A stretch of DNA of 64,000 nucleotides, from positions 10,884 to 74,883 of the forward strand of contig JADLFF010000034.1 in assembly GCA_020845735.1 (NCBI GenBank), read 5' to 3'. The position numbers were made by a program, and so were the translations under genes. Positions within the stretch are counted from its first letter, which is position 1; the number at the start of each line of letters is the position of its first letter. Below are positions 1 through 64,000 of the stretch, one piece after another. The stretch is from Dehalococcoidia bacterium. GTDB taxonomy: Bacteria > Chloroflexota > Dehalococcoidia > UBA2979. A model generated the notes under the pieces. The model worked only from the letters and a program-made list of their open reading frames with translations. It did no database searches and had not been told where the DNA came from.

Positions 1-1454
1 GCCGAGGCCGGGTCGTCCGCGATCGCCTGCGCGAGGGCGTTGAGCACCTGCCCGGCGTTCGCCGGCGCCGGCTGGAGCCACTCACTCGCAAACGGCACGA
101 GCTCGTTCCACTTCGGCGAAATCACGATGAGCTTCGCGCCCCGTCGCTTCACCGCGTCCTTGATTCGGAGCGCCACGATGTTGTGCGACTCCTCGAGGTC
201 GATGCCGGCCGCAACGATCGTGTGCGCGCCCTCGATCTGCGTGTGCTGCGCACCACGGCGCTCCACCCCGAGGGCGTCCCGCAGCCCCGCCTCGATGGCG
301 CGGTGCAGCGGCCCGTGGGAGAAGTCGAGGTGCGGCGTGCCGATCGCGCGCGCCAGCGCGGCGAGCGCGAACGCCTCCTCGTTGCTCGCCAGCGGCGACC
401 CGAGGACGGCGATGGCGCCGGCTCCGTGCTGGCTCTTGACCCCGTTCACCGCATCGATGGCGGCCTGCATCGCCTCGTCGAACGAGGCGGGCAGCAGGTT
501 CGCGCCGTGCCGCACCAGGTGGCGCGTGGCGCGCTCGCGGTCACTCACGGCGTCGTAGTGGAACCGGCCGCGCACGCAGATCTGCTCGCGCGAGAACGGG
601 TTGAGGCGGTCCGGCCGCACGATCACGGGGCGCTCATCGACGAGGCCGTACGAGGTGGTGCACCCCACGGCGCACGAGTTGCAGACGGTGCTCGTCCAGT
701 CGTCGGCGCGCGCAATCCACTTGTTCGGCTTCTCCATCAGCGTCGCCGTCGGACACACATCGAGGCAGGCGCCGCAGAAGTCACAGTCCGATTCGTGGAT
801 CGGGCCGCCCGTCCCGAAGGCGATGCGCGCCTCGAAGCCCTTCCCCGCGAGGGAGATCGCGGTCGTGTGGCGGAGGTCGGCGCACGCGCGCACGCATCGA
901 GTGCAGATGATGCACATCTGGGGGTCGAACTCGAGGAAGGGGTTCGCCCGGTCGGGCTCCGGCGGCGGCGACTCATAGTACGAGCGCGCCTCGCCCACCC
1001 ACGGCTCCTCGAACTCGCCCATGTCCATGAGCTCGTTCGCCGTCTGCAGCTCGCAGCGGTAGTTCTTCGAGCAGGTCAGGCAGCGGTGCGTCACCACGTC
1101 GTCGCGGAGGCAGATGTCGCCCGGCATGCAGTGCACGCGGCGGTGGCACGTCAGGCAGCGATCGGGGTGGTTGGCGTCGATCAGCGAGATCACGCTCTGC
1201 CGCGCCTGCTTGATCTGAGGCGTGTCGGTCGTGACGACCATGCCCTCGGCGACCTGCGCGATGCACGACAGCTGGATCGGCGTGGGACGCCCACCCTCGA
1301 TGTGGACCAGGCACGTGCGGCAGCCTGCGTACGGGTCCAGCCCGTCGATGTAGCAGAGGTTCGTGATCGCGATCCCCTGCTCCTTGATCACCTCGACGAG
1401 TCTGCGGCCGGCCTCGGCCTCAACCTCCACGCCGTTGATCGTGAGCTTCGCCAC
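1..1454 (-). CDS. nuoG: NuoG-like NADH-quinone oxidoreductase / molybdopterin-family Fe-S subunit (N-terminal ~484 aa; continues past window start)
   Basis: Own minus-strand translation from GTG 1454 (GGGGGA upstream): VAKLTINGVEVEAEAG..NLCYIDGLDPYAGCRTCLV (2Fe-2S), HPDRCLTCHRRVHC, CIICTRCVRACAD..CDFCGACLDVCP (4Fe-4S), CNSCAVGC, then a molybdopterin-oxidoreductase-like region. Absent from the ORF track because it has no stop in the window. Confidence 0.8.
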   Translation of the reverse strand, partial: MAKLTINGVEVEAEAGRRLVEVIKEQGIAITNLCYIDGLDPYAGCRTCLVHIEGGRPTPIQLSCIAQVAEGMVVTTDTPQIKQARQSVISLIDANHPDRCLTCHRRVHCMPGDICLRDDVVTHRCLTCSKNYRCELQTANELMDMGEFEEPWVGEARSYYESPPPEPDRANPFLEFDPQMCIICTRCVRACADLRHTTAISLAGKGFEARIAFGTGGPIHESDCDFCGACLDVCPTATLMEKPNKWIARADDWTSTVCNSCAVGCTTSYGLVDERPVIVRPDRLNPFSREQICVRGRFHYDAVSDRERATRHLVRHGANLLPASFDEAMQAAIDAVNGVKSQHGAGAIAVLGSPLASNEEAFALAALARAIGTPHLDFSHGPLHRAIEAGLRDALGVERRGAQHTQIEGAHTIVAAGIDLEESHNIVALRIKDAVKRRGAKLIVISPKWNELVPFASEWLQPAPANAGQVLNALAQAIADDPAS

Positions 1455-1503
1455 GGAGTCCCCCTCGAGGGCTGGTGCGTTCGTTACGAGCGGCTATGCG
1501 CTC

Positions 1504-2061
1504 CTATGCGCTGCGGTCCGCCTTGCCCGGCAGCCGTTGAGGGCCGAAGGGGCCATCCTTGCCCGCGACCGGCACGCGAGAGCGCGCCGTCGGCATGGTC
1601 GTGCGCAGCGGGTTCGCGTCCTGCAGCTGCCCGTTGGGGTACCGCCCGCCCGAGGTCCTGAGGTAGCTCTGCGCCTCCGCCGTCAGCCGATCCCGGTCGC
1701 GGTACATGTTCTCGAAGATGTACACGGCGTCGTCGTAGCGGCCGCCCGCCTGGATCGCCTGGTACGGGCACGCCTCGGTGCAGAGGCCGCAGTACATGCA
1801 GATCCGGAAGTCGATCTCGTAGCGGTCGATGTTGAGCGTGCCGTCCGGCCGCGGCGAGGTCTGCACGAGGATGCAGCCGTCCGGGCACGCCTGCGCGCAC
1901 GTCGAGCAGCCCGTGCAGCGCTCCTCGAACCACAGCAGGTTCGTGCGCGCGCGCACCGGGACGTTGCGTTCCACCTCGGGGTAGTTCACGGTGATCGGCG
2001 GGCGGACCAGGTGCTGCAGCGTGAGCAGCATGCCCTTCACGATCCCACTGCCGTAGGCCAC
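1504..2061 (-). CDS. nuoI: NADH-quinone oxidoreductase subunit I (2x[4Fe-4S])
   Basis: ORF 1504..2253 trimmed to GTG 2061 (GGGGAGCGG upstream). GIVKGMLLTLQHLVRPPITVNYPE plus CTGCSTCAQACP and CMYCGLCTEACP motifs. Confidence 0.85.
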   Translation of the reverse strand: MAYGSGIVKGMLLTLQHLVRPPITVNYPEVERNVPVRARTNLLWFEERCTGCSTCAQACPDGCILVQTSPRPDGTLNIDRYEIDFRICMYCGLCTEACPYQAIQAGGRYDDAVYIFENMYRDRDRLTAEAQSYLRTSGGRYPNGQLQDANPLRTTMPTARSRVPVAGKDGPFGPQRLPGKADRSA

Positions 2062-2266
2062 AGGCGTACCCGCTCCCCAGTCCCGGCGTCCCGATGACGA
2101 AAGTCGCGCGCAGCATATCGAGCGCGTCACGCAAGCGCACCAACCGGCGGAGACCCGCGCGTGAACGGTAGCACAGGCGTCCGAGCGGGACGTTTGGGTC
2201 GCTAGGTCACCACTCCGTTGCCCGAAGGTCCTTGTTTGGTCCGCTGGCACCACGAATACTTGAGGG

Positions 2267-2671
2267 GTGATCCCACACTCGAGTCAGTCGTCGCCGCTCC
2301 GGCGCATCGCGTATGTGCTCGCGCTGCTCGCCCTCCTGCAGCCGCTCGTCGCCATCGCGTACCCCGAGGTGAACGGCTGGCGTCCCGATCACGCCCACGT
2401 CCAGCTCGCGGGCGCGGTCCCGAGGCCGCACGCCCACCCCTTCGACCACGCCGCCCCCGAACACGCCTCCTCGAGTGACAGCGTCGCGTCGAGTGACGGC
2501 GCCGGGGAGGCCGTGGGATTCGTCGCACCGGACGCCGATGGCGGCGCGGCGGTACTCGCCGCCCCGGCCGTGCTCGTGGTGCCCGAGGCGTTGCCCGCCG
2601 AGGCCGCCACGCAGCGCGCAAGGCCGGTCGACGCGCTCGTCGGCACCGACCCGCCACCCCCTCGCGCCTGA
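2267..2671 (+). CDS. hypothetical His-rich membrane/secreted protein
   Basis: ORF with a hydrophobic N-terminus (IAYVLALLALLQPLVAIAY) and a His-rich stretch (DHAHVQLAGAVPRPHAHPFDH), directly upstream of the SCO1/PCuAC genes. Start codon and RBS are poor. Confidence 0.3.
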   Translation: MIPHSSQSSPLRRIAYVLALLALLQPLVAIAYPEVNGWRPDHAHVQLAGAVPRPHAHPFDHAAPEHASSSDSVASSDGAGEAVGFVAPDADGGAAVLAAPAVLVVPEALPAEAATQRARPVDALVGTDPPPPRA

Positions 2672-2710
2672 GCCACCGCCCACCACGGCGCGTTCTTTCG
2701 GAGGTGGCCT

Positions 2711-3337
2711 GTGCGGCCTCACTACTCGTACCTGCCGAACGGTCTCGGTCTCGCCCGCGTCGCTGTCCTCGGATGGGCGCTCGCGTTGCTGCTCGGCGCC
2801 TGCGCGCGGGCGCCCGAGTTCAACTCGAAGGTGATCGAAGCAACGCCGCTGGCGCCTGAGCTGCGCCTCGTCGAGGGCTCGAGCGGTGCTCCCTTCGACC
2901 TCCGCGAGGCCAGCCCCGAGGTGACCGTGGTCTACTTCGGCTACACCCACTGCCCAGACGTCTGCCCCCTCATGATGGGCAGTCTGACGGCGGCCATGCG
3001 CCAGCTCCCCGAGGGCGACCGCGACGACGTCCGCGTCGTGATGGTCACCATCGATCCCGAGCGCGACACACCCGAGATCATGGGCCGCTACGTCGCCCAG
3101 TTCGACCAGTCCTTCATCGGCCTCAGCGGTGAGCCCGCCGACGTTGGCAAAGCCATCGCCGACTGGCGCATCGAGGTCTTCCGAGGCGACAAGGACGCCT
3201 ACGGCTCCTACTTCATGAGTCACCCCGCGGGGGCCGCGGTCCTCGATGCGCGCCGGCGCATGCGCCTCGAAATCCCGAGCGATGCATCGCCCGCACAGAT
3301 CGCCGCCGACCTCCGCACCCTGCTCCAGGAAAGCTAG
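2711..3337 (+). CDS. SCO1/SenC family copper chaperone (thioredoxin fold)
   Basis: GGAGGTGG RBS before GTG 2711. N-terminal anchor LALLLGAC, CxxxC motif in FGYTHCPDVCP, and downstream conserved His (FMSHP). Confidence 0.85.
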   Translation: MRPHYSYLPNGLGLARVAVLGWALALLLGACARAPEFNSKVIEATPLAPELRLVEGSSGAPFDLREASPEVTVVYFGYTHCPDVCPLMMGSLTAAMRQLPEGDRDDVRVVMVTIDPERDTPEIMGRYVAQFDQSFIGLSGEPADVGKAIADWRIEVFRGDKDAYGSYFMSHPAGAAVLDARRRMRLEIPSDASPAQIAADLRTLLQES

Positions 3338-3350
3338 TCAGGAGATCTCC

Positions 3351-3974
3351 ATGTCCCCACTCAACCCCTCGAGGGTGGCCCGCGCCGCGACGCTCGCCGT
3401 CGTGGTGGGCACGTCGCTCCTCGCCGCCTGCTCCGGCGAGGACATGACGCCCGTCACCGCCACGCGCACGCCCGCCGCCGGGACCCCGAAGGCGGCAGCC
3501 ACCACTGCACCCACGACCGCAGCCACGGCCGCCGTGAAGGCGTCCGCCGCGGCTGCGGCCGGCGTCCGTGTGCGCGACGCGTGGGCACGCTCCACCGCCG
3601 GCAACCCCGATGAGAACTCGGCGGTCTATCTTGTCGTCGAGAACCCGGGTGGCGCCGACCGCCTCATCGGAGCCACGATCTCGCCCCCTATCTCGAGGAC
3701 GGTCGAGCTCCACGTCACCGAGATGAACAACGGCCAGATGGCGATGCGCCAGGTCGAGGGCTGGGACGTCCCCGGCAGCGGCGGCACACTCGAGCTCAAG
3801 CCGGCGGGCAACCACGTGATGCTGATCGCGCTGAACAGGCAGCTCAAGGTTGGCGACACCGTCAGCCTCACGCTCAAGTTCGAGAAGGCCGGCGAGATTA
3901 AGGTGGACGCGCCGGTCCGCGACGCCGCGGCCGCCGCTGGTGGCACGGGCGGCGGGATGGCGATGCCGAAGTAG
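3351..3974 (+). CDS. copper chaperone PCu(A)C (DUF461) lipoprotein
   Basis: GGAG RBS before ATG 3351, lipobox LLAAC, Ala/Thr linker, then AVYLVVENPGGADRLIG..VELHVTEMNNGQMAMRQV..LKPAGNHVMLIAL..GDTVSLTLKFEKAG. Confidence 0.8.
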   Translation: MSPLNPSRVARAATLAVVVGTSLLAACSGEDMTPVTATRTPAAGTPKAAATTAPTTAATAAVKASAAAAAGVRVRDAWARSTAGNPDENSAVYLVVENPGGADRLIGATISPPISRTVELHVTEMNNGQMAMRQVEGWDVPGSGGTLELKPAGNHVMLIALNRQLKVGDTVSLTLKFEKAGEIKVDAPVRDAAAAAGGTGGGMAMPK

Positions 3975-4053
3975 CCCGGACGTAGCCCGAACGCACGTCG
4001 TCTTGCGGACTCCTCGAGGGCGCACCCCGCGCCCTCGAGGGTCCGCGTACCGC

Positions 4054-4473
4054 CTACCGGCTCGCCCAGGGGCCCACGCCCCCGAATCGCTCCGGCGTGA
4101 TGTGGGTGACGAACCCCTCGGGAGGCTCGGGCATCGGCGGGAACTTCACGTCCGGCCCGAGGTACGAGTAGGCCAGCCGCTGGAGCAGGTCGGGCGCACC
4201 ACCCTCGACGACCTGCGCGCGACCGTGAATCACGAGGTACTCCGTGAGCCCGATCGCGTTCTGGCGGTCGGTCTCGATCGACAGCGCCACGCGCGCGTCG
4301 CGGCGGATGTTCTTGAGCTTCTGCTGGTCGTTCAGGTGCCCCGCCACGATCTCGTCCCCCTCGAGGCCGACCCAGACGCACGTCACCTGCGGGCTGCCGT
4401 CCGCGTTCAGGGTCACGAGGTGCGCCAGGCGCGGCGCCTCGAGCACCTCGCGCGCCGACTCCGGAATCTCCAT
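4054..4473 (-). CDS. PPOX-class (pyridoxamine 5'-phosphate oxidase fold) F420-dependent oxidoreductase family protein
   Basis: 139 aa. LAHLVTLNADGSPQVTCVWVGLEGDEIV..HLNDQQKLKNIRRDARVALSI pattern. GAGAGGAG RBS. Confidence 0.7.
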   Translation of the reverse strand: MEIPESAREVLEAPRLAHLVTLNADGSPQVTCVWVGLEGDEIVAGHLNDQQKLKNIRRDARVALSIETDRQNAIGLTEYLVIHGRAQVVEGGAPDLLQRLAYSYLGPDVKFPPMPEPPEGFVTHITPERFGGVGPWASR

Positions 4474-4533
4474 TTGCAGCTCCTCTCGACGGCCGTAGGT
4501 CCCGCAGTCTAGGAGCAGGGCGTCCCGCCGAGG

Positions 4534-5295
4534 TCAGTCGAACGGGTAGGTGCGCCCGTCCTCGGCGAGCACGATGCCTGCCGGGAGCGCCTCCACAGCG
4601 GGCGCCGCGAGGTGGTCATAGTGCGTCACGAGGATGCGCGTGCGCGCGGGCAGCCGCTCGCGCAGTGCATACACCTCGGGCCAGTCGAGGTGCGTCGCCA
4701 CCGCTCCCTCCCGAGGTGCCCCCGCGCACTCGACGATCAGCACGTCCGCGTCCTCGGCGAGTGCGTCGACGGCGGGGCACATCCGCGTGTCGCCGGTGTA
4801 CGCCACCACCCGGCCATCGAGGTGCACGCGGTACCCATGCGCGGTCAGCCTCGGGTCGTGCGCCACCTCGATGTGCTCGACCTCGAGGTCGCCCCACGCA
4901 AACCTCGAGGGCGCGTCGTCCTCGATCCACACGATGCGCGGGTCCGCTCGCTCGGGCAGCCGGTCGCTCCGTCCGACGATCCCCCGCAACCGCGAGTGCG
5001 TCCCGGGTGGCCCGGCCACGGCGAGCGGGCGCTCCCCGCGCAGCCTCGAGGCCGCACCCTGCTCCAGCTCGAGGAGGAGCAGGTCCATGCCGAGGATGTG
5101 GTCCGCATGCAGGTGCGAGAGCAGCACCAGCTCGATCTGCGCGACGGCCTCGGCACCCCCGAGGCGATAGAGCGCCGCCAGCGTCTGCGGCGGCGCGTCC
5201 AGCAGCACCCGTCCATCGAGAACGAATCCGCTCCAGTCTCGGCCATGCGAGAAGGCAAACCCGGACCCCAGGCAATCGAGGCGGATCGGGCGCAC
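4534..5295 (-). CDS. MBL-fold metallo-hydrolase
   Basis: C-terminal part of ORF 4534..5736, trimmed to GTG 5295 (downstream of the mocA stop). HxHxDH motif LSHLHADHILG; later TGDT and VTHYDH. Confidence 0.7.
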   Translation of the reverse strand: MRPIRLDCLGSGFAFSHGRDWSGFVLDGRVLLDAPPQTLAALYRLGGAEAVAQIELVLLSHLHADHILGMDLLLLELEQGAASRLRGERPLAVAGPPGTHSRLRGIVGRSDRLPERADPRIVWIEDDAPSRFAWGDLEVEHIEVAHDPRLTAHGYRVHLDGRVVAYTGDTRMCPAVDALAEDADVLIVECAGAPREGAVATHLDWPEVYALRERLPARTRILVTHYDHLAAPAVEALPAGIVLAEDGRTYPFD

Positions 5296-5345
5296 TTGGC
5301 GTACGGGGTGTGTCGCTCCCACGCGGTGCCTCGCAGGCCTGTCCG

Positions 5346-5954
5346 CTAGCCGCGGACCTCCAGCAGGCGCCGCGCCTCCTCGAGGGTGTCGGGCGTGTCG
5401 AGGTCGATCCGCACCACGGGCTCGTCGTCCATCTCCACGAGCAGCGGCGGGTGCGCCTCGAGGATGCCCCGCAGCCCGAGGGCGGACTCGCTCGCCGTGG
5501 CCAGCTCGGGCAGCAGCGCCCCACGCAGGACAACGGGGTGCCCGGCCTTCCCTCGATACGAGGGCTGCACGATCTCGGCGCCCCCGCGCCGGAGGGCATC
5601 GAGGAGCCGGTCCACGATATCGGCGCGCGTCGGCTGGTCGACGTTCATCACGACGACTGCCTCGGGACGCGCCGCTCCGCCGCGGAGGAGCGACGCGGCG
5701 CCCTTCGCGAGAGACGTCGCGCGACCCTGCGGCCAACGCTGGTTAAAGACGCAGTGGCGCGCGCCCTCCCCGAGGGTGTGGCGCACCCGCTCGGCATCCG
5801 CGCCGAGCACCACCACGATGTCGTCCACCTGCGAGCGCATCAGCTCCGCGATCTCCCACTGGAGGAGCGTCGTGTCGCCCCAGCGAAGCAGTGGCTTGGG
5901 CTCACCCATCCGTCGGGATGCGCCGGCTGCGAGGAGGATCGCGGAAGTCGTCAT
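5346..5954 (-). CDS. mocA: molybdenum cofactor cytidylyltransferase / MobA-like NTP transferase
   Basis: MTTSAILLAAGASRRMGEPKPLL (LAAGxSxRMG nucleotide-binding motif); 202 aa; downstream of the XDH-family operon. Confidence 0.75.
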   Translation of the reverse strand: MTTSAILLAAGASRRMGEPKPLLRWGDTTLLQWEIAELMRSQVDDIVVVLGADAERVRHTLGEGARHCVFNQRWPQGRATSLAKGAASLLRGGAARPEAVVVMNVDQPTRADIVDRLLDALRRGGAEIVQPSYRGKAGHPVVLRGALLPELATASESALGLRGILEAHPPLLVEMDDEPVVRIDLDTPDTLEEARRLLEVRG

Positions 5955-5995
5955 GCCTCCATCCTACCCGCTGTCCTCGCCTCGTGCCTCGCCGC

Positions 5996-6330
5996 CATCC
6001 GTTCGTGGTGAGCCTGTCGAACCACCCCGCCGTCCCTCGGAAGCGCCGAATCGAGCCCCTCCCGAGGCCCCCCGCCGCCGTCATCCGTTCGTGGTGAGCC
6101 TGGCGAACCACCCGTCGTCCTCGGAAGCCCCGAATCGAGCCCCTCCCCAGGGCCGCCCTCCGCCGTCATCCGTTCGTGGTGAGCCTGGCGAACCACCCCG
6201 CCGTCCTCGGAAGCCCCCGAATCGAGCCCCTCCGAGGCACGCCCGCCGTCATCCGTTCGTGGTGAGCCTGGCGAACCACCCCGCCGTCCTCGGAAGCCCC
6301 GAATCGAGCCCCTCCCGAGGCCGCCACACG
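5996..6330 (+). repeat. tandem repeat, 4 units of 83-86 bp (family B, core CATCCGTTCGTGGTGAGCCTGGCGAACCAC)
   Basis: Units start at 5996, 6082, 6167 and 6250. The whole unit is conserved at about 90% by eye. Lies between the Moco-subunit stop (6386) and the mocA start (5954). Confidence 0.9.
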
Positions 6331-6385
6331 CAAGACAGGCGGAGGACGCCAGCCCCCCGCCTTCCGAGACGTGCACGCTCGCGCG

Positions 6386-8740
6386 TTAGCCGCCGGCGGC
6401 CTCGGAACCCCCGAGCTTGCCCATCGCCCGCAGGATGCGCTCCGGCGTCGCGGGCATCATCGGCACGCGCGCACCGATGGCGTCCGCGATCGCGTTCGCC
6501 AGCGCCGCGCCGCCCGCCGTGATCGAGGGCTCGCCCACGCCGCGCGCCCCGTAGGGCCCATCCTCCGAGGGCACCTCGACCAGCGTCGAGTCGATGTCGG
6601 GGACGTCCGCCGCCGTCGGCATGCGGTAGTCGAGGAGCCCGGCGTTCCGGAGGCGGCCGGAGTCATCGTAGATGTACTCCTCCCACAGCCCGATCCCCAT
6701 GCCCTGCACCGAGCCGCCCTCGAGCTGCCCCTCCACCGACATCGGGTTGATCGCAAACCCCACGTCCTGCACCGAGGCGTAGTTCTTCACCTCGACGAAG
6801 CCCGTCTCGGTGTCGACCTCCACCTCGGCGATCTGTGCGGTGAACCCCGGCGCCTGCACGCGCGCGGTCACGGTCCCCCGGCCCACGAGCGGCTTGTACA
6901 GCGCGCCGAAGCCGGTCGTGATCGCCGCGAGGCGCTCGTACGAGATGTTCTTCGTGGGCACGCCCTTGACGCGCACCTCGCCGCCGTCAACCTCGAGGTC
7001 GTCAGGGTTCGCCTCGAGGCGTTCCGCGGCCACCTCGTACATCTGCTGGCGGAGGTCGATCGCGGCGTCGCGGAGGGCCTTGCCCATCGTGAACAGCGTC
7101 TTCGAGCCCGCCGACATGCCCGCGAACGGCGCCGTCCGTGTGTCACCGGTCGTGATCGACACCTTCTCGAGCGGGAGGTTCATCTCCTCGGCCACGATCT
7201 GCGCGAACGAGGTGTTCGTCCCGCTGATGTCGAGGGCGCCCGTGACGCCGTTCACGGTGCCGTCGCTGTTGAGGAACAGCTCCGCCGCGGCAGGCTGGAG
7301 GCCGCCCAGCCACCCTCCGATCGCGAGGCCCACGCCTCGCTTCTTCGTGCTCGTCGAGGCGGCCCGCACCTCGTCGCGGTGCTGCCACAGCGGATGGCTC
7401 TGCGCCCGCTCCACGGTCTCCACGAGGCCGATCGCGGGGAACTCCTTGCCCGACGACATCGGGTCACCGGTGCGCACGGCATTCCTGAGGCGTACCTCGG
7501 CGGCATCGAGGCCCGCCTGGCGCGCCATCTCGTCGATGTTCTGCTCCACGGCCTGCATCACGTTGTGCACGCCTGGCGCGCGGATCGCGCCCGCCGAGAC
7601 GTGGTTCGTGAGCACCTCGTAGCCGTCCACCTTGAGGTGCGGCCAGCGGTAGAACGAGGACATGAGGAGAGCGCCGGTCGCCGCGGGCGCACCGGGGTAC
7701 GCCCCGGAGTCGTACGCCACGGACGCCTCGAGGGCCATGAGCGTGCCGTCGCGCTTCATCCCGGTCTTGATCTTCACCAGCGCGCCCGTCGCCGGCCGCC
7801 CGGCGAGGAGGTCGTCCTTCCTCGAGTAGACGAGCTTCACCGGCCGCTTCGCGATCACGGCCAGCGCACTCACCAGGGGGCTGCTCTGCGCCATCTTCCC
7901 GCCGAAGCCGCCGCCCAGCTCGGGGCCGATCACCCGGAGCTTGGTCTCGGGCCACTTGAGCGTCTTCATGATCGTGTCGCGCTCGTGGAACTGGCCCTGC
8001 GTCGTGGTCCACACCACGAGCTCGCCCGTGGCCGGCTGGAAGTCCGCGACGGTCGCCTGGGGCTCGATGTACCCCTGGTGCAGCGTCGCCGAGCGCCACG
8101 TGTGCTCGTACACGACCTCGGACTCGGCAAAGCCGGTCGCGATGTCCCCGCGCGAGAACGAGACGTGCGAGGAGATGTTCGTGGGCGCGCTCCCCGATTC
8201 CTCGGCGTGCACGTCGATCGTGACGTGCGCCGACTCCTCGGAGCGGTCGACCGCGCCGGCCGGGCGCCGCGCGAGGGGTGAGTCGGCCCGCATTGCCGCC
8301 TCGATGTCGAGCACGGCGGGCAGCGGCTCGTACTCCACGAGGAGCGCCGCGGCGCCTTCCTCGGCGGCTGCCAGCGACTCCCCGAGGACCACCGCGACGG
8401 GCTGCCCCGCGAACACCACCTCGGTGTGCGCGATCAGCGCGTCACCGCGGTTCGAGGGGTTCACCGCCGGGTTCGATCCGTCCCGGATCGCCTCACTGAG
8501 GTCGGCCGCGGTCACCACACGGCTCACCCCGGGCACCGCGAGGGCGCTCGCTCCCTCGATGCGCACGATCCGTGCGTGCGCGTGCGGGCTCAGCACCATC
8601 TTCGCGTGCAGCATCCGAGGCAGCTGCACGTCCGCGGTGTACACGGTCGTGCCGGTCACCTTGCCGGGGCCCTCGGTCCGCTTCGCGCGCGTCCCGATCA
8701 CTCGATACTGCGGTCGCTCTGGTCGGTCCGCCGTGGTCAT
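6386..8740 (-). CDS. xanthine dehydrogenase/aldehyde oxidase family molybdopterin-binding large subunit
   Basis: 784 aa. YRVIGTRAKRTEGPGKVTGTTVYTAD..MLHAKMVLSPHAHARI, GGGFGGK, GAIRAPG. Neither CODH signature (VAYRCSFR or AYRGAGR) was seen. Confidence 0.9.
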   Translation of the reverse strand: MTTADRPERPQYRVIGTRAKRTEGPGKVTGTTVYTADVQLPRMLHAKMVLSPHAHARIVRIEGASALAVPGVSRVVTAADLSEAIRDGSNPAVNPSNRGDALIAHTEVVFAGQPVAVVLGESLAAAEEGAAALLVEYEPLPAVLDIEAAMRADSPLARRPAGAVDRSEESAHVTIDVHAEESGSAPTNISSHVSFSRGDIATGFAESEVVYEHTWRSATLHQGYIEPQATVADFQPATGELVVWTTTQGQFHERDTIMKTLKWPETKLRVIGPELGGGFGGKMAQSSPLVSALAVIAKRPVKLVYSRKDDLLAGRPATGALVKIKTGMKRDGTLMALEASVAYDSGAYPGAPAATGALLMSSFYRWPHLKVDGYEVLTNHVSAGAIRAPGVHNVMQAVEQNIDEMARQAGLDAAEVRLRNAVRTGDPMSSGKEFPAIGLVETVERAQSHPLWQHRDEVRAASTSTKKRGVGLAIGGWLGGLQPAAAELFLNSDGTVNGVTGALDISGTNTSFAQIVAEEMNLPLEKVSITTGDTRTAPFAGMSAGSKTLFTMGKALRDAAIDLRQQMYEVAAERLEANPDDLEVDGGEVRVKGVPTKNISYERLAAITTGFGALYKPLVGRGTVTARVQAPGFTAQIAEVEVDTETGFVEVKNYASVQDVGFAINPMSVEGQLEGGSVQGMGIGLWEEYIYDDSGRLRNAGLLDYRMPTAADVPDIDSTLVEVPSEDGPYGARGVGEPSITAGGAALANAIADAIGARVPMMPATPERILRAMGKLGGSEAAGG

Positions 8741-8801
8741 CTCTGCCTCCCGGTCTCACCGATGCCCGTTCGAACCCTGGTTGGTCCGCCGTCGCGCCTC
8801 G

Positions 8802-9275
8802 TCAGTGTGCCACACCCGTCGCCACGGCCTCGATGGCGTCCACGATCTTCGTGTAACCGGTGCACCGGCAGAGGTTGCCGGCGATGCCCTGGCGAATCTC
8901 CTCGCGCGTGGGGTGCGGGTTCCGCTCGAGGAGCGCGACTCCCGAGAGGATCATTCCCGGGATGCAGAACCCGCACTGCAGCGCGCCGTGATCGATGAAC
9001 GCCTGCTGCAGCGGGTGCAGCTTCCCGTCCTGCGCCAACCCCTCGATGGTCAGCACGTCGCGGCCCTGCGCCTCCACGCCCAGCACGAGGCAGGACGTCA
9101 CGTTCTCCCCGTCGAGGTGCATCGTGCAGGCGCCGCAGTCGCCCGTGCCGCACCCCTCCTTCGCCCCGGTGAGCCGGAGCTCGTCACGCACCACCTCGAG
9201 GAGCGTGAGGTTCGGCTCGGCGTAGACCTCGTGGTCCTCGCCATTGACGTGCAGCGTGTATGCGATCTTTGCCAT
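8802..9275 (-). CDS. (2Fe-2S)-binding small subunit of XDH-family enzyme
   Basis: ORF 8802..9731 trimmed to ATG 9275. GCGTGDCGACTMHLDG and QCGFCIPGMI..NLCRCTGY motifs. Confidence 0.9.
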   Translation of the reverse strand: MAKIAYTLHVNGEDHEVYAEPNLTLLEVVRDELRLTGAKEGCGTGDCGACTMHLDGENVTSCLVLGVEAQGRDVLTIEGLAQDGKLHPLQQAFIDHGALQCGFCIPGMILSGVALLERNPHPTREEIRQGIAGNLCRCTGYTKIVDAIEAVATGVAH

Positions 9276-9313
9276 CGAGTGGCCCTTCTGATGCCGCTGG
9301 TCGAACGTGCCCG

Positions 9314-10180
9314 CTAGGCGCTGGCTCGCTCCGCAGCCCGCAGGATGCTCTGTCGTGTCATGACCTCGATGAGGTACGTGCGGAACGCCGCCGACGCACG
9401 CTGGTCCGAGATCGGCGTGGCCTCGGTCGCGGCCACCGCTGCCGCGGCGGCCGCGGTCTCCTCGGTGACCGGCCCACCCACGAGGGCGGCCTCGGCCCGC
9501 GGTGCCCGGATCACGGTCGGCGCGACGGCCCCGAGGGCGATCCGCGCGGTCGTGCAGGTCCCACTCGCGTCCAGCTCGAGGTAGACCGCGGTCCCCACGG
9601 CCGCGATGTCCATCACCTTCCGAGGCGTGTGGCGCTGGTAGTGCGATCCCGCTCGCGTCCCCGGCGCGGGCAGCGTGAAGTGCGTCACGACTTCGCCCGC
9701 CTCCAGCGAGGTGCGACCGGGCCCCGTCCACAGCTCGATGATCGGGATCGTCCGCTCACCGCTCGGCCCCGAGGCGTGTGCGGTTGCCTCCAGCACCGCA
9801 AGCCCGGGGCTCGTGTCCGCCGAGGGCGCCGCGTTGCAGACGTTGCCCCCGATCGTCGCGAGGTGGCGCGTCTGCACGGACCCCACGAGGCTGGCGCCGT
9901 CCGACAGCGCGCTGTACCGCGCCTGGATCGAGGGGTGACTCCCTACCTCGACCATGCGCGTGCGCGCGCCGATCTGCAGGCCGCTCGCGTGCTCCGTGAT
10001 GCCGCTCAACCCCTCGATGTCCGCGAGGGAGACGACGTAACGCACGGGGCGCCCCGCCTCCTTGACCTGCACCAGCACGTCGGTCCCACCCGCGAGGAGC
10101 AGTCCACCCTCGCCGTGCTCGCGCAGGATCGTGCTCGCCTCGGCCAGCGAGGATGGGCGAAAGTAATCAAATCTACGCAT
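9314..10180 (-). CDS. FAD-binding (CoxM/XdhB-like) medium subunit of XDH-family enzyme
   Basis: 288 aa. FDYFRPSSLAEA..LLAGGTDVLVQVK.., TIGGNVCNAAPSAD. Confidence 0.85.
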   Translation of the reverse strand: MRRFDYFRPSSLAEASTILREHGEGGLLLAGGTDVLVQVKEAGRPVRYVVSLADIEGLSGITEHASGLQIGARTRMVEVGSHPSIQARYSALSDGASLVGSVQTRHLATIGGNVCNAAPSADTSPGLAVLEATAHASGPSGERTIPIIELWTGPGRTSLEAGEVVTHFTLPAPGTRAGSHYQRHTPRKVMDIAAVGTAVYLELDASGTCTTARIALGAVAPTVIRAPRAEAALVGGPVTEETAAAAAAVAATEATPISDQRASAAFRTYLIEVMTRQSILRAAERASA

Positions 10181-10310
10181 GCTGCCCCTTCCACGGGTCG
10201 TGGCAGTTCGCGCGGATTCTACCGCGCCGCATCCCGCGCGCGCTCAACAGTCGTCGCGCTCGACCCGTGTACCCATCGGTTCCCCCGAGCGAAGCCGGAG
10301 GGTCCGCGCC

Positions 10311-10462
10311 GCGACCCGTTCGCCCGCGCGCGCTCGAGGGTCCGGGCCGTGATCCGTTCGCCCGCGTGCGCTCGAGGGCCCGCGCCGTGATCCGTTCGCC
10401 CGCGTGCGCTCGAGGGCCAGCGCCGTGATCCGTTCGCCCTGAGCCTGTCGAAGGGCCAGCCG
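10311..10462 (+). repeat. tandem repeat, about 4 units of 38 bp (GTGATCCGTTCGCCCGCGTGCGCTCGAGGGCCCGCGCC); the last unit merges into a family-A module
   Basis: Unit starts at 10311, 10349, 10387 and 10425 (period 38). The last unit continues as CCGTTCGCCCTGAGCCTGTCGAAGGGC. Confidence 0.85.
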
Positions 10463-10522
10463 TCGCCCGGGCGTCCTCCTGCGTGCCGTCACAGTCCGAG
10501 GCGTCGCCGGGTCCGGGCGCCG

Positions 10523-10924
10523 CTAGCTCCCGGACGCCCCTCGGCGCTCGCGCCAGCCGTCGAGGGCCACGCGAATGGCCTGTGCCGCCAGCACGGAGCA
10601 GTGCACCTTGGAGCTCGGGAGGCCGCCGACGGCCGCCGCGAACTGGTCCCGCGTCAGCGCCTCGGCCTCCTCGAGGCGCAGCCCGGTGATGAGCTCCGTC
10701 GCGGCCGACGACGTGGCAATCGAGGCGGGGCAGCCGGAGGTGAGGAACGAGGCGCGCTCGATGGTGCTCCCGGCAGCGTCGATGCGCAGGAACAGCCGCA
10801 TCGAGTCGCCGCACACGGGGTTCACGACGTAGCCCTCGGCGTTGGCGTCGGCCATCGCCCCCGCGTTGCGAGGGTGCTCGAAATGGTCGATGAGCGTCGC
10901 GCTGTAGTGCTCGGAGAGGGTCAT
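10523..10924 (-). CDS. NifU/IscU/SufU-like Fe-S cluster scaffold protein
   Basis: Trimmed to ATG 10924. HFEHPRNAG..NPVCGDSMRLFL...SGCPASIATSS...KVHCSVLA (three conserved Cys). Confidence 0.8.
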   Translation of the reverse strand: MTLSEHYSATLIDHFEHPRNAGAMADANAEGYVVNPVCGDSMRLFLRIDAAGSTIERASFLTSGCPASIATSSAATELITGLRLEEAEALTRDQFAAAVGGLPSSKVHCSVLAAQAIRVALDGWRERRGASGS

Positions 10925-10984
10925 GCCCCATTCTCGCATAGCGCGCCGCACATTCGTGGTACCCGGGCCAGGTGGCGCGCGCGG

Positions 10985-12184
10985 CTAGTCCCCGGGGCCC
11001 TCGAGGCAGCGCAGTCCCTCGAGGGGTGCTCCGCCGGCCATCGCGAGCACGCGGATCCGCCCGCGGCCGGCGGGCTCGATGAGGGTGTCGGCGGCGCGCC
11101 GCGCGACCGCGTACGCCCCGAAGTCCTCGGCCATGCGCGCACGGGCCGCCTCGACGGCCTCACCCAGTCCGAGGGCCACGAGCGCGCGTGCCTGCGTGGT
11201 GAGTGGCGCGGCCTCGAGGCCGGCCCGCGCGCCGGCGCTGGCCAGCGAGGTGAAATCGACGTGCGCCGTGAGGTCGGTAAGGCCGGGCGCGTCGAGGAGG
11301 TTCGGCTGCGGCGAGTGGTGACGGAACGCGAGCAGCGTCCCGTTCCGTCTCCATGAGGCGTACAGCTCGGCCGCGGGGTAGCCATAATCGATGGTGAGGA
11401 CGTAACCGCGCTCGAGGCGGCGCGACACGCGCTCCATCAGCGCGGGCGCTGCGAGACATACCTCGGCGGTGCAGCCCTCACCCGGACCCAACCCCAGCGC
11501 CTCGAGGTGTGCCGCGATCGCCGGGGTGCTGAGCGGCCCGCTCTCGAGGCCGAGCGCGCCGTCCTCGCGCATGCCGACGTAGATCTCCTCGAGGCGTCCG
11601 CCGTCGTTCTGACCGTCGTTCCGCAGCAGGTGCACGGGCAGCGCGTCGAACAGCTCGTTGCTGATCACGACGCCGCGCACGAGCTCGCGGCGCCCGAGCC
11701 ACTCCTCGAGGAGCGCGTGCTCGGCGCGCAGGCCCAGCCGTTCGAGGGCGGCTCGTTGCTCCTCGAGGCGCCGCGGGTGGCCGTCGAGGACGGTCGGGCG
11801 CGTCGCGGCGAAGCACTCGGGCGCCCGCTCGCGCAGCCACGCCAGCATCGAGGCCATGAACGCGCCGGACCCGCCCCCCACCTCTACGAGGGCGAACGGG
11901 TCGGGCCGCTTGAGGCGCTCCCAGCACTCGACCACCTGGCGCGCCCAGAGGTAGCCGAACACGGGATGCACCTCGGGCGAGGTCTCGAAGTCGCCGTCGC
12001 GCCCCCAGCGGAGGTCGGCGCGCGCGTAGTAGCCGTGCTCGGGGTGTCCCAGCGCGAGGGCCATGTACCGCTCGAAGGGGATGCGGCCGCCCGCGGCGGC
12101 GATCTCCTCGCGCAGCACCCGCTCGAGGGGTGTGCTCCGCGAGGCCAGCGCGAAGTCGTCGAACGTGTCCCCCGGTCGCTCCAT
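10985..12184 (-). CDS. SAM-dependent methyltransferase, DUF185 (MidA/NDUFAF7-like)
   Basis: 399 aa. IPFERYMALAL..GYY.....GDFETSPEVHPVFG, LVEVGGGSG, NELFDALP, DYGY. Confidence 0.75.
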   Translation of the reverse strand: MERPGDTFDDFALASRSTPLERVLREEIAAAGGRIPFERYMALALGHPEHGYYARADLRWGRDGDFETSPEVHPVFGYLWARQVVECWERLKRPDPFALVEVGGGSGAFMASMLAWLRERAPECFAATRPTVLDGHPRRLEEQRAALERLGLRAEHALLEEWLGRRELVRGVVISNELFDALPVHLLRNDGQNDGGRLEEIYVGMREDGALGLESGPLSTPAIAAHLEALGLGPGEGCTAEVCLAAPALMERVSRRLERGYVLTIDYGYPAAELYASWRRNGTLLAFRHHSPQPNLLDAPGLTDLTAHVDFTSLASAGARAGLEAAPLTTQARALVALGLGEAVEAARARMAEDFGAYAVARRAADTLIEPAGRGRIRVLAMAGGAPLEGLRCLEGPGD

Positions 12185-12194
12185 GCGCCCGATC

Positions 12195-12842
12195 CTAGAG
12201 GCCGCCCAGCACCTCGAGGCGGTTGCTCACCACCTCGTCGACGCCCCACGCGGCCAGCGCGCGCGCCCGCTCGAGGTCATCCACGGTCCACACGGTGATG
12301 CGAGGGGCGAAGCGCCGCAGGGCCTCCACCTCGCCCGGCGCGTGGAGGAGGCTGTGGCGCACGGTCACGCCGACCTCCGGGATCACCTCGGCCAGGCGCC
12401 CCTCGATGAACCGGCGGAGCTGGGCCTCGCTGCGGATGGAGTACGCAGCGGGCATGTCGGGCAGCCACGCCCGGAGGCGTTCGGCGAGCGACCACGACTC
12501 GCACGTGAACCGCAGCGAGGCGCGCGTGTCCACGTCGAGCTCATCGAGCGCGCGAAACACGTCCGGTGCCGGGTCGTTGAGCCACGCCCGCATGTCGAGG
12601 GACACCGCGCGCCCCGAGGCCGCCGCGAGCAGCGCCTCGAGGCTCCCCGGCTTCGCTCGGAGCCGGACCCCCCGCTGGTGCAGCCCGACGGGGTATGCGC
12701 TCACGGGGCGGTCGTGCTGGAGGACCAGCCTGCCCCGGATCACCCACGCGTCCGCCTCCAGGACATCGACGGGCGCCTCGGGGGCCAGCGGCTGCGGCAC
12801 CGCGACGTTGCCCGCACCGTGGAGTGTGCGCACGACGGTCAT
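12195..12842 (-). CDS. glycerophosphodiester phosphodiesterase (GDPD)-like family protein
   Basis: LEADAWV..GRLVLQHDRP (ExD...HD) and C-terminal ITVWTVDD...A..GVDEVVSN. The N-terminal HRG motif is divergent. Confidence 0.5.
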   Translation of the reverse strand: MTVVRTLHGAGNVAVPQPLAPEAPVDVLEADAWVIRGRLVLQHDRPVSAYPVGLHQRGVRLRAKPGSLEALLAAASGRAVSLDMRAWLNDPAPDVFRALDELDVDTRASLRFTCESWSLAERLRAWLPDMPAAYSIRSEAQLRRFIEGRLAEVIPEVGVTVRHSLLHAPGEVEALRRFAPRITVWTVDDLERARALAAWGVDEVVSNRLEVLGGL

Positions 12843-12863
12843 CGAGTGGTCACGAGTCGAGGG

Positions 12864-13400
12864 TCAGGACTGGGCGCGCGTCCCGAGCACGTGCACGGTT
12901 ACCTCGCGGCGCCGACCGTGGTCCAGCTCCACGAGGAAGCAGCTCTGCCACCGGCCCATCCGAGGGGAGCCCTCGTGCACGGGCATCGTCACGCTGCTCC
13001 CCAGGAACAGCTGCTGGCAGTGCGAGTGTCCGTTCTCGCTCTCGTCGGCCACCATGTTGACGGTCCGAATCGAGAAGTCGTTGTGCGCGTAGTAGTCGTC
13101 CGCCGGGGCGAGCCGGGAAATGACGCGCTTCATGTCCTCGAGGAGCAGCGGCTCGTGCTCGTTGACGATGACCGCCGCGGTCGTGTGCGAGGAGAACACG
13201 GACACCTGCCCGAACGCGACGCCGGACCGGCTCACCGCCTCGCGGATGTGCGCCGTGATGTCGATGAACTGCAGGCCGTGCGTCGTGTCGTAGGTCAGCG
13301 TCTCGGCGAACGCCACAAACTCCGTCGCCGGCACCACCACCCTGTGCAGAGGAGTGACATCGTGCAGCGGCGCAATCGAGGGGGACCCGGCGGGCTCCAT
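12864..13400 (-). CDS. YjbQ/UPF0047 family (secondary thiamine-phosphate synthase) protein
   Basis: FIDITAHIREAV..SGVAFGQVSVFSSHTTAAVIVNEHEPLLLED...APADDYYAHND......NGHSHCQQLFLGSS. Confidence 0.8.
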   Translation of the reverse strand: MEPAGSPSIAPLHDVTPLHRVVVPATEFVAFAETLTYDTTHGLQFIDITAHIREAVSRSGVAFGQVSVFSSHTTAAVIVNEHEPLLLEDMKRVISRLAPADDYYAHNDFSIRTVNMVADESENGHSHCQQLFLGSSVTMPVHEGSPRMGRWQSCFLVELDHGRRREVTVHVLGTRAQS

Positions 13401-13501
13401 GCAAACCTCTCACCGTTGGGGCAGGTGGGAACGCCCTGACGAGGCTAGCAGCCTGTCTCGGTCTGTGCAGCAGCCCCGACGACGCGCGCGAGCGCGTCCG
13501 T

Positions 13502-14086
13502 TCAGCGCCGCGGGCGCGTCCGCACGGCGCTGAGGTGGAAGCCCTCGTCATAGATGATCTGCGCGACGGCGAGCAGGATCAGCGCGATCCCGCCATACAG
13601 CCGCGTCTCCGGCGCATCGAGGATCGTCGCGGCCACTGGAAAAGACACCATCGCCAGCAACCCACCGATGCGGCGGTTGGAGATCGCCAGGCCGATTGAC
13701 ACCCCGAGGACGGTCGCAATCACGGCCGGCACGGGCATCAGCATCGTCGCCGCGCCGAGGCCGGTCGCGGTCCCGTTGCCCCCGCTCAGCCGCAGAAAGA
13801 TCGAGTAGTCGTGACCCACGACCGCGGCAAACGCGGCCAGCACGGCCGCCACGTCGCCCAGCCCGAACGCGTACGCCAGTCCGACGGCCGCCATCCCCTT
13901 CAGGATGTCGACCAGCGCAACGACGGCCGCCGGGCCCAGGCCGACGGAATCGAGCACGTTCATCGCGCCCGGGTTCCCGGTACCCATCGAGCGGATGTCC
14001 CGGCCGCTGTGCCAGTGCACCACCAGGTACGAGGTCGGGAACGACCCCAGGAGATACGCCGCCAGCAGGAGCCCCGCAACTGGCAT
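13502..14086 (-). CDS. plsY: glycerol-3-phosphate acyltransferase PlsY
   Basis: Trimmed to ATG 14086. YLLGSFPTSYLV......DIRSMGTGNPGAMNV, HDYSIFLRLSGGNG; polytopic. Confidence 0.85.
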   Translation of the reverse strand: MPVAGLLLAAYLLGSFPTSYLVVHWHSGRDIRSMGTGNPGAMNVLDSVGLGPAAVVALVDILKGMAAVGLAYAFGLGDVAAVLAAFAAVVGHDYSIFLRLSGGNGTATGLGAATMLMPVPAVIATVLGVSIGLAISNRRIGGLLAMVSFPVAATILDAPETRLYGGIALILLAVAQIIYDEGFHLSAVRTRPRR

Positions 14087-14248
14087 CGCAACCCTCGACA
14101 CGTCCGAGACGCAGGTGGGACTTGCCGTCCAATGCCATCCTATCGCGGGCCAGCCGCGTCGTGACTTCGCGCAGCCGACGACGACCGGTTTCAATCCAGA
14201 TTTGACGCGGGTGTGGAAAACTCGAGGGGAAAAAAATGAGAAAGTGTG

Positions 14249-14277
14249 TTGACTACTCATCCGATCAGTGGTCTGAT
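14249..14277 (+). promoter_or_regulatory. candidate sigma70-type promoter for the aquaporin gene (-35 TTGACT, 17 nt, -10 TCTGAT) overlapping an inverted repeat GATCAG-N4-CTGAT
   Basis: AT-richer divergent intergenic region between plsY and the aquaporin gene. Hexamers read directly; no experimental support. Confidence 0.3.
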
Positions 14278-14306
14278 TGCCGGGTTCGTGGTGACGAGGC
14301 GGGACG

Positions 14307-14975
14307 ATGACCGACTATCGCAAGCTGGCAGCCGAGTTCGTCGGCACCTTCACGCTCATCTTCGCGGGCGTCGGTGCCGTGCTCGCGAGCCAGGGCACGA
14401 ACCTCGTCGCGATCGGACTCGCGCACGGCCTCGCCATTGCCGTGATGGGCTCGGCGCTGGGGCACGTCTCCGGCGGCGTCTTCAACCCGGCGCTCACGGT
14501 CGGGCTCTGGGTGACGCGTCGGCTCGCCGCACTCGATGCCGTGAGCTACATCGTGATCCAGTTGCTGGGCGGCATCGCCGCTGCGTTCACCCTGACGCTG
14601 ATCTTCGACGCCACGATGGTGTCGCAGGTGAAGCTGGGGACCCCCCAGCTCGCCTCCGGCGTCACCGAGGCGCAGGGCATCCTCGTCGAGGCGTTGATGA
14701 CCTTCTTCCTCGTCATCGCCGTGTTCGGTACCGCCATCGACAGCCGCGGCCCGAAGCTGGGCGCGCTGCTGATCGGCCTCACCATCACGATGGACATCGC
14801 GATGGGTGGTGGCCTCACCGGCGCCGCGATGAACCCCGCGCGCTCCCTCGGGCCCGCGCTTGTCAGCGGCACGATGGGTGACCAGCTCGTCTACTGGGTC
14901 GGCCCGATCCTCGGCGCCGTGGCCGCAGCCATCCTCTACGAGTTCGTCTTCCTGAAGGAGGACGCGACCGAATAG
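14307..14975 (+). CDS. MIP-family channel (aquaporin/glycerol facilitator)
   Basis: 222 aa, six hydrophobic segments, two NPA boxes (SGGVFNPALT and GAAMNPARSLG). Confidence 0.9.
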   Translation: MTDYRKLAAEFVGTFTLIFAGVGAVLASQGTNLVAIGLAHGLAIAVMGSALGHVSGGVFNPALTVGLWVTRRLAALDAVSYIVIQLLGGIAAAFTLTLIFDATMVSQVKLGTPQLASGVTEAQGILVEALMTFFLVIAVFGTAIDSRGPKLGALLIGLTITMDIAMGGGLTGAAMNPARSLGPALVSGTMGDQLVYWVGPILGAVAAAILYEFVFLKEDATE

Positions 14976-15068
14976 CCCTCCGCGCGAGGGCCGCCCTCGT
15001 CGAGGGCGCCACCTTGTGACACCTTCATCTGCCGAATCACCCCCGCCGCACGGCAGATGTGGGTCAGG

Positions 15069-15100
15069 GAGCGGGCCTCAAAGGCCCGCTCTCGTCTTCC
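15069..15100 (+). terminator. candidate intrinsic terminator after the aquaporin gene
   Basis: Perfect 9-bp stem GAGCGGGCC/GGCCCGCTC with loop TCAAA, followed by TCGTCTTCC (weak T tract). Confidence 0.45.
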
Positions 15101-15223
15101 CGGCCACACGTAGCTCCGAGGCCAACACGCGCCCCCGAGGCTACACCACCCCTGAGGCCAACAAGCACTTCCGAGGAATGAGCGGCGTCTGCCCGAGGCG
15201 CGTGCGCAGCAGCTACGTCTCGG

Positions 15224-15583
15224 CTAGGCCCGCGCCAGCTGCTGGCCGAGCCACGCGAGCGCCAGCCCCGCCACCAGGCTCACGAGGACATAGAGCGCGG
15301 CCTGCGCCAGCCGGCCATCCTCGGCGAGGCGCACGGTCTCGAGGCTGAGCGTCGAGAACGTCGTGTACGCGCCGATGAACCCGCCGTTGATGCCGTTGCG
15401 CCACTCGAGGGGCACATGCGCTCGTTCCACCAGGTAGACGCTCAGGAACCCGAGGAGGAACGCGCCCGTGAGGTTCACGGTGAGCGTCGCGAGGGGGAAC
15501 GTGCCCGCGGTGATGGCGCGCCCCACCGCGTACCGCGCCAGCGCGCCGAGCGCGCCACCGGTCGCCACGAGCGCGTACTCCAT
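15224..15583 (-). CDS. crcB: fluoride ion channel CrcB/FluC
   Basis: 119 aa. GGALGALARY..., TLTVNLTGAFLLGF, GFIGAYTTFSTL. Confidence 0.85.
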   Translation of the reverse strand: MEYALVATGGALGALARYAVGRAITAGTFPLATLTVNLTGAFLLGFLSVYLVERAHVPLEWRNGINGGFIGAYTTFSTLSLETVRLAEDGRLAQAALYVLVSLVAGLALAWLGQQLARA

Positions 15584-15586
15584 GCC

Positions 15587-16030
15587 CTACCTCGGTCCTG
15601 TCGAGCCGTGGCCGGCCTCGCCGCGCAGCGTGGCGTCCAGCTCATCGACGAGCTGCCACTCGACGTCCGCGAGGCGGCCCACGACGAGCTGCGCGATGCG
15701 ATCGCCGTGGTGCACCTCGTGCGGGCCGCAGCCCGGCAGGCAGTACAGCGTGACGAAGAGCTCACCGCGGTAGTCGGCGTCGATCGTGCCCAGCGTCGCC
15801 ATGACACCTCGCAGCGACAGCCCCGATCGAGGGCGTACCTGGACGTCGACACCGGCGGGCGCGGCGATCGCCAGCCCCGTGGGGACTAGCTGAGGGGTGC
15901 TGCCGATGCTCACCGGGCCGCCCTCGAGGCAGGCGTGGAGGTCGTAACCGCTCGCCAGCGCGCTCTGCCGAACGGGCAGCAGCGCGCCCGGGCGCAACGG
16001 ACGCACCTGGAGCACGGTCGGCGGAAGCAT
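15587..16030 (-). CDS. dut: dUTP diphosphatase
   Basis: SALASGYDLHA, RPRSGL, GTIDADYRGEL, GDRIAQLVV, RGEAGHGSTG motifs. Confidence 0.9.
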   Translation of the reverse strand: MLPPTVLQVRPLRPGALLPVRQSALASGYDLHACLEGGPVSIGSTPQLVPTGLAIAAPAGVDVQVRPRSGLSLRGVMATLGTIDADYRGELFVTLYCLPGCGPHEVHHGDRIAQLVVGRLADVEWQLVDELDATLRGEAGHGSTGPR

Positions 16031-16060
16031 TGCGGGCGTGGAGGCGTCCCGCGCGACGAT

Positions 16061-16575
16061 CTAGCGAGCGGCCGCCGCGGCCACTGCCTCCTGCGCGCGC
16101 TTCCCCTTCTTCGGGGTCAGGATCTCGAGGGGGTAGACAGCCCGCTTGAGCATCTCGCGCGGCGGGTCGATGTAGATCGCACCCCAGCCGCACGCCTGCT
16201 CGCAGAGCCGGCACCCCACGCACTTCCGAGGGTCCACGGTCGCAATCCCGAAGAAGTCCTTGTTGTTCGGCGAGTCCTGCAGCGACAGCGCCTCGAACGG
16301 GCAGATGTTGATGCACAGCTCGCAGCCCGAGCCGATGCAGTTCTCCTCGACGACCTTCGACAGGGGCAGCTCCCGACGCGGGAACGTCCGGCAGACGTCG
16401 CCCACCTCGTCGATGATTGCCTCAACGGGACAGACGGCCCCACACGCGCCGCAGTTGATGCAGAGGGCGTCATCGATGATGTGGAGTTCATTCCGCAGGC
16501 CGGTGATGGCCTCGACAGGGCACTTGTTCGTGCACGCCGTACAACCGATGCAGGTTTCGACGATCGTGTACGCCA
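16061..16575 (-). CDS. 4Fe-4S dicluster-domain ferredoxin-like protein (four Cys clusters)
   Basis: Trimmed to GTG 16575 (GGGAGG 6 nt upstream). CIGCTACTNKCP, CINCGACGAVCP, CIGSGCELCINICP, CVGCRLCEQAC. Confidence 0.8.
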
Positions 16576-16682
16576 CGTAGGCCTCCCGCGAGAGCTGAGG
16601 ATGTCCCGAATCTAGCATCGGCGGCGACTGCCATCAAACCGAGGCCACGAACGGGCGTTGATGTCAGCGACCGAACGTCACG

Positions 16683-16716
16683 AAAAAAAGGGAGGACCCG
16701 CGATGCGGGCCCTCCC
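16683..16716 (-). terminator. rho-independent terminator (minus strand) after the small Ala/Thr-rich protein gene
   Basis: Minus strand reads GGGAGGGCCCGC-ATC-GCGGGTCCTCCC followed by TTTTTTT. Confidence 0.8.
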
Positions 16717-16753
16717 AGTTTGGCCGAGCGGCCAGCGCCGATGCGCTATGTGG

Positions 16754-17131
16754 TTATCGGCGGCGCGTGACCATGCGGCCCGCGACGGCGACCGAGGCGG
16801 CGGCCGCGACGAGCAGCAGGATCGTCATCGTGTTCGAGCTAGCGCCGTCCTGGCCAAGGAACCCACCCGAGCCGGACTTCGGGGCCGCCGGAGCGGTCGT
16901 CGCTGCAGCCTTGGCCGTCGCAGCGGCGGTTGGCGCAGTGGTGGCAGCGGCCTTGGCAGTTGCCGTCGGCGACGCGGCCTGCTCGCGAACGACGCCGGCA
17001 ATGCCGTCAATCGGTCGCGTGGTGGTCGCGGCGAACATTGCCGCGGGGACCAGCGCAAGGCCGACCCCGATGGCGATCGCCATCTTGATGCGGCTTAGCC
17101 GCCGGTCCTTCTTCTCCGACATTCGATGCAT
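16754..17131 (-). CDS. small secreted/anchored Ala/Thr-rich protein (hypothetical)
   Basis: N-terminal KDRRLSRIKMAIAIGVGLALVPAAMFA (signal, Tat-like RR), low-complexity Ala/Thr/Lys middle, C-terminal hydrophobic helix plus RRR tail. Followed by a strong terminator. Confidence 0.55.
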   Translation of the reverse strand: MHRMSEKKDRRLSRIKMAIAIGVGLALVPAAMFAATTTRPIDGIAGVVREQAASPTATAKAAATTAPTAAATAKAAATTAPAAPKSGSGGFLGQDGASSNTMTILLLVAAAASVAVAGRMVTRRR

Positions 17132-17308
17132 CCCCTCTTCCGCATCACTGGCTGCTCGACCGCGAGGCGCGGCGATACGCGGGAGAACGTACCACCGGGT
17201 GTTGTATACGCAAGGGGGTTGGGGATAACGAACGGCCGATTCGACTCTGCGATCTCCCCACGGAATCGCCGAGGAATCCCCACTGAATTGGCCGCCGCCA
17301 GGCGGCCG

Positions 17309-17662
17309 CTACGCCGCCGCAGGCCAGAGCCGCGATACCAGCGCGTTCACATCCACCGGCGCGCGCAGCACCTCGGCGCCAACCTCCGCCAGCCCCGCGG
17401 CGTCGAATCCACGCTCGGCAAATACGAACAGACGTGTATCACGAGCCAGATAGCGAACGCGCATCGCGAACTCCAGCACGGGCGAGTCCGGCCGCCCCGA
17501 ACACACGAGGACAGCGTAGTCCGCGGCCTCAACCCACTGGAGCGCCGATTCGAGGTCGCTCGCGAGGTCCACGGTCAGGCCCATCTCTTGCATGACAAGC
17601 GTGGTCGCAAACATCGCGCGCTCGTCATCGAGCGCCACCAGCGCACTGCCGTACCCACTCAT
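17309..17662 (-). CDS. stand-alone CheY-like receiver-fold protein (probable pseudo-receiver)
   Basis: Trimmed to ATG 17662. ALVALDDE (acidic pair) is present, but the expected phospho-Asp position reads AVLVCSGRP. Confidence 0.5.
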   Translation of the reverse strand: MSGYGSALVALDDERAMFATTLVMQEMGLTVDLASDLESALQWVEAADYAVLVCSGRPDSPVLEFAMRVRYLARDTRLFVFAERGFDAAGLAEVGAEVLRAPVDVNALVSRLWPAAA

Positions 17663-17849
17663 CGGGACCCGGGGATGAGTCTCGCGCACGTGTATCCGCC
17701 GCTCCGCAACGCTCGTATGGGAGTTATCGGCGGAGATAGGACGGTCCTGTAGGGGAATTCCCGCATCCGAGGCCGCCTCGTAGGATTGAGGACGACACGC
17801 GCCCGCTCGCAGTCCACAGCGCCGCCGCGAGGATGGTCGGAGGCCCGCC

Positions 17850-18728
17850 ATGACACCGTTCCAGGTCGGCGCCCACGTATCGTCCTCTGGCGGCCTCTGG
17901 AAGGCCGTCGAGCGCGGGGTCGCCATCGGTGCCGAGGCGCTCCAGATCTTCCCCTCCGCACCGCAGAACTGGCGCCCGACGAACCACACGCCCGAGGCGT
18001 ACGCGAAGTTCCTCGAGGCGCGCGCGGCCGCCGGCATCGGCGAGGTCTGGGTCCACTGCATCTACCTCGTGAACCTGGCGACAGAGGCACCCGAGCAGCT
18101 CGAGAAGTCGATTGCCGCCGTGGTCAACGCGCTGTCCGTCGCCGAGCGCGTCGGCGGGAACGGGGTCGTGCTCCACACCGGCTCACATAAGGGCGGGGGC
18201 CTCGAGGGCTGTCTGCCTCAGGTGGCAGGCGCCATCGAGCGCATCCTCAGCGAGGCCCCGGGCTCGACGGTGCTCGCCCTCGAGAACGCCGCGGGCCACG
18301 GCGGCACCATCGGCCGGGACTTCCTCGAACTGGGCACGATCCTTCGCGCGGTCTCGAATCCCCGCCTCCAGGTCTGCGTCGATACCTGCCACGCCTTCGC
18401 CGGCGGGTACAACCTCGCGGATCGCGACGGCGTGCAGGCCATGCTCGAGGAGTTCGACCGCGAGGTCGGGCTCCAGCACCTCGCGGTGTGGCACCTCAAC
18501 GACTCCAAACAGGGGCTGGGCGACCAGCGCGACCGGCACGAGAACATCGGCGACGGGCGCATCGGCACCGAGGGCTTCACGGTCTGGCTCGATGCGATCG
18601 CGCGCGTGCCGGAGATCACGGCGAGGGCGATGCTCCTCGAGGTCCCCGGGATCACCGACGACGGGCCGGATGCCGAGAACGTGCGGCGGATGAAGGAGAT
18701 CCGGGCAGCCGTGGAGGCCGCGGGCTAG
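17850..18728 (+). CDS. nfo: deoxyribonuclease IV (endonuclease IV)
   Basis: GGAGG RBS. GAHVS..GG, LQIF..SPQNW, VVLHTGSH, LENAAG, VCVDTCHAFAGGY, HLNDSK...G...DRHENIG.G. Confidence 0.9.
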   Translation: MTPFQVGAHVSSSGGLWKAVERGVAIGAEALQIFPSAPQNWRPTNHTPEAYAKFLEARAAAGIGEVWVHCIYLVNLATEAPEQLEKSIAAVVNALSVAERVGGNGVVLHTGSHKGGGLEGCLPQVAGAIERILSEAPGSTVLALENAAGHGGTIGRDFLELGTILRAVSNPRLQVCVDTCHAFAGGYNLADRDGVQAMLEEFDREVGLQHLAVWHLNDSKQGLGDQRDRHENIGDGRIGTEGFTVWLDAIARVPEITARAMLLEVPGITDDGPDAENVRRMKEIRAAVEAAG

Positions 18729-18784
18729 TCCCGCTGTCCGAGGTGGCCACCCCTCGTGGTCGAGGTCAGCCTCGCGCTACGGGC

Positions 18785-19099
18785 CTAGCGACGGCGAATG
18801 TCCCGCACGTGCCCGGCCATCGACAGCGCCTCGTCCAGCCAGTACAGGATCTCCCCCACGAGGTACTCCGTGACGCCGCCAACCTTCACCGGCGCGCCCG
18901 CCTCCTCGAGGCGGGGCATGAGCGCGGCGGCCATCGTCTTATTGTCCATCCCCGGATCGTTCGTCTCGGCGCGGATCGCGAGGTCGAGCTCGATCACGAG
19001 GTCCACCAGCTCGGAGGACACGAACCCACCGAGGTCTTCGCTCACCTGCTCGGCGACCCAGTCAGCGCATTCCTTGAGCGTCGACTCATCGAGGTTCAT
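18785..19099 (-). CDS. hypothetical acidic protein
   Basis: Trimmed to ATG 19099 (GGAG 6-7 nt upstream). No family recognised. Confidence 0.45.
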   Translation of the reverse strand: MNLDESTLKECADWVAEQVSEDLGGFVSSELVDLVIELDLAIRAETNDPGMDNKTMAAALMPRLEEAGAPVKVGGVTEYLVGEILYWLDEALSMAGHVRDIRRR

Positions 19100-19255
19100 A
19101 GCCACTCCGTTCCGCGGCCACATGCTACCGAGGCGTTCGCTCGCGCGACAAACCCGCCGCCGGCCGACTTCGTAGGGACTCTCACGTTGACGGAAGGGTA
19201 CCGGCCTTTCTAACCTCTACGGCACCACATTCTCCCGAGGTGTCTTGAGAAGCCG

Positions 19256-21235
19256 ATGCCCGGTGGCATGGAGGCTGCGATGGGGTTCCAGCAGGGCGCA
19301 GGCGGAGCCCGAGGACCGGCGGGGGGACCGCGCAAGCCCTCGCTCCTCCAGGCCTTCGAGTCGTTGCGCTACGGCAGCTACCGCACGCTCTGGATCTCGC
19401 AGCTCTTCTCGTTCATGGGCATGCAGATGCAGATGGTCGCCCGAGGGCTGCTCGCCTTCGAGCTGGCCGGCACCAACACGGCCGTCGGGATCACGATGGT
19501 GGCGTGGGGCCTCCCGCAGCTCGTGTTCTCGCTCGTCGGCGGCGCCGTCGCGGACCGCGTCGACAAGCGGAACGTGATCCTGATCTCCCAGCTGGGGACG
19601 GGCCTGCTGTCCCTCTTCAACGCCGTCCTCATCACCACCGGGTACATCTCGATCCCCTGGCTGTTCGTCCTCGGTGTCGCGCAGGGGACGCTCTTCGCCT
19701 TCAACATGCCCGCGAGGCAGGCGTTCGTCGCCGAGCTGGTGCCCCAGTCCTCGCTCATGAACGCGATCGCCCTCAACAACGTCGGGATGAACGCCACCAG
19801 GGTCGTCGCGCCCGCCGCCGCCGGCATCATGATCGGCCTCTGGGGCATCGAGTCGGCCTACTACACCCAGTCCGTGATGCTCCTCGTCGTCGTGGGCCTC
19901 ACCCTGGTCCTCCCGAAGAGCCGCGCGCACCTCGAGGGCGCCGCGCAGCGCAAGGGCATCTTCCAGGAGATCGGGATCGGGCTGCAGTTCATCGCCAGCT
20001 CCCGCACGATGATGCTCCTGATGCTGATGGCGTTCGTGCCCACGCTCATCGGCATGCCGTACATGACCCTCCTCCCGGGCTTCCGCGACGAGCTGGCGCT
20101 CAGCTCTCAGCAGTACGGCCTGATGTTCACCGTCACGGGCGTCGGCGCGGTCGTCGGCTCGGTCGCGATCGCCGCGCTCACGGACTTCTCGAGGAAGCCG
20201 CTCCTCCAGGCGGTCATGGGCCTCGGCTACGGCCTGTCGCTCGCGGCGCTCGGCCTCGGCGCGATCGCCGCCGGGTACTCGGGCACGCTCGTCGCGCTCC
20301 TGCTCCTCGGGCTCTTCTCGACGACCTACCAGACGCTCAACAACACCATGGTCATGGCTGAGACGCGCCCCGAGTTCTACGGCCGCGTCATGAGCGTCTA
20401 CATGCTCACGTTCAGCCTGTTCCCCCTCATGTCCGCGCCGATGGGCATCGTGGCCGACCGGATCAGCGCGACCACGACCTTCGTCGTCCTGGGAACGCTC
20501 ATCACGGCGTTCATCGTCCTCACGATCCTCCTCGCGCCGCGCTACACCTTCCGACGCCAGTCGGCCGCCGAGCGCCGCCCGCAGCACGGCCCGCGCCCCA
20601 CGAACGACGCAGCTCCGCCTCCTCCATCCGCCGAGGAGGCGCCGGTGCTCCCGGTGCAGGCCCCCCTCGCGTCACGGACGGCCACGGCAGCCCTCGCCGC
20701 GGGCGATGCCGCGCTGAGCCGCGGCCGTCGTCCCCGCTCGCGCGTCCCGAGGCGTGACTACCTCGGCAGCCCCTCAAGCGCTCCGGCTTCGCCCCCGGAC
20801 TACATGGCCGGGCAGGCGACCGATCGCCTCGAGGCTGAGTCGCCACGCTTCGAGGCGCTCCCGTTCCCGCCAGCGGGCACGTATGGCCTCGTCTCCCGCG
20901 GCCCCGAGGCGCAGCGCACGGCGACCAGCCAGCGCAGCTACGGCCTCGATGTCTCCGGCTCCGGCTCGCTCCGCGCGGTCGGGGGGACCGGGCCGATCGA
21001 GGCGGGCGACAGTGTGTCGTTCGCGGTGCTCCCGGTGCTTGAGGTGCCGGCGCTCACCCGGGGCTCGCAGGCGGGACGCTTCCTGCCGTCGCCCATCGAG
21101 CAGGTGACGGTGCCGAGCGCCACGCCTCGGGCGGACGCGTCGTCCCGCCCGATGTTCGTGGCCGCCCTCACAGCGGCGGTCAGCACGAGCGTCCTCTCGC
21201 TGTTCGTCCGCCGAGGCGGCAACAGGCCGCGCTAG
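19256..21235 (+). CDS. MFS transporter with about 220-aa disordered C-terminal tail ending in an extra hydrophobic helix
   Basis: About 12 hydrophobic segments (WISQLFSFMGMQMQMVARGLL..., GGAVADRVDKR) up to about aa 425, then a Pro/Ala/Ser/Arg-rich tail and the terminal segment FVAALTAAVSTSVLSLFV. Confidence 0.8.
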   Translation: MPGGMEAAMGFQQGAGGARGPAGGPRKPSLLQAFESLRYGSYRTLWISQLFSFMGMQMQMVARGLLAFELAGTNTAVGITMVAWGLPQLVFSLVGGAVADRVDKRNVILISQLGTGLLSLFNAVLITTGYISIPWLFVLGVAQGTLFAFNMPARQAFVAELVPQSSLMNAIALNNVGMNATRVVAPAAAGIMIGLWGIESAYYTQSVMLLVVVGLTLVLPKSRAHLEGAAQRKGIFQEIGIGLQFIASSRTMMLLMLMAFVPTLIGMPYMTLLPGFRDELALSSQQYGLMFTVTGVGAVVGSVAIAALTDFSRKPLLQAVMGLGYGLSLAALGLGAIAAGYSGTLVALLLLGLFSTTYQTLNNTMVMAETRPEFYGRVMSVYMLTFSLFPLMSAPMGIVADRISATTTFVVLGTLITAFIVLTILLAPRYTFRRQSAAERRPQHGPRPTNDAAPPPPSAEEAPVLPVQAPLASRTATAALAAGDAALSRGRRPRSRVPRRDYLGSPSSAPASPPDYMAGQATDRLEAESPRFEALPFPPAGTYGLVSRGPEAQRTATSQRSYGLDVSGSGSLRAVGGTGPIEAGDSVSFAVLPVLEVPALTRGSQAGRFLPSPIEQVTVPSATPRADASSRPMFVAALTAAVSTSVLSLFVRRGGNRPR

Positions 21236-21387
21236 GTCCGTCGTTCCGCCGCTCCGCGTCCGCGCCCTCGTCCTGACGCCATCCTCGTGGGCGGCTGGGC
21301 TCCCGCGGTCGCAGTTCGCTCGCGCTCCGTTATCATGCGCGAATTCGATGACCGGGAGCATGACCGGAGCAGCAAAGGGAGCGCCTC

Positions 21388-22731
21388 GTGACCTGGCAGG
21401 ACGAGTACAACGCGAAGCACATGACCTACGAGCAGGCAGCATCCCTGCTGCAGGCAGGAGATGTCCTCCGCTCGGGCATCGGCGCCGACGCGCGCAGCCT
21501 CCTCCCGGCCCTCTTCAACCGCGTGGTCGAGCTGGGCATGCAGGTCAAGATCATCGCCTGCTCCCCGAGCCCCTCGCAGGAGTGGTTCAACCCGGAGTAC
21601 GCCGACCTCGGCTTCAACCTCTCGTCCGAGGTGTTCGCGGGCGCCACGGCGCGCCAGGCGCTCACGGACAACCGCGCCGACTGGTACCCGGGGCTCTTCT
21701 CGAACATGATCAACGTCTGGGACCGCGACGCCGAGGCACGCGAGCCCGCCGACTTCTTCCACTGCTCGGTCACCCCTCCCGACGCGAACGGCTACATGGG
21801 CACGGGCGGCCTCGCCTGGCACAAGCTGGACTGGATCGAGCGCTCGAAGGTCGCCATCGTCGAGGTCTGCCCGTTCCTCCCCGATGTGCCCGGTGAGCGC
21901 ATCCACGTCTCGCAGGTCACGGGCATCATCGACTCCGCCCTCGAGTCCCTTCCCCTCACCGAGCGCGTCTCGACCAGGGAGGTGCAACTCGTCGCCGGCT
22001 TCGTCAACGAGATCATCCAGGACGGCGACACCTGCCAGATCGGCGCCGGCCGCACCGCGACCCACCTCCCCGAGGCAGGCGCGTTCGCCGGCAAGAAGGA
22101 CCTCGGCTGGCACTCCGAGATCACGCCGCCGGGCGTCGTGCAGCTGATGATGGAGGGCGTCTTCAACAGCTCGCGCAAGTCCTACGACGTCGGTCTGCAC
22201 GTCACGGCCTCCGTCAACGGCCGCACGCCCGAGCACTGGCAGTGGCTCCACAACAACCCACCCCTCGAGGGGCGGCGCGTCTCCTCGGTGAACCACATCC
22301 TGAACATCGGCCGCCACGAGCGCTTCACCTCGATCAACAACGCCTTCCAGGTCGACCTCACCGGCCAGATCTACGCCGAGTCGATCGGCACCTCGATCTA
22401 CAACGGCACCGGCGGCCAGACCGAGTTCCACCTCGGGGCTGCGATCTCCCGGGGCGGCAAGGCCATCACCGTGCTCCCCTCGACGGCGACCAACGGCACG
22501 ATCAGCCGCATCCTGCCGTACGCGACGGACGGCACGTTCGTCACGGTCCCGCGCACCTTCGCCGACTTCGTGGTCACCGAGTACGGCATCGCGCGCCTCG
22601 GTGGGCGCAGCCAGCGTCAGCGCGCGGACAACCTCATTGCGATCGCCCACCCGGACCACCGAGGTGAGCTGCGCAAGGCCGCCCAGACGATCTTCTACCC
22701 CTCGATGGTGAAGCCCGCCGTCAACGCATAG
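21388..22731 (+). CDS. acetyl-CoA hydrolase/transferase family protein (4-hydroxybutyrate CoA-transferase-like)
   Basis: 447 aa, AAAGGGAG RBS. INNAFQVDLTGQI..ESIG....NGTGGQTEF..GA, FVVTEYGIA.L.G.S..QRA..LI.IAHPDHR. Confidence 0.8.
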   Translation: MTWQDEYNAKHMTYEQAASLLQAGDVLRSGIGADARSLLPALFNRVVELGMQVKIIACSPSPSQEWFNPEYADLGFNLSSEVFAGATARQALTDNRADWYPGLFSNMINVWDRDAEAREPADFFHCSVTPPDANGYMGTGGLAWHKLDWIERSKVAIVEVCPFLPDVPGERIHVSQVTGIIDSALESLPLTERVSTREVQLVAGFVNEIIQDGDTCQIGAGRTATHLPEAGAFAGKKDLGWHSEITPPGVVQLMMEGVFNSSRKSYDVGLHVTASVNGRTPEHWQWLHNNPPLEGRRVSSVNHILNIGRHERFTSINNAFQVDLTGQIYAESIGTSIYNGTGGQTEFHLGAAISRGGKAITVLPSTATNGTISRILPYATDGTFVTVPRTFADFVVTEYGIARLGGRSQRQRADNLIAIAHPDHRGELRKAAQTIFYPSMVKPAVNA

Positions 22732-22796
22732 CCCGGCGGCCTCACTCCACGCGCTCCGAGGGCGTCGCGACCGCGCGGCGCCCCGCTCGCCCTCCT

Positions 22797-23515
22797 CCGT
22801 TCGCCCTGAGCCTGTCGAAGGGCCCGCCGTCCTCCAACGTCCGCGCCCGCACATCCGAGGCCCCGACCACCGCCTTCACCCGTTCGTGGTGAGCCTGGCG
22901 AACCACACACGCCCACCTCCAGACGCCCGAGCCCGCACCTCCGAGGCCCCGACCACCGCCTTCATCCGTTCGTGGTGAGCCTGGCGAACCACACACGCCC
23001 ACCTCGAGACGCCCGAGCCCACACCTCCGAGCCACCGCCCACCGCCCTCCTCCGTTCGCCCTGAGCCTGTCGAAGGGCCAGCCGTCGGCAGGAGGTGTGA
23101 ATCGAGCACCCTCCCACTCCGTTCGCTCTCCCGAGCTGCAAGCGGAGTTGCAGATCCCCCATTCACACCACCGAGGGCAGGTCGGCGCCTCGGAGGTGCG
23201 GCGCGGGCGTCTCGAGGTGGGCGTGTGTGGTTCGCCAGGCTCACCACGAACGGGTGAAGGCGGTGGCTCGGAGGTGAGGGCGCGGGCTCGGGGGTCTGGA
23301 GGACGGCTGGCCCTTCGACAGGCTCAGGGCGAACGGAGGAAGGCGCCGGCTGGGCGCCGGGCCCGCCACGAACGGATGCAGGCGGTGGTCGGGGGTCTCG
23401 GAGGGGGCAACGCGGAGCGGGAGTGCGAGGAGCGAAGCCCCTCGCAGGAAGGGGTGGGTGGGCGGCCCAGCCGGCCCGAAGCCTGTCCTGAGCCCGGCGA
23501 AGGGGGCCGTCCTCA
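22797..23515. repeat. mosaic cluster of REP-like modules (family A CCGTTCGCCCTGAGCCTGTCGAAGGGC; family B CCGTTCGTGGTGAGCCTGGCGAACCAC) in both orientations
   Basis: Forward: A 22797-22823, B 22877-22906, B 22963-22992, A 23052-23078. Reverse: B 23227-23256, A 23310-23336, partial B about 23365-23378. A-like variant at 23475-23512. Small hairpin CTGCAA-GCGGAG-TTGCAG at 23136-23153. Confidence 0.9.
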
Positions 23516-23558
23516 GATCCCCCGCGCGTCCGGCGGGCGAGCACGATCCCGAGCAGCC

Positions 23559-24476
23559 TCAGTCGAGGCCGAGGCGCGTCCGCTTCTCGTCCCACTCCTC
23601 GCGCTCACGGCTGTTCGAGGTGCCCAGCACCCCGAGCTCGCCTCGCAGCCGGGCACGCAGCGCGTCCACCTCGAGGCGTGTCAACGTGACGCCCTCCAGC
23701 CGGTAGTCCCGGAACGCCTCCATCGCCACCGGCACGATCGGCTCCATCAGCGCGTACATCGCCTCCGCGTACTCGCGGATCTCCCGCTGGGCGTGCGCGT
23801 CCATCCGCAGCTCGAGGAAGTGCAGGATGTTGTGGAGGTCGCACTTCCAGTACCACTGCGTGTAGGCGTTGATCGGCAGCCCCACGCGCGCCAGCTCGCG
23901 CGACACGCCACGCTCGAGCAGCTGCTCGTACTCCGGGTACAGCGACACGGCCCGCTCGAGGTAGGCCACGAACGCCTCGGCCGTGCTGGCGTCCCCGATC
24001 GGCTCCTCGCCACCCTGCCGATTCGTCGCCGACTGCTGCCGCACCTCGTCCGCCGAGGGCATCCAGAAGTGGTCCGGGATGATCGAGTAGCGCCCCGAGT
24101 ACTCGTTGACGTTCGCCGTCCGATGCCGGATCCACTGCCGCGCCACGAAGATGGGCATCGACATGTGGAACTTGAACTCCACCATCTCGAAGGGCGTCGT
24201 GTGGCGGTGCCGCATCAGGTAGCGCACCAGCCCGCGGTCCTCGTTGACGCGCTTCGTGCCCTGGCCGTACGAGACGCGAGCGGCCTGCACGATCGCCGCG
24301 TCGGCCGTCTTGCCCTCCGGCACCAGCCGAGGCATCACGTCCACCAGCGCCACGAACCCATGCTGGTGCACGCGGATCTCGTGGCGCGCCGATCCACCCA
24401 TCACATCCACGAGGGGTGACTCGGGCTCGGTGCGAATGCTGCCCGGAGCGGCCCGCACGGGCTCTTCAGCGATCAT
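23559..24476 (-). CDS. thyX: FAD-dependent thymidylate synthase ThyX
   Basis: ATG 24476 preferred (GGAGGG 6 nt upstream) over the GTG at 24488. RHRTANVNEYSGRY (ThyX RHRxxSxxxxSxRY-type motif), TTPFEMVEFKFH. Confidence 0.9.
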   Translation of the reverse strand: MIAEEPVRAAPGSIRTEPESPLVDVMGGSARHEIRVHQHGFVALVDVMPRLVPEGKTADAAIVQAARVSYGQGTKRVNEDRGLVRYLMRHRHTTPFEMVEFKFHMSMPIFVARQWIRHRTANVNEYSGRYSIIPDHFWMPSADEVRQQSATNRQGGEEPIGDASTAEAFVAYLERAVSLYPEYEQLLERGVSRELARVGLPINAYTQWYWKCDLHNILHFLELRMDAHAQREIREYAEAMYALMEPIVPVAMEAFRDYRLEGVTLTRLEVDALRARLRGELGVLGTSNSREREEWDEKRTRLGLD

Positions 24477-24604
24477 GGTGCCCTCCACTGTTCGAGGGCG
24501 ATGAGGCGGCGCCGGCAGCAGCCGGTGGGGGAGATCGTCGCCGTCACGTCGATACCCAGGTCTTGCGCTTCAACATACCGGACGAGGCGCCCTCGTCCTA
24601 TGGC

Positions 24605-24835
24605 CTAGCGTCGCTCGGCCTCCGCCGCCGCAGCCAGGCTCTGGCGAAGCCGCGCATTCGGCTCCCAGAGCAGGCACGGCGTCTCCATCTGCTCGAGGAA
24701 CGGCCCGACGCAGTCCTTGCCGTCGCGAATGATGTGCGAGCACAGCGTCTGAAACGGGTTCTGCTTCTGGCTCGAATCGATCGTCCGACGCAGCCAGAGG
24801 CAGTCGATGGCCATGTGTACATTGGGGTCCGGCAT
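24605..24835 (-). CDS. small Cys-containing hypothetical protein (76 aa)
   Basis: Non-Arg-rich, balanced composition in a locally lower-GC stretch. Four Cys (DCLW, LCSH, KDCVG, TPCLLW). A hairpin GGACGAGG-GCG-CCTCGTCC lies just downstream (24578-24598). Confidence 0.5.
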   Translation of the reverse strand: MPDPNVHMAIDCLWLRRTIDSSQKQNPFQTLCSHIIRDGKDCVGPFLEQMETPCLLWEPNARLRQSLAAAAEAERR

Positions 24836-24980
24836 GGCGACATTCTACGCATCGAGGCGCGTGGCGTCCCTCGGTAGAGCCCCACCCCCAGGGCGCGCCC
24901 GCCGAGGCACCCCGGCCCTCGACAGCGGGCGTCATACGTCGCATGATCCGCTTACCCGTCCAAGCCCATTGCGAGGAAGC

Positions 24981-27347
24981 GTGGCCCAAGCCGAGCAGGT
25001 CGTACCCGTGCAGCCGGCGACCGCACCCCTCGATGCTGCGCGGCCGCGCGTCTTCTACGGCTGGTGGATCGTCCTCGGCGCCATCGTCGCGCAGTTCATC
25101 GCGATGGGGCAGAACCAGGTCACCAACGTCATCCTCGGCCCGATGACCTCGGAGCTGGGCTGGAGTCGCTCCGAGTTCACCATCGCGGCCACGATTGGCA
25201 CCCTGCTCTCCGGGGTGCTCGGCTTCGTCATCGGCGCGCAGGTGGACCGCCGAGGCGCACGCCCGCTCATCCTCATCGGGACCGTGATCTCCTCGGCCGC
25301 CCTCGTCGCGATCGCCTACATCGATCAGCTGTGGCAGTTCTGGGCGCTGCGCGGCGTTGCCCTCGTGCTCGGCAACGTCATGGTCGGCAACCTCGTCGTC
25401 AACGTCACGATCTCGAAGTGGTTCGTGGACCGCCGAGGCTGGGCGATCGCGATGGCCGCCCTCGGCGTCTCGAGCTGGAGCTTCATCGGCACCCAGCTCA
25501 TCGGCCTCGTCGTCGACGTCTACGGCTGGCGTGCTGGCTGGACCGCGATGGGCGCCGCGACCTGGATCCTCCTCCCGGTCGCCCTCGTCATGACCCGCCA
25601 GCCCGAGGACCGCGGGCTCCTCCCCGACGGCCGCCACCCCGGCGACGCGGCCACCGAGGCCGGGCGCGCCGCCCTCGCGCGGGCACAGGCGGACAGCGTC
25701 AACTCGCTCACCCGCGGCGAGGCGGCACGCACGCCCGCGCTGTGGCTGCTCATCCTCGCCTTCGGCCTCGCGCTGACCGGGATGACGGCGCTCTTCGCCC
25801 ACCTCATCCAGTTCTTCGTCGATGTCGGCTTCACCCCCGCCGAGGCGCGCTACTTCTACAGCCTGCAGGGGCTGTTCTCGCTCATCGCGAAGTTCGTCTG
25901 GGGCGCCGCGATGCAGCGGCTCCCCGCGAAGTGGCTTGTCGCGACCTCCTTCTCGATCGCGGGCGTGGCCACCCTCGGGCTGGTCTACACCGCGAGCAGC
26001 CAGCCGTGGCAGGTGGTGGCCGCGTTCGCCGCGCTCTGGGGGCTGGCGACCGGCGGCATGATCCCCCTCTCCGAGTTCGTCTGGGCCTCCTACTTTGGCC
26101 GCCGCCACATCGGTGCGGTGCGCGGCCTCGGGCTGCCGTTCACGGTCATGCTCACGGCGGGCGGCCCGCTCTTCGCCTCCGAGGTGTTCGACCGCACGGG
26201 GTCGTACAACCTCGCGATGGTGACCTTCGCCGGGATGTGGTTCGCGGGCGCGCTGCTCATCCTCGTCTCGCGCCGTCCGCGCCCGCTCACCCTCCCGACG
26301 GCCACGGTCCCGCTCGCCCAGCGACTGCGCACGGAGGCCGCGCCGCCCGCGGGGGCGCCGGGCGTCTCGCACGCCGCGATGGCGTCCGCGCTCGCCTCGA
26401 CGAATGCCACGCCCGAGGACGGCCTGGCGGTCCCGGCGCCCGCGGCCGCCTCGGCGGATGCGCTGGTCTCCGCGGTCGCTGTGGAGGGCGCCACGCTGCC
26501 CCTCGGCGCCTACGAGGGCGCACCGCCGCGCCATCGACCCCGCCGCCCCACGCGGTCCTACATGGGCGAGCCGCGGCCGTCCTACATGGGTGACGCGCTC
26601 GTAGCGCCCTCGGTGCCCGCAGTGCCCGCGATGCCCGCAGTGCCCCCGTCGCCTGTCGGTGCCGAGGCGTTCGAGGTGCCCGCCGCGGCGATGCCTGCCC
26701 TCGATGAGCTGATGGTGGCCGACTCCGTCACGGCCGAGCCTGCGGAGGTGGCCGCACCCCCTCGAGGCGTGGAGTCTCCGTCGCTGCCCGTCGACGAGGC
26801 GCCGTCGCCGCCGTTCGTTCCGCCGACTGCACCACCGGCACTGGAGGCCATCGCGGACTCCGAGGCGCCCTCGATGTCCACGCTCGTCGAGGCCTCGACC
26901 GTCGACGCCCCGACGCCTCTCGAGCCGCCCGAGCCGTACGGGCCGTACGAGGAGGACGAGGAAGTCGTCGACGAGCAGGTCCTGGCCGGGACGGCCGCGC
27001 TCGAGGTGGCGCCGCTGGAGGACATCGCGGTCGTCGCGGACGTCGAGGGGGAGCCGTCCGCTGTCAGCGACGTGGTTCCGCCCGAGGAGCCGCGGCCCCT
27101 CAGCGAGGACCGTCCGCTGCCACCTCCGCCAGCCCCGCCCCCTCGGCCGCCCGCCGTCGAGCCACGCGCGGTCATGCCGTCTCCCGCGCGGCCACCGGCA
27201 CGCCCGACCTACGAGCTGCCCGCCTCATGGCTCCCGCGGACGACCGGCGAAGCGATCCTCGCGGGGATCATCACCTCGATCGTCGCCACGATCGCCCTCT
27301 GGCTCCTGACCCACGCGGGTGACGAGGATGACGACGCCTCGACCTGA
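24981..27347 (+). CDS. MFS transporter (oxalate/formate antiporter-like subfamily) with about 340-aa acidic/Pro-rich C-terminal tail ending in a hydrophobic helix
   Basis: Start approximate (GTG 24981 after GAGGAAG). FYGWWIVLGAIVAQFIAMG..., VDRRGARP, about 12 hydrophobic segments, then a disordered tail and the terminal segment AILAGIITSIVATIALWLL. Confidence 0.8.
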   Translation: MAQAEQVVPVQPATAPLDAARPRVFYGWWIVLGAIVAQFIAMGQNQVTNVILGPMTSELGWSRSEFTIAATIGTLLSGVLGFVIGAQVDRRGARPLILIGTVISSAALVAIAYIDQLWQFWALRGVALVLGNVMVGNLVVNVTISKWFVDRRGWAIAMAALGVSSWSFIGTQLIGLVVDVYGWRAGWTAMGAATWILLPVALVMTRQPEDRGLLPDGRHPGDAATEAGRAALARAQADSVNSLTRGEAARTPALWLLILAFGLALTGMTALFAHLIQFFVDVGFTPAEARYFYSLQGLFSLIAKFVWGAAMQRLPAKWLVATSFSIAGVATLGLVYTASSQPWQVVAAFAALWGLATGGMIPLSEFVWASYFGRRHIGAVRGLGLPFTVMLTAGGPLFASEVFDRTGSYNLAMVTFAGMWFAGALLILVSRRPRPLTLPTATVPLAQRLRTEAAPPAGAPGVSHAAMASALASTNATPEDGLAVPAPAAASADALVSAVAVEGATLPLGAYEGAPPRHRPRRPTRSYMGEPRPSYMGDALVAPSVPAVPAMPAVPPSPVGAEAFEVPAAAMPALDELMVADSVTAEPAEVAAPPRGVESPSLPVDEAPSPPFVPPTAPPALEAIADSEAPSMSTLVEASTVDAPTPLEPPEPYGPYEEDEEVVDEQVLAGTAALEVAPLEDIAVVADVEGEPSAVSDVVPPEEPRPLSEDRPLPPPPAPPPRPPAVEPRAVMPSPARPPARPTYELPASWLPRTTGEAILAGIITSIVATIALWLLTHAGDEDDDAST

Positions 27348-27460
27348 CCGCGCGTTCGCCGTGCTGATTCTTAGACTCCCCAAATTCACATCGCGATCAC
27401 ACTTCAGCAATCGGCATGTGACGACTCACCTCGACACTCAGTCGTGGAGGGGAGGGCGAC

Positions 27461-27652
27461 ATGCATCTACTGACCAAGGGCTGCCCTCGATGCAACGGGG
27501 ATCTCTCGAAAGTCCACGACGTCGGCGAGACGTATTACTCGTGCGTGCAGTGCGGACACTCGATTCCCGAGGTCGCCGCGAGCCGCCTCGCCGGCCTGCG
27601 CACGGCAGTCGTGCCGGCCGTTCCGAAGCCGTTCGTACCCCGCGCTGCCTAG
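27461..27652 (+). CDS. small zinc-ribbon protein (63 aa)
   Basis: GGAGGGGAGGG RBS before ATG 27461. CPRCNG...(16)...CVQCGH = CxxC-N-CxxC. Lower-GC region. Confidence 0.6.
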   Translation: MHLLTKGCPRCNGDLSKVHDVGETYYSCVQCGHSIPEVAASRLAGLRTAVVPAVPKPFVPRAA

Positions 27653-27840
27653 AACGTGCGCTGCCTGGAACGTGCGCGGCCCGGAACGCGCGTAGCCTCG
27701 CAGTGCGACGTAACGATCTCGACGGGTCGGTCCGCCGAGGGACCCCCTGACCTCGGCGGGCCGGTCGGGACCAGCGCTCGCGACCACAGCTCGGGCTGCG
27801 CACCTCGAGGGGGACGCCGTGACCTCGTACACTGGCAGCC

Positions 27841-28266
27841 ATGACCGATCAGCTCTGGCACGCCGCAGGTGAGGTGACGGACCGCGAGGACCTCCTCGAT
27901 GGCCGTGTGCGCCTCGAGGTGGCCGGGAACGCAGGGGACGCGGTCATCGAGGCGGGCTTCGCCTGGCGCCGCGGTCGCGACTCGATCGCGCTGGAAGCCG
28001 CCGACTCCTACCTGACCGTCCTCGAGGGCGACCGCGAGCTCCATGCGACGGCCCTCGGCGGCACAGTCACCGAGGAGCCCGACACCGCAGCGGCGCGCGT
28101 CCACGCGCAGTTCATCGTCGAGGACGCGGTCGGCCTCGGCGCCACGGACATGCCGATCGCCGCGATCCTGCTGATCGGCCCCGAGGAGTGGTCGGGCGAG
28201 TTCCAGCTCGGGATGCGCCTGCCCTCGAGCGCCCCGCCGCCAGGCGCCGGGCCCGCCGAGCGCTAG
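27841..28266 (+). CDS. hypothetical protein (141 aa)
   Basis: ORF with plausible acidic composition. No motif recognised and no clear RBS. Confidence 0.4.
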   Translation: MTDQLWHAAGEVTDREDLLDGRVRLEVAGNAGDAVIEAGFAWRRGRDSIALEAADSYLTVLEGDRELHATALGGTVTEEPDTAAARVHAQFIVEDAVGLGATDMPIAAILLIGPEEWSGEFQLGMRLPSSAPPPGAGPAER

Positions 28267-28281
28267 CTCGAGGCCGGCTCG

Positions 28282-29532
28282 CTACGCCTCGTAGCGGCGG
28301 AACACCGCCGAGGCGTTCTGCCCGCCCAGCCCGAACGAGTTCGACATCACCACCCGCAGGTCGGCACGCCTCGCCTGGTTGGGCACCACATCGAGGTCGC
28401 ACTCCGGGTCCGGCGTGACGTAGTTGATCGTCGGTGGGATGAGGCCGTGGTGCATCGTGAGGACGGCCGCGACCGCCTCGATGCCGCCCGCGCCCGCCGC
28501 CAGGTGGCCGGTCATCGACTTCGTCGAGGACAGCGCGATGCGGCGTGCGTGCGCCTCCCCCAGCGCGAGCTTGATCGCCTTCGTCTCGGTCCGGTCGTTG
28601 TAGGGCGTGCTCGTGCCGTGCGCGTTGAGGTAGTTCACCTCGCTCGCCTCGATGTCTGCGTCACGCAGCGCACGCACCATCGCCTGGGCCTGGCCGTCGG
28701 CATCGGGAGCCGCGTCGTCCGTCGCGTCGAACGACCAGCCGACGCCCGCCAGCTCGCCATAGATGCGCGCGCCACGCTCGAGGGCGTACTCCTCCGCCTC
28801 GATCACGAGGATGCCCGCGCCCTCGCCGAGGATGAAGCCGTCGCGGTTCGCGTCGAACGGCCGCGAGGCGTGCTCGGGGTCCGCGTTGTTGTGCGACAGC
28901 GCGCCCAGCCGCCCCATCGAGGACAGCGCCAGCGGGGTCACCATCGCCTCGGCACCCCCGACCAGCACCACGCGCGCCTGCCCGAGGCGGATCAGGTTGA
29001 GCGCGTGGCCCAGCGCATCGGTCCCCGAGGCGCAGGCGGTGTTGATCGTCGTGTTCGGTCCGCGCACCCCCAGCTCGCGGCCCACGCGCGCCGAGGCCAT
29101 GTGCTGCCCCATCCGGGTGATGATCAGCGGGTCTACGCGACCCGGCCCCTTCTGCGTCAGCACGTCCCACTCGGGGCCCATGTTGAAGCAGTCGCCGGAG
29201 GTCCCGATGACCACCCCGACGTCGTCCTTCGTGCTCGCGTCGATCACGAGCGCGGCATCGGCGACCGCCTGCTTCGAGGCCGCCAGCGCGAACTGGGCGA
29301 AGCGGCCGGTGCGCCTCGCGGTCTTGCGGTCCATGTACAGCTCGGGTTCGAAGCCCTTTACCTCGCCCGCGATCTGCACCGGCAGCGCGCTCGGGTCGCA
29401 CGAGGTCACGCGTCCAATGCCGTTACGGCCGCAGGAGAGCCCCTCCCAGTACTCGGCAAGGGTGTTGCCAATCGGGGTGACGGCCCCCAGGCCCGTGATC
29501 ACCGCTCGATGCAGGGCGCGCTGGATCGGCAT
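28282..29532 (-). CDS. fabF: beta-ketoacyl-ACP synthase II
   Basis: 416 aa. VVITGLGAVTPIG, INTACASG (active-site Cys), NAHGTSTP, SFGLGGQNA. Confidence 0.9.
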   Translation of the reverse strand: MPIQRALHRAVITGLGAVTPIGNTLAEYWEGLSCGRNGIGRVTSCDPSALPVQIAGEVKGFEPELYMDRKTARRTGRFAQFALAASKQAVADAALVIDASTKDDVGVVIGTSGDCFNMGPEWDVLTQKGPGRVDPLIITRMGQHMASARVGRELGVRGPNTTINTACASGTDALGHALNLIRLGQARVVLVGGAEAMVTPLALSSMGRLGALSHNNADPEHASRPFDANRDGFILGEGAGILVIEAEEYALERGARIYGELAGVGWSFDATDDAAPDADGQAQAMVRALRDADIEASEVNYLNAHGTSTPYNDRTETKAIKLALGEAHARRIALSSTKSMTGHLAAGAGGIEAVAAVLTMHHGLIPPTINYVTPDPECDLDVVPNQARRADLRVVMSNSFGLGGQNASAVFRRYEA

Positions 29533-29638
29533 GGGTGCTCCGTGCGAATGCGCCGCGGGTGAGCGGCGTTGCGAGGACTATGGGAGCACCCATGATACGA
29601 AGCGCTGCGCCTATCGGGCGCTCACGGCGCCCGGCAGT

Positions 29639-29941
29639 CTACGAGGCGGGCGTGAAGCGCGTACCCTCGAAGGCGTGCTCCTGGTGCGAACCGGCCTCCA
29701 CGTCCGTGTTGAGGCGAGAGCGGACCGACAGGACGTGGTTACTCTGCGCCGCTACATCCGCCGATTCGGCGCTCTCCCACACCGTCACCCGGCCCACCAG
29801 CGCGTCGCTCGAGTACAGCCCGTACCCCTCGATGAAGCCCGCCTGCTGCGCGAAGAACCCCGCGAGGTCATCCAGGAGCTCCTTCACCTCGGCGTGCCTG
29901 CCCGCTTTCGGCTGCATGAGGGAAACACGCACGTATGGCAT
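29639..29941 (-). CDS. ABM (antibiotic biosynthesis monooxygenase)/Dabb-like small protein
   Basis: 100 aa, GGAGAGG RBS. MPYVRVSLMQPKAG...GF..G.......G.V..VTVWES pattern. Confidence 0.55.
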   Translation of the reverse strand: MPYVRVSLMQPKAGRHAEVKELLDDLAGFFAQQAGFIEGYGLYSSDALVGRVTVWESAESADVAAQSNHVLSVRSRLNTDVEAGSHQEHAFEGTRFTPAS

Positions 29942-30175
29942 TCGGACCTCTCCACTTCGCCAGCGCCCGGTCAGTTCCGGCAGCGCAAGTCTACTCGCTG
30001 TAATGTTCCCGGGACGGGACTCGCGGAACTTTGGTCATCTGACCTTCGTCCCTCCTCGGGACGTGTTCCGGGCGGAATCGTGGTGCGGAATCGTGGTCTC
30101 ACACCAACGCCGCCACAGGCGCTACAACGAGGCGACAACAGGGCCACCGGGCCAACGGGCGACTCAGGGGGAGTC

Positions 30176-30658
30176 ATGTATCGAACCATCCTGCTGACCA
30201 ATGACGGCTCCGAGATCGCCCGCGCTGCGACGCCGCACGCGGTGCAGCTCGCCTCGATGGTGCCGGACGCGACCATCGTCTGCGTCACGGTCATCGACAC
30301 GGTCGCGCAGCTCCTCGCGCAGGCCACGCCCTCCGGATGGGGCTACGACGGCGGTCGCATCGCGGTCGAGTCTGCCGAGGCGGCCGTGGCCGCCGAGCGC
30401 GCCGACGCCGATGCGACCCTCACGACGCTGAAGGCCAGCCTCGAGGCGCAGGGCGTCAAGAACGTGCGCACGGCCATCATCGAGGGCCACGCCGGCACGG
30501 CCATCGTCGACGCCGCGACCGCAGAGCACGCGGACATCGTCGTGATGGCCACCCACGGCCGCGGCGGCCTCGGGCGCGCCGTGCTCGGGTCGGTGGCCGA
30601 CCACGTGGTCCGGCACGCACCCTGCCCCGTCCTGCTCGTGCGGCCTCCGCGCGACTAG
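30176..30658 (+). CDS. universal stress protein (UspA family)
   Basis: C-terminal part of ORF 28763..30658, trimmed to ATG 30176 (GGGGGAG RBS). ILLTNDGSE..., DIVVMATHGRGGLGRAVLGSVADHVVRHAPCPVLLV. Confidence 0.85.
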   Translation: MYRTILLTNDGSEIARAATPHAVQLASMVPDATIVCVTVIDTVAQLLAQATPSGWGYDGGRIAVESAEAAVAAERADADATLTTLKASLEAQGVKNVRTAIIEGHAGTAIVDAATAEHADIVVMATHGRGGLGRAVLGSVADHVVRHAPCPVLLVRPPRD

Positions 30659-30777
30659 CACGCGAACCCGCCTCGGACCCCGCCCCGGGCGCCCGGACGC
30701 GCTCGGGCAGGGTCACGCGTGGTAGCGTGCGCACAGGCCTGCCGAGGGAGAAGGGCCTTCTATAGGACGGCGGTTCC

Positions 30778-31986
30778 GTGTCGGACGACGCCGAGCGACT
30801 GCGCAGCGCCTTTGCACGCGGCGAGTTGCTGCATCCCCTCTCGGCCACCACCCCCAGCCTGGTCGACCTCGCGCGCGCGCTTGCCATCTGCGCGGGCGTC
30901 CCGCACATCGAGGCGACGCCCCACGTACCCGGCCTCGCGAGTGCGATCGGTGAGGCGGATCACCTCCTGCTCGTCCTGATCGACGGCCTCGGCCTCGACC
31001 ACCTGCTCACCGAGGCGCCCGCGCCCTTCCTCCGCGAGCACCTCGACCGCCCGATGCTGACGCCGTTTCCCTCGACGACCGCGGTCGCGCTGACGTCCCT
31101 CGCGACCGGCGAGTGGCCCGCCCGCCACGCGATCACGGGCTGGTGGTCGTACCTCCCCAGCCTCCAGGCCGCGATCACGGCCCTGCCGTTCACGCGGCGC
31201 TACGACGACAAGGCGCTCGAGTCCCTGGGCGTCACCGCGGACGAGGCCTTCCCGCTGCCCTCGGTGTGGGCCAACTGTCCGCGCGACGTGCTCTGCGTCC
31301 AGCCGAGCCGGATCGCCGGCACCACCTACTCGGTCTACCAGACCGGCGGTCACCCCTCGGCGGGATACGGGCCCACCCGCGAGGCGTTCGAGCACGTCTG
31401 GCGGCACGTGGAGGAGGCCGAGGGCGCCACCTTCACCTACCTCTACTTCCCGCAGTTCGACGCCGCCTCACACGATCGCGGCGTGCGGTCGGTCGAGGCG
31501 CACGGCGCCCTGAGCGCCATCGACGAGGGCCTGCGCGGTCTGGTCGCCCGCTTCGAGGGCCGCGTGCGCACGGTCGTCACTTCCGACCACGGCCACGCCT
31601 TCGTCCCCGAGGAGCAGCGGCACCGCCTGCGGTCGGGCGACGCGCTGGCCTCGATGCTCCGCGACCTGCCCTCGGGCGACATGCGCGCACCGTCGTTCCA
31701 CGTCCGCCCCGAGTACCTCGAGGCCTTCGCCGAGGGCTTCCGCACGCGCTTCGGCCACGCGTTCGTCCTGCTCACCCCGGATGAGGTCGAGGAGCTGCAG
31801 CTCCTCGGGCCGGGCCCGCTCGCCGAGGAGACGCGACTCCGGCTGGGCGACTACATGGGCGTGTCGCTCGGCATCGATGTGTTCGGCTACGTCACCGCCG
31901 ATGGCAACCGCCGCGCGCTGCAGCAGCCGTCGCACCACTCGGGACTGACGCCGGTCGACATGCAGATCCCGCTCATCCTCGCGTGA
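30778..31986 (+). CDS. alkaline-phosphatase-superfamily protein (nucleotide pyrophosphatase/phosphodiesterase-like)
   Basis: LVLIDGLGLDHL, FPSTTAVALTSLATG (nucleophile Thr region), YFPQFDAASHDRG, VVTSDHGH. Confidence 0.7.
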   Translation: MSDDAERLRSAFARGELLHPLSATTPSLVDLARALAICAGVPHIEATPHVPGLASAIGEADHLLLVLIDGLGLDHLLTEAPAPFLREHLDRPMLTPFPSTTAVALTSLATGEWPARHAITGWWSYLPSLQAAITALPFTRRYDDKALESLGVTADEAFPLPSVWANCPRDVLCVQPSRIAGTTYSVYQTGGHPSAGYGPTREAFEHVWRHVEEAEGATFTYLYFPQFDAASHDRGVRSVEAHGALSAIDEGLRGLVARFEGRVRTVVTSDHGHAFVPEEQRHRLRSGDALASMLRDLPSGDMRAPSFHVRPEYLEAFAEGFRTRFGHAFVLLTPDEVEELQLLGPGPLAEETRLRLGDYMGVSLGIDVFGYVTADGNRRALQQPSHHSGLTPVDMQIPLILA

Positions 31987-32019
31987 CGGCCGAGGCGGTA
32001 TCGGGTGCGCACTGCGTCC

Positions 32020-33222
32020 TTAGAGCGTGACGCCGAGGGCCTGCGCCACGGTGCCCATGTCCTTGTCGCCGCGGCCGCTCACGTTCACCACCACGAGGTC
32101 GTCCGGTGAGAACGAGGGCGCCACCTTGAGCAGGTGCGCCACCGCGTGCGCCGACTCGAGGGCGGGGATGATGCCCTCGGTCCGGCTGAGGTGCTGCAAC
32201 GCCTCGAGGGCTTCCGCGTCGGTCACCGCGCCGTACTCCGCGCGCTCCGTGACCTTGAGCCACGAGTGCTCGGGCCCCACCCCGGGGTAGTCGAGGCCTG
32301 CCGAGATCGAGTGCGCCTCGAGGACCTGGCCGTACTGGTCCTGGAGCAGGTATGACCGCGCGCCGTGGAGGACGCCCGGCCGTCCCGCGTTGAGGGGTGC
32401 CGCGTGCTTCCCGCTGAGGCCCTCGCCCGCCGCCTCGACGCCGATCAGGCGCACCGGCTCGTCGAGCATGGGGAAGAACAGGCCGATGGCGTTCGAGCCG
32501 CCGCCGACGCAGGCAATCGCGATGCTGGGCGCGCGCCCCTCGATGGCGCGCAGCTGCTCGAGGGTCTCCCGCCCGATCACGCTCTGGAAGTCGCGGACCA
32601 TGGCCGGGTAGGGGTGCGGCCCGACGGCGCTGCCGATGAGGTAGTAGGTGTCGCGGACGTTGGTGACCCAGTCGCGAATCGCCTCGCTGGTGGCGTCCTT
32701 GAGCGTCCGCGAACCCGACTCGACGGCGCGCACCTCGACCCCGAGGAGCTTCATCCGGAACACGTTGAGCGACTGGCGCTGGATGTCCTCGGCGCCCATG
32801 TACACGACGGCGTTCAGCCCGAGGAGTGCACACACGGTGGCCGTGGCCACGCCGTGCTGGCCCGCGCCGGTCTCGGCGACGATGCGCTGCTTGCCCATCC
32901 GCCTCGCGAGGAGGCCCTGCGCGATCGCGGCGTTGATCTTGTGCGCGCCCGTGTGCGCGAGGTCCTCGCGCTTGAGGTAGATGCGCGCGCGCGTGCCCAG
33001 GGACGCCTCGAGGCGGTGCGCGCGCGTCAGCGGCGTCGGGCGTCCCACGTACGTCTCGAGGAGGTGGTCGAGCTCGGCGTGGAAGGCGTCGTCGTCGCGC
33101 ACCTCGGCGTACGCGCGCTCCAGCTCGCCGAGGGCTGGCATCACGGTCTCGGGGACGAACTTGCCGCCGAACTCGCCGTAGTGGCCGCCGGCGTCGGGGA
33201 CCGCGCGTGTGTGTGTGGTCAT
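32020..33222 (-). CDS. trpB: tryptophan synthase beta chain
   Basis: Trimmed to ATG 33222 (ATGA overlap with the trpF stop). [43 protein letters not shown]. Confidence 0.92.
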
Positions 33223-33953
33223 GCTGTGCGCACCGCCTCGATGAACGCGCGTACTCGCGCGTGGTCCTTGCGTCCGTCCGTCTCGGTGCCCGAGGACACG
33301 TCGACGGCCCATGGCTGCACCCGGTGGATCGCCTCCACGACGTTGTCGGGGTCGAGCCCACCCGCGAGGATCAGCGGCACCCGCGCAGCGACCTCGCGGG
33401 CCACGTCCCAGTCGAAGGCCTGTCCCGAGCCGCCTCGATAGGGCCCGTGCGCCGAGTCGAGCATGAGCGCCAGCGCGAAGCCGGGCTCCACCTGCTCCAT
33501 GGGGTCCGAGGGCGAATCGAGCGGTGAGACGTGCACCACCTGGATCACGGGGCGCGCCACGAGTAGGCACGCCTCCCACGACTCATCCCCCGAGAGCTGC
33601 ACGAGGTCCACGCCCGCCTCGAGGGCGATCTCGTTGACCTCCTCGATGGGCTGGTCGGCGAAGACGCCGACGGTGAGCGGGCGCTTGACCTGGAGATGCG
33701 TCTCGATCACCTGCGAGCCGTGGCGGAACCACTCCGCGACGTGTTCGCGGACGTGCGGCTGCACGGGCGGCGGCACCGACATCTCATGCTCGTGGAGCGG
33801 CCCTCCGAGGGCGCGCACCATCGCCTGCGCCTCGGCGATGTCCACCCGGCGGCGTGAGTCGGCGAACACCATCCCCACGAGGTCCGCGCCTGCCTCGGCA
33901 GCGGCGAGGACATCCTCGGGGGTGCGATTGCCGCAGATCTTGATGATGGTCAT
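33219..33953 (-). CDS. trpF: phosphoribosylanthranilate isomerase
   Basis: [22 protein letters not shown]...S.R; [10 protein letters not shown]; VDVSSGTE. Carries an insertion of about 40 aa relative to typical TrpF (by eye). Confidence 0.85.
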
Positions 33954-33971
33954 CCGAGGGTCATCCGCTGG

Positions 33972-34838
33972 TCACCCGGCCGTTCCGATGAGCTGCAACT
34001 CACGTGCTTTCGCCTCGACGTCTGCCGACAGTACCAGCGCCTCCCCCACGAGGATGGCGTGGGCCCCCGCCTCGGCCATCCGCGCGGCATCCTCGGCAGT
34101 CCTGATCGCAGACTCCGCGACGAGCGTGACCTCGGGCGGTGCGAGCCGTGCGAGGCGCTCGAACGTCCCGAGGTCCTCGGCGAAGGTGCGGAGGTCCCGG
34201 TTGTTCACCCCGAGGACGCGCGCGCCTGCCTCGAGGGCCGTGGCGAGCTCGGTCTCGTCGTGCACTTCCACGAGCGCCTGGAGGCCCGCGGCGTGCGTGG
34301 CCGCGAGCAGCGCGCGCAGCGTCGAGGGCTCGAGCATCATCGTGATCAGGAGGAGGGCATCCGCGCCCGCCGCGCGCGCCTCGAGGACCTGGTACTCGTC
34401 GAAGAGGAAGTCCTTGCGCAGGATCGCGGGTCGCTCCTCGTCGAGGGCGAATGCGTCCCGCGCGGCGCGCAGGTCATCGAGGTGGCCCTGGAAGAACGCG
34501 GGCTCCGTCAGCACGGAGATCGCGGCCGCGCCTGCCTCGGCGTAGCGCCGCGCCTGCACCGCGGCATCGAGGTGTGCGTCGAAGACCCCCTTCGAGGGCG
34601 ACGCGCGCTTGATCTCGGCCACGAGCCGCAGCCGAGCGCCGCTCGGGCTCCTCGAGGTCCCCGTGCGGAGCCGCGCGGCGAAGTCGATGGCCGGTGCCGC
34701 CTCGGAAACCTGGGCCTCGAGGAGCGCGCGTGGCGTCGCGGCCTGGTCGAGCGCGAGCTGCACGCGGCGCTGCGCGACGATCCGGTCGAGGACCGTGCCC
34801 GTCTCGCGGATGCCGCTCGCGCCCTCGATGGTGGTCAT
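33972..34838 (-). CDS. trpC: indole-3-glycerol phosphate synthase
   Basis: VAEIKRASPSKG, ISVLTEPAFFQG, ILRKDF, VEVH, LGVNNRDL, ESAI. Confidence 0.9.
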   Translation of the reverse strand: MTTIEGASGIRETGTVLDRIVAQRRVQLALDQAATPRALLEAQVSEAAPAIDFAARLRTGTSRSPSGARLRLVAEIKRASPSKGVFDAHLDAAVQARRYAEAGAAAISVLTEPAFFQGHLDDLRAARDAFALDEERPAILRKDFLFDEYQVLEARAAGADALLLITMMLEPSTLRALLAATHAAGLQALVEVHDETELATALEAGARVLGVNNRDLRTFAEDLGTFERLARLAPPEVTLVAESAIRTAEDAARMAEAGAHAILVGEALVLSADVEAKARELQLIGTAG

Positions 34839-34845
34839 CGCGCGG

Positions 34846-35877
34846 CTACTTCGCGACCGTCACGCGGCGCGTCGCTTCGACGAACGCGCCGACTCGAGCG
34901 GCGGCGTCACCGCTGTCGATGGCGCGCCGCGCGAGGTCCACGCCCTGCCGCAGGTTCGAGGCGAGTCCGCTCACGTAGAGGCCGGCCGCCGCGTTCGCGA
35001 GGATGAGGTCGCGCACGGCCGGCGGCCCCTCGGCGTTGAGGATGTGGCGCAGGATGGTGGCGTTCTGCTGAGGCGTGCCGCCCTCGATCGCCTCGAAGGG
35101 GTGGGCCTGGAGGCCCATCTCGGCGGGCGTGATCGTGCGCGCGGTGACCTCGTTGCCGCGCACCTCGAAGGCTGCGGTGGGCCCCGTCACGGTGACGTCA
35201 TCGAGGCCGTCGCTGCCCGCGACGACCAGCGCGTGCCGCATCCCGAGGCGTGCGAGCACCTGCGCGAGGCGCTCGGCGAGCTCCGGGCTCGCGGCGCCCA
35301 TGACGTGGCAGTTCGCGCCCGCCGGGTTGGTCAGCGGCCCGAGGATGTTGAACACGGTGCGGATGCCGATCTGCGGCCGCAGCGGTCCCGCGAACTTCAT
35401 CGCGGGGTGGAACGCCGGCGCGAACATGAAGCCCACGCCCGTCTGCTCGATGACGGACGCGACCTGCTCCGGCGTGAGCGCGATCTGCGCCCCCAGCGCC
35501 TCGAGGAGGTCGGCGGCACCGGACTGCGAGGTCATCGCGCGGTTGCCGTGCTTGGCGACGGTGGCGCCGGCCGCCGCCGCGACGAATGCCGCGGCCGTCG
35601 AGGCGTTGAACACCTTCCTCGACGAGCCGCCCGTCCCGCACGTGTCGAGGAGCGGGCGGCGGTCCACGTGGACGTGGAGCGCCTTCTCGCGCATGACCTT
35701 TGCCATGCCTGTGATCTCATCGACGTTCTCGCCGCGCAGCCTGAGGGCGGTCACGAAGGCGCCGAACTGCGCCTCGGTGGCCTGGCCCTCCATGATCTCG
35801 CGCATGACGGTGGCGGCTTCCTCCTCGGAGAGGTGCCGGTCTTCGTCGACGAGGGCGATGATGGCCTCGCGGATCAT
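34846..35877 (-). CDS. trpD: anthranilate phosphoribosyltransferase
   Basis: LDTCGTGG, FNASTAAAFV, VAKHGNRA.TS.SGAADLLE, NILGPLTNPAG. Confidence 0.9.
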   Translation of the reverse strand: MIREAIIALVDEDRHLSEEEAATVMREIMEGQATEAQFGAFVTALRLRGENVDEITGMAKVMREKALHVHVDRRPLLDTCGTGGSSRKVFNASTAAAFVAAAAGATVAKHGNRAMTSQSGAADLLEALGAQIALTPEQVASVIEQTGVGFMFAPAFHPAMKFAGPLRPQIGIRTVFNILGPLTNPAGANCHVMGAASPELAERLAQVLARLGMRHALVVAGSDGLDDVTVTGPTAAFEVRGNEVTARTITPAEMGLQAHPFEAIEGGTPQQNATILRHILNAEGPPAVRDLILANAAAGLYVSGLASNLRQGVDLARRAIDSGDAAARVGAFVEATRRVTVAK

Positions 35878-36254
35878 GACGGCCCCCTCAGGCGGACGCC
35901 TACGAGATACCCGGTCACGCCGATCAGCTCCTTCTTCACCGGGTCGATGCCGAGCCCGAACGACTCGAGTGTGACCGCACCGAGGAGCGGACTCGCCTCC
36001 GCATCGCCGAAGATCGCCACGGTCGTCCTGGTCCGGCCGCCGATCCGGGCGGTCACTTCGCCGACCTGCCGCTGTACGACGCGGACATCCGCGAGGACGA
36101 ACGACTGACTATCCGAGGGCTGGACACCCAGCCGTTCGAGGAGCGGGCGGGGCAGCAGCGTGTACGTCGCGCCGGAGTCGACGAGCGCGTCCACGGCCTC
36201 GAACGGCCCCTCGGCGGTCGCTCCGACCTCGATGGTGGTGTGGAACGTACCCAT
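35874..36254 (-). CDS. retropepsin-like (clan AA) aspartic protease-domain protein, about 126 aa
   Basis: C-terminal part of ORF 35874..36692. ATG 36254 (or GTG 36263, overlapping the trpG stop as GTGA). ALVDSGATYTLLP (DSG active-site type), LLGAVTLESFGLGIDP. Its stop overlaps the trpD ATG (ATGA). Confidence 0.7.
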   Translation of the reverse strand: MGTFHTTIEVGATAEGPFEAVDALVDSGATYTLLPRPLLERLGVQPSDSQSFVLADVRVVQRQVGEVTARIGGRTRTTVAIFGDAEASPLLGAVTLESFGLGIDPVKKELIGVTGYLVGVRLRGPS

Positions 36255-36259
36255 CGAGG

Positions 36260-36854
<595 letters not shown>

Positions 36855-36881
36855 GTGTTCCTCTTCTCGTGTGCTGGTGGC

Positions 36882-37814
36882 TCAGGGCTCGCGGTCGGGC
36901 ATCGGGGATTGCGCGCCGCCCATGACCTGGGCCGCCTCGCGCATCCGTCCGAGCTGCGTCGCGTGCTCCTGCTCGTGGCGTGCGATCTTCTCGATGCGGT
37001 CGGCGACGGTGGTCACACCCCGCTCGAGGTGGTTGCCGAAGGTGGCGAGCTGCTCGGGGGTGGCCGTCGCGAGCCACGCGAGCGTCGCCTGGCGCACCTC
37101 CTCGAGGCGTGCGCGCACCGTCGAGGCGTCCTCGAGCGGGCGGTGGCGGCGCTCGGCCTCCCACTGCTCACTGCTGAACCCGCGCCAGGTGTGGCCCGGC
37201 GTCATGAGGCGGCGCGCCTCGTCGAGGTAGTACGCCTCGACGGCCGCGGCGTGCGCCAGCACATCGATGGGCGTCCACCCCTCCTCGAGGGGCTGGGTGC
37301 GCCACTGCTCGGGGATCGCGTTGAACGCGTAGGTCAGCTCGAGCCGCGAGGACATGAGCGCGTCCTCGAGGTCCTCCGTGCTGCGTCCCGTCGCGACATC
37401 GAACTGGACCTCGCCCTCGAACGCCTGGTGGAGGAACGTGCGCACCTCGGGCTGCACGCTCAGCGCCCCCGGCGACGAGGGCTGCGTCCACGCCGCATCG
37501 GCGTACGCGCGCTCGGCATACCGAGGCTCACCCGCCCACTCGACGCAGGTGAAGACGTTGACGATGAAGTTCGCGCCGTTCGTGCCGCTGAGGTAGACCG
37601 TCTCCGCGAACTCGTACGGTCCGGGCTGGACGTGCAGCACTTCGCGCAACAGCCGCTCGAGGGCTTCCTCGGCCACTTCCTCCTCGCGAATGGTGTGCAT
37701 CGGCAGCGACCAGCTGCCGCCGAACTCGACGTGCTCCTCGTGGTGCTGCACGAGGAGCACGCGGCCGTCCTCGCGGATCAGCAGCGCGGCTGCGGAGATC
37801 TCAGGTCCGGGCAC
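36882..37814 (-). CDS. Nudix-fold domain fused to DinB-like (DinB_2) domain protein
   Basis: Trimmed to GTG 37814 (GAGGAG 7 nt upstream, 20 nt after the trpE stop). N-terminal half: AALLIREDGRVLLVQH...GGSWSLP......EALERLLREV (degenerate Nudix box). C-terminal half: His-rich four-helix pattern (LAHAAAVEAYY..., ARHEQEHATQL). Confidence 0.65.
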   Translation of the reverse strand: MPGPEISAAALLIREDGRVLLVQHHEEHVEFGGSWSLPMHTIREEEVAEEALERLLREVLHVQPGPYEFAETVYLSGTNGANFIVNVFTCVEWAGEPRYAERAYADAAWTQPSSPGALSVQPEVRTFLHQAFEGEVQFDVATGRSTEDLEDALMSSRLELTYAFNAIPEQWRTQPLEEGWTPIDVLAHAAAVEAYYLDEARRLMTPGHTWRGFSSEQWEAERRHRPLEDASTVRARLEEVRQATLAWLATATPEQLATFGNHLERGVTTVADRIEKIARHEQEHATQLGRMREAAQVMGGAQSPMPDREP

Positions 37815-37833
37815 GGCGCACTCCTCGCACTGC

Positions 37834-39327
37834 TCAATACCCCAGCGAGGCGGTGGGCGCTCCGCCCTCGCCGCGCTCGGCATCATCGATGGCGCGCAGC
37901 AGCGCCCGCGCCTTGTGCTCGGTCTCCTCGAACTCCTTGACCGGGTCCGAGTCGTACACGATCCCGCCGCCGGCCTGGACGTGCGCCCAGCCGTCCTTCA
38001 TCACCAGCGTCCGAATCGTGATGCACGTCTCGAGGTTGCCCGACATGTCGAAGAAGCCGACGGCGCCGGCGTACGGCCCGCGGCGGTCGGGCTCGAGCTC
38101 CGCGATGATCTCCATCGCGCGGATCTTCGGCGCCCCCGAGACGGTGCCCGCCGGGAAGCTCGCGCGCAGTGCCTCGTAGGGTGAGACGTCGGCGCGGAGC
38201 TGCCCCTCGACGTGGCTCACGAGGTGCATCACGTGCGAGTAGAACTCGAGGTCGAACTGCTGCGTGACCTGCACGCTGCCCGCCTCGGACACCCGCCCCA
38301 CGTCGTTGCGGCCCAGGTCGAGGAGCATCACGTGCTCCGCGAGCTCCTTCGGGTCGTGGCGCAGCTCCTCGGCGAGACGCTGGTCATCGAGGGGTGTCGC
38401 GCCTCGAGGCCGCGTCCCGGCGATCGGGTGGTTCTCGACGCGCCCGTCCTCCACCTTCACGAGGAGCTCGGGCGACGCGCCGACGATGTACGTGTCGTCG
38501 AACTGGAGGAAGTACATGTACGGCGAGGGGTTGATCGCGCGGAGGCTGCGGTAGACCTCGAACGGGTGCGCGCCGGTCTCGCGCGAGAACCGCTGCGAGA
38601 GCACCACCTGGATGATGTCGCCCGCGTAGATGTACTCCTTGCACCGCTCGACGGCGCGCAGGTACTCGTCGCGGTCCCAGTTCGAGATCACGGCGCGGCC
38701 GCTCGGACCGCGATGTGCCTCGTAGGGCAGGGCCGCGAGGGGCTGCGCGAGCCGCCCGATCAGCTGCTCGATCTTCCAGCGCGCCTGCTCGTACGAGGAG
38801 TCGATGTCCCCATCGAGGCGCACGTGGGAGACGACTTTGATCGTGTGCATCAGGTGGTCGAACACCAGCAGGGTGTCGGTGAACATCAGCCACGACTCCG
38901 GTACGCCGAGGGCGTCCCGCTCCGCCTCGCCCACGCGCGACTCGAAATGGCCGACTGTCTCGTAGCCGAGGTAGCCGACGGCGCCGCCGTGGAACCTCGG
39001 GAGGCCCGGGACGGGCACCGCGCGATGGCGCGCGAGCTCCGCTTCGACCTCGACGAGGGGGTCGCCGTCCTCGTGGTTGGCCGACAGCACGCGGAACGGC
39101 TCGGTCCCGATGAACGAGTAGCGCCCGACGCGCTCGCCGCCCTCGACAGACTCGAGGAGGAACGAGAAGCGGCCGCGCGCGACCTTCAGGAACGCCGACA
39201 CGGGCGTCTCGAGGTCCGCGCGCACCTCGCGATAGATGGGCACCACCGTGCCCTGGCCGATCAGCTTGCGCACCTCGACGAGGGGTGGCGTGGTGTCCGA
39301 CAGCAGCGTCGTGGTGGTCGTCGTCAT
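37834..39327 (-). CDS. trpE: anthranilate synthase component I
   Basis: Trimmed to ATG 39327 (GGAG upstream). LETPVSAFLK, LLESVEGGE..GRYSFIG, GAVGY, DIIQVVLSQR, NPSPYM, HPIAGTRPRG, ELAEHVMLLDLGRNDVGRV, MHLVS.V.G, PAGTVSGAPK.RAMEII..LE...RG.YAGAVG. Confidence 0.9.
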   Translation of the reverse strand: MTTTTTTLLSDTTPPLVEVRKLIGQGTVVPIYREVRADLETPVSAFLKVARGRFSFLLESVEGGERVGRYSFIGTEPFRVLSANHEDGDPLVEVEAELARHRAVPVPGLPRFHGGAVGYLGYETVGHFESRVGEAERDALGVPESWLMFTDTLLVFDHLMHTIKVVSHVRLDGDIDSSYEQARWKIEQLIGRLAQPLAALPYEAHRGPSGRAVISNWDRDEYLRAVERCKEYIYAGDIIQVVLSQRFSRETGAHPFEVYRSLRAINPSPYMYFLQFDDTYIVGASPELLVKVEDGRVENHPIAGTRPRGATPLDDQRLAEELRHDPKELAEHVMLLDLGRNDVGRVSEAGSVQVTQQFDLEFYSHVMHLVSHVEGQLRADVSPYEALRASFPAGTVSGAPKIRAMEIIAELEPDRRGPYAGAVGFFDMSGNLETCITIRTLVMKDGWAHVQAGGGIVYDSDPVKEFEETEHKARALLRAIDDAERGEGGAPTASLGY

Positions 39328-39589
39328 CGTGCATCTCCGGTTCGCATCGAGAGGTTGGTGGGCGTGCTGGGGCTCGACCAGCCCCGCCATGCGCGCCAGC
39401 CCGGCCAGCGCCACGCACGGCCGGCCTCGAGCAGTGGTCGCTGCTGACCCCTCGGCGTGTGCGTCCCGGCCATCGATGTCTCCCGTGCTCCGAGGCCGCC
39501 CGGCGGTCCGGGCCACCTCATTAGACCGATCCATGGTGGCACTCGGCACGCCCGAGCGCCGTCTCATCCCCTGTCGGGTCGCGCCGATC

Positions 39590-39623
39590 AAAAAGGACCA
39601 TCGCCAACCGGGGCGATGGTCCT
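39590..39623 (-). terminator. T-box terminator hairpin (12-bp perfect stem plus U tract)
   Basis: Plus strand reads aaaaAGGACCATCGCCaaccggGGCGATGGTCCT. On the minus strand the stem is followed by TTTTTGATCGG. Confidence 0.85.
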
Positions 39624-39940
39624 CGCGGTGCCACCCGTGTTCCGCACGAACAGCCTCCGAGGCCGCTCGCGCGCTCTGCGAGGCACGGCCGCCGCTCCGC
39701 GCTCGGACTGCCCGTGGAGGGTTCCGAGTGCGCTCGGGGCGATGCCCTGGGCCTGGATAACGGCGCCCGCACCGTCGGCGTCTACTGGGCTGCCCTCGGA
39801 GGTCCGAGGCGAGCCGTTCGGGCCGAGACTCCCGGGTCCATTCGGCCGCTGCTGGCGGGCGCCGGGCTCTCAGCCCCCCCGGCTCTCTGTGGCCCCGCGA
39901 CGCGGCGTACTAGTCCCGTTCGACGTCACATCTGTGTGCC
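39590..39940 (-). promoter_or_regulatory. T-box riboswitch leader, tRNA-Trp specific (UGG specifier), with intrinsic terminator
   Basis: Minus strand:
- Stem I with AGUA and AGAGAG...CUGAGAG elements.
- Specifier loop GAA-UGG-A (UGG at 39840..39838).
- T-box motif GGGTGGCACCGCG (39636..39624), giving a 7-nt bulge UGGCACC flanked by CGGG/CCCG and GCGA/TCGC helices.
- Competing terminator AGGACCATCGCC-CCGGTT-GGCGATGGTCCT plus TTTTT. Confidence 0.85.
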
Positions 39941-40064
39941 CGCGCAGCCGAGGCCGCGCCACTCGATGATACGCCAACGCTCGAGGGTCGTGGACACCCC
40001 GGCCTCGAGGCCGCTGCGCACGCCGATAACGACTACGATAGATGGGCTGCTGAGGAGGCTCGCC

Positions 40065-40439
40065 ATGACGATGCGTCCGCGCACCCTGGCCCTGCTCGTG
40101 GCCGCGGTCGCCGCCCTCGGGTGGCTGGCCGGGCTGCCATGGCCCCTCGTGGGGGCCGCGGCTGCGGCCACCGCGTTCATCCTCGTGATCCTGACGAGGC
40201 CGCTCCCGCCCCGCCGTCCGTTCGCCGACGAGATCCCGCGCCAGCTGGACGAGGCGCGCGCGTTCTCGCTCGCCAACGCGGTGCTGTGGGGCGGGCTGGC
40301 GTTCGGCTTCCTCAACGGCTCGGGGTCCGCCTCGGCGTCCGACGTCGCGAGCGGCCTCGATGCCGGCGGTGGCCTCGATGTGGGGGGTGGCCTCGAGGGG
40401 TTCGACGCCGGTGGGTTCAGCGGGGGTGGGCCCGAGTAG
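40065..40439 (+). CDS. small membrane protein with Gly/Asp-rich C-terminus (hypothetical)
   Basis: Trimmed to ATG 40065 (GAGGAGG RBS). Two to three hydrophobic segments; tail GLDAGGGLDVGGGLEGFDAGGFSGGG. Confidence 0.55.
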   Translation: MTMRPRTLALLVAAVAALGWLAGLPWPLVGAAAAATAFILVILTRPLPPRRPFADEIPRQLDEARAFSLANAVLWGGLAFGFLNGSGSASASDVASGLDAGGGLDVGGGLEGFDAGGFSGGGPE

Positions 40440-40446
40440 CCCCTGG

Positions 40447-41073
40447 TCACACCTCGACGCGCGCACGCCCCTCGCGGCCCCGTTCGCGCTCGATGAGGGC
40501 GGCCGCGGCCGCAACGGTCTCCTCGAGGCGCCCTCGCCGGTTCACGATCACGTGCTCGAACTCGCGCTGTGCCTCGAGCTCGGTCGCGCGGTCTCGCTGG
40601 CGCTGGGCGACGACCTCCGGCGGGGTCTTGCGCTGCGCCAGCTGGTCGTCGAGCTGGCTCGGGTCCGCGGGGTCGGGCGCGATGAAGACGAAGAGGGCAC
40701 CTGGCACCACGCCGCGCAGCGTCCGCGCACCCTGCACGTCCACCTGCAGGACCACGTCGTATCCGGCCTCGACGAGCGCGCGCACCCGCCAGCGCGGCGA
40801 GCCGTACTGCTTCGCGTGCACTCCGGCGTGCTCCAGCAGCCGCTCCTGCGCGGCGTGCCAGCCGAAGCGTGACTCGCTGACGAAGAGGTAGTCGACGCCG
40901 CTCTCCTCGAGGGCGCCGTGGTTCTCCCGCGGCGCCCGCGTGGTCATCGTGAGCGCGCGCCGCAGCCCAGAGTCGCGCTCGAGCAGCTCCCGCATCACGG
41001 TGTCCTTGCCGACGCCCGACGGCCCGGAGATCACGACGAGCAGGGGCGGGGCTTCCGAGTCGGTGGCGCTCAT
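40447..41073 (-). CDS. gmk: guanylate kinase
   Basis: Trimmed to ATG 41073. VISGPSGVGKDT (P-loop), TTRAPR..E..G.DY.FVS, later VLQVDVQGA. Confidence 0.85.
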   Translation of the reverse strand: MSATDSEAPPLLVVISGPSGVGKDTVMRELLERDSGLRRALTMTTRAPRENHGALEESGVDYLFVSESRFGWHAAQERLLEHAGVHAKQYGSPRWRVRALVEAGYDVVLQVDVQGARTLRGVVPGALFVFIAPDPADPSQLDDQLAQRKTPPEVVAQRQRDRATELEAQREFEHVIVNRRGRLEETVAAAAALIERERGREGRARVEV

Positions 41074-41149
41074 GGCCGGAGCATACGCGTCGCGCCGGCC
41101 TCGAGGGGCAACGCCCGAGGCCGGAGGGCGCTCGATTCGGGCCGCATGG

Positions 41150-41375
41150 AGGACGGCGCGCCCTTCGACTTCGCTCAGGAGAGCCTCAGGGCGAACGGAG
41201 GAAGGCACCGGCGCGCAGGGCGAACGGGTGAAGGCGAGCGGGGCCTCGGAGGGTGCGAACTCGGGTGTCTCGAGGTGGGCGTGTGTGGTTCGCCAGGCTC
41301 ACCACGAACGGATGAAGGCCGCCCCGAGGTTGGTCCCGGCGTCCGGCGTCCCGGCGCATCACGAACGGGAGCGGC
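41150..41375 (-). repeat. REP-like modules (family A variant plus family B), reverse orientation
   Basis: 41158-41205 reads GACGGCGCGCCCTTCGAC..CTCAGGGCGAACGG. 41270-41314 is identical over 45 nt to 23210-23254 (GTCTCGAGGTGGGCGTGTGTGGTTCGCCAGGCTCACCACGAACGG). Confidence 0.85.
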
Positions 41376-41413
41376 CCGGGAACGCCTCGGGGAGCCCGAC
41401 GGCCTGCGGTCCG

Positions 41414-42445
41414 TCAGCGGTCGCGGCGCAGCTTGCGCTCGCGTTCGCGCTCCGCGAGGCGCTCCTCGGAGCGCTGGTTGATCTCCTTCATCTTGTCGGC
41501 GAAGTAGCTGCCGAAGAGGAAGTCGCTCATCGCGTTCTCGGGGAGGTCCATGCCCTTCGCCTGCACCTCGGTGCGGCCGACCTTTCCCGCGAGGTAGGCG
41601 CCGTGCTCCATGCTCGTCGTGGCCAGGTACTTGTAAAGCTCGTCCTCGCCCTCGACGTCTGCGATGCGCTCCTGCAGCTCGCGCAGCGCCTCGCGGTAGC
41701 GCTCGATCCAGTGGATGAGCTGCACGCGGTTCGTCACCGCAATGTCGTGCGCCATGTCGGGATGCGTCCCCGCCACTCGAGTGGTGTCGCGGAAGCCTCC
41801 GGCGGCGAGCAGCGACATCTCGGGCCACGCCTCGGAGTTGCGCGCGAGGCGGAACAGCGCGGTCGCCGCGGCGAGCGGGAGGTGCGAGATCGCGGCGACA
41901 TAAGCGTCGTGCTCCTCAGCGTCCATGAACCGCGGCGTCGCCCCGAGGGCGCTCGCCATGCCCGCCACCGCCTGCACCGCTCCGTCGCTCGCGCTCACCG
42001 AGGGCACGACGACCCACTGGGCGCCCTTGAACAGCTCGGCGCTGGCCGTCGTCGGGCCGCTCGCCGTGGTGCCGGCCATCGGATGCCCGCCCACGAACGA
42101 GACGGTGTCGGGGAGGACCTGGCGCGCCCAGCGCATCACCTCGGCCTTGGTGGAGCCGGTGTCCGTGACGACGGCGCCCGCCTCAACGGCGCCCGCGATC
42201 TGGCGCATCACGTCCTCGATGCCCAGGACGGGCACGGCGATGACCACCATCGAGGCGCCCTCGACGGCCTCCGCCGGGTCGCCCGCCGCGACGTCGATCG
42301 CGCCCACGCGCTTCGCCTCGGCCACGTGATCCCGATTGCGGTCGTAGCCGACCACGGTGAGGTCCGCCAGCTTCTTCGACGCCTTCAGCCCGAGGGCCAC
42401 CGAGGCCCCGAGCAGTCCCGTCCCGATGATCGCGACGCGTGTCAT
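41414..42445 (-). CDS. tyrA: prephenate dehydrogenase
   Basis: Trimmed to ATG 42445. VAIIGTGLLGAS (Rossmann), TDTGSTK, GGHPMAG, HD..VA..SHLP. Confidence 0.85.
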   Translation of the reverse strand: MTRVAIIGTGLLGASVALGLKASKKLADLTVVGYDRNRDHVAEAKRVGAIDVAAGDPAEAVEGASMVVIAVPVLGIEDVMRQIAGAVEAGAVVTDTGSTKAEVMRWARQVLPDTVSFVGGHPMAGTTASGPTTASAELFKGAQWVVVPSVSASDGAVQAVAGMASALGATPRFMDAEEHDAYVAAISHLPLAAATALFRLARNSEAWPEMSLLAAGGFRDTTRVAGTHPDMAHDIAVTNRVQLIHWIERYREALRELQERIADVEGEDELYKYLATTSMEHGAYLAGKVGRTEVQAKGMDLPENAMSDFLFGSYFADKMKEINQRSEERLAERERERKLRRDR

Positions 42446-42553
42446 GCGCTCTCTCCGGCTCGGCCGTCCGAGGGGCCCCGCGGCCCCCATCGAGCGGCGC
42501 GTTGTGCAGTCATGATATCGGGCGGGCGCGTGCCTCGAGCGCGGGTGGGGTCC

Positions 42554-43111
42554 CTAGGTCCGGCGGTCCGCCTCGATCAGCCGCACCAGCTCGGGATCCT
42601 CGCGGGCGGCGTGTGGGTCCGAGGTGTGCCCGCGCACGAGGTCGACGACGCGCGCACTCGAGCCCGCGCCGACCAGCCGCTCCGCGCCGAGGGCGGCGTG
42701 ATGGTGCAGGCGCCAGAGCGCCCGTTGCCACGGCTGCCCTCCCTCGCTGCCGAGGGTGTCCGCGAGCGCGGGCGACACGGCGCGCAACAGCACGAACCCC
42801 ACGCGGTCCCACAGCTCGAGGTGGCCCTTGCCCACGTCGTGCAGCAGCGCCGCCTGGCGCAGTTCCCGCGAGGGCTCCCCATCCTGCGCCGCCCCCCGCT
42901 CGAGGTGGTGCAGCAGGTCCATCGAGTGGCGGCGGTCCCGGGGGTGCATCGAGGCGAACAGGCGCAGCTCGGCGGGCCCCAGCAACGACCGCGCGAGCTG
43001 CACCTCGGCGGGGCTGAGGCCGGTCGCGAACCCACGGGCGACCTGTCCCACTCGGTAGCGCGCCTGCCCGAGGCCAGTTCGGACGCGACCGCTCCCGAGG
43101 AGCGCGATCAC
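42554..43111 (-). CDS. HD-domain protein
   Basis: GTG 43111 overlaps the M50 stop (GTGA). RRHSMDL......AALLHDVGK (H...HD). Confidence 0.65.
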   Translation of the reverse strand: MIALLGSGRVRTGLGQARYRVGQVARGFATGLSPAEVQLARSLLGPAELRLFASMHPRDRRHSMDLLHHLERGAAQDGEPSRELRQAALLHDVGKGHLELWDRVGFVLLRAVSPALADTLGSEGGQPWQRALWRLHHHAALGAERLVGAGSSARVVDLVRGHTSDPHAAREDPELVRLIEADRRT

Positions 43112-43785
43112 ACGAGCCCGCGATCGAGGAAGAGGTTGAGGAAGAACCCGACCAGCGGACTCATCACGACGGACAGCGGGTTGATCGAGCCGTTCGTCAG
43201 CCACGGCAGCGCGATGAGCAGGAACAGCAGTCCCGGCCCCCACGCCTCGAGCTGGGAGAACGTCTGCCCGAGGTTCCGCGGGAGCAGTCCCTGCACGACC
43301 TTGAACCCATCGAGGGGTGCGAGCGGCAGGAAGTTGAACACGGCCAGCAGCACGTTGAGCTGGATCACCATCACGAAGAACAGCTCGACGGCCTCGGAGA
43401 AGGGCGCCATCGAGACCAGGCCCAGCGACAGCGGAATCGAGGCGAGCGCGGCAATCACGAGGTTGGACGCCGGCCCCGCGAGGGCCACCAGCGCCAGTGA
43501 CTGCATCGGGTGGCGCGTGTTGTTGACGTTGACCGGCGTCGGCTTCGCCCAGCCAAACCCCGCCAGCAGGATCATCACGGACCCAATCGGATCGAGGTGC
43601 GCACGCGGATTCAGGGTGAGCCGGCCGGCACGCTCGGCGGTGCGATCACCCAGCGCGCGGGCCGCGAGGGCATGCGAGAACTCGTGGAACGACAGCCCGA
43701 TCAGCATCGAGAACGCAAACGCCGCCAGCAGCATGAAGAACGCGATGGGGTTCGAGAACGCGAGGTCGATGTATTGCAGAAGCAT
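43108..43785 (-). CDS. site-2 protease (M50) family zinc metalloprotease
   Basis: Polytopic. HEFSHAL (HExxH) and downstream NFLPLAPLDG (LDG motif). Confidence 0.85.
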   Translation of the reverse strand: MLLQYIDLAFSNPIAFFMLLAAFAFSMLIGLSFHEFSHALAARALGDRTAERAGRLTLNPRAHLDPIGSVMILLAGFGWAKPTPVNVNNTRHPMQSLALVALAGPASNLVIAALASIPLSLGLVSMAPFSEAVELFFVMVIQLNVLLAVFNFLPLAPLDGFKVVQGLLPRNLGQTFSQLEAWGPGLLFLLIALPWLTNGSINPLSVVMSPLVGFFLNLFLDRGLV

Positions 43786-43928
43786 CCATGCAGCGTAACA
43801 GCCGGTGACGCAGCCGCTTTGCGTTGACCGCCCTCCACCCCCTCCCTATGGTGGTTTGACCGTCGTGCAGACGGCTGCTGCGCTGAGTCTGGCGGGCCTC
43901 GGCGGAGCGACACACGAGAAGGTCGTGG

Positions 43929-45059
43929 ATGCTGCTGCCTTCCCGCCGCGTCGTCGCCCTCCTTGCCGCGCCGATCACGGTGCTCGTCGTCGGCCTCGCG
44001 GCGTGGTACGTATTCCTCCCCATCGTCGACCGCAGCAACACGGCCGAGGGCATGCTCGCCTTCGCCGAGTTCGGCGCGGTGGCCGATCGCGTCTTCGTCG
44101 CCCCCGCCTCCAACCTCGCCGACCGCCGCCTCGTCGCCACCGTGGACCACGTCGAGGGGTGGGGCATCAACCCTGCCTTCTCGCTCGCGGGCTCCCGCGC
44201 GGCCTACACGGTCCTCCCCGTGGGCAGTCTCCCGAGGCGTGACGCCCCCGCCGAGCTCTGGCTGCTCGACCTCGACTCCGGCGAGCCGTCTCGCCTCGCG
44301 CGCGACGCCGATCTCCTCGTGCCGCCGGCCTTCGACGCGAGCGGCAAACAGCTGGTCTATCGCAGCACGCGCCCCGATGGTCGCCAGGAGGTCGTCGTGG
44401 TGGACCTCGCGACGCGCGTGCGGCGGCCCGTGTACTCGTACGACGGGGGCTTCGGCGCCTACCCCATCGGGTTTGCGAGCGACGGCGCGGTAGTCTTCGC
44501 CTCGCTCTCCCAGGCGGGCACCGACCTCTACCGGGCGAACCGCGAGGGTCTCCCGCAGCTCATCGCCCACGCCTCGGATCAGATTGCGCGCGACTGGCGC
44601 ATCGCGCCCGACGGCGAGGCCGTGTCGTACCTCGCCCCCGAGCTGCACGCGGAGCGCTGGATCTACCGCGCCCAGGTGCTCGACATCACCGGACGAGGTG
44701 GCACGAGCACCCCGGCCACCCCCTCCCCCGAGGTCGAGCAGTTCGGTCCGGTCTGGCGCCCCGATGGCAGCGGTCTGACCCTCGGGCGCGAACCCTTTGG
44801 CGACCCCAACGCCGCCGCGATGACGCTCAGCCTGGATGGCGGCACCTCCGAGGCGCTCCCCGCGCCCTCGGTCGGCTTCGATGTGCCCGTGGCCTGGAGT
44901 CCGAACGGCCGCCACCTCGTCGCCCGCTCCTTCGATGGCGCCTCGTCCTACCAGCCCGGCCGCGAGTCGATCGTGATCATCTCGGACGATGGTTCGCGGC
45001 GACCGATCGACACGGACACCGAGGTGATCGTGCTCGGCTGGGTGGGCCACGATGGCTAG
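43929..45059 (+). CDS. membrane-anchored TolB-like beta-propeller (PD40-repeat-like) protein
   Basis: N-terminal TM helix, then repeated motifs of type P.FS.DG..L.Y / W.PDG..L (SGKQLVYRS, APDGEAVSYL, WRPDGSGLT, WSPNGRHLV). Confidence 0.55.
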   Translation: MLLPSRRVVALLAAPITVLVVGLAAWYVFLPIVDRSNTAEGMLAFAEFGAVADRVFVAPASNLADRRLVATVDHVEGWGINPAFSLAGSRAAYTVLPVGSLPRRDAPAELWLLDLDSGEPSRLARDADLLVPPAFDASGKQLVYRSTRPDGRQEVVVVDLATRVRRPVYSYDGGFGAYPIGFASDGAVVFASLSQAGTDLYRANREGLPQLIAHASDQIARDWRIAPDGEAVSYLAPELHAERWIYRAQVLDITGRGGTSTPATPSPEVEQFGPVWRPDGSGLTLGREPFGDPNAAAMTLSLDGGTSEALPAPSVGFDVPVAWSPNGRHLVARSFDGASSYQPGRESIVIISDDGSRRPIDTDTEVIVLGWVGHDG

Positions 45060-46395
45060 GCGTCACGCCATGCGCCTCGCCGCCTTTGCCCTCGCGATCA
45101 CGGGCGTGCTGCTCGTCGGGACGAGCCTTGACGCCTCGGCCCCGCGCGCCGAGGCCTGCGCGTTCCTCCGGACGCCGTACGTCTACGAGGCGGAACAGAG
45201 CCGCTCGACCTACCTCGCGACCATCGACGCCGCCTCGATCAACCAGTTGTACCCCGGCAACGCCTTCTTCGGCCTCCCCGCCATCGAGGCGGGCGGACGC
45301 CTCGGGCGCACCGCGGCGGCGCCTCGGATCCCCGCCACCCTGCTCAAGTCGATCGGCTGGATCGAATCGACGATCACGATGGCGCACCGCAACGTGACCT
45401 TCGAGTCGACGGGACCCGGCCTCGTCTCCTTCGACTGCGGCCACGGGATCATGCAGGTGACGACAGGCATGACGGTCCCCCTCGGCACCAACGACCGCCC
45501 GAGTGCCAACCAGTCGCTCGTCGCCACGCACTACGCCTACAACATCGCCCGAGGCGCGGTCATCCTCGCCGAGAAGTGGAACGAGGCCCCCGAGCGCCGC
45601 CCCATCGCGGGCACCGACAACGCCTCGGACCCCACCATCGTCGAGAACTGGTACTTCGCCACCTGGGCGTACAACGGCTTCACGGGACCCGGCGCCAACG
45701 TCTCCAACCACCCGCTCGACCCCTCGTTCGGCGCCTTCCCAAGGCCGACCTTCAGCTGCGAGGGGAACCAGTCGCGGTCACGCTACCCGTACCAGGAGCT
45801 GGTCTACGGCTGCATGGCCACCCCCCCGAGCCGGGAAGGCACGCTCCTCTGGGCGCCGCTGCAGGCCTCCCTGCCGAACACCACGCTCCCGCAGTGGTTC
45901 GCGCCGCTCCAGCTCTCGAACTTCACGTTCCCCTACTCCGGCATGGACATGCCGACGCCGCAGCCGGCCCACGTCGATCCGGTGCCGGCCCTCCGTCCCG
46001 AGCTCCTCCAGCGCGCCATGGGCACGCCGAGCATCGGCGTCAGCAGCGACCGCGTGACCCTCAGCGTGAAAGGCCGCCCCGAGGATGCCCGCGCGACGAT
46101 CCGCATCCAGAACCCGGGCGCGGGGCTCCTCGTCTGGTCCGCGGTCACCGAGGACAGGTGGCTCGTCATCGACCCGCCGGCCGGTGTGGCGCTCGGCGTC
46201 AACCTGCCCTGCAAGCAGGACTGCGGCGCCGCCTCGGCCATCACGGTGTCCGTGAATCCGACGCTGCTCCCCAACGCGAGCGCGGTCGGTACGATCCGCA
46301 TCACCTCGCCGAACGGCGGCGGCGAACGCTCGATCCGCGTCGAGGTGGACGCCAGCTTCGAGGTCGGTGTCCCCGGCGTGAGCCGCGGCGACTAG
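45052..46395 (+). CDS. secreted lytic-transglycosylase (SLT-like) domain protein with C-terminal Ig-like region
   Basis: Signal peptide. IGWIES (catalytic Glu-Ser), GHGIMQVT, YAYNIARG. The start overlaps the upstream gene by 8 nt. Confidence 0.6.
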   Translation: MARRHAMRLAAFALAITGVLLVGTSLDASAPRAEACAFLRTPYVYEAEQSRSTYLATIDAASINQLYPGNAFFGLPAIEAGGRLGRTAAAPRIPATLLKSIGWIESTITMAHRNVTFESTGPGLVSFDCGHGIMQVTTGMTVPLGTNDRPSANQSLVATHYAYNIARGAVILAEKWNEAPERRPIAGTDNASDPTIVENWYFATWAYNGFTGPGANVSNHPLDPSFGAFPRPTFSCEGNQSRSRYPYQELVYGCMATPPSREGTLLWAPLQASLPNTTLPQWFAPLQLSNFTFPYSGMDMPTPQPAHVDPVPALRPELLQRAMGTPSIGVSSDRVTLSVKGRPEDARATIRIQNPGAGLLVWSAVTEDRWLVIDPPAGVALGVNLPCKQDCGAASAITVSVNPTLLPNASAVGTIRITSPNGGGERSIRVEVDASFEVGVPGVSRGD

Positions 46396-46454
46396 CGTCC
46401 GCGCGCGACTCTATACTCGGATCCCGATCCCACCGCGACAGAATCGAGGACGGT

Positions 46455-46937
46455 GTGGGCATTCCCGTGGTCGGCCCCTGGGTCGACGCAGTGCGACGTA
46501 ACCACGCCCTCGAGCACGCCACCGCCTCGATCCTGCTCGCGAAGCGCGGGCCTCGACGGCTGGCCGGGCGCGCCTCGGGCAACGGCTTCTTCCTCTTCGG
46601 CGACGCCACGCCCGAGGAGATCGCGGACAGCGCTCGCGAGGCACTGGCGCGCCTCCAGGGTGGCGAGGCGGACCTCGCGGTCTCGCCCTACTGCGGCACG
46701 AACCTCGCCGTCGCCGGCTTCCTCGCGGCCGGCGCCGCCTCGATGTCCCTGGCGCGCGGGAAGAGCCAGTTCGGCAACGCCTTCCTCGGCGCCACGCTGG
46801 CCGTGATGCTGTCGCAGCCCATCGGGCGCGCGCTCCAGAAGCACTTCACGACGCGGCCCGACCTCCAGGACATCGAGGTGGTGGGGATGACGACGCACCT
46901 CGGCAGGCTGCACAAGGTCCTGACCCGCTCGCGCTGA
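46455..46937 (+). CDS. conserved hypothetical protein (NHALEHAT motif, two C-terminal hydrophobic segments)
   Basis: C-terminal part of ORF 45576..46937, trimmed to GTG 46455 (GAGGA upstream). No family name asserted. Confidence 0.5.
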   Translation: MGIPVVGPWVDAVRRNHALEHATASILLAKRGPRRLAGRASGNGFFLFGDATPEEIADSAREALARLQGGEADLAVSPYCGTNLAVAGFLAAGAASMSLARGKSQFGNAFLGATLAVMLSQPIGRALQKHFTTRPDLQDIEVVGMTTHLGRLHKVLTRSR

Positions 46938-47052
46938 TCGAGGCGTCCCCGGGTCGCTGCCCACAGCCGGGCGAGCGCCTAAGATCGCTGCGACCCAGGA
47001 TCACGACGCGCTCGTCTCGGCGGGTGAGCGCCACGCAGGATGCGGAGGTCCC

Positions 47053-49215
47053 GTGGAGCAGCCCGGCCGCGGCACGTCGGCGGATGGCCTCAGTACCGTG
47101 CTCTATGCCGCGACCATCTTCCTGGGCGCGTTCCTCCTCTTCCAGGTCCAGCCACTCATCGGCAAGTACGTGTTGCCGTGGTTCGGCGGCAGCGCCGGAG
47201 TCTGGGCAGCCGCGCTCCTGTTCTTCCAGCTCTTCCTGCTCCTCGGGTATCTCTATGCGCACATCGTCGCGACGTGGCTGAGCCCGCGCGTGCAGGCGTT
47301 CGTGCAGATCGGTGTCCTCGCGCTCACCCTCGCGACGCTGCCGATCATCCCCTCCGAGGCCCTCCGTCCCGAGGGCGCCTCGAACCCGGTCGGCGGGATC
47401 CTCCTGCTGCTCGCCCTCACGATCGGCGCGCCGTACCTCGCGCTCTCCGCGAACGGCCCGCTCCTCCAGTCGTGGTTCGCGAGGCAGCACCCGGGCCGCT
47501 CGCCGTACCGCCTCTACGCGCTCTCGAACGTCGCGTCGCTGCTCGCGCTCTTCTCCTACCCGCTCTGGTTCGAGCGCGCGTTTGCCCTCGGTGGGCAGGC
47601 CTGGCTCTGGTCCGGCGCCTACGCCGCGTTCGCTGCGCTCTGCGCGCTCGTCGCCTTCCGCCAGCTCCGCACGCTGCCCTCGAGTGGTGCGCTGGCCTCG
47701 ATGCCCCCGGCCGGCGACGCATCCGGCGCAACCGCCGCCCCACCCCCCGATGCGCCCACGCCGTGGTGGCACATGGCGCTCTGGGTCGCCTTCCCCGCCG
47801 TCGCCTCGGCGATGCTGCTGGCGACCACCACCAACCTGACGCAGGACATCGCGCCGGTGCCGCTGCTCTGGGTGCTGCCCCTCGGCGTCTACCTCGTCAC
47901 GTTCATCCTCACCTTCGATAGCGACCGCTGGTACTTTCGCCCGCTGTACGCCGTGCTCCTGCTCGTCTGCCTGGGACTGACGACGTTCAACGTCGCGGGC
48001 ACGCACCTCGGGCTGGTGCAGGAAGTGACGCTGCGCCTCGCGACGCTGTACTTCCTCGGCATGGTCTGCCACGGCGAGCTGGTCGCGCTGCGGCCCGGCT
48101 ACCGGCACCTCACGCTGTTCTACCTCGCGGTCTCCGCCGGAGGCGCGATCGGCGGGGCGCTGGTGGCGCTGGCCGCGCCGGTGCTCTTCAACGGCTACTG
48201 GGAGTTCCAGGTCGGACTGGTCGTGGGCGCGGCCGTCGCCGCCTTCGCGATCAGCCGCGAGTACCTCGCGGCGCGCGTGGGCATGCTGCGTTACACCTAC
48301 GCGTTCGGCACTGCCGTCGCCGTCGGCCTCACGATCGGCATCGGGCAGGTCCTGTGGGGCGTCGAGCAGAACAACAACCTCGGTGTCCTCCTCGAGACGC
48401 GCGGCTTCTACGGCGCGCTCAAGGTCAACGAGGTGGGCGGCGACGACCCCTCGTTCACCCGCCTGCAACTGGTCCACGGCCAGACGCTGCACGGGATCCA
48501 GTACCGCGCTCCCGAGCAGCAGCGCTGGCACACGTCCTACTACGGCGACACGAGCGGCATCGGGCTGTCGCTGGACCACCATCCGAAGCGCGAAGCACGA
48601 CAACCCCTGCGCGTCGGCCTCATCGGGCTGGGCACGGGCACGCTCGCGACCTACCTCGAGCGCGGCGACTACGCCCGCTTCTACGAGATCAACCCGCAGG
48701 TGCTCGACATCGCCAACGAGTACTTCACCTACCTCGGCGACGCGCGCGCCGCGGGCGCCGACCTCGAGGTGCTGCTCGGCGACGCTCGCGTGGTGATGGA
48801 GCGCCAGCTCGAGGAGCAGCAGAGCCAGCAGTTCGATGTGCTCGCCGTCGACGCTTTCAGCAGTGACTCGATCCCGATCCACCTCCTCACTCGCGAAGCC
48901 CTCGAGATCTACCGCCAGCACATGGCGCCCGGCGGGATCATCGCGATCCACATCAGCAACCGCTTCCTCGACCTCGGGGCGGTGGTGCGCGCCATTGCCG
49001 CCGATCAGGGCTTCGAGGCGCGCTTCGTGGCCAACGATGACGACGGCGCGCGCGGCATCAACCGCTCCGAGTGGGTGCTGCTCACGGACAACGACGCGTT
49101 CCTGCAGGAGGACGCGGTGCGCTCCGCCCTCGATGAGTGGCCGCCCAACGGCCGGCCGCCGGTCCTCTGGACGGACGACTACAGCGCGTTGTTGCCGGTC
49201 CTGAGGTGGTTCTAG
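47053..49215 (+). CDS. fused polytopic membrane domain plus spermidine-synthase-like methyltransferase-fold protein
   Basis: N-terminal half of about 470 aa with many hydrophobic segments. C-terminal half: VGLIGLGTGTL, FYEINPQV, DVLAVDAFSSDSIP.HLLT.EA (aminopropyltransferase-like). Confidence 0.75.
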   Translation: MEQPGRGTSADGLSTVLYAATIFLGAFLLFQVQPLIGKYVLPWFGGSAGVWAAALLFFQLFLLLGYLYAHIVATWLSPRVQAFVQIGVLALTLATLPIIPSEALRPEGASNPVGGILLLLALTIGAPYLALSANGPLLQSWFARQHPGRSPYRLYALSNVASLLALFSYPLWFERAFALGGQAWLWSGAYAAFAALCALVAFRQLRTLPSSGALASMPPAGDASGATAAPPPDAPTPWWHMALWVAFPAVASAMLLATTTNLTQDIAPVPLLWVLPLGVYLVTFILTFDSDRWYFRPLYAVLLLVCLGLTTFNVAGTHLGLVQEVTLRLATLYFLGMVCHGELVALRPGYRHLTLFYLAVSAGGAIGGALVALAAPVLFNGYWEFQVGLVVGAAVAAFAISREYLAARVGMLRYTYAFGTAVAVGLTIGIGQVLWGVEQNNNLGVLLETRGFYGALKVNEVGGDDPSFTRLQLVHGQTLHGIQYRAPEQQRWHTSYYGDTSGIGLSLDHHPKREARQPLRVGLIGLGTGTLATYLERGDYARFYEINPQVLDIANEYFTYLGDARAAGADLEVLLGDARVVMERQLEEQQSQQFDVLAVDAFSSDSIPIHLLTREALEIYRQHMAPGGIIAIHISNRFLDLGAVVRAIAADQGFEARFVANDDDGARGINRSEWVLLTDNDAFLQEDAVRSALDEWPPNGRPPVLWTDDYSALLPVLRWF

Positions 49216-49249
49216 CCCTCGGAGGGTCGAGGGCAAACCGAGCTCGTGC

Positions 49250-49888
49250 TCAGGCGATCACCTCGAGGTGGCGCAGCGCCTCGAGGAGTTGAGGCGCCGT
49301 CGGCCGGCCCGCGTCGATGTGCACGGCGGTCCAGCCGGCCCGACGCGCCCCCTCTACGTACGCCTCGACATCATCGAAGAACACGATGCGCTCCGGTGCG
49401 AAGCCGGTGGCGACCGTGAACGCCTCGAAGATCGCCGCGTCCGGCTTGGCCACGCCGAGCAGGTGGCTGGCGTGCCGGTGCCCCAGCCGCGCGACGGTCG
49501 GGTACTCGCTCGTGCCATCGAGGCGCGGCCAGTGCGCGGGGTTGGTGTTCGAGAGCGAGCCTGTCGCGACCCCGCGCGCCTCGATGGCATCGACGACGCG
49601 GCCCACGTCCCGGTGCTCGGGGCCGGACCACGCCGCGAAGATCCGCTCGATCTCCGCCGTGTCGTACGCGCCTCGCGAGGCGTCCGCCAGGCCCTCGTAG
49701 AACGCGCGGTTGGAGAGCCGTCCGACCTGGTGCAGGGCGCCGAGGTCCGCTCGTGCTGCCTCGAACGCCGGGTCGGCCGTGATCGGGTGGGCGGCGTAGC
49801 CACTCCGTGCGTGCGCCTCCGCCCACGAGGCGGCGATCTCGACCAGCACGCCGCCGAGGTCGAACACCACGACATCAAAGGGCGTCAC
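49250..49888 (-). CDS. HAD-superfamily hydrolase
   Basis: GTG 49888. VVFDLGGVLV (DxG motif I), SLSNTN (motif II), FFDD (motif IV). Confidence 0.8.
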   Translation of the reverse strand: MTPFDVVVFDLGGVLVEIAASWAEAHARSGYAAHPITADPAFEAARADLGALHQVGRLSNRAFYEGLADASRGAYDTAEIERIFAAWSGPEHRDVGRVVDAIEARGVATGSLSNTNPAHWPRLDGTSEYPTVARLGHRHASHLLGVAKPDAAIFEAFTVATGFAPERIVFFDDVEAYVEGARRAGWTAVHIDAGRPTAPQLLEALRHLEVIA

Positions 49889-49893
49889 GCTGC

Positions 49894-49956
49894 GCTCCTC
49901 GCTCCTCGCTCCTCGCTCCTCGCTCCTCGCCCCTCGCCCCTCGCCCCTCGCGCCTC
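49894..49956 (-). repeat. heptanucleotide tandem array, 9 units (minus strand: GAGGCGC, 3x GAGGGGC, 5x GAGGAGC)
   Basis: Plus strand reads 5x GCTCCTC, 3x GCCCCTC, 1x GCGCCTC. It ends 5 nt from the HAD GTG start, so the last GAGGAG is a correctly spaced SD. Confidence 0.9.
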
Positions 49957-49973
49957 GAGGCGGCTGGCCGGGC

Positions 49974-51269
49974 TCAGTGGACGGCGACCGCCTGCGGCTT
50001 GCTGCCCTCGGGGCGCTTCGCGGGTGGCGGCATCAGCACCATGAAGATCGTGCCCAGGCCGGCCACGATCGCGAGCGCGGTGAAGCCGAACTCGTAGCTG
50101 CCGGTCACGTCGTACGACAGCCCCGCGAGCACCGGCCCGGCGACCGACCCGATGGTCACCACCATCGAGGACAGGCCCATGATCTGGCCGAACGACTTCG
50201 ACCCGAAGTACTCCGCACGCATCGAGACGACCACCGGCACGCGAGCGCCCCACGCAAACCCGTTGAGCAGCGCGAAGCCACTCACCATCCACAGCGACGT
50301 GCCGAACGCCAGCATCAGCAGCGCCGCCGAGTGCATCAGCATCGCCACCATGATGACGTTGCGCGAACCGACCTTGTCGCTCAGCCACCCGCCGAGGGGG
50401 CGCGCGATGAAGTTCGTCGTGGTCTGGAGGGTGATGATCGCCGCCGCCGCCGTCAGCGAGAGCCCGAACGCCTCGACGACGTGCGCGGTGTAGTGCACCT
50501 GCGCCACGGACACGACGAGCACCGAGGCGGCATGCGCCAGCGAGATGAACCAGAACGCCCTCGTCCGCAGCGCCTGCCGCACCGTGAAGCTGCCGTCGTC
50601 CACCTGCTCGATGGCGCGCGATACGCCTCCACCCGCGCTGGCCTGCGCCTGCTGCTCCTCGGTCGGGCTGTCGCCATCCGGGAGGTACCCGTACTGCTCG
50701 GGGCGCTGGCGCACGATCTGCGCCACGCCGAGGCCCACCACGATCACGATCACCGCCGACACCTGCGCGACCGTGCGCCACCCGTAGGTCTCGAGGGCGT
50801 TCACCACGAGGGGCAGCGCGTACCCGCCGATCGGGTTGCCCAGCAGCGCGATGCCCATCGCGAGCGAGCGTCGCCGGTTGAACCAGTTCACGATCGCCGT
50901 CGTGATCGCGAGGAAGCCCGCAAGCGACGCACCGACCGACATCAGCAGGAAGGTGACATAGAACTCGACGAGGCTGTCGAGCTGCGAGAACAGGAAGAAG
51001 CCGACACCGAAGAGGATGAACCCGGCGCGCATCACGTTGCGCGCACCGAACTTGTCGAGCAGCCACCCCTCGATGGGCCCGAGCAGCCCGTCCTCGACGC
51101 GCGCCAGCGAGAACGCCCCCGACAGCGCGGTCCGGCTCCAGCCGAACTCGGCGCCGAGGAGCACGACGTAGGTCCCGAACGCCTGCTGCAGCAGGCCCGA
51201 TCCCAGGGATTGAGTGACGATGGCGGCCCCGACGATCCACCACCCGTAGAACGGCCGCCGTAGCACCAT
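49974..51269 (-). CDS. MFS transporter (oxalate/formate antiporter-like subfamily)
   Basis: 431 aa. FYGWWIVGAAIVTQSLGSG, paralogous by eye to the core of the 24981..27347 gene, with no long tail. Confidence 0.85.
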   Translation of the reverse strand: MVLRRPFYGWWIVGAAIVTQSLGSGLLQQAFGTYVVLLGAEFGWSRTALSGAFSLARVEDGLLGPIEGWLLDKFGARNVMRAGFILFGVGFFLFSQLDSLVEFYVTFLLMSVGASLAGFLAITTAIVNWFNRRRSLAMGIALLGNPIGGYALPLVVNALETYGWRTVAQVSAVIVIVVGLGVAQIVRQRPEQYGYLPDGDSPTEEQQAQASAGGGVSRAIEQVDDGSFTVRQALRTRAFWFISLAHAASVLVVSVAQVHYTAHVVEAFGLSLTAAAAIITLQTTTNFIARPLGGWLSDKVGSRNVIMVAMLMHSAALLMLAFGTSLWMVSGFALLNGFAWGARVPVVVSMRAEYFGSKSFGQIMGLSSMVVTIGSVAGPVLAGLSYDVTGSYEFGFTALAIVAGLGTIFMVLMPPPAKRPEGSKPQAVAVH

Positions 51270-51377
51270 GCATCCCTTCCTCGCGAAGGGCTCAGTCTAG
51301 GCGCGCCACCCGACACGATCACCCGTGCCGCGCGTACCATGCTCGTGCTTACCGCGCGCGCAGAAGGGACGTCATCG

Positions 51378-53657
51378 ATGGCCGGCGCACTCGAGGGGAT
51401 CCGTGTCATCGACTTCGGGCAGTACATCGCCGGGCCCATGGCCGGCATGCTCCTCGGCGACCAGGGCGCCGACGTCGTCAGGGTCGACCCGCCCTCGGGG
51501 CCCGCGTGGGACACGCCCGCGAACGCCACGTGGAATCGAGGCAAGCGCAGCATCGCCCTCGACCTGAAGGCGCCCGCCGACCTCGCGACGGCGCGCGCCC
51601 TTGCCGAGTCGGCGGACGTGGTCATCGAGAACTTCCGCCCGGGCGTGATGGAGCGGCTCGGCCTCGGGGCCACCGCGCTCACCGAGGCCAACCCGCGCCT
51701 CGTCTACCTCTCGCTCCCGGGGTTCGCCGCGGACGACCCCCGCGCCTCGATCCCGGCCTACGAGGGGGTCGTGGGCGCAGCGGCCGCCCTCTACCGCCGC
51801 AACCGCACCGCGAAGGTCGCCGGCGCACCGCTCTATACCGCGATCCCGTTGGCCTCGACGTACGCGGCGATCCAGGGCACGGTCGCGACGGCGATGGCCC
51901 TGGTCGCCCGCGAGCGCGACGGCCGCGGCCAGGTGATCACCGTGCCACTCTTCGATGCGATGTTCGGCGCGGTTGGCTACAACGGCCTCACGCAGCACGA
52001 CTCGAACGCGGCCGCTCCCGGCGCCGGCGTCACCCTCACGACGCAGTTCCAGTGCAAGGACGGTCGCTGGGTGATGTTCCACACGGGCAACGGTCGCAAC
52101 GCCCAGGTCCTCGAGGCCGCGGGCGTGGGCCACTGGGTCGACGAAGGCGTCCTCGACCGCGCTCGACTCGCCGCCGACCCGGCCCTGGCCGCGCACTTCG
52201 TCGAGCAGGCAAAGGCGCTGTTCCTCACCCGCACGGCCGCCGAGTGGGAAGAGCTGGTCTCGAGTGCAGGCGGTGAGTGCGCGGTCTGCCGCGACAGCGC
52301 GGAGTGGCTCGACCACCCCCACGCCCTCGGCTCCGAGTCGGTCATCGCCCTCGACGACCCCTACATCGGGCCGGTCCGCCAGTCGGGGATCCCGGCACGC
52401 CTCACCCTGACCCCCGGCGCCGTCCGAGGTCCCCGCGTACGCCTCGATGCGGACCGCGAGGCGCTCCTCGCGGATGCGGCCGCGCCTCGTACCTCGGCAC
52501 CCGCCGCCCCCGACACAGCGCCGTCGGCCTCGGCGCCGCCGGTCGCCGAGGACCTGCGCGCGGCCCTCGCCGGGGTGCGCGTCCTCGATCTCTGCATGGT
52601 CCTCGCGGGGCCGACCTGCGGCCGCACGCTCGCTGAGTACGGCGCGGACGTCGTCAAGATCGAGCCGCCGATGCGCCCGCCCAACGACACGTTCCACCTC
52701 GATGTGAACCGGGGGAAGCGCAACATCGTGCTCCACCTCGGCACGCCCGATGGCCTCGAGGTCTTCTGGAAGCTCGTCGACACGGCCGACGTGGTCGTCC
52801 AGAACTTCCGCCGAGGCGTGGCGGAGCGCCTCGGCATTGGCTACGAGCAGGTGCGCGCGCGCCGCCCCGACATCGTGTACGCCTCGATCAACACGTACGG
52901 CCAGGTCGGCCCCTTCGCCGACCGCCCGGGCCACGAGCAGATCGCGCAGGCCGCGACGGGGATGCAGGCCCGCTTCGGCGGCGACGGGCAGCCGCGCCTC
53001 CAGAACTACGCGGTCAACGACTACGGCACGGGCTACCTCGGCGCCTACGCGGTCGCCCTCGCGATGCTGCACCGCAAGCGCACGGGGCAGGGCCAGCACG
53101 TCGACGCCGCCCTCGCCTACACGGCGACGCTGATCCAGTCACCGTTCATGCTCGCCTACGAAGGCAAGCGCTGGGACGAGGCGCGCGGCCTCGACGCGGT
53201 GGGCAGCGGGCCCCTCCACCGTGCCTACGAGGCGAACGACGGCTGGTTCTTCCTCGGCGCGCGCCCGGCGCACCTGCCCGCGCTCGCCCGCATCGAGGGC
53301 CTGTCGGGCATCGAGGGGCTGTCAGGCGCCGCCCTCGAGGCGGCCCTCGAGCAGCGTTTCCCCGCGCGCCCGATCGAGGCGTGGGCGCAGGACCTCGGCG
53401 CGATCGGTGTGGGCGCGCACCGCGTGCTCGCGGACACTGAGGAGCTGATGACCGACCCGTGGGTGGTCGCGCACGGCCTCAGCCTGACGAGGGAGCACGC
53501 GGGTCTCGGCCGCGTGACGACCACCGGCCCCGCCCCCCGCCTCTCGAGGACGCCCGTGACGCCGGGGCGTCCCGCCCCACCTGTCGGCGGTGACGCCCTC
53601 GAGGTGCTCCGGGAGATCGGCATGGAGGACCGCCTCGCGGCGCTGTCCCAGGCCTAG
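51378..53657 (+). CDS. tandem-fused family III (CaiB/BaiF) CoA-transferase, two complete domains
   Basis: Trimmed to ATG 51378. Domain 1: LEGIRVIDFGQYIAGPMAGMLLGDQGADVVRVDPP..NRGKRSIALDLK..ADVVIENFRPGVMERLGLG. Domain 2 from about 52540: LAGVRVLDLCMVLAGPTCGRTLAEYGADVVKIEPP..NRGKRNIVLHL..ADVVVQNFRRGVAERLGIG. Confidence 0.85.
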   Translation: MAGALEGIRVIDFGQYIAGPMAGMLLGDQGADVVRVDPPSGPAWDTPANATWNRGKRSIALDLKAPADLATARALAESADVVIENFRPGVMERLGLGATALTEANPRLVYLSLPGFAADDPRASIPAYEGVVGAAAALYRRNRTAKVAGAPLYTAIPLASTYAAIQGTVATAMALVARERDGRGQVITVPLFDAMFGAVGYNGLTQHDSNAAAPGAGVTLTTQFQCKDGRWVMFHTGNGRNAQVLEAAGVGHWVDEGVLDRARLAADPALAAHFVEQAKALFLTRTAAEWEELVSSAGGECAVCRDSAEWLDHPHALGSESVIALDDPYIGPVRQSGIPARLTLTPGAVRGPRVRLDADREALLADAAAPRTSAPAAPDTAPSASAPPVAEDLRAALAGVRVLDLCMVLAGPTCGRTLAEYGADVVKIEPPMRPPNDTFHLDVNRGKRNIVLHLGTPDGLEVFWKLVDTADVVVQNFRRGVAERLGIGYEQVRARRPDIVYASINTYGQVGPFADRPGHEQIAQAATGMQARFGGDGQPRLQNYAVNDYGTGYLGAYAVALAMLHRKRTGQGQHVDAALAYTATLIQSPFMLAYEGKRWDEARGLDAVGSGPLHRAYEANDGWFFLGARPAHLPALARIEGLSGIEGLSGAALEAALEQRFPARPIEAWAQDLGAIGVGAHRVLADTEELMTDPWVVAHGLSLTREHAGLGRVTTTGPAPRLSRTPVTPGRPAPPVGGDALEVLREIGMEDRLAALSQA

Positions 53658-53781
53658 GGCGCGATGTAGCCTCCGGCCACGAGGCGCCCTCGGGCCGGTG
53701 AGGGGCTCTCGAGGGGCTGTCGAGGCGCTCTAGCGGCGTGTCGGCTTCTCTCGCAGCCGATCGGGTGACGGCGCGCCGACG

Positions 53782-54552
53782 CTACGGCCCGTGGCCGTTG
53801 CCGTTGCCGTTGTCCGATCCGCCGTTGCCGTTGCCGCCGTTGCCCTCGCCGTTCCCCGAGCCGAGCGCGGCGTTGTCGGATCCCTGGTTGCCGCTCCCAG
53901 ACCCGCCGCTGCTGCCGGTCCCACCTGTTCCAGCCGTTGAGGACGGGCCTTCCGGCGTGGCCGTGGCGAGAGGGTCGGTTGGCGTGGTGGGTGGAGTGCT
54001 CGTCGCCGGTGTGGGCGCCGCGGGAGCCGCCGACGTGGCGGCGGGCGTCGGCTCTCCGGTCGGGAAGCCGCCGGCGGGGCTCACAGGGCTCGAGGCGGGA
54101 GCTCCGAGGGCAGCCGGGACCACGAGCTCGTCTGCCGCGCTGGGCGGCGGCGTCTCGAGGGCGGAGGCGCCCTCGGTGGTGGGTGCGGGCGCGTGCTGGT
54201 CGGTGTCGGCGCGCGGACTCGGTGTGTGGCCGTGCGCGGAGGTCGGCGCGCTCGGTGGGGTGAACGCGACCGGCCGACCGCCCTCGAGCGGGATGACCAG
54301 CACCCGTGCTCGCGCTTCCGAGGCGCGCAGCCACGCCTCGTCCTGCTGGATGGACGCGAGGATTCCCGGCTGGAGCGTACGGCGAGCAGTCCCGTCGATC
54401 GTCGGGGAGTAGTCCGCGGCAATCGCCGGTCGGAGGTCGAGGTCGACGCGCTTCAGCTCGCGGCGGGAGGAGGCCGTCGCGGTCAGGTCCATGATCGTGT
54501 AGCACGCGACCGCGAGGACCATCGCGAGGGCAAGGTCACGACCGCGCCGCAC
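53782..54552 (-). CDS. membrane-anchored hypothetical protein with Pro/Thr/Ala- and Gly/Asn-rich C-terminus
   Basis: GTG 54552 lies 2 nt after the HD-GYP stop. TM segment LALAMVLAVACYTIM; tail GSGNGEGNGGNGNGGSDNGNGNGHGP. Confidence 0.5.
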   Translation of the reverse strand: MRRGRDLALAMVLAVACYTIMDLTATASSRRELKRVDLDLRPAIAADYSPTIDGTARRTLQPGILASIQQDEAWLRASEARARVLVIPLEGGRPVAFTPPSAPTSAHGHTPSPRADTDQHAPAPTTEGASALETPPPSAADELVVPAALGAPASSPVSPAGGFPTGEPTPAATSAAPAAPTPATSTPPTTPTDPLATATPEGPSSTAGTGGTGSSGGSGSGNQGSDNAALGSGNGEGNGGNGNGGSDNGNGNGHGP

Positions 54553-54553
54553 C

Positions 54554-56266
54554 CTACGCGGCCCGCCGGAAGATATCAGGGTCGACCGGGACCTGGTCGA
54601 GGGTGAAGCCCCGCATCTGCGGGTCGCTCCGCCAGTAGGCATCCCACGACGTGGACACCTCCGCGAGCGCCTGCACCACGGACACATCGAGGCGTCCGTA
54701 GCTGACCTCCGCGCCGATGATCGCGAGCGCCTCCTCGCGCGTGCCACCTCGGCGGTACGGCCGGTCGGTGACCAGCGCATCGTAGTAGTCGGCCACCATG
54801 ATGATCCGAGGCGTCAGCGGCACGGCATCGCCCGCGAGCCCCAGGGGGTAGCCGCTCCCGTCCAGGCGCTCGTGGTGGAGGTACACGCCTTCCACCACCT
54901 CGGGGGCGAGCCCCACAGCCGCGAGGATGTCGTTCCCGACGACGGGGTGGACCTGGATCTGGCGGCGCTCCTCCTCGGTGAGCGCTCCGGGCTTGAGGAG
55001 CACCTCGTCGCGCACGCCGATCTTCCCGATGTCGTGGAGGTAGCCACCCACCTGGAGGTGCAACTGCTGCTCGGTGTTGAGGCCGAGGCACTGTCCGAGC
55101 AGGGACGCGAGGTGGCCCACCCGGAGCGAGTGCCCTCGGGTGTACGGATCCCGCGCATCGATTGCGGACACCAGCGAGGCGATGGCGCCGAGGTGCTGGT
55201 CCTGCAGCGCGCGGGTCATCCGGTCGAACGCGTCGCTCAGCTCGCCGATCTCGTCGCGGCGTTGCAGCCCGACTCGGGCCGTGAGGTTGCCGCCCGTGAC
55301 CGTCCGGCTGGTGCGCACCAGCTGGTCGAGCGCGTTCGTCAGGCGGCGGGCCACGCGCGCTCCCACCATCAGCGTCACGGCGATCGCGCCGAACAGCAGG
55401 AGCGACAGCTGGATGCGCGCGTCCTCGGTGGTCTCCCCGAGGAAGTCCGTGGGAAGCGCGACGGCGAGCGATCCGACCGGCTCACCCCGCAGCACCAGGT
55501 CGGAGTGGAGTTCCCGGTACGTGCGCTCGCCGAGGGCCACGGTGGTCATCTCGCCGGTGGGCGCCGCCGCTCCGGCCAGGGGGTCCTCCGCGCGGGCGAA
55601 CGACGTGGTCGCGAGGATCCGCCCGTCCCGGTCGAACGCCGTGACGTCCGCCAGCGCCTCGCGATGGGCTGCGAGCAGGGCGGTCGCCAGCCGGCTGCTG
55701 ACGAGGACAGCGCCTACGAGTTGCTCGCCCGCGCGCACCGGTGCGACCGTGACGATCCACGCCTCGCCGTCAACCTCGGCAAGTTCGATGAACTTGTCGC
55801 CCTTCTCATCGCTGGTCCCCGCAAGCACGCGCTCGATCCCCTCGAGGGCAGGCGTGCCGGCGGTGACGGGAGCGTAGGGCGCACCGGATGCCGCCGGTCG
55901 CACGAGCCCAAACTTGAGGACTCCCGCAGCGTCGAGCAGCTCGACGCGCTCGATCGTGGTGTTCGCGGCCAGCGGGCGCACGAGGGCGTCGAGCGTCTCC
56001 GGGCGTGCGCGCAGCGCTTCCGGGACTCCCGAGGTGAAGGCGATCGCGCGGGCGGTCTCGAGGTGGGCGCGCTCTCGGCGCACCAGCGACTCCGCCGCGA
56101 CGCGGCTGCCCTCGACCAGGTGCCCGACGAACCTCGATTCGGCCGATCCCGCGTAGAGCCCGGTGAGTGCGTACGCCCCCACGGCTGACGTCAGGATGAC
56201 GACCGCTGCGAACGGCAGGATGATCTGCCAGCGCACGGACACAAACGGCCTGAGTACCCTCAGCAC
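54554..56266 (-). CDS. HD-GYP domain phosphodiesterase with N-terminal double-TM sensor domain and HAMP
   Basis: HSLRVGHLA, GGYLHDIGKIGV, HHERLDGSGYP (HD-GYP). HAMP-like segment ARRLTNALDQLVRTSRTVTGGNLTARV. Confidence 0.85.
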   Translation of the reverse strand: MLRVLRPFVSVRWQIILPFAAVVILTSAVGAYALTGLYAGSAESRFVGHLVEGSRVAAESLVRRERAHLETARAIAFTSGVPEALRARPETLDALVRPLAANTTIERVELLDAAGVLKFGLVRPAASGAPYAPVTAGTPALEGIERVLAGTSDEKGDKFIELAEVDGEAWIVTVAPVRAGEQLVGAVLVSSRLATALLAAHREALADVTAFDRDGRILATTSFARAEDPLAGAAAPTGEMTTVALGERTYRELHSDLVLRGEPVGSLAVALPTDFLGETTEDARIQLSLLLFGAIAVTLMVGARVARRLTNALDQLVRTSRTVTGGNLTARVGLQRRDEIGELSDAFDRMTRALQDQHLGAIASLVSAIDARDPYTRGHSLRVGHLASLLGQCLGLNTEQQLHLQVGGYLHDIGKIGVRDEVLLKPGALTEEERRQIQVHPVVGNDILAAVGLAPEVVEGVYLHHERLDGSGYPLGLAGDAVPLTPRIIMVADYYDALVTDRPYRRGGTREEALAIIGAEVSYGRLDVSVVQALAEVSTSWDAYWRSDPQMRGFTLDQVPVDPDIFRRAA

Positions 56267-56604
56267 TCGCGTTCACCTAGCTCGCGGGCCTTTGGGTTGA
56301 TCGTCGGACGCTGTCCGCGGCCCGAATAGCCCGCGCGCTGGCTGGCGCGACCTCGATGTGCGTCCCCCTGGCCTCAGGACGTGGTCCCGTCGCTCCGATG
56401 AGGAGCGCGAGGTACTAGTCGTACGGCGGTGATGCCGCCCGCACGGCGCGCGCGGAACCCCTCGAGGCGGCGCGCGCCTCGAGCCACGCGCCGCCCCGCT
56501 CACGAGTCGGTGGTCTCACCTCGTGCTCACCTCGTGCTCACGTCGCGCTCGCCGGGCGCTCGCCCGCGGGGTTCCCACGGCGAGCCGTGCCTCGGCGGTC
56601 CGCG

Positions 56605-57579
56605 CTACACGCAGCGCACGAAGAAGGGCGTCGCCCCCTCCAGCGAGGCGGGGAGGCCCGCGTTGGCAGCCGGCGGCGCGCCGGCGATCATGATGCGCCA
56701 GGTCCCCTGCTGCAGCAGCGCCAGCGTCTCGACAGAGCATCCGCCCGAGGCGAGTGCGCCCGTCAGCTGCGACACGGGCTGGGCCGCGCCCGGACTCGTC
56801 ACCAGCAGCCCCGCCGAGGACGGGCGCGGCGCCGGTCCCACGAACGGGGTGCTCGGTGCCGTGGCGGTAGCGGTTGCCGTCGCCGTGGCGGTGGCCGTGC
56901 CGGTCGCTGTGGCGGTGGCGGTCGCCGTCGAGGTGGCCGTGGCTGTGCTTGCTGCGGCGAGCTGCGCTGAGATCGTGAGCGGGTCGAGCGGCAGTCCGGC
57001 GGTGTAGAACCCCGCGAACGCCTGGGCGCCCGAGGCCGTCAGCGTGGACTGGATGCCCGTCCAGTTCACGACGTTCGTGCCGGGCACAGCGGAGGCGCCC
57101 GTGAGGGTCGCGAGGGTCACGCCCGTGTACGGCACAGTCGTGGCCGACTCGAGCGACTTGCTGGTGATGTCGGCGACCAGCGACCCGCTGCCGCCCGAGA
57201 GCTGCACCCGCACGTTCGACACCACCATGTCGAGCTGGCCCGAATGCCCCTGGAAGCGCACGCTCCCCGAGAACGTGAACGATCCCACGCCGGTGCTCGC
57301 GTCATACGTGCCGCTGGCGAGTGGGAAGCGGTAGGTTCCGTCGCCGTTCACCGAGGCGCCGCCCTGAGGGCTCGTGCTGCCCTTCGCGATCGGCCCCACG
57401 ATGTAGCTGCGGAACGACTCCTTGATCCCCCAGTTGAGGTAGCCGCCCGTCGTCGTGACCTGCGCCGCCTCGAGGGGTGCCATCATCGCGAGGCCGCCCA
57501 CCAGGCCGGCGACAGCCACCACGATCACCGCCACCGACTGCCGCAGGCGCGACGCGCGCGCCATCGACTCGTGTCTCAT
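56605..57579 (-). CDS. htaA: HtaA-domain (heme-binding) secreted protein with (Thr-Ala)n linker and unknown C-terminal domain
   Basis: Signal/anchor, GGYLNWGIKESFRSYIVG...FSGSVRFQGHSGQLDM..SNVRVQL...GAQAFAGFYTAG (HtaA pattern), then TATATSTATATATATGTATATATATATATA. ATGA overlap with the hmuV stop. Confidence 0.8.
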   Translation of the reverse strand: MRHESMARASRLRQSVAVIVVAVAGLVGGLAMMAPLEAAQVTTTGGYLNWGIKESFRSYIVGPIAKGSTSPQGGASVNGDGTYRFPLASGTYDASTGVGSFTFSGSVRFQGHSGQLDMVVSNVRVQLSGGSGSLVADITSKSLESATTVPYTGVTLATLTGASAVPGTNVVNWTGIQSTLTASGAQAFAGFYTAGLPLDPLTISAQLAAASTATATSTATATATATGTATATATATATATAPSTPFVGPAPRPSSAGLLVTSPGAAQPVSQLTGALASGGCSVETLALLQQGTWRIMIAGAPPAANAGLPASLEGATPFFVRCV

Positions 57580-58460
57580 TCGGATTCCCCTTTCGCGGAG
57601 CCAACCAGCAAGCGTTCGCGTAGCTCCTCGGTGCGGTCGTCCCCTTGCCCGCTCGCGGCTGGCGACCGCGCGGCCACCACCACGGGCGTGCCGGTCCGCG
57701 GATGGGGCAGCACGTCCAGCTCGTGCTGATACACCGAGGTCAGAATCGTGTCCCGGAGGACGCTCGACGGCGGTCCCACCACGACGAGCGCCCCTCGAGC
57801 GAGGAGCGCGACGCGGTCCGCGTACGCCGCCGCCAGCCCGAGGTCGTGCATGACGACGACCGCCGCTGCACCGCCCTCGACCTGCCGGCGCACGCCCTGC
57901 ATCAGCAGCTCCTGGTGATGCACGTCGAGTGCCGCGGTCGGCTCATCGAGGAGGAGCAGGCGCGCACGCTGGGCAACAAGCCGGGCGAACGCGACTCGGG
58001 CGCGCTCACCTCCTGACAGCGACGTGAACTCCCGCGAGGCAAGGTCGGCCGCGTCCGCCTCGCGGAGGGCTTCCGCGACGATCGCTTCGTCCTCGGCCGG
58101 CGTGGTGTGCGCGGCCCACGGCGCGCGCGCCATCCGCACGACCTCGGCGACGGTGAACGGGAACGCGAGGTCGAACTGCTGAGGCAGCACCGCACGACAC
58201 CTCGCGAGGTCGCCGCGGCGCCAGCGCCGGAGCGGCGCGCCGTCCACCAGGACCTCCCCCGCGGTCGCAGGAAGGTCGCCCGCGAGCACGTGGAGCAGCG
58301 TCGACTTGCCCGCGCCGTTCGGACCGACCAGCGCCACCACCTCACCGGCGTGCACCTCGAGGTCGACGGCCTCGAGCACGAGGTGACTGCGTTGCTTCGC
58401 GGCGACGCCGCGCGCCTCGACGAGCGCGTGCGCTGATCGAGCTGGCGTGCTGGCGGTCAT
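57576..58460 (-). CDS. hmuV: heme/iron-siderophore ABC transporter ATP-binding protein
   Basis: Trimmed to ATG 58460 (ATGA overlap). GPNGAGKSTLL (Walker A), LSGGERARV (signature), LLLLDEPTAALD (Walker B). Confidence 0.88.
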   Translation of the reverse strand: MTASTPARSAHALVEARGVAAKQRSHLVLEAVDLEVHAGEVVALVGPNGAGKSTLLHVLAGDLPATAGEVLVDGAPLRRWRRGDLARCRAVLPQQFDLAFPFTVAEVVRMARAPWAAHTTPAEDEAIVAEALREADAADLASREFTSLSGGERARVAFARLVAQRARLLLLDEPTAALDVHHQELLMQGVRRQVEGGAAAVVVMHDLGLAAAYADRVALLARGALVVVGPPSSVLRDTILTSVYQHELDVLPHPRTGTPVVVAARSPAASGQGDDRTEELRERLLVGSAKGESE

Positions 58461-59560
58461 GCCCAGCCGCCCTGCCGCGAGCGCGTCCGCCGCAGGAGCC
58501 AGAAGAACAGCGGGCTGCCGAGCAGCGAGGTGAGCACGCCGAGGGGCAACTCTGCCGGCGCCGCCGCCACCCTCGCCACCAGGTCCGCGCTGACCAGGAT
58601 GAGCGATCCACCGAGGGCCGAGGCGGGGAGCAGGAGCGTGTGCCTCGGCCCCGCGACCATCCGCACGAGGTGCGGCGTCACGAGGCCGACGAACATCACG
58701 ATGCCCGAGACGGCGACCGCGGCCGCCGTCAGCAGCGCGACGACGGTGAGGCAGGTGATGCGCAGCCGCTCCACGTCCACTCCGAGGTGCGCCGCGGGCC
58801 GCTCGCCCAGCGCAAGCAGGTCGAGCTGCCGTGCCTGCGTGAACGCGAGCACGGTCGCCACCACGCCCACCGGGAACACGACGGCGACTCGGGCCCACGT
58901 GGCGCCGCCGACGCTTCCGAGCGTCCAGAAGGTGATCGAACGCAGCTCGCCGTCCTGCGCGAAGAACATGAGCAGTCCGATGATGGCCCCGGTCATGGCG
59001 TTCACCGCGATGCCCGTGAGGACCAGCGTGACCACCTCGGTGCGGCCGTCGGCCCGCGCCGAGGTGTACACGCCGAAGACCGTGACGAGTCCTCCGAGGA
59101 ACGCCGCGCCGGTGATGCTCCACGTCCCGCCGCTGCCGAGGCCGAGCACGATGTGCGCCACCGCCCCGACCACCGCGCCGGACGACACGCCGATCACGCC
59201 CGGCTCCGCGAGGGGGTTCGCAAACGCGCCCTGCATCACCGCGCCGGCCACCCCGAGGGATCCCCCGACGATCAGCGCGAGCGCGATGCGTGGGAATCGG
59301 ATCTCCCACAGCACCTGGTCTCCCATGTCCGCCGGCACCGGCCCGATCGCGAGGCCCGCGCGATGCGCGACAGAGCCGAGCACCTCGGCGGGTGTGAGGG
59401 CGTACGCGCCCGCACCGGCCGCGACGACCACGGCCACGCAGAGCGCCACCGTGAGCCCTCCGAGCAGCAACGCGGGGCGCATCCGGCGAATCGACGGCAC
59501 GACGCGCGGGACCACGGCGCGCACGGCCGGCGGTTGATGTGGCTTTGCGATCTGCGTCAC
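58457..59560 (-). CDS. hmuU: FecCD-family heme/iron ABC transporter permease
   Basis: 367 aa polytopic. RFPRIALALIVGGSLGVAGAVMQGAFANPLAEPGVIGVSSGA. GTGA overlap with the hmuT stop. Confidence 0.88.
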   Translation of the reverse strand: MTQIAKPHQPPAVRAVVPRVVPSIRRMRPALLLGGLTVALCVAVVVAAGAGAYALTPAEVLGSVAHRAGLAIGPVPADMGDQVLWEIRFPRIALALIVGGSLGVAGAVMQGAFANPLAEPGVIGVSSGAVVGAVAHIVLGLGSGGTWSITGAAFLGGLVTVFGVYTSARADGRTEVVTLVLTGIAVNAMTGAIIGLLMFFAQDGELRSITFWTLGSVGGATWARVAVVFPVGVVATVLAFTQARQLDLLALGERPAAHLGVDVERLRITCLTVVALLTAAAVAVSGIVMFVGLVTPHLVRMVAGPRHTLLLPASALGGSLILVSADLVARVAAAPAELPLGVLTSLLGSPLFFWLLRRTRSRQGGWA

Positions 59561-60570
59561 GGCCGCGCTCCGGCACTCGGCGCGGCCGTGCGCGGGGCGT
59601 GCAACCCCTCGATCAGCGCGCGGAGGGCGACCGGTGTGCGCGGGCCGAACGCGAACAGCAGGCTGTCCTCGAGGGTGACGATGCGGCGATCGCGGCCCGC
59701 GGGCGTCTGCGCGATGCCGGGGATTTGCACCAGCCCCTCGATGCCCCCGACAGACTCGAGGCCGGTCGTGGTCATGAGGATCACCTCGGGCGCCGCGCGC
59801 ACCAGCGCCTCGCTGCTGATCGGGGTGAACGGCCGGTCGAGGCCCATCGCGGTGCCGGCGTCCGTGGCTCCCGCCGCGACGATCATCGAGTCGGCGCCGG
59901 ACCGCGGCCCGCCGATGAGGTACACGCCCGCGTGTCCTCGCATGTAGAGGAACGCGACGCGCGGCGCGACCGCCGGCGCCTGCACCTCGTCGCGCGCGGC
60001 TGCCATCGCGGCCTCGGTTCGCGCGGCGAGGTCCTCACCCGCCGCCGGTACGCCGAGGGCGGCCGCGATCGTGCGGATGCGCGGCACGACGTCGTCGACG
60101 CTCTGCGGCTCGGCGAAGCGCACGACGGGGACACCGACGTTGCGAATGTGGTCGATCGCACTCGCGGGGCCCGTGTCCACCGAGGCAAGGACGAGCGTGG
60201 GGTGCAGCGACAGCACGGACTCCGCAGAGACGTCGTGGGCGCGGGTCACGAGGGGAATCGCCTCGGCCTCCGGGAAGGTGGCCGTGATGTCGCGCCCGAC
60301 GACCCGATCGCCCAGCCCGAGCCCGAACACGATCTCGGTGACGTTGCCCCAGAGGGAGACGATGCGCGTGGTGTCGGTGATCGTCACCTCGCGACCGTCC
60401 GCAGAACGCACCGTCACGGGCAGGGCGGGCGCCACGGGCGTGCCGACGACGACCTGCGGCTGAGGCGTCGCCGCGCCAACCCCGACCTCGGGCGGCCGGG
60501 CGGCGCCGGTGGTGGTGCAGGCGGCAGCAACGAGCGCCCAGGCCAGCACGGCCACGCGAGGGAAGCTCAT
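59557..60570 (-). CDS. hmuT: heme/hemin ABC transporter substrate-binding lipoprotein
   Basis: Trimmed to ATG 60570 (ATGA overlap with the upstream gene). Lipobox LVAAAC; class III SBP pattern RIVSL.GNVTEIVFGLGLGDRVVG. Confidence 0.8.
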   Translation of the reverse strand: MSFPRVAVLAWALVAAACTTTGAARPPEVGVGAATPQPQVVVGTPVAPALPVTVRSADGREVTITDTTRIVSLWGNVTEIVFGLGLGDRVVGRDITATFPEAEAIPLVTRAHDVSAESVLSLHPTLVLASVDTGPASAIDHIRNVGVPVVRFAEPQSVDDVVPRIRTIAAALGVPAAGEDLAARTEAAMAAARDEVQAPAVAPRVAFLYMRGHAGVYLIGGPRSGADSMIVAAGATDAGTAMGLDRPFTPISSEALVRAAPEVILMTTTGLESVGGIEGLVQIPGIAQTPAGRDRRIVTLEDSLLFAFGPRTPVALRALIEGLHAPRTAAPSAGARP

Positions 60571-61976
60571 CGCACCGTCTCGGTCCGCCGCCGCCGGAGG
60601 AGCATCGCCGAGTACGCAAGCAGCACGAGGGTCGAGACGAGGCCGGCCAGCGCGAGCGGCACGATGTCGAGGCGCTCGCCTCGGGCGGTCTCCGTGGCTG
60701 CGGCGGCCTCGTCCGCGACAGGCGCGGAGGCAGCGGGCTCCGAGGCGCTGGCGGGCGCGGGCTCGACCGCGGCCGGAGGCACCTCGACGAACGACACCGG
60801 GACGAACAGCTCGACCTCGGTCGCGCGTACGCCCTCCGTGTCCGCGCGCGTGCCGAGGGCGCACGCGACGACTCGGCAGTCGGTCTTCGCATCGATGATG
60901 GGCTTCACCGAGAGCGTGACGTCGAACGCGCCGTCGTCGCCGTAAGGCCGCGCGAGCGCGCGTGCGTACTCGGGCGGATTCGAGGAGATCCACGCCGACG
61001 CCGCGGTGCCGGCGGTGCAGGGGCCGGGCTTGCCGCCATCGGGCGGGACGGCGCAGATCGCGACGAACACACCTCGCGAGGTGTCGTACCCGGTGCCGCG
61101 CACGCGCACGTCGGCGCCCCCGGCGTCGAGGGCGATATCGCCCTCGACGCGCAGTTGCGCTCCCCCTCGAGTTGCGCCGCGCGAATCGGCATCGAGGAGG
61201 GCGGGCACTTCGGGCCGCACGGCAGGCGCCGCCGCGACGAGCTGCGCGGGCGCCACGGCCGGCGCCTCAGCGGGCGCGATGGTGCTCGAGACGGTGCTCG
61301 GGATGGCGGGCGCGAGGACCTCACGCGGGATGTCCGGAGGCGCACCGGCGGCGCTGACAACCTCCGAGGCAGGTGGTGTGGCGAGCGCAGCGGCCACGGG
61401 TGGGGCATCGGCTCCCGCGAACGTGATCGGGACGAAGACGTCCTGCGAGCGATCGCTGGTGCGGCGGTGGTCATTGCGCGAGACGACGGCACAGCGCACG
61501 ACGCGGCAGTCGGTCGTCGGGTTGATCTGCGGACTCACGGCGAGGGTGAACGAGAACGAGCCGCCCGCCTCGTACGGCGTGGCGAGGCCGTCGCCGTACG
61601 ACGGTGTGTCGGTGGCGGGCGAGACCCACCTCGCCGCCCCCGAGGAGCCCTCGAGGTCGATGTCGCCGCCACACGGCGTCGGGAGCTGGTTGAGCGCCGG
61701 GATCACGCAGAAGGCGACGTAGAGGCCCTTCTCCTCGTTGAACCCGGTGCCGCTCACGGTGACGACCTCGCCACCGGCGCCGAGCACGGCCTTCGACACG
61801 GTCAGCGTGCGGCGGCCGTCCGAGGCGGTGCGTCCGTCACTCGAGAGCCGCGTGATCGGAGCGACCAGCGGGTCGTCGGCCACCTGGGCGGCGGTCGTGC
61901 GCGGCTCCATCACGAGGCCGGTGAGGATGAGCCCGACGACGACGATCGCGCCGCGGTAGAGCGAGCTAATGGCCAT
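60567..61976 (-). CDS. uncharacterised secreted, C-terminally anchored protein with two homologous approximately 125-aa Cys-pair domains (neocarzinostatin/Ig-like by eye)
   Basis: Signal peptide. Internal repeat aa 56-187 and 273-396 sharing V.V.GTG[FY]...[KR]G[LV][YF]VA[FI]C..P...PC....W[VI]S...LA.PY..G.F..TL.V.P.I...TDCRVV.CA...FVP[IV].F. Pro/Ala linkers. C-terminal helix plus RRRR. First gene of the hmu operon. Confidence 0.75.
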   Translation of the reverse strand: MAISSLYRGAIVVVGLILTGLVMEPRTTAAQVADDPLVAPITRLSSDGRTASDGRRTLTVSKAVLGAGGEVVTVSGTGFNEEKGLYVAFCVIPALNQLPTPCGGDIDLEGSSGAARWVSPATDTPSYGDGLATPYEAGGSFSFTLAVSPQINPTTDCRVVRCAVVSRNDHRRTSDRSQDVFVPITFAGADAPPVAAALATPPASEVVSAAGAPPDIPREVLAPAIPSTVSSTIAPAEAPAVAPAQLVAAAPAVRPEVPALLDADSRGATRGGAQLRVEGDIALDAGGADVRVRGTGYDTSRGVFVAICAVPPDGGKPGPCTAGTAASAWISSNPPEYARALARPYGDDGAFDVTLSVKPIIDAKTDCRVVACALGTRADTEGVRATEVELFVPVSFVEVPPAAVEPAPASASEPAASAPVADEAAAATETARGERLDIVPLALAGLVSTLVLLAYSAMLLRRRRTETVR

Positions 61977-62067
61977 GGTTAGACTAATATCAGTTCGTAG
62001 GACATACTAGCAACTGCCATTCTATTCCACTAACTCTCACCAAATCGATGAGACGAGAGGACCCCCG
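61974..62067. promoter_or_regulatory. AT-rich divergent control region: IdeR/DtxR-like palindrome GGTTAGACTAAT overlapping a candidate minus-strand promoter (-35 TTGCTA, 18 nt, -10 TATTAG)
   Basis: The stretch from 61975 reads CATGGTTAGACTAATATCA, matching 13/19 positions of TWAGGTTAGSCTAACCTWA (by eye). The -10 ends 7 nt before the ATG at 61976 and no SD is present, so the transcript may be leaderless. The hmuO gene has a GAGAGGA RBS. Confidence 0.35.
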
Positions 62068-62724
62068 ATGCAGAGCGCAGTCGACATCGCCGACGCGGCC
62101 ACCTCGTTCTCGGCGGCGCTGCGCAGCGCCAGCCAGGCGGCCCACCGTCGCGCCGAACAGTCGGCGTTCATGCGCAACCTCGGGCGCTCGCAGGTCTCGC
62201 GAGAGCAGTACATCGACTTCGCCGCGCAGCAGTACTTCGTCTACGCCATCCTCGAGGAGGCGGCGGCGGTCTGGCGCGACGACCCGCTGCTCGCGCCGAT
62301 GCTCAGCCGCGACCTCGCGCGCGTCCCCGCCATCGAGGAGGACCTCGCGCACCTGATTGGCGACGACTGGCGCGCTGCCATCTCCGCCTCCGAGCCCACC
62401 CGCGCCTACTGCGCGCGCCTCCTCGAGGTCTGCTTCGACTGGGCGGGCGGCATGGTCGCGCACCACTACGTGCGCTACATGGGTGACCTCTCCGGTGGCC
62501 AGATCATCCGTCACACCATCGAGCGCACCCTCGGGTTTGACGCGACCAACGGCGCGCGCTTCTACGAGTTCGACCGGGTCCCGGATCTGGCCGCGTTCAA
62601 GGGCTCGTACCGCGGCCACCTCGACGCCCTGCCGTGGCCGGCCGCCGAGCGAGCGCGCGTGATCGAGGAAGTGCTCCACGCCTACGAGCTGAACACGCGC
62701 ATGCTCGAGGTGCTGGGCGGCTGA
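62068..62724 (+). CDS. hmuO: heme oxygenase (HO-1/HmuO family)
   Basis: 218 aa. AHRRAEQSAFMRNL (proximal His region), YVRYMGDLSGGQIIR, F..VPD...FK..YR..LD. Confidence 0.88.
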   Translation: MQSAVDIADAATSFSAALRSASQAAHRRAEQSAFMRNLGRSQVSREQYIDFAAQQYFVYAILEEAAAVWRDDPLLAPMLSRDLARVPAIEEDLAHLIGDDWRAAISASEPTRAYCARLLEVCFDWAGGMVAHHYVRYMGDLSGGQIIRHTIERTLGFDATNGARFYEFDRVPDLAAFKGSYRGHLDALPWPAAERARVIEEVLHAYELNTRMLEVLGG

Positions 62725-62788
62725 CGTCGGCGAGGCGCCTGCCTCCCCGCCGCCCGTCCCTCGAGCATGCGCCCGCACCGGAGCGACC

Positions 62789-64000
62789 TCAGTGGTCGCC
62801 GGTGCCCTCGCGCTCCACGGGCGCGATGCCCAGTCGCGCGCAGGCCTCCTGGTACATCCGCACGACCTCCGCGCGGATCTGAGCGCGCTCGGTGACGGGC
62901 TCGGACCACGGCACGCGCACGACCGACTGCGCGCCAGCCTCGACGACCGCGAACTCGATGCCGACGGCGTCCATCCCCGTCATCAGCGCGGACGACGCCG
63001 TGGGACGATCCCCCAGGCCCTGGCAGATCGCCAGCGACTCCTCGGGATGGTCCTGGTTCATGTGCCGCTTGACGGCTTCGATGACCTCTGGTGCGAACAA
63101 CGCACGCTCCTTTCGCTGACGGGCCGACCGTCGCTGCATTCGAGCTCCAAGCCACGTCAGCCCTCCGAGGGGGATCAGCGCCGCGAGGGGCGCCCACGGC
63201 ACGGCCCAGACGCTGCCGCTCGCGAGTGCCTGCGGCACCACCACGCCGTCGTTGCCGACCACGGCCGGCGACACCTCGAGGCGCGTGGCCAGCCAGAACA
63301 ACGGCGGCATGCGGTCGAGCGCCACGGTCGTCGTGTGGGCGGCGCCCGGCAGCAGCTCGGGCAGCTCGTCGAGCACCTGCTGCCGCACGGGGATCCCGAG
63401 GGGACCACTGACCGTCGCCTGCTGCGCGGCCCGCAGCCGCACGTTCCCTCGATTGCGCACGGTGTACGAGGCCTGCAGCATCCCGCGCCCGAACAGCGCC
63501 TGCGGCTCAAACCGGATCCCGAAGTCCTCGACGACCAGGTCCGGACGCAGGGGGCCGTTGACACGCAGGTACACGCGCGTGCCGACGCGCAGGTCGATCT
63601 TGACGGCATTGCCCGCCGCGTCGCTGGCGTCGGCGGTCCGGGAGGCGACGATGCCGCCCGCGTGGTCCCCCGGCGTCGCGTCCTGCGGAACGCGCAGCGA
63701 GAACGGGAGGAGGACGCGCTGCCTTGGCGCGAGGTCGACCCGCGCGTCGAGGTCGATCCACGAGCCCACGTCTCGGGGCTGCTGCCCCGCAGGCAGGAGG
63801 TCGAAGCCGCCCTCGGGCGTGGTGAAGGCGTCGCTGGCGTACACGCGCAGCGACAGCGGCTGCTCGCCGAGGTTCTGCACGCCGACGTAGTCGACGACGG
63901 TTGAGCCGCGTGCGAGGTCGTAGGTGAGGTTGGGGCGCGTCTCGGTGCCCGTGGCATTCGAGGGCTGGATCGACCAGCTCGCGTTGCCCGGACCTCCCTG
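62789..64000 (-). CDS. single-pass membrane protein: extracellular DUF916-like surface domain + TM + cytoplasmic DUF2470 (heme-utilisation type) domain; N-terminus beyond window
   Basis: The frame stays open upstream of the track's start (GTG 63880) to the window edge (...GNASWSIQPSNATGTETRPNLTYDLARGSTVVDYVGVQNLGEQPLSLRVYASDAF...). TM segment VWAVPWAPLAALIPLGGLTWLGA followed by RMQRRSARQRKER. C-terminal VIEAVKRHMNQDHPEESLAICQ...MTGMDAVGIEF...VRVPW.EPV.ERAQIR.E.V.M. Confidence 0.7.
   Translation of the reverse strand, partial: QGGPGNASWSIQPSNATGTETRPNLTYDLARGSTVVDYVGVQNLGEQPLSLRVYASDAFTTPEGGFDLLPAGQQPRDVGSWIDLDARVDLAPRQRVLLPFSLRVPQDATPGDHAGGIVASRTADASDAAGNAVKIDLRVGTRVYLRVNGPLRPDLVVEDFGIRFEPQALFGRGMLQASYTVRNRGNVRLRAAQQATVSGPLGIPVRQQVLDELPELLPGAAHTTTVALDRMPPLFWLATRLEVSPAVVGNDGVVVPQALASGSVWAVPWAPLAALIPLGGLTWLGARMQRRSARQRKERALFAPEVIEAVKRHMNQDHPEESLAICQGLGDRPTASSALMTGMDAVGIEFAVVEAGAQSVVRVPWSEPVTERAQIRAEVVRMYQEACARLGIAPVEREGTGDH

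Follow-up and report, generated by a model that had tools for sequence, protein, structure and literature searches.

A heme import and breakdown gene cluster that combines HtaA, HmuTUV, and HmuO with a neocarzinostatin-fold protein and a WxLIP-like-DRI membrane protein

What are two additional genes for surface or membrane proteins doing in a gene cluster that otherwise looks like the heme uptake and degradation system of Corynebacterium? The locus lies at the end of a 64-kb stretch of DNA (64,000 bp, here called the window), and the original prediction took the two genes to be undescribed components of a variant heme-capture pathway. The layout it gave was accurate. Five minus-strand genes are chained by start/stop overlaps (ATGA at 60567-60570, GTGA at 59557-59560, ATGA at 58457-58460, and ATGA at 57576-57579), and open reading frame coordinates together with family matches confirm the order lead gene, hmuT, hmuU, hmuV, htaA (Table 1). 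The heme oxygenase gene hmuO is divergent across an AT-rich spacer with 46% GC against a background of ~73%, one of only three stretches in the window that fall below 50% GC per 60 nt. The gene converging on hmuO has the layout, transmembrane (TM) segment, and DUF2470 domain ascribed to it, while its DUF916 match falls just under the Pfam cutoff (26.0 versus 27.3). This reading frame is open to base 64000 and the full protein has 443 amino acids (P0121), so the window lacks its first 40 codons. The suggestion that the lineage is not corynebacterial also held, as the best hmuTUV matches are to Acidimicrobiia and Chloroflexota metagenome-assembled genomes, not to Corynebacterium.

Table 1. Coordinates of the genes, domains, and motifs of the heme locus within the window
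Feature	Position	Strand	Description
htaA	56605-57579	-	PF04213; last of the five-gene chain
HtaA C-terminal domain	56608-56856	-	83 aa; two Cys
HtaA CR domain	56968-57444	-	single; PF04213
hmuV	57576-58460	-	heme ABC transporter ATPase; NF010068
hmuU	58457-59560	-	FecCD-type permease; PF01032
hmuT	59557-60570	-	heme substrate-binding protein; PF01497
Lead gene	60567-61976	-	469-aa product; first of the five chained genes
Lead protein C-terminal membrane anchor	60606-60674	-	hydrophobic from ~residue 435, then RRRR
NCS-fold domain 2, "type 2"	60774-61196	-	residues 261-401
NCS-fold domain 1, "type 1"	61404-61847	-	residues 44-191; candidate ligand-binding module
Divergent AT-rich promoter/operator region	61977-62067	.	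91 bp, between lead gene and hmuO
hmuO	62068-62724	+	canonical heme oxygenase; PF01126
WxLIP-like (DUF916)-TM-DRI (DUF2470) gene	62789-64000	-	5' part cut off by window end
DRI/DUF2470 domain	62855-63073	-	PF10615, 62.5 bits versus cutoff of 22; cytoplasmic
H-x4-H motif of DRI domain	63047-63064	-	HMNQDH; motif alignment
WxLIP-DRI transmembrane helix	63128-63196	-	AF2 helix 309-341
WxLIP-like extracellular part	63206-63976	-	residues 49-305; two tandem beta-sandwich domains

The core genes confirm that the region is a genuine heme import and heme breakdown cluster. HtaA, HmuT, HmuU, and HmuO match their families at 176.7, 109.5, 305, and 188.9 bits, and HmuV passes the curated equivalog model for heme ABC ATPases (299.5 bits versus a cutoff of 261). 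The proximal His and GDLSGGQ distal motif of HmuO align with the HO-1 and HmuO structures, and the heme-pocket Tyr, His, Ser, and Phe of HtaA align with C. glutamicum HtaA (6jsa). HtaA is secreted; its CR domain is followed by a (Thr-Ala)n linker and a C-terminal domain that has no match in Pfam, elsewhere in the window, or in the collected loci, and it has neither a membrane anchor nor, in a tail search, a WxL-like tail. HmuT is probably a lipoprotein, judging from an N terminus that ends in LVAAAC. All 11 of its PDB matches at an E value of ≤1e-10 come from heme-transport systems; six are named as heme- or hemin-binding proteins (e.g., Y. pestis HmuT, 3md9), and the remainder carry the generic name periplasmic-binding, among them the C. 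glutamicum HmuT entries 5az3, 5b4z, 5b50, and 5b51. It also matches the IsdE model weakly.

It seems very unlikely that the transporter and the lead protein handle a ligand that is not heme (for example, a corrinoid, a metallophore, or a different tetrapyrrole). FecCD/PF01497 systems do include importers of B12 and siderophores besides those of heme; HmuU has good scores against BtuC models, yet under their cutoffs; and in a sequence alignment HmuT keeps the Tyr-x-Arg heme-ligand motif (FLYMRG) but not His141, the second axial ligand of C. glutamicum HmuT. The HmuV assignment and the uniformly heme-related structures around HmuT argue against such a ligand, as does the recurrent company of HtaA and a canonical heme oxygenase (hmuO in 48/80 and HtaA in 34/80 loci that carry the lead-gene domain).

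The locus shares with the Corynebacterium HtaA/HtaB-HmuTUV-HmuO system the Tyr/His pocket of the HtaA CR domain, the HmuT motif, the HmuUV importer, a canonical heme oxygenase, and, in its actinomycete homologues, DtxR/IdeR-type control. It differs in that HtaA has one CR domain, is anchorless, and stands last in the operon, and in that the region examined yielded no second CR-domain gene (HtaB or ChtA-C type). The slot directly upstream of hmuT is held instead by the lead protein, and the DUF916-DUF2470 protein is extra. We consider it fairly probable that all of these genes form one heme-acquisition locus in which the HtaA/HmuTUV/HmuO core is joined by three modules unlike the Corynebacterium model.

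The first of these modules is the domain that makes up the lead protein. Behind a signal peptide, the protein has two repeats as well as Pro/Ala linkers, and a TM segment anchors its C-terminal end; the repeats are 38% identical (E value of 1e-28), in agreement with its earlier description as a two-domain protein. A Pfam search gave no model that covers the domain. Against PF00960 it scores 16.5 (cutoff of 25) over its first 35 residues only, and against the NCBIfam chromoprotein model it scores 23 (cutoff of 86). The AF2 model of domain 1 (pLDDT of 88) has as its best Foldseek matches macromomycin, the C-1027 apoprotein, neocarzinostatin (NCS), and kedarcidin, with E values of 5e-6 to 7e-4 and TM scores of 0.63 to 0.75. 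Across the family alignment, Tyr86, His170, Trp117, Cys90/Cys102, and Cys157/Cys162 are invariant, and the spacing of the four Cys corresponds to that of the two disulfides of neocarzinostatin. The resemblance to these enediyne apoproteins lies in the fold, that of a small-molecule carrier; the NCS-fold domain is only 17 to 20% identical to them and ~35 residues longer, and the lead protein is membrane anchored, carries the domain in tandem, and is encoded beside hmuT, outside enediyne gene clusters.

The gene neighborhoods, which the original prediction had named as a check, bear out a partnership with HmuT. In 73 of 80 related loci, hmuT lies 88 to 1,325 bp from an NCS-like domain; the other seven are cut by contig ends, and the association holds in 62/62 loci with at least 3 kb of flank on both sides. 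These loci come from Acidimicrobiia, Micromonosporaceae, Nonomuraea, Streptomyces, Nakamurella, Frankiaceae, and Chloroflexota. Fusions tell the same story: among 250 family members we found NCS-HmuT (10), NCS-NCS-HmuT (9), DRI-NCS-NCS (2), NCS-HtaA (1), and NCS-NCS-WxL (1) architectures. In the signal peptide-NCS-HmuT direct fusions, no TM segment separates the domains, and in P0011 and P0258 a DRI domain has joined the NCS-fold protein independently. We found no description of a neocarzinostatin-fold partner of HmuT in the literature.

The most likely role that these results suggest for the lead protein is to relay heme at the cell surface to HmuT, and it is possible that the NCS-like domain is a new heme-handling domain. 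Domain 1 would bind heme, with Tyr86 and His170 as its invariant residues, and hand it to lipoprotein HmuT, the role played by NEAT domains in Isd systems and by HtaB in corynebacteria. Domain 2, where the four Cys are kept but Phe and Thr replace Tyr and His, could be a spacer or docking module. Profile searches detected no NEAT domain in any of the seven proteins. The likeness that we propose to the Isd relay of Staphylococcus and Bacillus is one of organization: both would use wall- or membrane-anchored tandem beta-sandwich domains with ligand residues in some repeats only, and in both these domains would pass heme to a heme-binding lipoprotein that serves a FecCD-type ABC importer. The lead-protein fold, however, resembles that of enediyne apoproteins, and its anchor is a TM helix rather than a sortase signal.

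Neighborhoods and fusions indicate partnership, not the identity of a ligand, and the NCS-fold protein might instead serve the heme system without binding heme, as a scaffold that places HmuT and/or HtaA within the envelope or as a receptor of hemoproteins instead of free heme. We think this unlikely. Among first or single NCS-fold domains, all 120 have the Tyr and 119 of 120 the His, a pattern typical of axial-ligand pairs, and the best structural matches of this small-molecule binding fold are all chromophore carriers; N-terminal fusion directly onto the heme-binding HmuT likewise fits a relay. In favor of a scaffold are the second domain, with neither Tyr nor His (of 61 last NCS-fold domains generally, 6 keep the His and 40 have Asp instead), and C. 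glutamicum ThiX, the only solved-structure entry that matches the NCS-fold domain profile by sequence (PDB 7qhm chain M; E value of 6e-9) and a structural component of a membrane complex. ThiX, too, is attached outside the membrane and has retained the Tyr, the Asp-His, and all four Cys, so these residues could be structural. It is otherwise unlike the lead protein, being a single-domain, lipid-anchored lipoprotein of the cytochrome bcc-aa3 supercomplex. The soluble domain of ThiX is not resolved in 7qhm, and ThiX is not known to bind heme.

The second module lies in the gene that converges on hmuO. The AF2 model of its ectodomain (pLDDT of 85.7) has as best Foldseek matches two E. faecium WxLIP structures, 9i25_C (bound to a WxL protein) and 9i1y, with E values of 2e-11 and 5e-11. 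By its predicted fold, the DUF916 part is thus related in structure to Enterococcus WxLIP, a docking protein for surface proteins with WxL tails. A definition of DUF916 as the WxL-interacting protein dates from 2023 (PMC10599100), which qualifies the word "undescribed" on this point. Gene order agrees with the assignment. In 70 of the 80 loci anchored on DUF916, the gene on its upstream side, read from the same strand, ends in a WxL-like tail 100 to 300 bp before it; this is also so in 21 of the 22 heme loci with a DUF916 gene, and there an HtaA domain usually precedes the tail. The neighbor immediately upstream of the WxLIP-DRI gene, past base 64000, ends at its C terminus in PGSYGATLTLTAI before the stop, a WxL-like tail motif. 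Such tails score 14.8 and 18.9 bits against the Pfam WxL cutoff of 25. We suggest that the ectodomain would retain a WxL-tailed protein at the cell surface. By analogy with the other heme loci, this protein is probably a heme binder of the HtaA type, with its gene immediately past the window end.

As in the WxL/WxLIP systems of Enterococcus and Lactobacillus (DUF916-DUF3324-TM; PMC10599100), there are two tandem Ig-like domains and one TM helix, and the gene nearly always directly follows one with a WxL-like tail. The differences are an actinobacterial or Chloroflexota-like host, subthreshold Pfam scores for DUF916 and WxL, HtaA as cargo in the heme loci, and, in the window copy, a cytoplasmic DRI domain absent from every described WxLIP. 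We found no description in the literature of WxL/WxLIP use in heme loci. DUF916 is a broad family with heme genes in only ~8 of 80 DUF916-anchored loci, and a role in heme handling is therefore limited to a subfamily.

The DRI domain is the third module. Beyond the TM helix comes a basic stretch, RMQRRSARQRKER, from which the DRI domain at the C terminus is assigned to the cytoplasm. Its HMNQDH motif aligns with His16/His21 of Dri1 (Ssr1698), with MSMEG_6519, and with plant HOZ, while the Dri1-specific His79, a zinc-mirror axial ligand, is Arg here. DRI, as DUF2470 has been renamed, is a demonstrated heme binder that was linked to heme oxygenase in Actinomycetota in 2024 (PMC11014987), a second point that qualifies the novelty first claimed. 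With the DRI proteins as a group (Synechocystis Dri1, actinomycete DRI proteins beside or fused with heme oxygenase, HugZ/ChuZ, and M. tuberculosis Rv3839) the domain shares an above-threshold Pfam match and a conserved H-x4-H motif, and as in Actinomycetota the gene lies beside a canonical heme oxygenase gene. What sets the window protein apart is that DRI is membrane tethered behind a surface protein, an arrangement of which we found no description in the literature. The DUF916-TM-DUF2470 fusion is rare (three genomes, including that of the window) and recurs in the heme loci of the other two: in L082 it has the same layout as here, and in L081 it sits within the operon, between the htaA genes and the NCS-like gene-hmuTUV.

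Might the two genes be unrelated neighbors and the fusion a functionless accident? Although the fusion occurs in only three genomes and the majority of DUF916 genes lie outside heme loci, this is extremely improbable given that hmuT adjoins the NCS-like domain in every adequately flanked locus across two phyla, that several domain fusions arose independently, and that the DUF916-DRI fusion is kept between proteins only 48% identical and is intraoperonic in L081. Both genes are recurrent members of heme clusters in many soil and water bacteria, and in this respect the original view of them as additional parts of a variant heme pathway stands.

In the mechanism that we favor, the WxLIP-DRI protein, with its single membrane pass, would place a domain that accepts or senses heme on the inner side of the membrane, beside HmuUV and upstream of HmuO, which would then open the porphyrin and release the iron. 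A doubtful but credible alternative is that the protein works as a regulator spanning the membrane and not as a heme chaperone, with DRI heme occupancy tuning HmuO, HmuUV, or heme synthesis or with surface occupancy signaled inward. DRI has been proposed to be a regulatory domain that depends on heme, with Dri1 regulating succinate dehydrogenase and GBP regulating GluTR (PMC11014987), Rv3839 seems to regulate heme synthesis (PMC13258150), and the single-pass topology of the AF2 model links an outer binding module to an inner heme-binding one. However, WxLIP-DRI has no output domain, and in 36 of 80 loci DRI is a free-standing small protein beside hmuO, which indicates that tethering is unnecessary for its function.

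The spacer between the lead gene and hmuO bears on how the cluster is controlled. No canonical IdeR box (at least 13/19 matches) occurs in the window; the one element here that points to iron regulation is a conserved 9-bp palindrome. It reads TTAGACTAA, spans 61979-61987, and directly precedes the lead gene ATG on that gene's strand. The palindrome is unique within the window and is kept at the same position in L082; in an alignment its core matches the IdeR box core at 10 of 11 bases, but over the full box only 12 of 19 bases agree. Actinomycete homologues have canonical IdeR boxes with 16 to 18 of 19 matches 100 to 300 bp upstream, almost the sole such sites in their 20-kb loci, and the whole locus is probably iron regulated.

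By gene content and conserved residues, the core of the locus is a real heme system; for all parts of the island, function beyond gene content and context is a prediction. The five minus-strand genes that the original prediction chained by 4-nt start/stop overlaps are indeed so joined when both the ORFs and the sequence are checked, and profile matches bear out the hmuT, hmuU, hmuV, and htaA identities given to four of them (coordinates are collected in the table). HmuT matched PF01497 (109.5 bits), HmuU is a FecCD-type permease (PF01032, 305 bits), and HmuV scored 299.5 bits against the curated heme ABC ATPase equivalog NF010068 (cutoff, 261). All 11 PDB relatives of HmuT at E ≤ 1e-10 come from heme-transport systems; 6 are named as heme or hemin binding, and the others carry generic periplasmic-binding names, C. 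glutamicum HmuT entries among them. HmuT keeps the axial Tyr and the Arg that partners it, its FLYMRG segment aligning with Tyr240-x-Arg242 of C. glutamicum HmuT. The second axial ligand of that protein, His141, is missing, Val-Asp being aligned there. The closest HmuT relative, 5gj3, likewise lacks this His, and a second ligand of the His141 type is not universal in heme-binding proteins of the PF01497 class. Heme oxygenase is divergent, as claimed, across a 91-bp AT-rich spacer (46% GC in a window of ~73% GC), one of three such spots in the 64 kb. Its product matched PF01126 (188.9 bits), and the segments AAHRRAEQ (proximal His) and YMGDLSGGQ (distal-helix GDLSGG motif) align with HO-1 and HmuO structures. 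HtaA matched PF04213 over residues 46 to 204 (176.7 bits; cutoff, 24); its alignment with 6jsa and the His-to-Ala mutant of that structure, 6jsc, keeps KESFRSYIVG, QGHSG, and FAGFYTAG, and the protein retains pocket residues known from CR (conserved-region) structures of C. glutamicum and C. diphtheriae, namely, the axial Tyr, its hydrogen-bonding His, and Ser/Phe. None of the seven proteins of the island matched NEAT (PF05031) at E ≤ 0.01.

Coordinates of the features discussed (window positions unless a locus is named)
Feature	Position	Strand	Description
AT-rich stretch	14181-14290		<50% GC per 60 nt
AT-rich stretch	27361-27420		<50% GC per 60 nt
Membrane protein gene	54554-56266	-	dCache_3, HAMP, and HD-GYP-type (HD_5) domains
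11-nt tandem repeat	56515-56550		CTCACCTCGTG, 3.3 copies
HtaA C-terminal domain	56608-56856	-	83 aa
6-nt tandem repeat	56858-56947		GCCGTG, 15 copies
Gene overlap	57576-57579	-	ATGA
Gene overlap	58457-58460	-	ATGA
Gene overlap	59557-59560	-	GTGA
Gene overlap	60567-60570	-	ATGA
Lead gene	60567-61976	-	469 aa: signal peptide, two repeats, Pro/Ala linkers, C-terminal TM anchor
Spacer	61977-62067		between hmuO and lead gene
hmuO	62068-62724	+	heme oxygenase
Convergent gene	62789-64000	-	DUF916-TM-DUF2470
DUF916 ectodomain	63206-63976	-	residues 49-305 of the full product; invariant TPGDHxGGIVAS motif; invariant Tyr in VYASDAF
Micromonospora locus	L050:6063-9772	-	506-aa protein (HtaA domain, variant NCS-like domain, WxL-like tail), then DUF916, then a 316-aa membrane protein with no assigned family
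Tail of gene upstream of the P0121 gene	L163:1-75		WxL-like tail
CACGAC-N4-TGTCGTG palindromes	hmuO-NCS spacers		loci L003, L004, L005, L012, L020, L029, L036, L038, L042, L051; Ilumatobacter included

The first gene of the chain had been proposed as an extra component of this system, and that it belongs there is very likely, given several independent lines: its neighborhood, its partners, its taxonomic range, its domain fusions, IdeR boxes in related loci, and the pattern of its conserved residues. The product has two domains, as predicted, with repeats at residues 44 to 191 and 261 to 401 (38% identity; E = 1e-28) that we assign to the neocarzinostatin (NCS) fold. Scanning one genome per species turned up 266 relatives, of which we examined the best 80 loci. 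In 73 of these, hmuT lies 88 to 1,325 bp from an NCS-fold domain, and in the remaining 7 the contig ends within 900 bp; wherever at least 3 kb is present on both flanks, hmuT adjoins the domain (62/62 loci), which is not the context of an enediyne biosynthetic cluster. Further partners in the best 80 loci are hmuV (60), hmuU (58), hmuO (48), DUF2470 (36), HtaA (34), and DUF916 (20). The pairing with hmuT occurs in Acidimicrobiia, in many Actinomycetes (Micromonosporaceae, Nonomuraea, Streptomyces, Nakamurella, and Frankiaceae), and in Chloroflexota. Among 250 family members, the fusions comprise NCS-HmuT (10), NCS-NCS-HmuT (9), DRI-NCS-NCS (2; DRI being the current name of DUF2470), NCS-HtaA (1), and NCS-NCS-WxL (1), and several of the NCS-HmuT fusions have no TM segment between the domains. 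That the lead protein binds heme and feeds HmuT is the most likely reading, to which we give somewhat better than even chances.

The repeat itself is, by its predicted structure, a distant NCS-fold domain that lies outside the apoprotein family. No Pfam model covers it: PF00960 (neocarzinostatin) reached 16.5 bits against a cutoff of 25, over the first 35 residues only, and NF040680 (neocarzinostatin apoprotein) scored 23 bits against a cutoff of 86. AlphaFold modeled repeat 1 with confidence (pLDDT 88), and the best 12 Foldseek matches of this model in the PDB are all either enediyne apoproteins or engineered forms of neocarzinostatin (E = 5e-6 to 7e-4; TM 0.63 to 0.75), with no NEAT structure in the best 50. 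Four Cys are invariant in the alignment of the domain, at a spacing like that of the two neocarzinostatin disulfides, the pairing here being predicted. It is the combination of the weak PF00960 score, the confident model, the apoprotein matches, and the Cys spacing that leads to this placement; the domain has the fold of the neocarzinostatin family, a seven-stranded Ig-like sandwich, but departs from that family in sequence and in context. A Pfam match to PF11054 ("Sporozoite surface antigen"; 27.4 bits, just over the cutoff, across 48 residues of the lead protein) was rejected as spurious: taken by itself, the domain reaches 19.4 bits, under the cutoff, and its fold is NCS-like. When 1.84 billion representatives (clusters at 50% identity) were searched with a profile, the family came to 917 such clusters at E ≤ 1e-3, of which 283 reach E ≤ 1e-30.

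Conservation within the family singles out a Tyr, kept in 120/120 first or single NCS-fold domains, and a His, kept in 119 of the same 120; in the lead protein these are Tyr86 and His170. Only 6 of 61 last domains keep the His, and domain 2 of the window's protein has Phe and Thr in place of Tyr and His. This pattern resembles the mix of binding-competent and -incompetent repeats in NEAT and CR proteins, competence here being predicted. The main caveat comes from C. glutamicum ThiX (PDB 7qhm chain M), the sole PDB sequence related to the NCS-fold profile (E = 6e-9). Within the bcc-aa3 respiratory supercomplex, ThiX is a lipoprotein subunit whose soluble domain, which is not resolved in 7qhm, retains Tyr, Asp-His, and all four Cys. 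Because ThiX retains the same residues, the conserved Tyr, Asp-His, and Cys of the NCS-fold domain might be structural.

The gene converging on hmuO was correctly predicted in architecture (DUF916-TM-DUF2470) and orientation; it is not complete in the window, as its ORF runs open to the last base, and the full product (P0121) has 443 aa. Homologues are named "WxL protein peptidoglycan domain-containing" by NCBI. PF06030 (DUF916) scored 26.0 bits on the full protein and 20.4 on the window fragment against a cutoff of 27.3, and the protein had no match to DUF3324. The AlphaFold model of P0121 (pLDDT 85.7) comprises two beta-sandwich (Ig-like) domains, a long TM helix, and the DRI domain, which the basic stretch after the helix places on the cytoplasmic side. 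With the whole model as the query, the best Foldseek matches were an Enterococcus faecium WxL-interacting protein (WxLIP), both WxL bound (9i25_C; E = 2.2e-11) and alone (9i1y; E = 5e-11), with TM of 0.57 to 0.60. WxLIPs are DUF916-DUF3324-TM proteins that bind and stabilize WxL-tailed surface proteins (PMC10599100). In modeled structure and in context, then, the ectodomain is that of a WxLIP. The DUF916-TM-DUF2470 architecture is rare: among the 120 relatives listed, just one other has it (P0122, 48% identity), and the rest are DUF916-TM. The gene for P0122 sits in a single operon of locus L081 in the order htaA, htaA, DUF916-DRI, htaA, NCS-NCS, hmuT, hmuU, hmuV, with hmuO divergent, and L082, to which the window is most closely related, repeats the window's layout, fusion included. 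As a general marker of heme loci, DUF916 was rejected, since only ~8 of 80 DUF916-anchored metagenome loci contain heme genes. The ectodomains also share invariant residues across the DUF916 alignment (see the table).

In L081 the two HtaAs that precede the fusion, and in L050 the Micromonospora HtaA-NCS protein upstream of DUF916, have in common a 150-aa C-terminal domain that ends ...PGEYSGTLTLTVI, with sub-threshold Pfam WxL matches. When these three tails (two from L081 and one from L050) were used as queries, 70 of the 80 DUF916-anchored metagenome loci proved to carry a WxL-like tail that shares the strand of DUF916 and ends 100 to 300 bp upstream of it. The same placement recurs in 21/22 DUF916-containing heme loci, where the tail mostly follows an HtaA domain directly; within the window there is no tail of this kind. 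One public (Logan) contig of 1,475 bp that encodes exactly P0121 also carries the end of the gene directly upstream, which is a WxL-like tail reading ...PGSYGATLTLTAI / DLNLEVPTTTEPGSYGATLTLTAI / ...EPGSYGATLTLTAI up to the stop, 64 nt before the P0121 start codon. This WxL-tailed gene, of which the terminal part alone is seen, sits just past base 64000, so the heme island continues beyond the window. The WxLIP of this organism very probably has a WxL-tailed partner, and by analogy with L081 we infer that the partner is an HtaA.

At the cytoplasmic end of P0121 (residues 339 to 443), DUF2470 (PF10615) matched with 62.5 to 63 bits against a cutoff of 22, and the HMNQDH there (H-x4-H; His353 and His358) aligns with KHMNEDH of Dri1 and also with MSMEG_6519 and plant HOZ. 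The family was renamed DRI in 2024. In Synechocystis, Dri1 is a heme binder with a strictly conserved His16/His21 pair and with zinc-mirror residues, Glu76, His79, and Arg90, that are specific to cyanobacteria (PMC11014987). Of that set, His79 was compared, and its position is occupied by Arg in the aligned window protein. Because members of an Actinomycetota DRI subfamily are fused to a canonical heme oxygenase or share its operon (PMC11014987), a connection of DRI with HmuO is already known, and the novelty on the DRI side is the membrane tether. This tether arose at least twice: behind a WxLIP in the window and ahead of an NCS-fold protein in P0011 and P0258. DRI genes are iron regulated in M. 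tuberculosis and coexpressed with siderophore clusters in actinomycetes. DRI could be either a heme acceptor for HmuO or a sensor.

Taken as a whole, the locus carries three undescribed features. Its core genes make it a member of the Corynebacterium Hta/Hmu system, like which it would work, and in logic it resembles the Isd/NEAT relay. We propose that the NCS-fold domain would be a heme-binding relay or hemophore module beside NEAT and HtaA-CR, one that feeds HmuT across Actinomycetota and Chloroflexota; that some of these systems would present HtaA on the cell surface by means of a WxL/WxLIP docking pair; and that the WxLIP here would join this surface station, via one TM helix, to a cytoplasmic heme-binding DRI domain, so that a single WxLIP-DRI protein might connect capture on the outer side of the membrane to hand-off or sensing on the inner side. 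All three parts holding jointly, with the NCS fold as a new class of heme relay or hemophore, is a tentative proposition whose chances we put a little short of even. Heme uptake in Gram-positive bacteria is known nearly entirely from pathogens, through Isd/NEAT, Corynebacterium HtaA, and Streptococcus Shr, and WxL/WxLIP surface display has been described so far chiefly in Firmicutes, where it is tied to adhesion. In literature outside the subscription journals, we found nothing that ties the NCS fold to heme uptake or that connects HtaA with WxL/WxLIP. Should the proposal be true, many environmental Actinomycetota and Chloroflexota would rely on another kind of surface module, one that descends from the enediyne-carrier fold and whose tie to hmuT is as close as that of any known partner; WxL/WxLIP display would acquire a role in nutrient uptake, and a heme-binding DRI domain could be membrane tethered. 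Functional names would become possible for several hundred proteins now called "hypothetical" or "neocarzinostatin apoprotein domain-containing."

With regard to regulation, loci of the class Actinomycetes have IdeR boxes with 16 to 18 of 19 consensus positions, 100 to 300 bp upstream of the NCS-fold domain, and these are nearly the sole such sites in 20 kb. A canonical IdeR box was rejected for the window, where no site reaches 13/19, and IdeR control is accordingly not claimed there. The spacers of the window and L082 share a footprint right before the lead ATG, AGTTGCTAGTAT followed after 9 to 10 bases by ACTGATATTAGTCTAAC, and the 9-bp palindrome TTAGNCTAA occurs once in each at the equivalent site. 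It agrees with the IdeR core at 10 of 11 positions, a likeness that is suggestive only as a hint of regulation. A promoter and terminator scan of the spacer gave nothing useful. In a set of Streptomyces loci (L052, L060, L062, L065, L068, L069, L071-L073, L076, L077, and L079), three separate NCS-fold genes are present with hmuT divergent and two IdeR boxes, and neither hmuU nor hmuV lies within 10 kb. One to three CACGAC-N4-TGTCGTG palindromes, plus the half-site AGGCATGCCTAAC, replace the IdeR boxes in Iamia, Ilumatobacteraceae, and other Acidimicrobiales, and this palindrome may be the operator of a further regulator.

The downstream end of the chain has features of its own. HtaA has one CR domain, which a (Thr-Ala)n linker joins to an 83-aa C-terminal domain that contains two Cys, and it has no membrane anchor. 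The C-terminal domain had no match in Pfam, the window, or the 163 fetched loci, and its identification as a WxL tail was rejected, as it has no similarity to the WxL-like tails. No tRNA genes lie within the 64-kb window, whose lineage may be either Acidimicrobiia-like or Chloroflexota-like. The (Thr-Ala)n linker is encoded by the 6-nt tandem repeat, which could be length variable, and the 11-nt repeat follows right after the htaA stop codon. The dCache_3/HAMP/HD-GYP-type membrane protein gene shares the strand of htaA and follows it after a gap of 338 nt.

Follow-up and report, generated by a model that had tools for sequence, protein, structure and literature searches.

NCSL, a surface protein encoded by the first gene of a heme transport operon, is best read as an extracytoplasmic component dedicated to the HmuTUV heme importer. 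The gene lies in a 64,000-nucleotide stretch of DNA, called the window here, and there is good support for its belonging to the heme system. Because members of its family stand beside heme transporters, or are fused to them, in two phyla, NCSL probably represents a new type of module for heme capture, and we somewhat favour a role in which it would bind heme at the cell surface, capturing or relaying it to feed HmuT. This reading draws on the architecture and fold of the protein, the structure of the operon, the linkage and fusion to heme genes across the family and the residues conserved within each class of domain.

The open reading frame, signal peptide, Pro/Ala linkers and C-terminal hydrophobic helix followed by RRRR that were described in the initial annotation are each present (Table 1). 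The signal peptide has a hydrophobic core at residues 10–23, with T-A-A preceding Q31, and is helical over residues 5–22 in the AF2 model; it carries no lipobox cysteine. RRRR occupies residues 461–464. In the full-length AF2 model (mean pLDDT 79) both domains lie mostly above 90 and the linkers are modelled as disordered, the first having 15 Pro and 21 Ala among its 68 residues. The annotation had placed two homologous domains at residues 56–187 and 273–396, and their homology is clear: the halves share 40% of their residues across 123 positions, and their local alignment scores 267 under BLOSUM62, vs 43±7 (maximum 67) for 300 shuffles. Four cysteines per domain fall in matching columns (90/102/157/162 and 308/320/367/372), and the motifs GTG[FY], W[VI]S, PY, TDCRVV.CA and FVP[IV].F all occur in both halves. 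Domain 1, which we term type A, is a neocarzinostatin (NCS)-like β-sandwich with predicted disulfides Cys90–Cys102 and Cys157–Cys162. In domain 2 (type B), T380 is found instead of a histidine, F304 replaces Y86 and a six-residue D..G loop is absent.

Table 1 Features of NCSL and its heme locus in the window
Feature	Position	Strand	Basis
NCSL surface protein gene, 469 aa	60567..61976	-	ORF; first gene of operon
Signal peptide, aa 1-30	61887..61976	-	Sequence and hydropathy; predicted cleavage site
Domain 1 (type A), aa 42-190	61407..61853	-	AF2, Foldseek, conservation by domain class
Linker 1, Pro/Ala-rich, aa 191-258	61203..61406	-	Composition; pLDDT <50
Domain 2 (type B), aa 259-400	60777..61202	-	Same fold and Cys pattern as domain 1
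Linker 2, Ala/Pro/Glu-rich, aa 401-437	60666..60776	-	Composition and AF2
C-terminal TM helix, aa 438-460	60597..60665	-	Hydropathy; AF2 helix 439-468
Cytoplasmic RRRRTETVR tail and stop codon	60567..60596	-	TGA overlaps hmuT ATG
hmuT, heme substrate-binding lipoprotein (lipobox LVAAAC)	59557..60570	-	Pfam Peripla_BP_2, 2e-31
hmuU permease	58457..59560	-	GTG start overlaps hmuT stop (GTGA)
hmuV ATPase	57576..58460	-	ATG overlaps hmuU stop
HtaA (CR-domain) hemin-binding protein, last operon gene	56605..57579	-	Pfam HtaA, 7e-52; ATGA overlap with hmuV
AT-rich divergent intergenic region, NCSL gene/heme oxygenase gene	61977..62067	.	Sequence
Heme oxygenase (HmuO type), divergent	62068..62724	+	Pfam Heme_oxygenase, 1e-55
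Neighbouring gene, open to window end	62789..64000	-	Pfam and hydropathy

The NCSL gene is translationally coupled to hmuT, as had been proposed, through an ATGA overlap, and each of the four junctions joining the NCSL gene, hmuT, hmuU, hmuV and htaA is a 4-nt overlap. Eleven of the 14 PDB sequence matches of the window HmuT, the best included, were deposited as, or are recognisable as, heme- or hemin-binding proteins; the three weakest are not. The matches include 5gj3 (1e-59), C. glutamicum HmuT (5az3, 3e-50), BhuT, Yersinia HmuT, 2r7a and HutB. By hydropathy, the HtaA protein of the window has no C-terminal membrane anchor. The interval between the NCSL and heme oxygenase genes presumably holds their promoter and regulatory region. 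The best candidate for an IdeR/DtxR box in this divergent promoter, at 61974, matches 12 of 19 positions, which is the chance level; since seven other sites in the window tie with it, it gives no evidence for iron regulation. IdeR/DtxR-like boxes matching 14–17 of 19 positions lie upstream of several relatives. The product of the gene that runs to the end of the window combines a WxLIP/DUF916-like part outside the cell with a single hydrophobic span and, at its C terminus, a DUF2470 domain; these domains recur in related heme loci.

A total of 205 homologues of the NCSL gene were retrieved, and clustering at 50% identity divides the family, which is found in Actinomycetota and Chloroflexota, into about 950 clusters. 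Linkage was counted in the 80 best (closest) genome loci from these two phyla, a sample that lies outside the family's most divergent quarter. The suggested link to heme transport extends beyond this genome: hmuT is nearby in 74 of these loci, and in the remaining six the contig breaks off just beyond the NCSL gene. Also present among the 80 are hmuU (70), hmuV (68), heme oxygenase (50), HtaA (33) and DUF2470 (33). Three arrangements of NCSL and hmuT are seen, with NCSL upstream on the same strand, divergent (16 loci) or in a single ORF with hmuT (11 loci). Family members in Micromonospora and Actinoalloteichus are likewise hmu-linked.

An HmuT-like part is present in 19 of 250 retrieved relatives. 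In the direct fusions P0082 and L037, a signal peptide, a type-A domain and a linker without a TM span are followed by the heme-binding protein, and in some relatives the NCS-like domain is fused to DUF2470 or to HtaA. One apparent HtaA fusion (P0246) was rejected. Its HtaA part closes with a LARTG motif, a TM helix and a basic tail of its own, and a second signal peptide comes next, so P0246 is a read-through of two adjacent genes. ORFs in which two NCSL domains, a TM span, a lipobox and HmuT follow one another resemble this read-through, and only the single-domain fusions are unambiguous. Outside heme loci the NCS-like domain is also part of large surface proteins that carry Ig, WxL and further modules, and for at least one paralogue with several domains, P0068, the adjacent genes are not heme genes.

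A resemblance to neocarzinostatin-type folds, noticed by eye in the initial annotation, was borne out by modelling. Modelled alone by AF2 (pLDDT 88.8, pTM 0.85), domain 1 matches the fold of the enediyne apoprotein family (neocarzinostatin, macromomycin, C-1027 CagA, kedarcidin and actinoxanthin; PF00960), a seven-stranded Ig-like β-sandwich with flanking hairpins. Its 13 best PDB matches in Foldseek (probability 1.00, TM 0.62–0.73) are all enediyne apoproteins, namely those of macromomycin, neocarzinostatin, C-1027 and kedarcidin; beyond them the matches fall off steeply to generic Ig folds, and the apoprotein matches recur with the full-length model. Domain 1 also aligns with the apoproteins in the GxG strand and in the hydrophobic strand at the end, and C90–C102 and C157–C162, predicted to form disulfides, are in register with NCS C37–C47 and C88–C93, as are cysteines 308/320 and 367/372 of domain 2. 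At the sequence level, PF00960 is matched weakly by 17 of 28 family domains. NCSL reaches 12.8 bits against this profile (domain 1 alone 16.4), below the curated cut-off of 25, and 23 bits against NF040680, below the cut-off of 86. Profile alignment was set aside as a means of establishing homology to NCS (hhalign E 0.006, probability 6%; C-1027 E 0.14), and the fold assignment thus rests on structure comparison, because the sequence signal to NCS is too weak alone. Two other sets of matches were discarded. The whole protein scores 27.4 bits against PF11054 ('Sporozoite surface antigen'), just over the cut-off, with 19.3 for domain 1 alone, but this profile is matched by only one of 28 family members and the hit was judged an artefact of the cysteine pattern. 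Two-domain structural matches to arrestin, scFv and transglutaminase superpose at rmsd 11–22 Å and are generic to tandem-Ig proteins. The databases already label the family 'neocarzinostatin apoprotein domain-containing protein', so the novelty lies in function, not in fold.

Enediyne apoproteins carry one hydrophobic ligand of roughly 600–850 Da. They are small secreted single-domain proteins encoded in enediyne PKS clusters, whereas NCSL, with its two domains in tandem, its linkers and its anchoring in the membrane, belongs to a heme-transport context. Its first domain departs from NCS in a 37-residue insertion after the second cysteine, in a DH..DRSQD loop that is five residues longer and in a shortened counterpart of the F76/F78/W83 hairpin, which forms one wall of the NCS cleft.

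The family was defined operationally by the type-A signature KG[IV]YVA[FL]C ... PxPCGGG ... W[IV]S ... DC..[VA].C ... R.DH.R..DRSQD..[VI]P[VI].F, and domain 1 of the window protein carries every invariant residue of it. Among first and single domains, Y86, W117, D169 and H170 are kept in essentially 100% and D179 in 100%; in type-A and single domains K83, Y127 (89–93%), Y135 and D175-R176-S177-Q178 are kept in about 90% or more, and a GGGxDxxGxxG loop is conserved in at least 90% of type-A domains. The histidine and K83 are not kept in second (type-B) domains. Tyr86 aligns with the NCS cleft residue Asp33, His170 is part of the enlarged loop that follows the second disulfide, and Trp117, Tyr127 and Tyr135 fall within the 37-residue insertion. 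Judged from sequence, Tyr86 and His170 are candidate iron ligands. The alignment to NCS, read against the cleft of 1NCO, would place both in a pocket, and Trp117, Tyr127 and Tyr135 may contribute to the heme site. The DH...DRSQD motif is also kept in P0068, in a non-heme context, and in Corynebacterium ThiX, so it may be structural, or a site for Ca2+ or another metal, and not specific to heme.

ThiX of Corynebacterium glutamicum, a lipoprotein subunit of the cytochrome bcc-aa3 supercomplex (chain M of 7QHM/7QHO), is the closest PDB sequence to the type-A domain profile (7qhm_M, E 7.7e-11). It retains the four cysteines, the tyrosine before the first of them, the tryptophan and the D-H pair, and like NCSL it is anchored at the surface, in its case through a Ser/Thr-rich linker. 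Unlike the two-domain NCSL with its C-terminal TM helix, ThiX has a single domain and a lipid anchor, a lipoprotein-linker-domain layout shared by an hmu-linked Nanopelagicales family member (L048). ThiX is confined to Corynebacterium (22 clusters); its gene is monocistronic, neither heme nor thiamine genes are conserved next to it in C. suranareeae and C. diphtheriae, and ThiX is not mentioned in a DtxR/HrrA regulon preprint. No function has been assigned to it and its soluble domain is not resolved in 7QHM (PMC8795186), and with neighbours that are not conserved it was rejected as a guide to the ligand.

The proposal that NCSL resembles neither HtaA nor NEAT domains was upheld, both being absent from its Pfam matches and from the top 50 Foldseek matches. 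Against Pfam HtaA (PF04213) NCSL gives no match at E<=1, whereas the last gene of the operon matches it (Table 1). Both families nonetheless offer parallels in layout. In C. diphtheriae an HtaA-type gene lies directly upstream of hmuTUV. HtaA, HtaB and ChtA resemble NCSL in this gene position, in having a signal peptide and a TM anchor at the C terminus, and in the repetition of their extracellular domains, but their fold is unrelated and the real HtaA gene of the window is at the opposite end of the operon. Their CR domains in Corynebacterium bind hemin through an iron-tyrosyl bond and relay it inward (PMC12494546). Tyr86, Tyr127 and Tyr135 of NCSL are only candidates, picked out in the alignments, for such an axial tyrosine. 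The NEAT Isd proteins of Firmicutes pass heme to the lipoprotein of an ABC importer by way of Ig-like β-sandwich domains at the surface, which are often repeated in tandem and whose copies are subfunctionalised. NCSL likewise displays tandem Ig-like β-sandwiches at the surface, with a TM helix in place of sortase anchoring and with disulfides that NEAT domains lack.

We propose that NCSL is exported by Sec and kept in the membrane by its C-terminal helix and RRRR stop-transfer tail, so that two disulfide-braced NCS-fold domains would be displayed outside the cell on long, flexible Pro/Ala linkers. The enediyne chromophore of NCS is similar in size to heme, and the N-terminal type-A domain would bind hemin in a remodelled counterpart of the chromophore cleft. 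Its sources could be free hemin in the medium, hemoproteins or the HtaA protein encoded in the same operon. The hemin would then pass from the type-A domain to the HmuT lipoprotein, in that putative direction, for import by HmuUV and degradation by the divergently encoded heme oxygenase. The type-B domain, which has no histidine and here no tyrosine either, would more likely serve for spacing or docking, or as a relay of low affinity. In a stronger form of the proposal, the type-A NCS-fold domain would be a new structural class of heme receptor and the main high-affinity device feeding HmuTUV in environmental Actinomycetota and Chloroflexota, Nanopelagicales included; we hold this form tentatively.

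NCSL could instead serve the heme system as an accessory without binding heme itself, spanning the wall as a scaffold or docking protein and so placing HmuT, HtaA or donor hemoproteins near the transporter, with the conserved polar motif serving as a structural or Ca2+ site or as a protein-protein interface. The linkage and fusion data fit this too, and the motif is Asp/Gly-rich (GGGxDxxGxxG, D169, D175, D179), as in Ca2+-binding loops. ThiX is a docked subunit of a protein complex, the domain recurs in the Ig/WxL-type surface proteins outside heme loci, and a second heme binder is not strictly needed because the operon already has HtaA. We nevertheless consider a pure accessory unlikely. The NCS fold is a carrier fold for small ligands, its invariant Tyr and His are of a kind usual in heme-uptake proteins, and direct fusion to the binding protein favours hand-over of a substrate. 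Moreover, about half of the loci with full flanks, judged by eye, lack HtaA within 10 kb, so such loci have no other candidate receptor.

It is less probable still that NCSL binds something else, such as a different tetrapyrrole or Fe, Cu or Ca, or that it sequesters excess heme for protection and not for uptake. Peripla_BP_2 transporters also carry siderophores and cobalamin, as seen among the weak matches, ThiX occupies the place that a Cu superoxide dismutase has in the mycobacterial supercomplex, and enediyne apoproteins are established as protective carriers of a reactive ligand. However, the closest solved relatives of the transporter were deposited as heme- or hemin-binding, genes for heme oxygenase, HtaA and DUF2470 recur in the loci, and a single invariant His with no free Cys or Met is a poor match to a Cu site. 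A role for NCSL as a genuine chromoprotein of the enediyne type, or as the immunity protein of a secondary-metabolite cluster, is hardly credible: the matches to PF00960 and NF040680 that suggest it are weak and fall under both curated cut-offs, the protein is anchored, two-domained and part of a heme operon, its cleft-wall hairpin is shortened and its other loops enlarged, and the 64-kb window contains no enediyne cluster or PKS-sized ORF (none exceeds 952 aa, and the largest are housekeeping genes). NCSL-type genes do trigger cluster flags in genome-mining tools, which call false 'other' biosynthetic clusters from them (PMC13608877), and they would be better annotated as heme uptake.

In a search of the literature on neocarzinostatin together with heme, hemophore, HmuT, IdeR, ThiX and heme auxotrophy we found no characterisation of NCSL; the sole mention is made in passing, in a 2026 paper on a Jiangella genome. 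Surface heme capture in monoderms is now explained by NEAT domains in Firmicutes and by CR/HtaA domains in Corynebacterium, and to our knowledge no receptor has been described for most environmental Actinomycetota and Chloroflexota that carry hmuTUV. If NCSL does capture heme, a third, structurally unrelated receptor domain, of about 950 clusters, would fill that gap. Nanopelagicales relatives are reported to be heme auxotrophs that grow on picomolar hemin, and a preprint on heme auxotrophy in acI calls for the characterisation of heme uptake systems (10.1101/2021.01.11.426183); NCSL would offer a concrete gene for testing in these abundant freshwater lineages. The neocarzinostatin fold would also gain a physiological role outside antibiotic carriage, which would suggest an origin for the enediyne apoproteins: were the type-A domain indeed a new class of receptor, these rare proteins would be a specialised offshoot of a much larger family of surface ligand carriers.

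The ORF encoding the neocarzinostatin-like (NCSL) protein exists as the initial annotation claimed, and its product carries the features ascribed to it: a signal peptide (hydrophobic core at aa 10-23, then T-A-A before Q31), Pro/Ala-rich linkers of 68 and 37 residues that are disordered in the model, a hydrophobic C-terminal helix (aa 438-460) followed by RRRR, and all of the motifs quoted. The two halves are homologous, with a local alignment score of 267 against 43 ± 7 for 300 shuffles and 40% identity over 123 positions between domain 1 and domain 2 (initially delimited as aa 56-187 and 273-396), and the four cysteines of each fall in matching columns (90/102/157/162 and 308/320/367/372). 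The NCSL gene ends in an ATGA overlap with the start codon of the gene that follows, which bears out the proposed translational coupling, and the further three operon junctions are also 4-nt overlaps, so the five genes form a single translationally coupled unit.

Features of the heme locus in the window, with the number of loci carrying each neighbour among the best 80 of 126 loci of relatives
Feature	Position	Strand	Match or domains	Loci
NCSL gene	60567-61976	-	469 aa	
hmuT, Peripla_BP_2-class lipoprotein	3' of NCSL gene	-	Pfam and PDB sequence matches	74/80
hmuU, FecCD-type permease	downstream of NCSL gene	-		70/80
hmuV, ATPase	downstream of NCSL gene	-		68/80
HtaA protein, one HtaA/CR hemin-binding domain, without C-terminal anchor	56605-57579	-	7e-52	33/80
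Heme oxygenase gene	upstream of NCSL gene, divergent		1e-55	50/80
WxLIP/DUF916-like extracellular part, one hydrophobic span, cytoplasmic DUF2470	62789-64000, open to window end	-	DUF2470, Pfam 3.8e-17	33/80 (DUF2470)
Membrane sensor	54554-56266, about 340 bp past the htaA end of the operon	-	dCache_3, HAMP, HD-GYP-type (HD_5)	

The closest solved relatives of HmuT are annotated in the PDB, or can be recognised, as heme-binding proteins (5gj3, 1e-59; C. glutamicum HmuT 5az3, 3e-50), followed by BhuT, Yersinia HmuT, 2r7a and HutB. Together, the hmuTUV-type genes, HtaA, heme oxygenase and the DUF2470 gene make the locus an island that is complete for acquiring and degrading heme. The CR domain of HtaA is followed by a linker of (Thr-Ala)n repeats (about aa 215-245) and a C-terminal stretch (about 75 aa, two Cys) that matches no family; lacking a membrane anchor, the protein may leave the cell in the manner of a hemophore or stay attached to the wall. 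WxLIP and DUF2470 are separate genes of the same heme locus in Micromonospora (L084), and in two relatives (P0011 and P0121) DUF2470 is joined to two NCS-like domains instead. These arrangements point to a membrane-spanning connection of surface heme proteins with a cytoplasmic HugZ-related domain.

Structure prediction, with a Foldseek search against the PDB, returned the neocarzinostatin (NCS)-type fold first suspected by eye. AlphaFold2 gave pLDDT mostly above 90 in both domains for the full protein with an alignment of 50 homologues, and pLDDT 88.8 and pTM 0.85 for domain 1 alone. The 13 best Foldseek matches are all enediyne apoproteins (macromomycin, NCS and engineered variants, C-1027 apoprotein and apokedarcidin; probability 1.00, TM 0.62-0.73), after which scores fall sharply to generic nanobody-like structures (TM <0.46). 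Pfam and NCBIfam profile searches gave no resemblance to HtaA or NEAT, as initially stated; those proteins are functional analogues only.

The family was aligned to NCS with hhalign, using an NCS sequence that agrees with 1nco over all 113 residues. The GxG strand, Cys90 and the DC..C pair correspond to NCS G23-G25, C37 and C88/C93, and the invariant Tyr86 is aligned to NCS Asp33. In 1NCO, Asp33, Gly35, Cys37 and Trp39 are turned towards the chromophore cleft, whose rim is formed by the 98-107 loop. Compared with NCS, the NCSL family has 37 additional residues after the second Cys, bearing W117, Y127 and Y135, and five more in the loop after the second disulfide, bearing D169-H170 and D175-R-S-Q-D179, whereas the hairpin that provides F76, F78 and W83 in NCS is much shortened. 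The fold is thus NCS-like with a rebuilt ligand cleft.

A word-indexed search found 205 relatives; scanning 1.84 billion cluster representatives exhaustively with a profile gave 954 at E<=1e-3, of which 287 reached E<=1e-30. Some members are labelled 'neocarzinostatin apoprotein domain-containing protein' in databases; we found no study of the family in the literature searched. One domain is present in 151 of 250 retrieved members, two in 90 and three to six in a few. When domains taken from the first 120 relatives were sorted by position, first and single domains formed one class (type A), in which Y86, W117, D169, H170 and D179 are essentially invariant and K83, Y127, Y135, D175-R176-S177-Q178 and a GGGxDxxGxxG loop are kept in roughly at least 90%. 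Second domains (type B) retain the fold residues and all four Cys but have lost K83, the six-residue loop and the His, which is replaced by Asp in 68% and by Thr in the window protein. The Tyr remains in only 70% of them, the window protein having Phe. Some relatives also contain Cys-less copies (GIYVVFGP...W...; P0051 aa 190-425; L048 10785-12248); in L048 the copy is part of a 487-aa protein with an HtaA-like N-terminal motif, encoded immediately 3' of the DUF2470 gene.

Linkage to hmuTUV, which the initial annotation had proposed to check, was assessed by a scan with one genome per species, using tblastn with the window's own proteins against the best 80 of 126 loci. By record titles these comprise 69 Actinomycetota (Acidimicrobiia, Nocardiopsis, Thermobifida, Nonomuraea, Actinomadura, Allokutzneria and Nanopelagicales among them) and 11 Chloroflexota. 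The six loci without hmuT are all short contigs ending within a few hundred bases of the NCSL gene. The linkage takes three forms: the NCSL gene precedes the heme genes on one strand, is divergent from them (16 loci) or shares an ORF with hmuT (11 loci, nine from Chloroflexota). In separate look-ups, a four-domain Actinoalloteichus protein adjoins a heme oxygenase-hmuTUV operon, and a single-domain Micromonospora protein heads hmuTUV, flanked by HtaA, WxLIP, DUF2470 and heme oxygenase genes. One Nanopelagicales member (L048) is a lipoprotein in which a linker leads to a single type-A domain; its gene overlaps the DUF2470 gene that comes next. A Phytohabitans paralogue (P0068; L083 8001-10460) has no heme genes nearby; in this 819-aa surface protein, two type-A domains sit on either side of an Ig I-set domain plus a large central region, and its gene neighbours MMPL, PAP2, LPG-synthase and glycosyltransferase genes. 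The family is thus hmu-linked in the overwhelming majority of cases, though not in all. Upstream of NCS-like genes at L077 (TTAGGTTAGCCTTACCTCA), L048, L076, L053 and L060, IdeR/DtxR-like iron boxes agree with the consensus at 14-17 of 19 positions; in the AT-rich intergenic region of the window (61977-62067) the best match is 12/19, which is chance level.

An HmuT-like part is present in 19 of the 250 retrieved relatives; elsewhere the domain is combined with an N-terminal DUF2470, or with Ig and WxL surface modules. Some single-ORF cases retain a TM helix and lipobox between the NCS-like and HmuT parts, and could be processed into two proteins. Direct fusions (P0082, L037) consist of a signal peptide, a type-A domain, a Pro/Ser linker of about 60 residues with no hydrophobic span, and the heme-binding protein. 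A relic lipobox-like 'AAGC' with no preceding hydrophobic region persists in the linker (L037 9737-11419, P0082, P0086, P0107 and P0237), indicating that direct fusions arose from the merger of two adjacent genes.

We retain the initially proposed surface heme or hemoprotein receptor module as the best hypothesis, with surface heme capture or relay as the putative function. That the protein belongs to the heme-uptake system is very probable; that it binds heme directly is a reading we favour by a little. Proteins of the NCS fold carry a single hydrophobic ligand, and the NCS chromophore is similar to heme in size. Capture or relay is further suggested by the rebuilt type-A cleft with its invariant Tyr, His and Trp, as placed by alignment, by display of the domain on long linkers outside the membrane, and by repeated fusion to the protein due to receive heme. 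These residues offer the same chemistry as HtaA, which binds hemin via Tyr (PMC12494546), and HmuT, which uses His/Tyr (PMC4926363).

The main rival, a scaffold or docking protein that does not bind heme, seems unlikely to us; in its favour, the conserved motif is Asp/Gly-rich and Ca2+-like and is kept both in the non-heme paralogue and in ThiX. The latter ('thiamine biosynthesis protein X'; L085 7001-7576, L086 7001-7558), an NCS-fold lipoprotein of Corynebacterium, is the closest sequence with any experimental record (profile E 7.7e-11). In C. glutamicum it belongs to the cytochrome bcc-aa3 supercomplex as a subunit, and its soluble domain was not resolved (PMC8795186). The gene is monocistronic and lies beside unrelated, uninformative neighbours, isocitrate lyase in one species and dnaG in a second; the thiamine name looks historical. 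Another ligand, or protective sequestration, is less probable than the scaffold role. An enediyne function is effectively excluded: fold and disulfides are shared with the enediyne apoproteins, but family matches fall below the curated cut-offs (Pfam 12.8 bits against 25; NCBIfam 23 against 86), the genomic and architectural context differs, and the 64-kb window contains no polyketide synthase, its remainder being housekeeping genes.

For surface capture or relay, heme from HtaA or free hemin would probably pass to domain 1, from there probably to HmuT, and then probably through HmuUV to heme oxygenase, while domain 2 may act as a spacer, docking surface or weak relay. The NCSL protein would then serve as a monoderm surface heme relay whose fold is familiar from another context, a role that bears on a large, mostly environmental bacterial group.
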